DNA of 63,315 bases, the filler included, from Collodictyon triciliatum (lineage: Eukaryota), in the NCBI GenBank assembly GCA_043381765.1. It is 6 parts of 6 records of this genome, joined end to end, with 100 filler letters (N's around TTAATTAATTAA, not from the genome) between each part and the next. Parts side by side here need not be neighbours in the genome. Positions count along the whole stretch, not along the records: positions 1 to 23,862 come from JBHJMP010000807.1; 5 more parts are not named here. One strand, written 5' to 3'. The notes beneath the pieces were generated by a model that saw only the letters and a list, made by a program, of their open reading frames with translations, did no database searches and was not told the origin of the DNA. Of the stretch, positions 1 through 63,315 are shown piece by piece (the stretch's first letter is position 1; the number at the start of each line of letters is the position of its first letter). The position numbers and the translations under genes were made by a program.

Positions 1-101
1 TGTTTTTGTTTTTGTTTTTGTTTTTGTTTTTGTTTTTGTTTTTGTTTTTGTTTTTGTTTTTGTTTTTGTTTTTGTTTTTGTTTTTGTTTTTGTTTTTGTT
101 T
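1..101 (+). repeat. Microsatellite (TGTTTT)n, intronic
   Basis: Perfect hexamer tandem repeat upstream of the first visible flippase exon. Confidence 0.95.
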
Positions 102-174
102 CGTCCCCGTTTGCTTGATTAGCCGATGCATAGGTACATTTTCAAACAGGGAATTAAAATCGAGAAAAATACAG

Positions 175-2144
175 GTTTTTGTTGAGACTTCTTTTGATTC
201 ACGGCCGATGGTCCTATATTCGAACCTCGCGTGTGATTCTGTATAGCTTCTACAAAAATATGACCCTGCAACTGACTCAATTTTGGTTTTCCATGCTTTC
301 TGCCTTCTCTGGTCAGGTCTATTGCAGCCCACTTAATTATTGTTGCTTCCACACAATCGATTTCATTTCTAATCCAAAAAGAAAAAAACTCGCAATCCTT
401 ATGCATATCAAAAATCGGCAGCCGATTTCAATAAGCATATTCAGCTTTCTGACTTGCAAATCATAGACCATGATAGAATCGTGGTCTCTGTCGCTCTACA
501 ACGTGATGTTTACCTCACTTCCAATTATTGTTCTGGGCTCCTTTGACAGAGACATCTCTCAAAAGCGTATCATGGATAACCCTCAGCTTTACATGTTGGG
601 ACAAGAGGATTATTACGTAATTTTTATGAATCATTACACGTTTGCCTATATATGAATGATTATTTAATTTGTCGAAAGTTTTTTTCGTTTCATATTTTGT
701 TGCTTTTATTTCTGTCAACTAAAATTGATTGGAGCCATCTTTTCGTATTCATTCCTTTTTGCGCGTACTTATCGGATTACAAAATAAAAAAATGCACAAA
801 TTTTTTTATATTTGTCATAATATAACTTAACCCCATACTTTGTCGTAATATACCGCATACGCATCTTCAACTCTCACCTTTCATAGTTCAACCGGAAAAA
901 CTTTTGGTCGTGGTGTGTCAACGGAATTTTCCATTCTCTGGTAAGTTGTATGCACGCTTCTTTTTCTTTATTCCTCCCACATCACTGCCAGATTGAACCG
1001 ACTTATCAAGTTCATATACAACAATTATGGAGATGGCCACCATATGCACTTGAAACTCAATACTCATGAGAGACCTTGAATAATCAACGCATTATTACAT
1101 GGTTAATTGTTAGATTCTGTTCTTCATGGTGAATGCTGCGTACGAAACAAGTTTCCCATGCCCCACCGGCAAGTCTTCAGATATTTGGATTATGGGAACT
1201 ACCTTGTACACGTGTGTCCTTGTGACAGTCAACATGAAGATTACTCTGGAGGTTGCATCCTGGACTATATTCCACCACATTACGATTTGGGGCTCTGTAC
1301 TTCTGTGGTTCATCTTTTTAGCCGTATACAGGTTCTCCTTCACTTTTCATTCCTTTGTATATTCTCCTGATTTATCCTTTCATAATGCACCAATATGCCA
1401 ACCTTGTTCCATCTACCAATCCAACTACAGCCAAATCTACCCCACTATCCCTGCTGGTCCGGAGATGAGTGGAATGGCCGGAATTCTATTTTCACTCCCT
1501 CTCTTCTACCTGGTTATATTTGTTGTCGTCTCCATATGCCTTATCCGCGATATCATCTGGAAATAGTAAGCCAACAAATGGTTTTTTATCACCTATTGAC
1601 GCAGTCCATTAACATTGCCAGTAAAAAATAAACATTAAATGGAATGACTTCTTGACGAATACATCAATATTCTTCAGTTCCAACCGCACCTATTCTCCGC
1701 AATGGTACCACATCGTCCAGGAAATTGATAATGTTACTCCTGCCGATGGCACTGATGTTGTGATGACCCCACTGACTGGGCCACTTAAAGTCGATATCCA
1801 AAGCAAGGATAAGAAGGGACGCATCGAAAGGCAGCCAACATCACGTAAGTCACCAATGCCGGAAAATTATCGTTTAATATTTATCTGCTGTTTTTCCCTC
1901 CATTCCTTTTTTTTTTTTTTATCCTATGTCGTTTACAGGATTGACAATTTCATTTTCCCCAAATTGTCTGGTCATGGCACAAAAAATCATTCCATCGCAG
2001 CTTGCTTGCTATGTGGTTGATAATAATTCCTTTTTGTCCTGTTCCTTTTATATACAAACCTCAGATTTCGGCTTTGCTTTCAACGAGGACGAAGGAGCAA
2101 GCCTCACTGCGCCGCGCTCTGGTACCCAGCCGCCCTCTCGTTAA
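175..2144 (+). CDS. P4-type ATPase (phospholipid flippase, DRS2/ATP8A-like), 3' part; 7 exons visible
   Basis: Spliced exons ~175-316, 467-616, 887-940, 1114-1331, 1431-1565, 1678-1843, 2065-2144 give [36 protein letters not shown]-like, [20 protein letters not shown] and HFGFAF motifs typical of the P4-ATPase C-terminal region. GT-AG junctions keep frame. The 5' part lies outside the window. Confidence 0.93.
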
Positions 2145-2444
2145 GCACGCTTTGTTGCGCGGTGCAAACAGTTGCGGCTCTTAAATGTCCGCCCCCTTAC
2201 TCAAAAAAAAGAAAAAAGAAGAAAGAAAGAACTTTGCTTTCATACCCTCATCTCTGACAGCTCGCCATCAAAACTTTCTCCCTCTCTGACATATTCCGGG
2301 GATTTGCATGAAAACCATCAACAACAGCAAAGATAAATGAAAGACACACTTTACGCCACCACATCATATCTCATCACGTGACAGGATGGGACATGACATG
2401 AGTTGGTGTGATTCGCTGTGTTTTTTATGTAGCACGGGATTGTG

Positions 2445-3002
2445 TCAGTATTGGAACAGGACGCTGGCTTCGCCCCGGACAATCTCGACGCCTTCTTGAT
2501 TCGTGCACCATGTATCAAAGATATAGACAACCTTTCCTTGCTTCTTGACCAGAACCTGCTTCACTTCCACTTGTGCCCTCACGTGGTCGCCGATGCGCAT
2601 CGGGTGGGAAAACTCGAGGGAGTTGCGCAGGAAAACGGAGCCTGGGCCAGGGAGTCTAGCCATGAAACGATATTGAGCAACCCTGCTGTGCAATGGTTCA
2701 TGCGATGGCTATTTTGGTGGATACTTTGTTCCAAGGACTGCGCCGAGAAGCCCGCCTGCAATCATTCCGTGCGCTATTCGGCCTTTGAAGCGGGTTGTTT
2801 GTGCGTAGGCGTCGTCCAGGTGGAGAGGATTGTCGTCCAGGCTCAAGGCGGCAAAGTCTGTCACGTCCTTTTCCGTCAGCACTTTGGTCAGCTCGGCCTT
2901 TTGGCCCACCTTCAGCAGAGATGGAGCAGAGGGCGCACTTGTAAACGCTCGCATGAGCGAAGGCAGCAAGAGGCGGGGAAGACTCACCGTGGCTTTCTCC
3001 AT
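2445..3002 (-). CDS. MaoC-like hotdog dehydratase (PhaJ / mitochondrial HTD2-like), 2 exons
   Basis: Exons 3002-2725 and 2655-2445 are joined by a 69-nt GT-AG intron (GTK|LPGPGSVF). Hydratase-2 motif FAALSLDDNPLHLD and RIAHG. The Arg/Ser/Leu-rich N-terminus resembles a mitochondrial presequence. Confidence 0.9.
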
Positions 3003-3452
3003 CGTTCCTTTTTTTTTTTTTTTGTGGGTGATCTTGTTGCTTTTTTATTATATTTTCGCTATTATTATTTTCTCTTATTTTTATTACTCTGCTGCATGTG
3101 TATATGTCGCGTGGAAAAGGTTGAACAGGTACCAGGCACTAGAATAATAAGAAAACTCTGTGAGTGTGGCTCATACCATCGACTCCGGACTCAAAGAACT
3201 AGCGCATGACAGACCCACCAAGAGGTGACATTCTGCTATTCTTTTTCTACCCTCGCGTGCCGATGAGACCTTGGCACACATCAAATCAAGAAGAGGGGGA
3301 AAAGAGCTTGAATCAATTCACATATCTTTAAACAAAAGGATAATGTAGGTCTCATTTTATCGTTATATCCAGCCAAGTAAGAACCCATGATGTGTGGTCG
3401 AAAAGAACGCACAGTGCGTAGATGCTCCAGTCCCAAGCGAGCCAGTTCTGAT

Positions 3453-6400
3453 TTACAGAGGGAGACTCTCTGATGTATCTTGTAATGTGTTCCTATCTGA
3501 ATCAGTCGAAGTCTGATTGAGCAGGGTGGGGATAATCACAGTTACAGATGACTGTGGCGGACTTTGTGTGTTCAGCTCGACCGAAATGCCTTCGTCGAAG
3601 CTCGGTAAGGCTGCGTGGGCGATAAGTGGGTCATCGTGCCCTGTTGCTTGGACTTGCAACTGAGGTGTCTGCTGAACTGGCTCCTGGACATGAGGTTGCT
3701 CATGAGTCTGTAAAACATCTTTGGGAGAATCTTGCTTTGGTGAAATACCACCCACAGACGTTACTTCTTTTTGCTCAGGAATGTCACTCAATCTCGATTT
3801 GTTCTCTTCGGTTGATTTAATGCTGGGCTCTGGAATAAAATTCCTATCGGTCGATGGAATGGACGGTTCTTCTGCTTCGCCATCAAACTCAAAATCCTGG
3901 TCAGAACCTGTTCGAACCAACGGCGACTTCGACTCTGGATAGTGGAGTAAATTACAATAGCAATTTTTTCAGAAGAAAAAAAAAGGTGAAAACCTCTTTG
4001 ATGTTTGAGGGAGGTAGAGATATACATTAAAGTAAATGTCTTACGAATGCGTTTCGGCTTCATCCGAGAACCCTTAACGCACATATTCAAGGGATTAATA
4101 TCAAGCTTCGGTTCTTCCTCCTTCTTTGTTTTGTGTGAAACGCGCCTAGATTATGATAGGGTGATTAAACATTATCAAAAGACTTTATTTTGGCAGAATA
4201 CAGGATAAAGCAAGTTAGATATATATATATAAAGAGTAGCACTGAGAAGCTCATGTATGTGAGCAAAATGAAAAACTACCTTATATACGTCATAATTCGT
4301 TCATAAACTTTTTCTCGCAAATGATCCAATGATAAGACCTAGGCACATGTCAGCAAAAAGCTAAATAGATTATTTGCATCAAAGCTGAAGACCACTCATT
4401 AATACTGACATAGGAAACGTAAATGTGGTTGGCTAAAATAGATCTGACAGAATAACAGCTAGGTGTATAGTTAACTATAAGAGGGAGAGATGATAAGAGC
4501 CAAACCGATGGAAGCTCCACGACTTGGTCACCAGTTTTAACATGTAGATATATGGGCGTCTCTGGGTCATCTACAGGAGGGTTTGCAGGAGATTTACCAG
4601 GCACGATTCGAAGGTTGCTGAGTCTCCCCAAAGCCACGCTAATATCCTCTATTGAACTGCAGTATAGACCATTTGGTCAATGAGATTTTAACTCGTTGGG
4701 ATAGAGTGCAATTGCTTACTGTCGAGGCCAATGTGTCCAGGGATATTTGTCAACATCGGAGTATGATTTGACAGTGAGGGCATTCCCCAGTGATGCAATA
4801 CCAGCAGTGAAAATCCAAGGCTTTTTCATATTCGCCATCGCAATTAGTCGCGGGAATGGAAAAAAAAAATAGTCGTCATTCTGAGTTTTTGTTATGAGGG
4901 AGAAAAATCAAGAAAAAGACTTTTGTTGGTTGCTAATTACCATAGCCACATCATCCTCCAATATTTGATCCAAATCAGCGACATATTTCGGAGGGTTTGG
5001 CTTCCTGGGTTTGAACTCTGTATGCTTCTTGATCTGGTGTAAAGGAAGGGCACATAATAATATTAGTTGATAAAAACTAATTAAGAATCAAATAGTTAAT
5101 GTAGGATGCATCTTCAATATTTCTCTAGGAATCGAAAGGAGAATCACAAGGTATTCATTCGATGCTGATTTCCTCACTTTTCTTATTTCTTTATCTAATT
5201 TCCTATTCAAGCGCACCATAGGATTGTCGGTCGTCTCCTTTGATTACACTCAGTCAATAAGTTATTCAAAAGGGACTTGAATGAATATAAAAAAAGGGTA
5301 TTTATGTGTCAAAAGTACAATTTTAACATGAAATTATTGCATGATAATGATTTCTTCTAACCTCTTCTTCATCGCTGCGAAACAATTATTACATCAAGAG
5401 ATTAAGAAAAAGAACAGAAAAAAAGTTGGAAGTATAGATATTTTGTATGAGATATTGTTAATATTTATTCCTCGACTATGAATGGACAGAATGCTCTGTG
5501 TAGAACAAGCCATCAGGAAATAAAATACGAACGATGTGTCCAGGCCAGCCAGAAATGACTTTGTGGATGGCATGATTTCTTTTGTAGCTCTGAGAGATTG
5601 GGTATATAAGTAGATAAGATAAGTGACATTAAATCTGTGTCAAAAAAAAAAAAAAGCTTTCGAAGTGTCGACTCACTCATATTTTCCAACTGGGTTTGCA
5701 TTTTCCTTTTCTCTGATTGCTTCTTCAAGCTCTACAAATTGGTATCGTTACTTGACTATTTCAGCACATTGCAGAGTATGTATACTTGATTGGAATTGTG
5801 GTTGTTTGGGGCACTCGGAATTAATTAGCGGGAAACCTCTTAATCTGTCTTCTTCGGCTACTTTAGCAATAAAGTCGGTCTTAATCTATGAAAAGAAGTA
5901 AAGTGTTGCTTATTGTCTGACTTTATTACGGTTAGGAGCTAATATCTATGGAATTAAGTTAAAAGTCAATGCTACCTCATCTATGATATTGTCAAATGAA
6001 TCATCTAGCAAGCTGTCCTTCTATTAACATTAACATTGGTGATAGTAATAGTGATAGTAATAGTGATAGTGATAGTAATAGTAATAGTAATAGTAATAGT
6101 AATAGTAATAGTAATAGTAATAGTAATAGTAATAGTAATAGTAATAGTAATAGTAATAGTAATAGTAATAGTAATAGTAATAGTAATAGCAATAGCAATA
6201 GCAATAATAACAACAATAACAAGAGGAAGATCAAGATGAATAGGAAGAAACAATTAGAAGAATAATCAAAATAAAGATGAAACTATAAAATGCTACGTGA
6301 TTACATATATGATCACTATTTATCTATATATTTCTTATTAACCCAAAAGAAAGAAGCTATCGAGCACATTTTCTTCGGGGAATATGAGTCTTACGTGAAT

Positions 6401-6990
6401 CAAAACTGGTGGAACGAAGTCAGGGTTTGAACTTTTGATCACGACACTACTCAAATTCCCGGCTCGTTTTGTCACAATATTAGTTCCTGGTCTTTCAGGA
6501 CTTGCATGTCGAGATGGTTCCTTTGTAGACGAAACTGTTTGCTACATTTTATTTCTTCATTAAATTATTTTTTGGGGAAAAAATGTCCGTGCCTTTGAAG
6601 TACAAAGGTAAGCATTTCCTTAAATTCTATGTTTTTAAATAATCTTTACAATTATTTTTTGTTTTTGTTTTTGTTTTGTTTTTTGGAAAAGGGAAGCATT
6701 ATCATAAAGAAAAATCAGTGGGAAATTGCCAATACAATAGCTGATGGAAAGAAGTTAATTTAGATGAAACCACCTTGAACTCTGCCGTTCCTGGAATGAC
6801 CTCCCATACCTCTCCGGTTTCCTTAAACTTGTATGGACTCAATCTAGGAATTTTTCCGTGGTGAATTGGCTGATAAATCAGAATATTTGGAAACATTCTA
6901 AGAGTATGGGATAGTGTTTTCTTAGGCTTGATATGCATCCCATAAAAAAAATAAAAATAAAAAAATAGGATGCACATTTCTCCTCAACTT

Positions 6991-7082
<92 letters not shown>

Positions 7083-8320
7083 CGGCTGTTCATCAAACAG
7101 GAAAGGACATTAGATGATGCATATACCCAGAGACGTAGTCCATGAATTGCATTTCTAAGTTGATGGCTCGTTCGTTCCAAGGCTTGTAGTATTCCATCAG
7201 GTTCAAAAGGTTTTGTGAGGGAAGTCTTGAGGAGATTTTGCTTCGCTTGTAACTTGCTCGAATCTCTCTTGGCAGCTTTAGGTTTGACTCAATGTGTCTT
7301 CTGAGCATACGACATATTCCAAGTAGCTGAATCATAGCTGTATGTGCTTGAACCGACGAGGGGACATTTCTGTACATCATAATTATATTCGCAAGCCAAG
7401 TGAGTTTAGCATCAACCCATGTTGCGTCTACGGCTTGATAGGCAGGGTCTAGGTAAGGGGGGTTTTGTTTTCAAAAAAAAAGTGACTATTAAACTTCAAT
7501 CATTGAAATTCTTTGACACTGAACTATTATCAAAATGGTTGGGTGACTCTTGATATTGAAATATAGGTACATATCGAGATTATGTTTTACTTAATATAGG
7601 AACATCAGGAGGCACTTCTTTTTCTTCTTCCGTATCTGTCCGGTATTAGGGAGTTAGCTATTTGCATAAGATAAAAACGAGTATTATTTAATCGCACTTG
7701 TGGCTCCTGCACTTTGACCCACGACTGGAAAATCAGTGTATGAAGAGTCTAACGGTTGAAAAGAAGGAAAGATGAGATAAAGTACAGCTTTTGTTTTATA
7801 AGGCATGCGAGATTCATTAAGAATGACATACATTATTTCAAATTTACAATGACAGCAATTAGTTTCTCTTCATTTCGCCCCTACCCTCTCAAGGAAATAA
7901 AATAAATATAACAAGGGCACAGTTAATACCATAATCGAGCTCGCTTTGTATTCCAACACTTATTCCGGGTATATGTACTTGGCATCCTTTTGACCTATCG
8001 AGCATTTCCATAACCTGACTGGATTGTCGTTGAATAGTCGGCATGCTCGGCGTTTCTATCGTAATTATTTAAAGGTATTAGTCTGCTTCACACAAAATAT
8101 AAAATGAATAAAGAAAAATTAGGGGGGGGGGGGGGGGAGAACAGAAAAAAGAAAATAGAAAAAAAATAGGANNNNNNNNNNNNNNNNNNNNNNNNNNNNN
8201 NNNNNNNNNNNNNNNNNNNNNNNNNNNNNNNNNNNNNNNNNNNNNNNNNNNNNNNNNNNNNNNNNNNNNNNAATTGTTTGTTGTTTTATATAAAATATTT
8301 AAAAAAAAAAAATGGGTTGG

Positions 8321-8351
<31 letters not shown>

Positions 8352-8510
8352 GGTTGGGGGGGGGGGGGAAGAACTGAGAGAACTAGGCATACAAAGTTGG
8401 AAAAGGTCGATACCTCCGTCTATATTTTCTTGGTCGACTGATTCTGAAGCTGTTGATTCTGAAATTATAGTCACAGGTTCGTCGACGCTCGGCAAGTTTG
8501 GCTGCGTATG

Positions 8511-8557
<47 letters not shown>

Positions 8558-11500
8558 TGCATATCAACAAGGGCTTTTAAATTCTATGTAGGAACATATG
8601 GAAAAGAGATATTCTAGCGGGAAACAAAGGACAGGAGAGAAAGAAATGGAACAAGTCATTGAATTAACTATTAATAGTATTTCTCCTCATACATCGGATT
8701 CGTTCGACAGGGCGATTTCAGTCTGCTCCGTAGCTTCGTTTTGTTTATTCTCAACAGATATGTAGCGGATTTGTTCTTTCCGTGGTATATTTGCGGATAA
8801 AAGTGACTCCATAATACTATTTCGTTCATTTTCTAACTGCAAACATATTCCACCGAATAAGGTGGTAAATTATTAACTAACATAATTGCAGAATGACATA
8901 GGGAGCTTTATCTCACATTCAACCACTACTGAGCGTATATTATGCAAATATTGGGATATCAGAATATTGGAATATTACAACTTTCTTTTCCTCAGTAACC
9001 CGGTCAATCTCAGATATAAATGATTTAATTTGTGCCTGCATTAAGGTAATTATTAAATATTTTAGGGAATTGTGCCATGGTGAATACAACTGTTCAGAAA
9101 ATAGAGAGAAAAAAGTCCAAAATTACTTGTAAACTGTCGTTTTCTTCTTGAAGGCCGAAGTTAATTTTCTTCAATTCACGAACCCTTCATAGAAGCATGT
9201 ATATTTTTTATCATGGACACTTGTGAATTCTTTGCTAGTATACATGAATCTACATAAAAAAAAAAAAAAATGAAGCAAACTGTAATTCGCGGGTATCAGA
9301 ATTCAGCAAATCTTCCAAAATTAATATTCGCTCCTGGAGATTCTGGTTTTGCGTTGACAGTTTTTGGGCATTGACTCTATCAGTTTTGTAGAAAAGGTAT
9401 AGAAATCGTTACAAAGTATTATTTACACGTGAATAAAAATTTATAGGAAGAGGAGAGGATTTTATAGCATAGACAGAGATGTGGTTACTCTTTTTTTTTT
9501 TTTCTTCATTTTATTCCTTTCTTGAAACATTAGCATGATCAACTCACTGAAGCTCTTCCATTTTCTCACTTTGGGTTCCGTTTGTGATAGAAAGCTCATC
9601 TATCTAAGGTTATTTTCATAACGCCTTCTTTTAAAAAGAAAACTACAATGTCATAACTGGGAATATTATAGTCATGGAATGTGGCGGTGCTTTTCTTGTG
9701 TGATATGTTCAATCCATGACATTTGTCTGAGGAAGTGGGCATTAATTTTAACCTTCTTTTGTAGCTCTGTAATCTCACGCTCAAGGTCTAAGATACGAAT
9801 AGAGGTAACACGGGGGGCCTTGGCGATAAAAATAATAATAATAAAAATGAGCGACCAATCATAAGTTAAGAATATTAGCTACAAACAAAACGTATCACAC
9901 GTATATAAAAATCAAGCACCTTAGTGGTTCCGCCTGAGTGAGAGACTATGAGTGTACAATAAATGAACGTAGGTCAGTGAAAAAGAAGAAACTATTGATT
10001 CCAAAAAGAATGATGTGGTCATGAAAAAAAATGTGGGCAGATATTTAACTAAATGCTACCTAATCCAGTTTTCTCTGATATCCTTTCAGTCTGGCAATAC
10101 CTGAGCAATGTTGCTTGTTTATCAACACATAAGTAATCATCCATTTAATAATAGGTTGAATATCAAGTGTCCATTTATACGCACTTGTCATAGGTTTTGC
10201 GAGATTTCATGCTCAGATACGTGCTATCCATCATCTGTATATATGGGTCATCCTCCTCATCTATTGTATCACGGGCCAAGTAATAAAAATGTATGCAAAT
10301 TGAGGTATATGCAGCCAATCCGCGTGAAGAGAGCTCGTAAGAACGCATCGTTTACAGAGCATTGATATTGAACAAATAAGTTTTCAATGCATTAGTTAAG
10401 AAGTAAACTTGTTCTAAGTTTCTCCGCCTCGGCCTCTGCATTCTTCAACTCTACCTTCCTCTGGAACATGCCGAGCAAATCTATTATAATTACGTATATT
10501 AGCGGTCAACCGGTCCTTCAAAATACACAACTTGTGCAGGTAAGCAGAATTCGAACAAAGCTAAAATAACAATTAGATAAACCGTTTTTGAATAAATAGA
10601 TAGACAAAAAGAGGGATAAATGATTATAATATGAATTATTATTATGTATGTGACCCACCAGATGCTATGACCCTTAGTTTTGAAAAAGTAGATATTTCCC
10701 TTAATTTCTCCATATTTTCTGGCTCCATGGGGATCAACTCATCTGCTTGTTTTCGTGCAGCCTGGTGTTCATCACGTTAAGGTAAGTGCAATGTAGAGAT
10801 AACTAAATATAAATGCATTCATCAAAAGTAAGAAAAGAAATTAGTCTTTCCAATAAACCTCGGAAAGGCTGTTCAAATCTGTCTCATTCATCAGAGCTTC
10901 CCGTAATACTTCACTTTTACTATTTTCCTGTATCACGATAAAATGTGTGATATGTGGTATGTAAACAGGAAAAAAAAATAGGGGATATTCCACGTATGAC
11001 ATGATAGTTTGAATACCAAAGTCAACTAACCCCAATCATCGACTCTAATAAGGCCTCCAGAAGCTTATTCTTATCTGTTTGTTACATGCATTTCAGTTTA
11101 AAAATGTGGGTCTTTTTCTATTCAAGAGAGATAGCTGCATTGAAAATTACTAAAAATTTTCAATATGCTACTCCTTCTAATTTAGAACAAACCTCTGGTA
11201 AGTTCGTCATCTACTTGTACTTCCGTAGATGTGTACCCAGGGTGTGCGTTAATAAGCTATGCAGGAATCGTTAAGGATTTGACGAATAGAAAGTGTGAGA
11301 ATGTGACACATCAATATATCTTTTTAAAATATTTTGATAATCTTAATATAAATTATACATCAATCAACTGGGTGTATTGGTCCTCGCTTTTTTGGGTGGT
11401 AATTCCAATATGTTTTAGTAATGTTTTTTTTTATTCTTTACATAAATGAATGCAAAAAGTTGGGAAATAAGATAATTTGATTTCAGTTTCAATACCAGCG

Positions 11501-13546
11501 AAGAAAGGTATCACGAAAGCTATTGAATTCAGGTTCCAATCTATATTTTTTTTCATTATTCATTTGAGAATTACGCTATTAGATGAGTTTCAAGTAACAA
11601 AAGAATTTATAGCGATGAGGTTTTTTTCGTGTCGTGTTTTTGAGGAGGTACCGATCTCCACTATATCTAAAGGCTCCCGGGTCTTCCTCATACAAGCGAC
11701 CAAGGTTGATGCTAATGTAAAATGCTTTGAGGCTGTTGCTCGTGTGTATATGGAAGGTATGATGTGCTTACTTGGATGATTTCTTCCTTTCTTTAGTAGA
11801 GTACATTAGCAACTTGCTAAAAAGGCGCATGTAACGCCTCCAGATGAACATCAAGAAGCAACAGCGGTCACCATCCACAACAGACAACTGTTTCAAAGGT
11901 AATATAGAACCCATTAGTAGTCGTCCATACTTTAACTGAATGGCTATCATTAACTCGTCGAATTGAGATTTTTTTTTGTGGCACGCTAGGACATGTAAAA
12001 TAGCATAGATAAAGTACTTGTCGAATAATTTCCAAGAATACAAGAGAGCATATCGTCTTTGCCTCTTGGATTGATTCTTTATGGAACATAATATATTAAT
12101 CTTGGAGGTCGTATCATATACAAGGAAGAAAGAATAGCCGCTAAATTATAAGTATTATGTTGTAGGAAGAAAATTAAGATTAGAATCGCACCAACACAAT
12201 TGGTATATAGAAAGAGACAATAAAAAAAATTTTGAGAGTCAAATGAAGAAAACCTAAAGTGGCAGTGTTATGGTCTCCTGATTTGTGCATCATTTTGGCA
12301 TACCATTTGAGCATGTTTTCGAACTCACTCGCGGAATTTGAGGATCTTCTCTGGGGGTATGTTGTAATGGTGTACAAATTACGAGACTCTGAGAAGAAAA
12401 AAGAAGAAAAGGGAAAAAAAGAGAGATGGAATGGAGGGATATTTTACAAGGATGAGTCAATAAGATGTCATAACATGGATGCGATACTACAAAAGAGGTT
12501 TTTGTTGTAAATTTGTTTTAAGAAAAAGTAAAATGAAATGATTGAAGCTAGAGTTTGGGGAGAAATAATTGGCTGCTTTTTCTCACCATCGAAAGTGTAA
12601 TCTAAATCATCAGTGTCTGGGGGGTTGAGATCCTTCTTGGTAGTATGGTATCTAAGTAAAGCAATACCATTATATCAAGTCGCTCTTGACATAAGACATA
12701 TTTAAGTTTGTATCTGATTATAAAATTAGAGCATGGCATGTGAAAGGGGTTACAACCGATAAATAAATCAATAGTATATCAACCTTTTCGGAATGAGAGT
12801 GGGCAATGCAAAAGTTCCGTCTGGGAGCTATAGAAAATAATTATTAATATTATTATTATTTTTACTTTTAAATATTCCCAAAGAATCAATAATACAAATA
12901 ACGATGTTCAAATGCGTCATAGAATTTTGCAAAAGGAGTCGATAGATAATCTTTTTCGATTTATGTCCGGAATATAAATACTGTGTGAAGGTTTCGTGTG
13001 GCCTCATGTAATGGGACCAGCTTCCTAGGCTTTGGACCTGAATCAAGCAAAAAAAAAAAAAACCAACATTAACGATTCAAAGTATGGAAAGAAGTACGAG
13101 CGAGAGTGACATTTATAGTTAGCACAGCTTCAGTCGTTATCTCATGAGATATTTCAATGATGTTATCAATGTCTCTCAACACCTCGGGCCGAACTGAATA
13201 GTAATTTATTTAGTAATAATTTTATTATTATTTGACATACTTGTATTTTGAGATCCTCTCAGCGTCGGATTCACACGAAAGACGGGCGGAACAAGGCCTC
13301 GCTCACGATCCGTCATCGAGTCGACTGTGATGATGTATCATACATGATCCAAAAGAGTTCAGAAATACAGCAAAGAAGGTCTGGTTAGGAACGCAAAAAA
13401 AAAAAATAAAAAAATATGAAAAATGAAAAACAAAAAAACGAAACTAGAGAAAGTTGACCCAGAAATCGAAGGATACCCGAAACATGCTCTAGACAATAGA
13501 CAAGATAACGAGAGTGAATTCGATACTACTCACCGGGAGAGTGCAT
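3453..13546 (-). CDS. Large multi-exon coiled-coil protein with an N-terminal axonemal dynein light chain domain (AXDND1-like); could be more than one gene
   Basis: Hand-spliced 5' exons give MHSPVDSMTDRERG...YPQRRSSNSASEFENMLKWYAKMM...ESIQEAKTICSLVFLEIIRQ|LSVVDGDRCCFLMFIWRRYMRLFS, matching the FxELIRQVSVxCxxRGxLLxxV(R/W)xxY core of Ax_dynein_light domains. Coiled-coil exons follow (VRELKKINFGLQEENDSLQ|AQIKSFISEIDRVTEEKK|LENERN), and a low-complexity last exon ends at 3453. A 100-N gap (8172-8271) lies inside, and not every middle junction was traced. Confidence 0.6.
6039..6207 (+). repeat. Microsatellite (AGTAAT)n with variants, intronic
   Basis: Hexamer repeat that produces the spurious poly-NS/VI/L ORFs. 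Confidence 0.95.
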
Positions 13547-14877
13547 CGTAAAAACTTGAACCCTTTGCCAGTCGCCTCGTTGCTTGCTTGTCCTCGGTGG
13601 CGTATTTGTCTGTGAGCACAATGATCAAAACCACCCAACACAGCCTGATTGACTCGCACAGCTGCACTCCCCAGCTCATGGTTTGATAGATGAAAGAATT
13701 AAAAATCCAGATATATCCAACGGTTTCAATTCATTCATATATGGAATTTATCTTTATATCACAAACATAGGTATGTGTACCAGCAAATTCCGACACAAAT
13801 TATTCAAATTTTGCTAAATTTAATATACGTCATTTTATATATAGCCAGCCTCCAAGTATTTCTCGTAAGCAAGGCAGAAGGAACCGCGCGGGGGTTTAAG
13901 AAAGCTCTTCGTTTACAGTCTCAGTTCCTTGTCAGGTTGCTCTGAACGATGCATCCGTATTTTCTCTGCTACTACATCAAAATATGTGCACATGCAATTT
14001 ATCAGTCATGTCTATAATACACCTGATGTCCGAGTTTTTCTTGGTGTTATCGACCCGGAGATGGTATGGGTAGCACCGCTATTTTCGCGTGGCGTTACTT
14101 GGATTGGCCTCTCCTTAGGGTCTTATTCTTACTCATGTTATTATTTCCTTTCTTTATTTCTTTTTTTCCTTGCATTAGTACCGTCAATTAAAGTATGTGT
14201 ATGATTTTGCTTTATTTTTTCAACCTTGAGCAGTTAAGCGGTTCTCATAGCCAGGTTCTAGACTTCAGGATGTAATTGCAGTCAGATGTATCGAGGCATA
14301 GAATAACAAGTGTAGTATCTTCTTCATGTTATTTTTGGGTATTGTGCTTGAGCAGTTTGTACCTCTATGTCGCAAAACTTTTCCAACACGATTACAACTT
14401 TAGGATTAAGAAGTTCTCCAGTTAAATATATCGGAATAATCTAATCGGAATTCAATCGTGTTAGTACACGGGACAAAATCTAAAAAAATGATTTCATGTA
14501 GTTCGTCCCTTTTCCAGGTTTGGGGAATGTACATATATGTGTAATTGACATAAAACCCATCACAATCAACTTGCGGTCTTGACGTGGTCACGTATATACT
14601 TGCGCCGTTCTATTCCCCATTTCGCGTACGTTATAGACGACAAACCGCCAGTGGGTCTCACGCAGCGAACACACACTTATAACAAAAAACAAAAACACAA
14701 AACAAGAGCAGAAAGAAACAAAAAGCAAAACAAAACATAAACCAAGAGTAGAAAGAAACTAGAAACGAAAAACTTCGCAGACTTCGGTTCAACATAGCTC
14801 ACCAAAAGATCGATCTAGACACTCAGCACCCGACCCAAGGCCCGAACCAGTCAGACGACCGGCGGCCTCGCAACAGC

Positions 14878-17800
14878 ATGACTGCCCCAGTTTTTGATAG
14901 CGCAACCATCAGGCTGGGTAGCGAGCTTGGCAGAGGCGGCTTCGGGGCTGTCTTCAAGGCAACTCTGAATCTCCACACAACAGTTGCTGTAAAGGTGATC
15001 CAAGATGAAACTCAGCCCGTGGAAGAGATACAAAAGGAGGCCGATATCATGATTCGAATAACGCATCCACATATTGCGAAATGTTTTGGGATGTACCGAG
15101 ATGGAAAAGTGGTTGGGATGGTCATGGAATATGCAGATGCAGGGAGCCTGTCCAGAACCATCCATGCCAAACCTGGCGGGCTCTCCATTCCCGAAATCTG
15201 TATGTACGGCAGTCAAATCTCTTCTGGAATGGAGGCACTTTACGGTGTTTACAACATATCTCATCGCGATATCAAACCAGCAAATATTATTATGATGACT
15301 TTGTATGACCCCGAGAGTCATTCTCTTCGCCTGACTGCAAAAATCACAGACTTTGGGCTCTCAAAGATTAAAAGAGCAAGCGTAGATGTATCTCGCATGA
15401 GCAGTCGTAGTGGTGGCTTTCACGGAACTATGGTATACGCAGCTCCTGAATGCTTGGGTCTCGTTGGTGAGACGGGGGGTCATATGGGAGAAAAGAGTGA
15501 TGTGTACTCTTTAAGTCTTGTCTTATATGAAATGTGTTCAGGGGAAATACCCTTTGCTGGACTAGAGCTTACTAAATTTATCGCTGAGATGGCGAAAGGG
15601 AAGCGAATGCCTATCCCGGTCAATATGAGCAATGACCTTGCAGAAGTTGTTACTAGATCCTGGAAACAGGAGCCCTCACAGCGTCCATCGTTTGCCCAAG
15701 TTACAAAAGCCTTAAATCTGATGTCTGGTAATCTTTCGAAGGGACTGAACTCAACACCGGCCCCTGATGTTATTCGGGTTTTGGACCCGCCTCATGCTTC
15801 CAGTTCTATGAATTCATATGAGCAGAACGCTGTGTCGTCGCCAAAAAATGCAGTATCTCCACTAAATACGACCGAATCTACGCCTTCTCAAGGTCAGATG
15901 AGTCCGGGTCATGGAGGTGCTCGTCCTATCAATAAGGGACCTCATATCACAGGTGGTCCTTCTCCAGGAATACAAAACTCTGATGCAAATAGCAGATTGT
16001 CTGCTCATTCAGGCCCATTACCCTATCTACCTTACGCCTGGGGGCAGAATCTGAGTGCTCCATTACAAACACATAGCGACCCATCATATAAACAAACTAT
16101 TGGCAACGACCACGGAGACATTGACAACTACACCCATGAAGGTGTTGTCAAATCTTATCCTTTAGACTTGGAAGGGGTAATATTTTATTTTAAAAATAAA
16201 TTTAAATATGAGCCGAATAAAGGGAAAAATTCTTGGAAGATATGAAAATAAGTGTAATAATGTGGGCCAATTATGAAAAGGGTACACATAAATTTTTCTT
16301 TTCTCTTTATTGAACCAGAAACCAACAAACATTTTCCCAATCGGAAGTCAAGTGAAGGTGACCGATAATTATGGAACGTTTGGTGATGCTGCGAGTGGTC
16401 CTCTTCGACCAGGCATGTTGGGAACTGTGATTGCTCTGTCATCTGGACTGCACCCACGATACAGAGTTAGAGATCAAAATGGAGTTGAATGGTGGTATGA
16501 CTATGGGGCGCTTTCCCTCTTTACGGGGATGACAGAACGTATTCCTCACTTATTGGGCTCTCCATTACAAAAGACTCCCACTCATTTGATATCCCCGAGA
16601 GACCCTACTACAGTTACCAAGCCGCGAGGAAATGTGACACCTGAAAAAGCCCATGCTTGCTTGAAGGTTCGTCGAGGTCCAGATTGGAAGTGGGGGGACC
16701 AAGATGGAGGTGAAGGTGAAGAAGGTCTGTTGATAGAAGCTTCAGCGAAGGGATGGTGGTATGTTATTTGGGATTCAGGGAACTCTAATCATTATCGTGT
16801 TGGTGAAGGTGGATACTATGACCTTGAATTTGTTGACCCATCTGTACAGCCATCAAATAGCGACATTCCCATCGGTTTTTATGTAACCCTCTCACCAAGC
16901 TTCAAGGAATGCTCTGAAGCAATTAATGGGCCATTAAAATCAGGTGATGTTGGTGTTATGAAAGAAAATGACCAATCAAGTAAGCCTTACAAGGTGGAGA
17001 CTGCATCGGGGAAGATTTACTGGTACAAATCCCATGTCATACAACCATTTGATAGCTCATCCATTCCAGTGGGAGAGAAGGTGACCAAAGCCCTTGCTCG
17101 GTCTGGACTCAAAGTAAAGCGAGGTCCTGATTGGAAATGGGGTGATGCAGATGGTGGGAGCGATGCGTCTGGAGTCTTAATAGAATCCTCATCGCATGGT
17201 TACTGGAAGGTAAAATGGGAGACAAACGAAATTGGAACCTATCGAGTTGGAGCAGAAGGTGCATTTGACCTTAGGTTTGTGAAAATTGATAATTCTGTCG
17301 TTCAAGTGCCCAAGGTTGGAGGATATGTCAGGCTTTCAAACTGCTCATGCAGTGATGGCTCTCTGTCTGTGATGTCACCCCAGGATGTAGGACTTGTGGT
17401 TCAATATGACAGCCCTGCTAAATTATTCAAAGTTCGGGGACCATCAGGTAAAGAAGGAGCGTATGACATCTTCTGCCTTCTCACATGCGAAGAACCAATC
17501 ATCAATATTGGGTCTACCATCACAGCATTGAATGTGAAAGATGGATTGCGAGTTTGTAGAGGCCCAGACTGGAATTATGGAAACCAGGACGGAGGAAAGG
17601 GTAAAATCGGAACCGTAGAAGCATTATCTGGGCGAGAAGGATGGTGGAGTGTGCGTTGGGACAATGGATACATAGGCAAGTATCGTGTAGGTGCAGATTT
17701 GCGCTTTGACTTGGAATATGCAGACCAACGCTCTATTGCTCCTCCCATTTCTAAGCTAAATGTTGGTGATTATGTCCAATTAGTTGAGAACTATAGCGAT

Positions 17801-20800
17801 TTTGAAGATGTAGCAGAAGGGCCGATGAAACTTCACCAATTTGGATTAATTATCAATGTGGAGGAGTCAAAAAAGCCATACAAGGTCAAGGCTGAAAACG
17901 GAAAATCATGGTGGTATATGAGAGCACCCCTGATAAAATTAGAACATGCCAATCCAACTTCAATTGGGTCTCGGGTAAATGCATTCAACACCAAAGCTGG
18001 GCTTAGGGTTCGTCGTGGTCAAGGTTGGGCGTCTGGTAATCAAGACGGTGGAAAAGGTAATTCTGGGAAGCTTAAGAATGAAGCTCGAGCTGGTGTTTGG
18101 ACAGTTGAATGGGATAATGGAGATTCAGGGAACCATCGTGTAGGAGAAAATGATGAATACGAGCTTGAAATATCTGACGCCCCCTTGCCAGTCAAGGTAA
18201 TTTCACCACAGTCCATATCTAAAGGTAGCAAAGTTGTTCTTGCAATTGGATATGAAAGTCACGGGGATGCCAAAGATGGTCCATTATCGCCAGGAGTCGA
18301 GGGAACAGTAATTGCAGATGATGGTTCTGAAGTTCCATTCAAAGTAAGAGGTCCCAGTGGAAAAGAATGGTGGTATCGCAAGGAGGCATTGACCACGCCT
18401 GGAAGCTCAAATGTGGCTACTTCAGGAGGCAAGATTTCAGTTGGAAGCAAAGTTGTTCTTGCTATTGGATACGAAAGTCACGGAGATGCGAAGGGTGGTC
18501 CATTATCACCAGGAGTCGAAGGAACTGTAATTGCAGATGATGAGTCAAGCAAACCATACAGGGTAAGAGGTCCGAGTGGAAAAGAATGGTGGTATCACAA
18601 AGAAGCTCTCACTACTCCCGGAAGTTCAAATGCTGTGGCTACTTCAGGAGGCAAGATTTCAGTTGGAAGCAAAGTTGTCCTTGCCATCGGGTATAAGAGC
18701 CATGGAGATGCGAATGACGGTCCATTATCGCCAGGAGTCGAAGGAACTGTAATTGCTGACGATGGTTCAAGCAAACCATACAAGGTTGAAGACTATGAGG
18801 GGAAAGAATGGTGGTATCACAAAGAAGCTCTCACTACTCCAGGGAGCTCAAATGCTGCTACTTTGGAGGAAATCATCGCAATCGGAAGCAGAGTTGTTCT
18901 TGCCATCGGATATGAAAGCTATGGAGATGCAAGAGGCGGTCCATTATCACCAGGAGTCGAAGGAACTGTAACTGCTGTTGATGAATCAAGCAAACCATAT
19001 AAAGTTAAAGCGCCGAATGGAAAAGAATGGTGGTATCACAAGGAAGCTCTCACTACTCCTGTAAGTTTAAATGTGGCCGCTTCGGTTGAGACCATAGCTG
19101 TGGGAAGCAAAGTCGTCCTTGCAAATGGATATGAAAGCCATGGGGGTGCGGAAAACGGCCCGTTGTCACCAGGAGTCGAAGGAACTGTAATTGGTGTAGA
19201 TGGTTCGAGCAAACCATATAAAGTGGAAGCACCGAATGGAAAAGAATGGTGGTATCACAAGGAAGCACTGACCACTCCTGGAAGCTCAAATGTGGCTTCA
19301 ATAAGTTATGGAGGTCATAGTTCAGGTAAGGTGACCGAATTTAATGCTAAAGCGGGAGCAAAAGTACAGCGTGGTCCAGATTGGAAATGGAGTGACCAAG
19401 ATGGAGGAGTTGGTAGTGTGGGAACCTTGAAAAGACCTGATAGTCAGGGCTGGTGGAACGTTGAATGGAAAAAAGGCAACTCCAACAACTATCGCGTGGG
19501 TGCAGATGGCAAATATGACCTTGTTTACGCAAGCGTAGAATTACTGCCATCAAAATCACTTTCTATTGGAAGCAAAGTTGTTCTCGCAATCGAATATGAA
19601 AGGCATGGGAATGCCAAAGATGGTCCATTGTTACCCGGGGTCGAAGGAATAATTATAAGTGATGATGGGTCTGATACCCCATTCATGGTCGAAAGCCCAA
19701 GCGGAAAGGAATGGAATTATCGCAAAGAAGCACTGACCACTCCTGGAAGCTCAAATGCAGCTTCAAAAAACGTGAAGATTTCAGTCGGAAGCAAAGTTGT
19801 GCTTGCCATCGAATATAAGAGCCGTGGTGATGCGAAGGATGGTCCATTATCACCAGGAGTCGAGGGAACTGTAATTGCAGATGATGAGTCAAGCAAACCA
19901 TATAAAGTTAAAGCGCCAAGTGGAAAAGAATGGTGGTATCACAAAGAAGCTCTAACGACTCCAGGGAGCTCAAATGCCGCTCCTTCAGAAAGCGAAAATG
20001 TTGTTTCTGGTCGGGTAACTGAATCAAATGCCAGAGTGGGATTAAAGGTGCAGCGTGGTCCGGATTGGAGTTGGGGAGACCAAGATGGTGGAGTTGGTGG
20101 TATTGGTACTTTGACAGAAGGTTCATCCTCCAGAGGATGGTTTAGAGTTGACTGGAGTAATGGTAATTCGAACAACTATAGAGTTGGTGATGACGGCAAG
20201 TATGACCTTGCTTTTGTACCGCAAGGGGTATTGCCAACACCAATATCAGTTGGAAGCAAAGTTGTTCTTGCCAAAGGTTATAGAAAACACGGGGATGCCA
20301 AAGATGGTCCATTATCGCCAGGAGTCGAGGGAACGGTAACTGCAGATGATGGTTCTGGAGTTCCATTTAAAGTTCAAGCGCCAAGTGGAAAAGAATGGTG
20401 GTATCGCAAGGAGGCATTGACCACTCCTGGAAGCTCAAATGTGGCTACTTCAGGAGGCAAGATTTCAGTTGGAAGCAAAGTTGTGCTTGCCATCGGATAT
20501 GAAAGTCACGGAGATGCCAAAGATGGTCCATTATCACCAGGAGTCGAAGGAACCGTAGTTACCGACGATGGTTCAAGCAAGCCATACAAAGTTAAAGCGC
20601 CGAATGGAAAAGAATGGTGGTATCACAAAGAAGCGTTAATGTTGGTTGGAGGTCTGGGCGTGGAGCCTCCAAAGCATGGGCAAACTGTCACTGGTTCAAA
20701 CGCCAGAGTGGGATTAAAGGTGCAACGTGGTCCAGATTGGAAATGGGGAGACCAAGATGGAGGAGTTGGTAGTCTGGGAACGTTGAAAAGACCTGATAGT

Positions 20801-21007
20801 CAGGGCTGGTGGAACGTTGAATGGAAAAGAGGCAACTCCAACAACTATCGAGTGGGCGCAGATGGCAAATACGACCTTGTTTTTACCTCAAATTCAAGCA
20901 CCTTGGATTCAGACTCTAGCTCGAGCTCGAACTCGGACTCCAGTTCTGGTTCACCTGATATGCGTGATATGCTTGGGATGTTTGCACGACAAAACAGCTT
21001 TGAGTAA
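14878..21007 (+). CDS. TKL-type protein kinase fused to 7 MIB/HERC2 domains and 13 SH3-like repeats (~1995 aa, 2 exons)
   Basis: Exon 1 14878-16176 (GAAGGG|GTAATA) and exon 2 16319-21007 (AACCAG|AAACCA) join in phase 0 across a 142-nt AT-rich intron. Kinase motifs are intact: GRGGFG, VAVK, HRDIKPAN, DFGLSK, YAAPE, SDVYS. There are seven RGPDWxWGDQDGG...W...NxYRVG...YDL units and thirteen GSKVVL...GPLSPG.EGTV...PYKV...EWWY...AL-type units. Confidence 0.9.
18215..20885 (+). repeat. Coding tandem repeat array: ~220-nt SH3-like units interspersed with MIB/HERC2 units
   Basis: Nine highly similar copies containing GCAAAGTTGT..., CCAGGAGTCGAAGGAAC and AAAGAATGGTGGTATC. Example: 18368-18457 vs 20396-20485 differ at about one position. 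Confidence 0.95.
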
Positions 21008-22120
21008 AGGTAAGAATCTAGTTAGCTCAAAGTTTAATATTTACCATGCAATATGCTTAGTATTAACCACATAGAAACATATCTCAAGAGTTATAAAGAA
21101 ACCTATGCTGGATGAAGCCACCAAGTCAGGAACAAAGTAGAAGTCTCCACAGCGTCTCTGGCTTGAAAGAAAACGACGAATTAAAAGTCAACCGAAAAAT
21201 TAATAATTTAGATATTTGCTATGGTTTTTGCTTTTCTTGTGCTTTCTATTTAAAGTGATGCATTAAGTAGTCCAGGATGATTGCCGGTAGTTTCAGGGCT
21301 GAAAGAGATAAATGTATGTGCTTGTTTGATACAAAACCATGAGAGTGGTACCTGATTGCGTATGATGGGAGGAGGTGGTTGGCGATTGGACAATATCAAT
21401 TTTCTATATAAAAATCATGAGCGAATTTTTCTTTTTCTTTTTCTTTTTTTATCATTTCACAACACTATCCTTTTCAATAGTGATTAAAGGTAATACTCCA
21501 TCCCACAATCTTTTTTCTTCTATTACAAGCTTACAGCGCTTATATTCCACGCTGCTTGTATTTTTTTCGTGAGTACACTTCCTTTTCTTCCCCAAGTGAA
21601 AGGGTCGACAAAACTTTCTTAAGGCATGCCTTTGAGCGGTTTTCATTATTATTAGGGGCTGTCAAGTCGCGATACTCTTTCATCCCAAACATGCCCTCGT
21701 GCTCTCGAAGCAGCCGCCAAATAAAGATGAAGCGAGATACGCATTCTTTGACTTTCCCAGGTTCACCATCGACGAGGAAGGCACTGTGCGGCGCGAGTCA
21801 GGCATTTTTCAGAACCCAAGCCCTCGCGAGTTCCTATGACAATACTCCAGCCTGAAACATATAAACCATACACCCTTTTTCGAATACATTCCCACACATG
21901 ACAGGCCACAGTCACTAACTTGCAAATGAAGAGACGCAATGGCGACAGACAAATGCGCCATTTCTTTCGATCCCTCAAATTGCTTGCTCAAACGTCAATC
22001 AAAATCTAGAGAGCTGGTCACATCGCGACCATGTCAAAAGGCGATTGAGTCGTTGGGAGCAAAGAACGAAATAAGGAGACAAACAAACGATACAATAACG
22101 AGCAGGCAAACGCAAGGACC

Positions 22121-23831
22121 ATGCAAGGAAGGGAAAAAGCGCCGCGCTTTGATGAGGACAACGAGGACGACTACGACGACGACGAAGGCGGATCGGACTC
22201 CATCCCTTACCAAGCAGTGGATACACACGCAAAGGCGACTCCCTCAGACTCAGCAGCCCGCACTGGTCCTGCAGCCTTGGTTCAGTCCCCAAGAATAAGC
22301 TCTGCAGTCCTCTCGCCAACAATAGCAACAACTTCAAAAAAGGCAGCATCTTCGAAAGGCGAGTCGAGCGAAGTGGCTCGAGACTGGCGTGTTTATTTGT
22401 CTCCTTCGCGAAGCCGCTTGGAGTCCAGCAATGCGCTCTTGCCTTCACATCGTACTCGCAGCCCTGACTCAATCGTGGCCCCGACTCACCTTGGCTTCCA
22501 GTTTTACTTGTATGGCCCCGATCTCGGCCGTGGGACAACTTCGGCTCCACTTGCACGACTCAGCTTGCTCAACGGCATCGTCGGTGTCGGGCTTTTTGCT
22601 TTTGCAGACTTTTTTGTGGTTTGTGGTAGTATTATAAATAAAGTTTGTTTTCATTTGGTCAATAACTTCTTTTTATCCCCAACAACTTATGATATACACT
22701 GAATACCAATCCTCATGATTGAAAGGTGGTTGGAATACCGCTGGGAGTTGCTTTCATTTTGGTTTATGCGTATGCATTCTCATATTCTTATCGCCTATTG
22801 CACGAATTGAGTGTTCGGACACAACAATTGTCTTTTGGTCAGGTTTGTCGGTTACTAAATAGTGCCTTCTCTTATAATCTATGGTGAATCCTATGAAGCC
22901 ATTTTTCTTTTCTTTTCTTTCTTTCGATGTATTTCAATGTATTTCAATTCTTCCCTGATGTTTCTTCCCCTCTATATTTCTGCAAAGATTGCACTAAAGA
23001 TAGGTGGACCGTGGATATATTTCTTGGTTGATGTTATGCTGCTGCTTAACGTCCTGGTGGCTGTTTGCTCCATCGTCATAGGTTTGTCAATCACAGAGCT
23101 ATACTTTTTACTTTTACTTTTTACTTTTTCATTTACTTTTTCATTTTCTTTTTTCTTTTTTCCTGTGTCTTTTTCCTGTTTCTTTTTCCTTTCCTTCTTC
23201 ATTCAATGAAATTGTGTCACGAAATGATGATTTATTATGTTTGTATAGCATCTAATGGTATCACCATTGCAGGTATCCGTGACGTTATCGATATTGGTTT
23301 ATCACCAGTGACAGATTGGATTGAAGATAATATTGGAATCCCAAAAGAACTAAACATACTTGTTTGGATTTGCACAGTAAGATTTTGAGTCTGTAAATTT
23401 CAAATAATAAAACAAAACAAAACAAAACAAAGCAAAACAAAACAAAACAAAACAAGGGATAGTATATGTGTTCGAGAAAGCATTTCCAATTTATGATCTT
23501 GCTTTTTAGATTTATGTCATCATACTGTGCAATACAAAGAAAGCATCTATCCCAAATCGCGGCATATTCACGCTCATTCCCTACTTTATTGGGTTGCTCG
23601 TTTTGTGTTGTGTGCATATTTCCCAAAACTACAGGGGAGAAGTGGAACACTTTATGAAGGTACCCAATACATCATATGAAGAAATTACTCGCTTTTCTGC
23701 CATGTATATTTTCGAGGAGGGACTTCTCTGTTGGCCGTGATAACTAATAGGTGCTGATGTAGTGCCGTCCTTCAAAATCTACGATAGAGTATATACCTCT
23801 TGCGGTGTTCACATTCGATTGTTTTGGCCAA
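22121..23831 (+). CDS. Amino-acid transporter (Aa_trans / SLC38-like), 5' part truncated at the segment end
   Basis: Spliced exons (22121-22618, 22726-22842, 22988-~23081, 23273-23376, 23510-23659, ~23763-23831) give a long hydrophilic N-terminus, then LLNGIVGVGLFAFADFFVVVGIPLGVAFILVYA..., several TM segments and IPLAVFTFDC. Confidence 0.75.
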
Positions 23832-23862
23832 GTACCAGTTATTTCCATACTACTGACTGTGG

Positions 23863-23962
23863 NNNNNNNNNNNNNNNNNNNNNNNNNNNNNNNNNNNNNN
23901 NNNNNNTTAATTAATTAANNNNNNNNNNNNNNNNNNNNNNNNNNNNNNNNNNNNNNNNNNNN
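23863..23962. other. Artificial contig-join spacer (44N-TTAATTAATTAA-44N); identical spacers at 30981-31080, 37986-38085, 45578-45677, 54485-54584
   Basis: Same 100-nt structure five times. The 12-mer has stops in all six frames, and flanking genes end abruptly with no continuation on the other side. Confidence 0.95.
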
Positions 23963-25019
23963 CATTATCATTATCATTATCATTATCATTATCATTATCA
24001 TTATCATTATCATTATCATTATCATTATCATTATCATTATCATTATCATTATCATTATCATTATAATTGTCATTTAAAAGGGACAATTGGGAGAGTGAAG
24101 CGAATATTTTGTTTCAGGTGTACAGGACAGTTATTTATCCACAAAAAAGACTTGTAGATTGTCGGTACTGCCTAGAGAGTGTGCCGCCTCTTTCGAATGC
24201 AATGAAAAAAAAGAACAACCTCTGGGGCGAGGTTCGTGCGTTTTTGTGGAGGAGCGAGGATCGACCACAAGGGAGGCGTGGGTGATAAAAAAGCTGATTA
24301 AAATTGATTCTGTACCGCCATCAGAAAGTCCAAAATTGGGTGTTTCACTTATGTTCGTAGAACTGAGCATTTGCAATAGTGGAAAATAAATACTATTGGG
24401 TTTTTTCCCTGAAATGTGACGACAAAAGCCCTTGCAATCAAACATTTACTCAAATGATAATAATTATATTAATTTATATTATTACAGTACACAATCGCCA
24501 GTTTTCTCGATGAGTTTCTCTGGGTGGACCCATTCGCCACGGTAACGTGGTTATTGCGGAACATCGCCGCCAGAGAATTACGAATTGATACCATCTATAT
24601 TAGTTTCAATAGAAAAAGGAATTCATACCAAACTAATCAAAATATATTTTAAAAACGTTTTGAAATTATGTGAATTTAGATGGAACAGGTAGTTATCCGA
24701 AACATTATACAGATCTGGAAAGAAAGAGTGTGCCGCTTCGCCCGTGCCTCAATTCTCTCCGCGCCTCTTAATCAGCCACTTCCTGGTTCGCAGCGATCGA
24801 AGAAGTCCATCAAACAAGCCAGCAGACGAAATCACGAAAGGGATCAAAGAAAGCCAGAGTTTCCTGTTTCGTTATTTATCAAAGGAGAACGCTTCTTTTC
24901 GCAAGGCGAATGTGATATAATCCTTTCCCTTCCTCTCTTCCCTTTTTTTTTTCTCTTCTTGTTTCAAACAAGTGCTTCCCGGCAACCAAAACCTTCATAG
25001 GTCCGCTTCAGCCCCACCG

Positions 25020-27129
25020 ATGATAGGATTGCTAGTCCCAAAGTCTGTGCTCAAGACGCTTTCTGTATGTTTACATTCTCAACCGAAGCCCTGCTCTTGC
25101 AATAGGGAATTCTCGCTTCAAAATCGAAAGGATGCCATATTCACACAAATACATATTTATATTATATATTACATATTATTTTTATAGCATGATGGCTTCG
25201 GCAACATCATTTCTATTTAATTACTATTCATAATGACACAATTATTATCTTCATTGTTTAACTGGGACTGATTTCATGGTATTCAAAACAACATTAGACA
25301 AGTATTACCTTGTCGAATGCTGCCCGCACATACCGCACTTCGTCCGAATTCAACGTTATTGACGGCTCCATTGTCGACGTGAAAGGGCCGGAATTTAAAG
25401 TATGATACAAATAAAACATCATGACCGACGAAGTGGCATTCTGACCTTTTTCTTCCAAGCTGTATCTTCACTTGTGCATCTTAAATTGCTTCATCTGAAT
25501 AGTCATATCCGTAATTACCATCATCTTTGGCACTGTTCAGTTTTTTAAATGCACATTTCACTAAATGCATAGTCGAGATGCACTCGTTAATGAGGTTCAC
25601 CAAATCCTTTATTTCTCAACGGTGTCATAGGAAAATGCTGCTGTGATGGATTCATTGATTGATGATCTTAATACAAAGGTGGCGCACATAGCAAAAGGTT
25701 TTTTTTTCTTTCAAGAATTTCCTAAGAGGAAGATGTGTTTTTTCTTCCGTAGCATTCATTCATATATGTATACATTCACTTTTTTTCTGACATTTTTATT
25801 TTCTCTTGTTAACAAGGCGGAGGTGCCAAGGCTATCCAGAAGCACAAAAGCCGAAACAAGATGCTTCCTCGTGAAAGAATTGAAAATATTATCGACCCGG
25901 GGTATGTCACTACATTAATATAGCAATATTATTTTCATGAATATAATAAATAGAATTTAATTTTTTTAAAAACAATCATATTTCTTCCTCTATTACCAAG
26001 AAAAAAAAAGATAAACAGAAGAGAGGTCAAAAGGCTCACAAGTTTACTCTAAAAACTGCCAAACAATTTCTGTAAAAGGGACCAATTGTCTCAAATCAAG
26101 CAAACCTCCTCCCAGTTGTTTTCTTACCTTTGACTAATAATTAGAACCCCTTTCCTTGAGCTTTCTCAACTAGCCGGATATCAGCTTTACGACGACAATG
26201 TTCCTTGTGGTGGAGTTGTCACGGGTATTGGGAGAATCCACGGGTGAAAATTCATAGCCATTCCTTTTTCCTCGATACATACATGCCTCAATTGACTTAC
26301 AACCTCGAAATCAGAATGAATATCACATTTACACATGCTGATATACATGATATGCCTCACCAGCCAAGAAACTGTCATCGTTGCAAACGATGCCACAGTC
26401 AAAGGAGGAACCTATTACCCAATCACGGTGAAGAAACATTTGCGTGCGCAAGAAATAGCCCTCCAAAACCGTCTTCCATGCCTATATCTAGGTCAGAACC
26501 TCTTTGTTTCTCTCATTTTCGGGAACATACTAGATTATATATAATACATATTACGTATACTTGCAGAGAGTTTGTGATTCAGGGTATAATGCCTCGTGCC
26601 TACAAAATATCAATCATATTATACAATTAGAAGCATCTTCTACAAAACTACCACAGTCACCTACAAATGCCAACTAAATTGTATAGTTGACTCTGGCGGT
26701 GCCCACTTACCCAGTCAAAAGGATGTCTTCCCTGACCGTGAGCACTTTGGTCGTATCTTTTACAACCAAGCAACAATGTCAGCCGCGAGAATTCCCCAAG
26801 TTGGTTATCTCGTTTCCCCCCACTCATGTTCACAGATTGCACAGTGATGTATCAATATTATTTTTGGTATATTTTCTTGAGCTGTGTTGTTGTTCAGTGT
26901 GTAGTTTTTATCTTTTTTTTTTTCAAATACATGAGGCATCATCGTATTCACTTCGTCCGCAATCTACACATTAACATATGTAGATTGCAGTTGTCATGGG
27001 TTCTTGCACAGCTGGAGGCGCTTATGTCCCAGCTATGGCTGATGAAAGTGTGATTGTCAAAAACAATGGAACTATCTTCCTGGGCGGGCCTCCTTTGGTA
27101 ACATATATTGAATAGCAATCACACACTTG

Positions 27130-27174
<45 letters not shown>

Positions 27175-29410
27175 TCTTTAACATACGTTGTGTTTAACAT
27201 TAAAAGAACATAATATGCCGGCTGGTTCTTGTTCATTACTCTTTGAATGTTATCTGTCCATTTCCTAACGGGAGACAACTTCCATCATCTTTCCCATCAA
27301 TTATCACCGTTTCCCCAATTCTCCAAATCCCCTCTTATGTTTGTTAGAGGAGTTATGTGTAATTTGCCATAATTTGTCATAGTTTATTTGTTAACTTAAT
27401 CTCAATATCTTTCATATGGCATTAGGTGAAAGCTGCTACAGGCGAGGTTGTAACTGCCGAGGAACTGGGAGGTGCGTACATGCATTGCACAAAATCTGGA
27501 GTCACAGACCATTTTGCCGAAGATGAGCACCACGCCTTTGCTATAACGCGCAGAATATTTGGAAATCTGAACATGGAAAAGAAACCAAATGTATATACGT
27601 ATAGCCAGGGCATCATTTTTTTAAAGGAAAATTATATAACGGGGACGAATCTTTGTTGGTTCATATCGCTTTGTACCCATCGATATTTATTTACTTTGGG
27701 TGGTCTGATGGATTCCTCGTCATTAGGTTACTATGACTACATCTGAGGAGCCGCTTTACTCACCTGATGAACTCCGTGGTATTATCCCAACGGACTTGAA
27801 GAAGCCATTTGACATCCGCCAAGTAATGCGCTCTTAGATTTCTTGATTCGTGAGATGGGGTACTGTTGCCGCTTTTTTTTTCTCCTTCCTGGTTTCTAAT
27901 TTAACTTTGTCAAAAGATTATAGCCCGTATTGTGGATGGAAGCCGATTCAACGAATTCAAAGAGATGTACGGAACGACATTGGTCACTGGTTTGTGAATA
28001 TGCTCAATTGAAAATGTGTTTAACATCTAATGGCGTTGTATCTAGCATTTTTTTATGTTCTTATTTATTTTGGTGTCTTGAGAAAAGAGTCCGACATAAT
28101 TATGTACATAAAAGATTGCATTTCTAGTAGTTCGTCTGATAGGCAGAGCTCATTTACCCATTCTCTGAACAGGATTCGCCCGCCTCTATGGATACCCCAT
28201 CGGTATCGTTGCAAACAACGGAATTCTGTTTTCTGAGTCAGCCTTGAAAGGAGCACACTTTATTGAACTTTGCTCACAGCGTGGTATCCCACTTCTTTTC
28301 CTTCAAAACATCACTGGATTTATGGTCGGAAAGGTACGTCCCCTTGGTACTTTTTCCAGTTTTTATTTATTTCTTTATTCACCTCTACACATTTTTTTCT
28401 CACAAGAGAAAGGAAGACAAGCATACGTGTATATTCCCGCATGTTACGATGTATGCTACTTTAACCCTCTAGCAAATCACCATCAACAGTCGTACGAGAA
28501 TGACGGAATCGCAAAGAACGGAGCCAAGCTAGTGACTGCTGTCTCCTGCGCAAACGTGCCAAAAATCACTGTTGTTGTTGGCGGAAGCTTTGGTGCAGGA
28601 AATTATGGAATGTGCGGACGTGCGTTTAGTCCTCGCTTTATGTACATGTGGCCAAACTCTCGCATTTCGGTGATGGGTGGGGAACAGGCTGCATCTGTGT
28701 TGAGTCAGGTCTATTTGTTGTTCTTTTAATTTCATTTCATTTACGCCTATTATTCTTCTGCATGTTTAGCTTAAAGCATCCTTCTTTTTTCTTTTTTTTT
28801 AATAATAAACGAATAGATAACCTAAAAAAACACAAAATAGATTACAAAATAGATTACAAAATAGATTACAAAATAGATTACAAAATAGATTACAAAATAG
28901 ATTACAAAATAGATTACAAAATAGATTACAAAATAGATTACAAAATAGATTACAAAATAGATTACAAAATAGATTACAAAATAGATTACAAAATAGATTA
29001 CAAAATAGATTACAAAATAGATTACCAAAAAGAAAACGTATGGTCTGCAAGGGTTACACAACAATCAACTAAATACTCAATAGGTGGAAAAGGCAAATAT
29101 CGAGGCCAGCGGCAAGACCTGGCCGACAGATGAGGAGGAGGCGTTCAAGAACAAGCTGCGCACAAAGTATGAAGAGGAAGGAAAGCCCTACTTCTCCTCC
29201 GCCCGCCTCTGGGATGATGGTGTTATTAACCCAGTGGATACGCGCAAGGTACAGCAATATATTCAAAGACATCACATTGGATTCTTTATTCACTTCTTTT
29301 CTATTAATTAAAAAAAACATCCTATCGTCGTTCAGATTGTCGGGTTGAGTCTGAGCGCCGCACTTAACAACCCCATCGAGAAAACGACATTTGGAGTGTT
29401 CCGCATGTAA
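25020..29410 (+). CDS. MCCC2: Methylcrotonoyl-CoA carboxylase beta subunit, mitochondrial; 15 exons
   Basis: Complete in-frame splicing from [15 protein letters not shown] to ...KTTFGVFRM*. Diagnostic motifs: [94 protein letters not shown]. Confidence 0.97.
28832..29023 (+). repeat. Intronic minisatellite (ACAAAATAGATT)x16
   Basis: Perfect 12-bp tandem repeat within MCCC2 intron 13. Confidence 0.95.
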
Positions 29411-29950
29411 ACCACATCGACACGACAAACTATGACATAAAGGAAACTGCAAAGAAAAAAAGGAAACTGCAAAGAAAAAAAGAAAAAAAGAAAAAAAGAA
29501 AAAAAGAAAAAAAGAAAAAAAGAAAAAAAGAAAAAAAGAAAAAAAAAGAAAAAAGGAAAAAAGAAAAAAAGAAAAAAAGAAAAAAGGAAAAAAAGAAAAA
29601 AAGAAAAAAAAGGAAAAAAGAAAAATGGAAAAGAGTGACCTATTTCTTGCACCACGTCTCACTTCTATTTTTTTATTTCTTTAATCTATTTGATTTTATT
29701 TTAAAAAAAAGGGATTATTGGTGTGCAATGAGATTGGAAAAGGTATTAAAATTTCCTTTTCCTTCTCCATTTTTTTTTGAAGAAAAGGGGAAATGCATAT
29801 GAAAAAGACGGATTAGGAACAAACAACAAAAAAGAGACATATCTATACATCAAAGAGCAACCCCGCACACAGTATGTATATCAACCACCTGCACTGGCAC
29901 ATGCAAATATCTCTACGAACCACCATCACCATCACCATCACCATCACCCA

Positions 29951-30670
29951 TCACCCATGCCGATTCTGATGGTCGCTATGCGCACGCCTCTGAGCACTTT
30001 GTCTCTGGTGCGAATCGGACAGCGGGTGCGGGTCAGCCGCGTCTCCGGGCGGGCGGGACTGAGCGGGGCGATTGGGGCCGGAGAGAGCGGAGGGCGCGGT
30101 TGGGGATGAAGCCGGAGGCGGGAGGAGGGAAGGGGGATGCGGGAGGACCGGTTCGTGCTGGAAGGCGAGGAGGATTGCGTGGACGCGGTCGGGATTGAGG
30201 GCGAGGTTGAAGCGGAGGGAGGCGAGGAAGTCGATTTCGAGGAGATTGAAGGTGTGGATGGGGATGCCCGCCACGTGTGCGAAGGTGAGGTTGTTGTAGG
30301 TGAGGTCGTCGTAGTATTTGGAGACGGTGTTGAGGGCGACGGCAAAGAGCGGGCGGACGTTGTGGTTGGTCAGGACGGTGCGGCGGTGGCGCAGGAAGCG
30401 TTGGATGTAGAGGACGGTTGCGCACACGAGCGGGTCGGCGAGCAGCGCGTATTCCCGCACGGCCTGCAGCATCGCACACACGCTCCGCGCACACACCGTG
30501 TCGAAGGGCGTTGCGCTCGTCGCGTGGCGCACGCAGCAGCTCTGGAAGTAGCGCGCGAGTTGGCTGTGCAGCCCTGCAGACTCGGCCGAGGATGGCGCGT
30601 ATGTTTCCGGGGATGTTGTGTTGCGCGTGGAGGAGGGTGTCGTGCTCTCCTGCGTGTCTGGGGCGTCCAT
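29951..30670 (-). CDS. PHO80-like (P/U-type) cyclin, intronless, very GC-rich
   Basis: 239-aa ORF with LYIQRF...LTNHNVRPLFAVALNTVSKYYDDLTYNNLTFAHVAGIPIHTFNLLEIDFLASLRFNL, matching the PHO80/cyclin-U box (K..DD..Y.N..(F/Y)A.VGG....N.LE..FL..L.F.L). Confidence 0.88.
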   Translation of the reverse strand: MDAPDTQESTTPSSTRNTTSPETYAPSSAESAGLHSQLARYFQSCCVRHATSATPFDTVCARSVCAMLQAVREYALLADPLVCATVLYIQRFLRHRRTVLTNHNVRPLFAVALNTVSKYYDDLTYNNLTFAHVAGIPIHTFNLLEIDFLASLRFNLALNPDRVHAILLAFQHEPVLPHPPSLLPPPASSPTAPSALSGPNRPAQSRPPGDAADPHPLSDSHQRQSAQRRAHSDHQNRHG

Positions 30671-30907
30671 GCTGGGCCGGGGTTCGGCAAATGGCTTGCG
30701 TTTCTTTTGGCTTTTTTTTTTTTATATATTTTAATTCTTCCTTTCAATTTTGTGCAGGATGGTGGATATTTTATTTTATTTTATTATAGCATTATTAATC
30801 TACATAGTTGTTATTATTATTAACACTTGTTTTTGTTATTGCGCGTTTTTATAGCTAATACAGGTATACTGCTTTTTTTTTTGCTTTTTTTTTTTGGTTT
30901 TGGTTTT

Positions 30908-30944
<37 letters not shown>

Positions 30945-31083
30945 TTTTTTTTTTTTTTTTTTTTTTTTTTTATATTTTTTNNNNNNNNNNNNNNNNNNNN
31001 NNNNNNNNNNNNNNNNNNNNNNNNTTAATTAATTAANNNNNNNNNNNNNNNNNNNNNNNNNNNNNNNNNNNNNNNNNNNNAAA

Positions 31084-31182
<99 letters not shown>

Positions 31183-31193
31183 ACTTATTATAG

Positions 31194-34100
31194 CAATATC
31201 GAAGATGCATCCAGAGAATCTGCTTCATACCAAGAAGATTTAAAGGCCTTGAAAGGTTTAAATTTTTATAAAATATTCTCTTCAGAGTTATCAGCCAATA
31301 TTATCTTATTTACGCTTCAATTTGGGTATGTACAGAAACCCATCTCCAGATGGATAAGTTCATCAAAGCTGTTGATAAGCACGACAAATTTATTCCTTTA
31401 CATGTGGTATGTTTTAAATTAATATTTCAAGTACTTCACAGTAATGAATATATTTCGATAACCTAATTCTACTATGTTATTATTAATTTTTTGGATTGGC
31501 TAATTGTTTCAATCTTGACTCTTTCATAAGTTTCTTGGAAGCTTAATATACTGGATTGAGAATGAGGGGTCTGCAAATCTAGAAATGAAAGACACAGATC
31601 GGAGGCAGAAAATGTAAGCTTCATAATTATGTACGAAAACAGTTTATATGGTCGTCCGTTTGTCTCTCATCCTATCAAAGGTAAAAAAAAAAAAAAAATC
31701 CCCCAAAATTTTGATTTGTAAATATTTTAGTTTTCATGAAATGCATATACATATTCTATTTGAAACCTTAAAGCTGGATAAATATAGGATATCGTAAGTT
31801 TTTTTTTTTAATTCCGTATTATCCTATCCCATTTATCTCAAATGATTGCTCTTTATTACACAAATGTCTACCAGCAACATATAATTTAAATGAAATGAGT
31901 CTATTAAAAGATCATTGAGACACTTGGTGGATGAGATCGCTGAGTTGTCAGCAAAGGCAAAGAAAGGAGATATTAGACTTTCATCAAGATCCACTGCGAT
32001 ATTAACATGTATTATATACTTACGAATCTATAGAAGGAAGAAAAAAAAAGTTTAAAAATTTTCCAAAAAAAATTAACACAAAATTTTGATGTTTTCCTTG
32101 TCACGTTTATCGATGAAGCGATGTTCACCGTTTTTGGATTCATCTTGGAGGATGAAATAAACACCATACAGGACTATCGTATGATAATAGAGCAGTACGC
32201 CGGAAAGCCTGAAAACGGGAGAGGAGGTTTCTTTCATTTTCTTATTTTTTTTTTTTTTTATTATTCTCAAATCATTTGGTTTCCTCTGCATCTCAGCCAA
32301 TACTTTCTTTTATTTTTTCGAATAACACATAAACATTTTTTTTTTAAAAAAAACTGAACTTTATACTGCAGACTGCTTATGTAGACTCAAATTTTTATAT
32401 TATCATTAAAATTATCAGAGGTCGTTTGGTATACTACATGGACTCTGGCATGTATGAACCCAGCAGTTGCATTTCGCCCACTGAAAAAGCTTGCACGTTC
32501 ATTCATTCTTACGTCGGGCACATTGAGTCCGATGTAATTCTTATTCAGAATATTTTCCATCAAAATTTTCCTTCTGAATTTATCGGTGATAGGAACCACT
32601 TTTCCAAAAAAGAAATGTAAAAAAAAAAAAAAACTATCCTAGAAACACGCACATACATTTTAATCAAATTAAATTAACGGATGAATGATAGAGATTCATT
32701 CGCATCAGAGTTGGAGATTGAATTTAAGCAAATTTTGGAGGCCAGTCATGTCATAGACATGAAGAATCAGGTTAGGGTATTTTATAAGTAACGTTTCTAT
32801 GAACACCTTATTTGTCAGCGCATTATATCTTAGTTCATCTAATTTATGGGGTATCTTTGTCATTTTTGAATTTTTTTCAATATTCCTTTGGACCAACTGG
32901 ACTGGTAACATAATTGCTATGATGAATTACCCAGATAACTTGCTCAAAAAAAATTCATATTCTGAATTCATTGGTTTAATCTTAAGGTTTATGTCGCATC
33001 AATTCCAAGTGGACCGAATAATGTACCGATGAACTGTACATACAAAAATATGCAATCCATTGATTTTCAAGTATGACACATTCTCACAACATCTAACCCT
33101 CACACTTTATGGTTCGTATGCCTCAAATATGTCTTATTTCTAGGATTCTGTTGGGTCTGCCATACTAGAGTATTGCCAAAAAATACCACATGGAGTTCTG
33201 TGCTTCTTTCCATCCTATTTATCGATTACCGACCTTAAGAGGAGATGGAAAGCAACAGGGTTGTGGGACAAGCTTTGTCAGCAAAAGACAGTCGTGGAAG
33301 GTTTTTTTACCCCTTTCCTTCGAATCCCCTATGAAATTCTAATGTGTCCATTTCTTCGTCATCATATATATCCATTTTATTCTCCAGACAAGATTCTAAT
33401 GCGCATCTCAATGAAAGTAATTAAAAAAACGAGGAAATAATAGAGCCCCGCAAAACTGATGCTGAATTTGCTGCTGGTATGAGTGAATTCTATTCTGCGG
33501 TTGGGCAAAGTAAACGGAGTGGACATGGTGGAGCGCTTTACCTGGCAGTTTTCAGAGGAAAAGTACGATACATTTTCGAAATAGATCTGACTATTTCAAT
33601 TAATATCTTTTCTTGGTTGGAACGAAATAAAATAAAAGCGTGATTTTGCTGAGCTTTGGTTCTAGGTCAGCGAAGGGATAGACTTTTCGGACGATAACGC
33701 CAGAGGTGTTGTATCCATGCAATCGATTGACTAACTCAGTGCCCAAACACATGCATTTAAGTTTTATATAATTTGATGCGCCCCTTATTTTTGTATAACG
33801 ATTTTGATTTATTGATTCATTTTTTTCAAAAAAAAGCGATATTTTACATGTAATGTATGAAATTCAACAAACATTTTTTGAATTAGTCAAGTGACATACT
33901 TTCTTCATGATAAAATCAAGACAACTATTTACTCAAAACAAATACAACCGTAATCGGTTCAGATGAGTTGTCTCCTTGACAGTATCTCCTTTTTTTTTTT
34001 TTTTTTCCTTCTTGTCCCTCGAACACTTTCGATTCAAAGATTCTTCTAGGAATACCCTTTCCTAACATCAAAGATACGTCCGTTAACTTGAAGAAAAATT

Positions 34101-37100
34101 ACAACGATGCAAATTCTCGCAGTCGAGGAGTATTGTCGGGAGATAGGTCCATATGTCAATTCATTCATACAAAACTGTTTGTGAAATATCGAAAGAGAAA
34201 AAATTGTAATTCTTTTCCCTGTATTTTTCGAGAAAATATAATCGAATAATGCAAAATAATGAATTTAGAAGATTTATCATCACTTTATGAACTCTCCACT
34301 ATCCTGCACAAAATTGAAAGGAAGAATAAAAAAAAATCATCACTTTATGGACTAGATGGTATCAGCTTCAGGCATTTCGTGCATTGAACCAAGCTATTGG
34401 TCGCTGCATTCGGCATAGGAAAGATTTTGGAGCCATCATATTTTTAGGTTCCATCGTGATATTTTTATAATTTGGCTTGTTTGTTCTAGTGTTTATTGGT
34501 TGCCTTAATAAACTTAATACTTGAACATACCATATTATCAGACAATGTCTATTTCTCTTTTTAGATAAAATAATAGTAGTCCATGATTGAACTTAATCAT
34601 CCCGTACGTACTTACAGACTCGCGCCTGTCAAGAGAAGAGTACTATGGTAAACTATCGAGATGGGTTCGAGGGAGCATTCAAAGCCTTCAATTCGACAAA
34701 TCCTTGACGCTCGTCGACACCTTTTTTGAAATGTTTGTACTCTTATGTGTTTTCTGTTTTGGTGGGACAAAGGAAAATATTTTCACATATGCATTATTTT
34801 TTTAAAAGAATAGCTCCCACTCCGATTACTTGAGATATGTGATTGTAATAATCCATTTGCTTGTATTAAGTAGTTTTCTCTCTCTTTTTTTTTTCATCCT
34901 CTTTGGTGTATTTATTAATATGTTAAAGATAAAATATAACATCGCATATTACCCCCACTATGTCATTTTCATTTTCTTTTCTTTCTTTTCTTTCTTTTCT
35001 TTCTTTCTTTCTTTCTTTCTTTTCTTTCTTTCTTTTCTTTCTTTTCTTTTCTTTTCTTTTCTTTTCTTTTCTTTTCTTTTCTTTTCTTTTCTTTTCTTTT
35101 CTTTTCTTTTCTTTTCTTTTCTTTTCTTTTCTCTCTTTGTAATATATTTCCCCTTTATGTTCTTGTTTACAATAGGCGAAAAAGAAGGCAAGCAGAGGAA
35201 GCCCTGGAACCTCCCCCGCCTCCACTACCTCCACTTCCCATCATATCATCTTTTGAATACTCCCCAAAGCACACGCAGACTGGGCAGTTTGGGAATACGC
35301 AAATAACATCAGAGTATTTTACTGTTTCGTCTGCGTCGTCGACAAGCCAGTATGGAGAGGAAAAAAGTCCAGAAAAATGCGGCGGTGGAGGCAGAAGGTC
35401 AGTCCAGCTTACCCTTGGTTCGTTTTTTAAAGATACCACGGGAGGGTCGAGTAGCTTCCCACATGAAGTGGTGATATCGCCGGACGAGCATGAGCCCATC
35501 AAACACGAAGAAGAGAGCGAAGTAGACTCGGCTGAATGGGAGTTCATCCCGCTGTCGTCGTCAAACACACCACTTGTGATGAAAGAGCGGAAGAAACCGG
35601 CCCCGAAAAGCATCCCTTCGAATGTTGTGCCAGAGCCAATGCTGATACCGACGCCGATGCTGATACCGACGCCGATGCCTACGCCGACGCCAACACCAAA
35701 AATGAAAATGAAAACAGAGAACGAGGACCCGATATCGACTTACTTTGAGGACGAGGACAATACTATTTTTTTCCAGGAAATGGAGGAGATTGGAGAGTAT
35801 GCCCCTTTAGATCTGTCGTCTCAAACAGGGGCACCTGCGGAAAAGACCGGCGGCACACAAAAGGGTCCCGACCTTCTGTTGTGTTCGTCGTGCGGGTTTC
35901 AGATAGGTGCATTGGAAGGGTCAAATCGTGTGGAGGTTCCTCCAAAGCATACCCAAGCAATTCTTACCCGTCTAAATCCTGCATTGGCAAGACTCTACCC
36001 ACCAGACTTTGAGTTTTCTGTTCTGGTTGTGATGTCTGGAAAGAAATTGAACTTGTCTCCTTTCTACCCTTTTGAAGGGACCAACACCATTCAGAAGGCG
36101 GGTGAGTCGATGAAACTGGCATTCTTGCTCTCTTTTCGTCTTCTTTCTTCTCCTTCTTTTTCTCTCTTTATTCTTTCGCGAACATCACTGTTGTTTCCTT
36201 CTTTATACATCGCACGTAGTTGCGGTCTTATCAAGTTTAATTATTCCGTCGATTTATTTATCCATTTTCAAGGCCACCTGTGTGTTAATGAATTTGTGCT
36301 TTTTATTTTGTTTCGAAGTAATACGAAAGCACGATACATAGCCTTTTACCACAACCAAAATAGATCAATTTTAGGTTTAAAAAAAAAAAAAAAAAAAAAA
36401 AGGAAAAAAAAAAAAAAAAAAAAAAAAAAAAGGACAAATTTTACAAAAATAAAATAAAAAATTTTTTTCCCCNNNNNNNNNNNNNNNNNNNNNNNNNNNN
36501 NNNNNNNNNNNNNNNNNNNNNNNNNNNNNNNNNNNNNNNNNNNNNNNNNNNNNNNNNNNNNNNNNNNNNNNNAAAAATTTGTTCTTTTTATTTTGTGACG
36601 AAAAAAAAAAAAAAAAAAAAAAATAACCTTTTAAAAAAAAAAAAAAATATTTTTTTTAAGTTTAAAAAAAAAAAAAAAAAAAAGAGGATATATAAAAAAG
36701 CGAAAAAAGAAACATGGTCAATATTAAAGAATATATGATAAAAATGTGTTTTCCCCCCTACCCTAATGCATGTCTCATACACACACCCAACAGGAGCACT
36801 GGAAAGCAAGACGCTGGGGTGTGTGCACGCTGACTCGAAGCAGGATACAATCTGGGTCCACGAGGATTCGATTGCGTACAAGACGCTCGGGTGCAGCGGA
36901 TGCCGCTCGTTCATCGGGGTGGAGATTTATGCCGGGACGCCGGGGATAGTGCCGTTCATCGGGCAGGCGATGCTGCTGTTTGAGGCCATCAATACGAAGC
37001 TGGCGGCCGAGGCACCGAAATCTACCTCAGCTCCGTCCGCACAGCAAAAAGCCGCCCAAAAGCCGCAGCCTTTGCACGCGGAGGTGAAGCAGGAACCACG

Positions 37101-37413
37101 GAGGCAGCCCCGAGCTTTGCCGGCCACACAGCTCAATTCTGAGTCGTCAGGCAGCAGCAATAACAGCCAGGTGAAGTCTTTGGAGCGCTTTGCCTTGCCC
37201 CGTGGGCACGCCTCCACTTCGCAATCGCCGCAGTCCCCAAAGTCGAATCTGTCTGCAAAGAACCCGCCCGAAAGTGTCGTGCTTCCCACCACCTGGAAAG
37301 AACTCGTGGGCAGCAGACGGAAGAGACTGGCGCCGTCCTTTGACGAGTCTGCAGCGGATGCAGATGCAGACGGAGACGGAGGCGGAGGCGGGGTTCAGGG
37401 TCGCACTCGCTAG
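31194..37413 (+). CDS. BRIP1: Fanconi anemia group J (XPD-family DEAH) helicase, 3' part, with long C-terminal extension
   Basis: Spliced exons give (H)[20 protein letters not shown]...[85 protein letters not shown]. The NIEDxxRESASY motif favours FANCJ over RTEL1. The exact 3' end is uncertain (possible further exons near 37669-37920). Confidence 0.88.
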
Positions 37414-37922
37414 TGCCTCCGCCTTGGTTGGGTCGCTGTTGGCTTTCTCCGCCCATTTTCTCTCGTCCTTTTTCTTTCTCTTTCCAGTGTGCCATATCTA
37501 GATATGAAAAGGAAGAAAAAAAATCCCCGCTCGCTCCCTTTCCTTTTTGCTCATGGAAGGCTTAAGAAGTCGGCTCCGGGTTGGATGGTGCACGATGCTG
37601 AATAGCATGTGATCATCATCATCATCATCATTCTGTTGTGTTTGGCGGCCGCACGTCATCACCATCAGACGCGTCCGACGGAGGCAACGCGGCGTGAGTG
37701 GGCGGGTTTATTTCTATTTGGAGCGCTCGAAGGATCTGCGGGATGCTGTGGAGACGGGTCTTGGGCCCTTGGCGCTATGCGATCTCTGGGAACGGAGCAA
37801 TGAGCTGGCCCGCTTCTCGCAGTTGGATGAGGGAGATAGACCTTGCGACTGCGTCTGTCCATTTCGTCATCTTTGCAGGGAAGACACAGAGCCCAGTGGG
37901 CAAGTTGGTGGATGGGAAGCAG

Positions 37923-37985
<63 letters not shown>

Positions 37986-38085
37986 NNNNNNNNNNNNNNN
38001 NNNNNNNNNNNNNNNNNNNNNNNNNNNNNTTAATTAATTAANNNNNNNNNNNNNNNNNNNNNNNNNNNNNNNNNNNNNNNNNNNN

Positions 38086-38150
<65 letters not shown>

Positions 38151-38399
38151 TTATTTGCTGTTTCCTGGAATTTTAATATGCATTTTTAATTCGGACGATG
38201 GAAATCTTAGTTCAGATTTTATTCATGATTTAAAATATTATGGATTGATTTAATTCAAATCTATATGATAAGTCATGTTACTATCTATCTCTTATGAATA
38301 GCTCTATACACAATGTATCTCATACCTTTTTAATTTGATTTATTTATTTTTGTTGTTAGATCCATACTGACATCCTATTTATTTTTTGGAAACGCAAAG

Positions 38400-63315: not shown

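Follow-up and report, generated by a model that had tools for sequence, protein, structure and literature searches.

The window analysed here, a 63,315-nucleotide stretch of Collodictyon triciliatum DNA (filler included), carries on its plus strand two long open reading frames that we infer to be the coding exons of a single fused gene: ORF1 (14752-16245, 497 codons from stop to stop, first Met at ATG 14878) and ORF2 (16292-21007, 1571 codons in an uninterrupted frame). The proposed join, 16176|16319, excises 142 nt in phase 0 and would yield a product of 1995 aa (433 + 1562) with the architecture K-(S-M)x4-S5-M-S2-M-S2-M, where K is a protein kinase, M a MIB/HERC2 domain (7 in all) and S a 62-aa module present 13 times. 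The features of the locus are:

14878-16176, plus strand: exon 1, with the start ATG, the kinase and most of the linker, 433 codons (ORF, ATG, RNA-library contigs)
14911-15714, plus strand: protein kinase domain, aa 12-279, catalytic loop HRDIKPAN (Pfam PF07714, PF00069)
15732-16176, plus strand: Ser/Pro/Gly/Asn-rich linker, about aa 286-433 (composition, without a Pfam match)
16177-16318, plus strand: proposed phase-0 intron, 142 nt, GTAATA...polypyrimidine...CAG, with the in-frame stop 16243-16245 inside (sequence)
16319-21007, plus strand: exon 2, S/M array and Ser-rich tail, 1562 codons and TAA (ORF, RNA-library contigs)
16334-16519, plus strand: S1 (mapped unit, tblastn)
16655-16846, plus strand: M1, MIB_HERC2 (Pfam, mapped unit, tblastn)
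16862-17047, plus strand: S2 (mapped unit, tblastn)
17102-17293, plus strand: M2, MIB_HERC2 (Pfam, mapped unit, tblastn)
17306-17491, plus strand: S3, the most degenerate copy, without the GPL and WWY motifs (partial tblastn match 17372-17485)
17540-17731, plus strand: M3, MIB_HERC2 (Pfam, mapped unit, tblastn)
17753-17938, plus strand: S4 (mapped unit, tblastn)
17996-18187, plus strand: M4, MIB_HERC2, RGQGW in place of RGPDW (mapped unit, tblastn)
18212-19276, plus strand: S5-S9 in tandem, at 18212-18397, 18431-18616, 18653-18838, 18872-19057 and 19091-19276 (period 219 nt)
19352-19543, plus strand: M5, MIB_HERC2 (Pfam, mapped unit, tblastn)
19556-19960, plus strand: S10 (19556-19741) and S11 (19775-19960) (mapped unit, tblastn)
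20036-20227, plus strand: M6, MIB_HERC2 (Pfam, mapped unit, tblastn)
20240-20644, plus strand: S12 (20240-20425) and S13 (20459-20644) (mapped unit, tblastn)
20708-20899, plus strand: M7, MIB_HERC2, 85% nucleotide identity to M5 (mapped unit, tblastn)
20900-21004, plus strand: Ser/Asp-rich C-terminal tail (translation)
21010-21088, plus strand: 3'UTR GT..AG intron, 79 nt (spliced out in X2 contig 8)

Among the 16 GT/AG combinations around the ORF1 stop that keep the frame, 16176|16319 has the most consensus-like sites, and S1 stays whole under this join. The proposed intron fits the local introns in both length and base composition: its GC content is 0.25 (exon 1, 0.47), and the 11 introns predicted in the neighbouring MCCB gene span 87-375 nt with GC contents of 0.22-0.38. 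The sequence-only reading had joined the two frames in the same way and had named RNA reads across the junction as the check; the ORF positions, the phase and the splice-site sequences bear it out, but the splice itself is without a bridging read. Four RNA runs were compared with the gene (contigs labelled by run as X1, X2 and X7), and no read or contig in any of them bridges 16176/16319, which leaves the junction uncovered and the libraries uninformative either way. Because no RNA-library contig bridges the kinase/array junction, the fusion rests on sequence logic. Two pieces of 21-22 nt in X1 record 2 (14721-14741 and 16186-16207) are a low-complexity chance match and were disregarded.

The unbridged junction also suits a model of two genes, namely a 455-aa kinase ending at TGA 16243-16245 and an independent M/S repeat protein with its own promoter or an upstream non-coding exon. 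Read-through of the unspliced intron would indeed give such a complete kinase with its stop, and a kinase is missing from 151 of the 152 S-bearing array proteins examined (it is present in one). However, ORF2 opens only 46 nt past the ORF1 stop, where a polypyrimidine-CAG acceptor matches the phase of the GTAATA donor, and offers no Met until 16415, which is position 28 within S1. The intervening stretch is intron-like in its low GC, and a kinase-first M/S protein is found elsewhere (P0003, discussed below). We consider two separate genes quite unlikely and continue with the single fused gene.

RNA-library contigs cover exon 1 at 14897-15892 (X2) and 15458-15760 (X7), and exon 2 at 17594-17820 (X7) and 20594-21009 (X2), with pieces from independent runs matching the gene at 95-100% identity. 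X2 contig 8 reaches 21009 and then continues with AGTTATAAAG, which has a single occurrence in the window, at 21089, so that the 79-nt 3'UTR intron has been removed. In this contig 71 letters replace 20 at 20899-20920, a length variant of the tail in a related RNA-library contig. A further RING exon downstream was considered and is excluded, since the TAA at 21005-21007 precedes the spliced 3'UTR intron.

The RNA matches bear as well on whether the locus could be an assembly artefact, with repeats collapsed or expanded, or a decaying pseudogene. There are 18 N runs elsewhere in the window, and S5-S9 form a 219-nt tandem array (TRF at 18227-19297: period 219, 4.9 copies, 81% matches), as might be expected of an artefact; the gene itself, however, is without N, its 1571-codon frame is intact, and the agreement of independent RNA runs speaks for a genuine sequence. 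The repeat copies are moreover 67-87% identical at the DNA level, and nine younger S units give a mean dN of 0.156 and a mean dS of 1.04 (ratio 0.15, 36 pairs). The S repeats are under purifying selection, and an artefact or pseudogene appears very improbable.

By its sequence the N-terminal domain belongs to the eukaryotic protein kinase superfamily and is predicted to be active. PK_Tyr_Ser-Thr (PF07714; E 2.4e-49, 168.4 bits, cut-off 23.1) scores higher than Pkinase (PF00069; E 8.2e-46, 157 bits), and the catalytic motifs GRGGFG (the Gly-loop), VAVK with its Lys, HRDIKPAN, DFG and APE are all found, in agreement with the intact kinase read from the sequence at the outset. The nearest PDB sequences (E 1e-26 to 4e-30) are a mixture of Src-family tyrosine kinases and the TKLs CTR1 and MLK. 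The HRDIKPAN catalytic loop and GT..Y.APE are motifs of Ser/Thr type, and the kinase may be TKL-like. The linker that follows is rich in four residues (S21, P19, G15 and N12 among 153), and the region of aa 275-433 matched no Pfam family at E<=10.

The MIB_HERC2 family (PF06701) matches the array in 7 stretches (E 9.1e-107, 349.4 bits, cut-off 33.5). By tblastn the gene yields every one of the 13 S and 7 M units, and the rest of the window none. The module order first proposed from the sequence was mapped exactly as stated. That no RING, HECT, ZZ, ankyrin or membrane segment is present likewise held: Pfam gave none of these four domains in the 1995-aa protein at E<=0.01, the CxxC motif is absent across the whole protein, and Kyte-Doolittle hydropathy averaged over 19 residues peaks at 1.44, so that no TM-like segment is seen.

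S is predicted to fold as an SH3-like small beta-barrel. Its AF2 model has 4 strands at a pLDDT of 91.8, and its structural neighbours (YorP, HERC2 9l8y, MIB1 REP, PsaE, CPH, KOW and Tudor) are all SH3-like small barrels. The fold matches score Z 7.1-7.7 (MIB1 REP and HERC2 at 7.1-7.6), which is level with generic SH3-like folds and no higher than the background that the tool sets for a common arrangement. A Foldseek search with this model found nothing at E<=0.001, and the top ESM Atlas match, an SH3_15 cluster (0.89), serves as a lead only. For an M-S pair the model reached a pTM of 0.45 with a linker pLDDT below 50, and therefore no defined M-S interface was obtained.

Profile comparison supports distant homology between S and the REP repeat of Mind bomb. 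With hhalign the S family aligns to a clean REP profile at 95.3% (E 2.2e-8, 58 columns), the 56 units from S-bearing proteins having been excluded from that profile (24 proteins were shared with the S set); the window's own 13 S units reach a probability of only 73.9%. Searched against PDB sequences, the S profile matched only Eps8L1 SH3, at E 0.33-0.39, below significance. Of the three families named for a scan in the sequence-only reading, the kinase and MIB_HERC2 matched and SH3_15 (PF18346, gathering 24 bits) did not: it was without a match over the whole array at E<=0.01, and three single S units matched no Pfam family, SH3_15 included, at E<=10. Since S fails SH3_15 yet aligns well to REP, it would represent a sister subfamily outside SH3_15. 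The SH3-like character given to S at first sight stands. In the hhalign alignment REP has a GHGGW-type loop of roughly 8 residues that S lacks.

The S family extends to 833 representative proteins at E<=0.001, in the main with partners from the ubiquitin system (HECT, RING, U-box, ZZ). Among 43 longer S-bearing proteins, 19 carry MIB_HERC2, 3 HECT, 3 RING, 2 U-box, 2 ZZ and 1 a kinase. Across the proteins in which M and S occur together the partners include RING, HECT, U-box, caspase, ADP-ribosyltransferase/PARP and TIR-Roc-COR domains, and rarely a kinase. The window protein has 13 S units against at most 10 in the 152 others. Its seven M copies are less exceptional, as protist proteins reach 10 by M profile count, which qualifies the earlier premise that MIB_HERC2 domains usually occur in one or two copies. 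The contrast originally drawn, of an array joined to a kinase where relatives bear an E3 domain, was upheld by these predominantly ubiquitin-system contexts.

We found no close homologue or orthologue that would represent a conserved fusion. Identity peaked at 26-33% in the array search and was about 30%, with no orthologue, in the kinase search for longer proteins. Seventeen metagenome loci lay at 26-30% (none above 30%), and when the whole protein was compared by blastp with 304 collected proteins, identity reached at most 65%, in single units only. A kinase and MIB_HERC2 occur together in 4 of 85 array-search matches, one of them kinase-first with a RING (P0003), which makes this a rare but not a unique combination. 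P0003, an unnamed product of 2501 aa from Pedinophyceae sp. YPF-701, resembles the window protein in that a kinase at the N-terminus leads into intermingled M and S units, but differs in its C-terminal RING (zf-C3HC4_3, E 8.3e-8) and in its unit numbers, 3 S and 7 M on the S/M profiles. Its kinase is broken by long inserts and escaped a phmmer search made with the kinase of the window protein (E<=1e-5), and the fusion is therefore probably independent. Two metagenome proteins carry a similar array with other partners: in P0170 (759 aa) a RING replaces the kinase before the same alternation, S-M-S-M-S-M-S-M, and in P0160 (1234 aa) two ZZ domains replace it, followed by S-M-S-M and 7 S, sharing both the alternation and the terminal S run.

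The closest characterised analogue is the plant protein KEG, compared here by description. Its 12 repeats are classed under SH3_15, and to our knowledge it has not been reported with MIB_HERC2 domains alternating with them. According to PMC3697954, Arabidopsis KEG (KEEP ON GOING) has the arrangement RING-kinase-ankyrin-HERC2-like repeats and so, by description, likewise combines a kinase with a long HERC2/Mind-bomb-type repeat series in one polypeptide. KEG, however, is an E3 with RING and ankyrin domains, and the window protein, from a non-plant protist, has neither; it thus falls outside the KEG-type RING-kinase E3s while sharing the kinase and the REP-like repeats. The initial impression that the architecture was unfamiliar among characterised proteins needs qualifying: it is rare and its database examples are uncharacterised, but other kinase plus MIB_HERC2 proteins exist and KEG is characterised. 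A literature search of limited reach returned no relevant report of a kinase plus MIB/HERC2 architecture. We regard the kinase and MIB_HERC2 array as a rare variant of a known architecture.

With MIB1 and MIB2 the window protein shares both module types, the MIB/HERC2 domain and the REP-related SH3-like barrel. It is nonetheless not a Mind bomb E3 (MIB-ZZ-MIB, ankyrin, C-terminal RING), as it lacks the ZZ between MIB domains, the ankyrin repeats, the RING and any CxxC, has 7 + 13 modules in place of 2 + 2, and has a kinase as its output. In PMC11887331, the MZM and REP of MIB1 are described as binding the N-box and C-box of JAG1/Delta, short epitopes in Notch-ligand tails, and peptide recognition by MIB1 is also indicated by the titles of PDB entries 4xi6, 4xi7 and 4tse.

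Taken with these likenesses, the evidence leads us to think it probable, if far from assured, that one gene encodes a soluble kinase with a multivalent peptide-reading array that tethers the kinase to its substrates or targets. A nuclear gene of two coding exons in a collodictyonid-like freshwater protist would encode the 1995-aa kinase, and a disordered linker of roughly 150 residues would join the catalytic domain to 7 MIB/HERC2 and 13 S modules lined up like beads on a string. By analogy with Mind bomb 1 this array would most likely recognise short peptide motifs multivalently, holding the kinase on its substrate(s) or on a repetitive or oligomeric target, such that recognition may end in phosphorylation where relatives bear the array on an E3 domain. 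We infer the kinase activity, the peptide binding and the tethering role alike.

The array of the fused protein might instead serve self-association, autoinhibition or localisation, or dock on a trans-acting E3 and so couple phosphorylation with ubiquitination as in KEG, whose HERC2-like repeats are reported in PMC3697954 to act in protein interaction and possibly dimerisation. S and M occur mostly in ubiquitin-system proteins, and the identities of nine S units to S6, at 68-89%, fit a single ligand bound repeatedly, or self-association. The present observations suit substrate recruitment just as well. Docking on an E3 is set against a protein that has no E3 domain and a neighbourhood in which no adjacent E3 gene was recognised (10 window ORFs checked). 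We judge such a non-recruiting array unlikely and prefer the tethered kinase.

Recognition domains of the Mind bomb/HERC2 type are known almost exclusively from ubiquitin ligases, where they bind the substrate. The window protein, from a deep-branching and poorly sampled eukaryote lineage, has more S units than any other protein examined and joins them to a kinase alone. Should the fusion hold, these peptide-reading modules would have been re-used to direct phosphorylation. By itself the finding opens no long-standing question. Although speculative and on balance rather unlikely, a broader view is that M and S form an old, portable protist recognition cassette swapped among effectors. On this view the window protein would be a multivalent sensor kinase of the cytosol. 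Its 20 modules would recognise a short motif repeated on a self or non-self target, and phosphorylation would be the response, in immune-like or stress surveillance and not housekeeping; S would be an undescribed family sister to Mind bomb REP. The S family as delimited here is an unannotated SH3-like domain family that could help to annotate many proteins from protists and metagenomes more fully.

The gene at 14752-21007 (+) is real and unusual, encoding a multidomain kinase with Mind-bomb-type recognition modules whose fusion is predicted. Its two long ORFs lie in different frames and, counted from stop to stop, span 497 and 1571 codons; no N occurs inside the gene. Pfam assigned the first exon to PK_Tyr_Ser-Thr (E 2.4e-49, aa 12-279) and Pkinase (E 8.2e-46), and the second to MIB_HERC2 (E 9.1e-107, 7 stretches). 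The motifs GRGGFG, VAVK, HRDIKPAN, DFG and GT..Y.APE are present, and by motif rules we take the kinase to have an intact Ser/Thr-type catalytic core. Its closest solved sequences are Src-family kinases mixed with the TKLs CTR1 and MLK, and 'TKL-like', short of a formal group assignment, is a reasonable sequence-based description. After a linker rich in S/P/G/N come 13 SH3-like repeat units (S, 62 aa each) and 7 MIB_HERC2 domains (M), with spacers of 4-8 residues from M to S and 16-45 from S to M. The sequence-only reading had reported the two ORFs, the kinase and the array, all confirmed by ORFs, Pfam and unit mapping; the independently mapped order, K-(S-M)x4-S5-M-S2-M-S2-M, where K is the kinase, is identical to the one it gave. 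It had also seen no RING, ZZ, ankyrin or TM segment, and here too the checks agree: Pfam found no further credible domain in the predicted protein, RING, ZZ and ankyrin being absent, and searches of it returned 0 TM-like segments and 0 CxxC motifs. No additional S or M copies occur elsewhere in the window.

The gene model rests on the following features:
14878 (+): first Met of ORF1, 11 residues ahead of the kinase domain start
directly after 16176 (+): donor GTAATA, phase 0
16243-16245 (+): TGA stop of ORF1
16292 (+): opening of ORF2, 46 nt past the ORF1 stop
ending at 16318 (+): acceptor, polypyrimidine tract and CAG, phase 0
21010-21088 (+): 3'UTR intron, GT..AG, 79 nt, spliced out in contig 8 of the public run X2

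All GT/AG pairs around the ORF1 stop were enumerated under the requirement of a stop-free frame. Among the 16 found, the sites of 16176|16319 come closest to consensus, and this pair belongs to the few that keep the first S unit whole; other pairs with acceptor 16318 change the product by only 10-11 residues. The predicted join yields 433+1562 = 1995 aa, while a transcript retaining the intron would encode a 455-aa kinase-only product. That kinase and array are instead two separate genes we consider improbable: the short distance to the ORF2 opening favours the join, as does the lack of a Met in ORF2 up to 16415, 28 residues inside S1. So does the excised stretch (142 nt, GC 0.25) when compared with 11 introns (87-375 nt, GC 0.22-0.38) inferred in the methylcrotonoyl-CoA carboxylase beta (MCCB, carboxyltransferase) gene, which served as intron calibration and whose GT/AG ends were imposed by construction. 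Exon GC in the window is about 0.46 and intron GC 0.22-0.38; the window DNA is eukaryotic. Contigs from the aligned public runs cover both exons but none spans 16176/16319, so this key splice is a prediction; the earlier interpretation is partly supported, for the architecture and the SH3-like S unit.

Public runs match the gene only in part (0.05-0.12 of sampled words) and are chiefly freshwater metagenomes. X2, whose library type is guessed to be RNA, gave contigs over 14897-15892 and 20594-21009 at 95-99% identity, and the metatranscriptome X7 gave contigs at 15458-15760 (0 differences) and 17594-17820 (3 differences). The X2 letters ahead of 20594 may be the tail of a template-switch oligo. 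Contig 8 of X2 reaches 21009 and continues with ten letters found once in the window, at 21089; because the 3'UTR intron is spliced out, the contig must derive from cDNA of a transcript on the + strand, and because that intron lies beyond the TAA at 21005-21007, the CDS ends there. A RING exon downstream of the array is ruled out, the CDS ending before the spliced intron. The intron begins just 2 nt past the stop codon, an unusual position; so near a stop codon no NMD is expected.

Nine younger S units share 67-87% DNA identity, with mean dN 0.156, dS 1.04 and ratio 0.15 (36 pairs), and M5 versus M7 gives dN 0.13 and dS 0.33. The copies are therefore old enough for reliable assembly and each under purifying selection; we give an artefact or pseudogene hardly any weight. 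The Ser/Asp-rich C-terminal tail (20899-20920, +) varies in length, a related X2 contig having 71 letters against 20 in the window. In the linker-coding part one X2 contig of low depth (3.3) carries an extra A after 15842 (+), possibly through an error in the contig, possibly as a variant that shifts the frame in the related organism.

Single S units had no match in Pfam with the threshold relaxed to E<=10, and an S profile found nothing significant among PDB sequences. The proposal that S is an SH3-like beta module was borne out by AlphaFold2, which from the 13-unit alignment gave a confident small barrel (pLDDT 91.8). Foldseek returned no match to this model at E<=0.001; its top matches were YorP (E 2.2e-3), HERC2 9l8y, the SH3-like REP repeat of Mind bomb (MIB1, 4tse), PsaE and CPH domains. 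VIA-align placed S with HERC2 2638-2698 (Z 7.6, 61 aligned, rmsd 2.1) and MIB1 REP (Z 7.3 and 7.1, 59-61 aligned), tied with Hpy99I (Z 7.7, 52 aligned), PsaE, KOW and Tudor, so that these model-based scores may reflect no more than the common SH3-like arrangement. Sequence profiles are more decisive on this relationship than fold matches. Among 1.84 billion proteins the S profile found 833 representatives at E<=0.001, 280 at <=1e-10 and 36 at <=1e-30. Aligning 313 S units with 102 REP units from proteins lacking S matches (56 of 158 REP units, being in S-bearing proteins, were removed), hhalign gave a probability of 95.3% (E 2.2e-8, 58/62 columns), against 73.9% with only the window's 13 S units and 58% for S versus M. 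The top ESM Atlas match, a lead only, was an SH3_15 cluster (0.89, 171 shared features). Since S matches REP by profile yet matches no Pfam family, we judge from these comparisons that it is a distinct subfamily outside Pfam coverage, related to the REP repeat but without its GHGGW-type loop; the gene thereby delimits an unannotated domain family.

The searched collections contain no close homologue; for the array, Kipferlia bialata P0001 (26%) and P0002 (33%) match best, and kinase matches, like metagenome loci, are about 30% identical. The sequence-only reading did not recognise the full architecture from characterised proteins; the pairing of kinase and MIB_HERC2 is rare but already in databases (4 of the 85 MIB_HERC2-bearing matches of the array search). 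P0003 (Pedinophyceae) has an N-terminal kinase, M/S units and a C-terminal RING, P0010 has 2 ZZ, 3 M and a C-terminal kinase (both re-checked with Pfam), P0018 (Hyaloraphidium) has 2 M, Ank and 2 kinases, and P0074 (Lytechinus) is MIB2-like plus kinase. M also occurs in 37 of 152 S-bearing proteins examined, a kinase only in P0003; these proteins carry up to 10 S, versus 13 here, and M counts reach 10, in P0001. A Pfam census of S-bearing proteins with at least 500 aa (43 of 53, a size limit excluding the remainder) found MIB_HERC2 (19), SH3_15 (9), HECT and zf-C3HC4_3 (3 each), U-box, ZZ, TIR and ANAPC10 (2 each), and Pkinase, PARP, Roc, UQ_con and Neuralized (1 each). Further carriers include a caspase (P0005), an ADP-ribosyltransferase (P0045), Roc-COR proteins (P0058, P0168), P0170 (RING plus S-M-S-M-S-M-S-M) and P0160 (2 ZZ, S-M-S-M and 7 S). 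Given such varied carriers, the M/S array is a portable module, usually on ubiquitin-system enzymes, and its kinase-only form is exceptional. Protists commonly shuffle domains in this way. The uncharacterised metagenome proteins P0158 and P0159 (~2000 aa), the strongest S-family matches, have 10 S then one MIB_HERC2 behind a long N-terminal region without Pfam match.

The MZM and REP of MIB1 bind two short Notch-ligand tail epitopes, the N-box and C-box, thereby presenting substrate to the RING (PMC11887331), and plant KEG has a kinase beside HERC2-like repeats that mediate protein interactions (PMC3697954). By analogy with both, the mechanism we propose as most likely is that the 20 modules would engage short linear motifs through avidity, and the bound protein or proteins would be brought to the kinase via the flexible linker. 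In contrast to the MIB family (RING, ZZ, ankyrin) and to KEG (RING, ankyrin), the window protein lacked these domains when tested and therefore stands outside both families. An array that serves self-association or autoinhibition, or that docks the kinase to a trans E3, would share the same gene model and seems to us an unlikely, though not negligible, alternative to substrate recruitment. An M-S pair model (pLDDT 77.5, pTM 0.45, spacer <50) showed no fixed interface, and the modelled array therefore looks like beads on a string.

Elsewhere in the window, the MCCB gene (25300-29410, +) is multi-exon: its coding blocks number at least 12, and 11 GT-AG introns were inferred in it. One of its exons matches, at 68/69 identity, a EukProt protein with Diphylleia rotans in its accession, and the remaining mapped exon pairs range from 61/73 to 51/51. 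Judged by this one gene, the window would belong to D. rotans or something closely related to it. The ORF at 29951-30721 (-) encodes a PHO80-type Cyclin domain (PF08613, E 2.9e-16). An ORF at 57120-57770 (-), broken by an N run, resembles by eye a class III nucleotidyl cyclase core; Pfam gave it no family at E<=0.001. Two adjoining ORFs at 52723-54219 (-) encode abundant leucine-rich repeats (LRR_8, E 8.4e-29 and 3.4e-13) and are probably exons of a single LRR protein. The 1574 N between 8172 and 58598 fall into 18 runs, each of 44, 100 or 434 bases. Low-complexity tracts, AAG/GAA-type or poly-A, whose translation is K/E-rich, often border these runs, which mark a scaffolded draft assembly.
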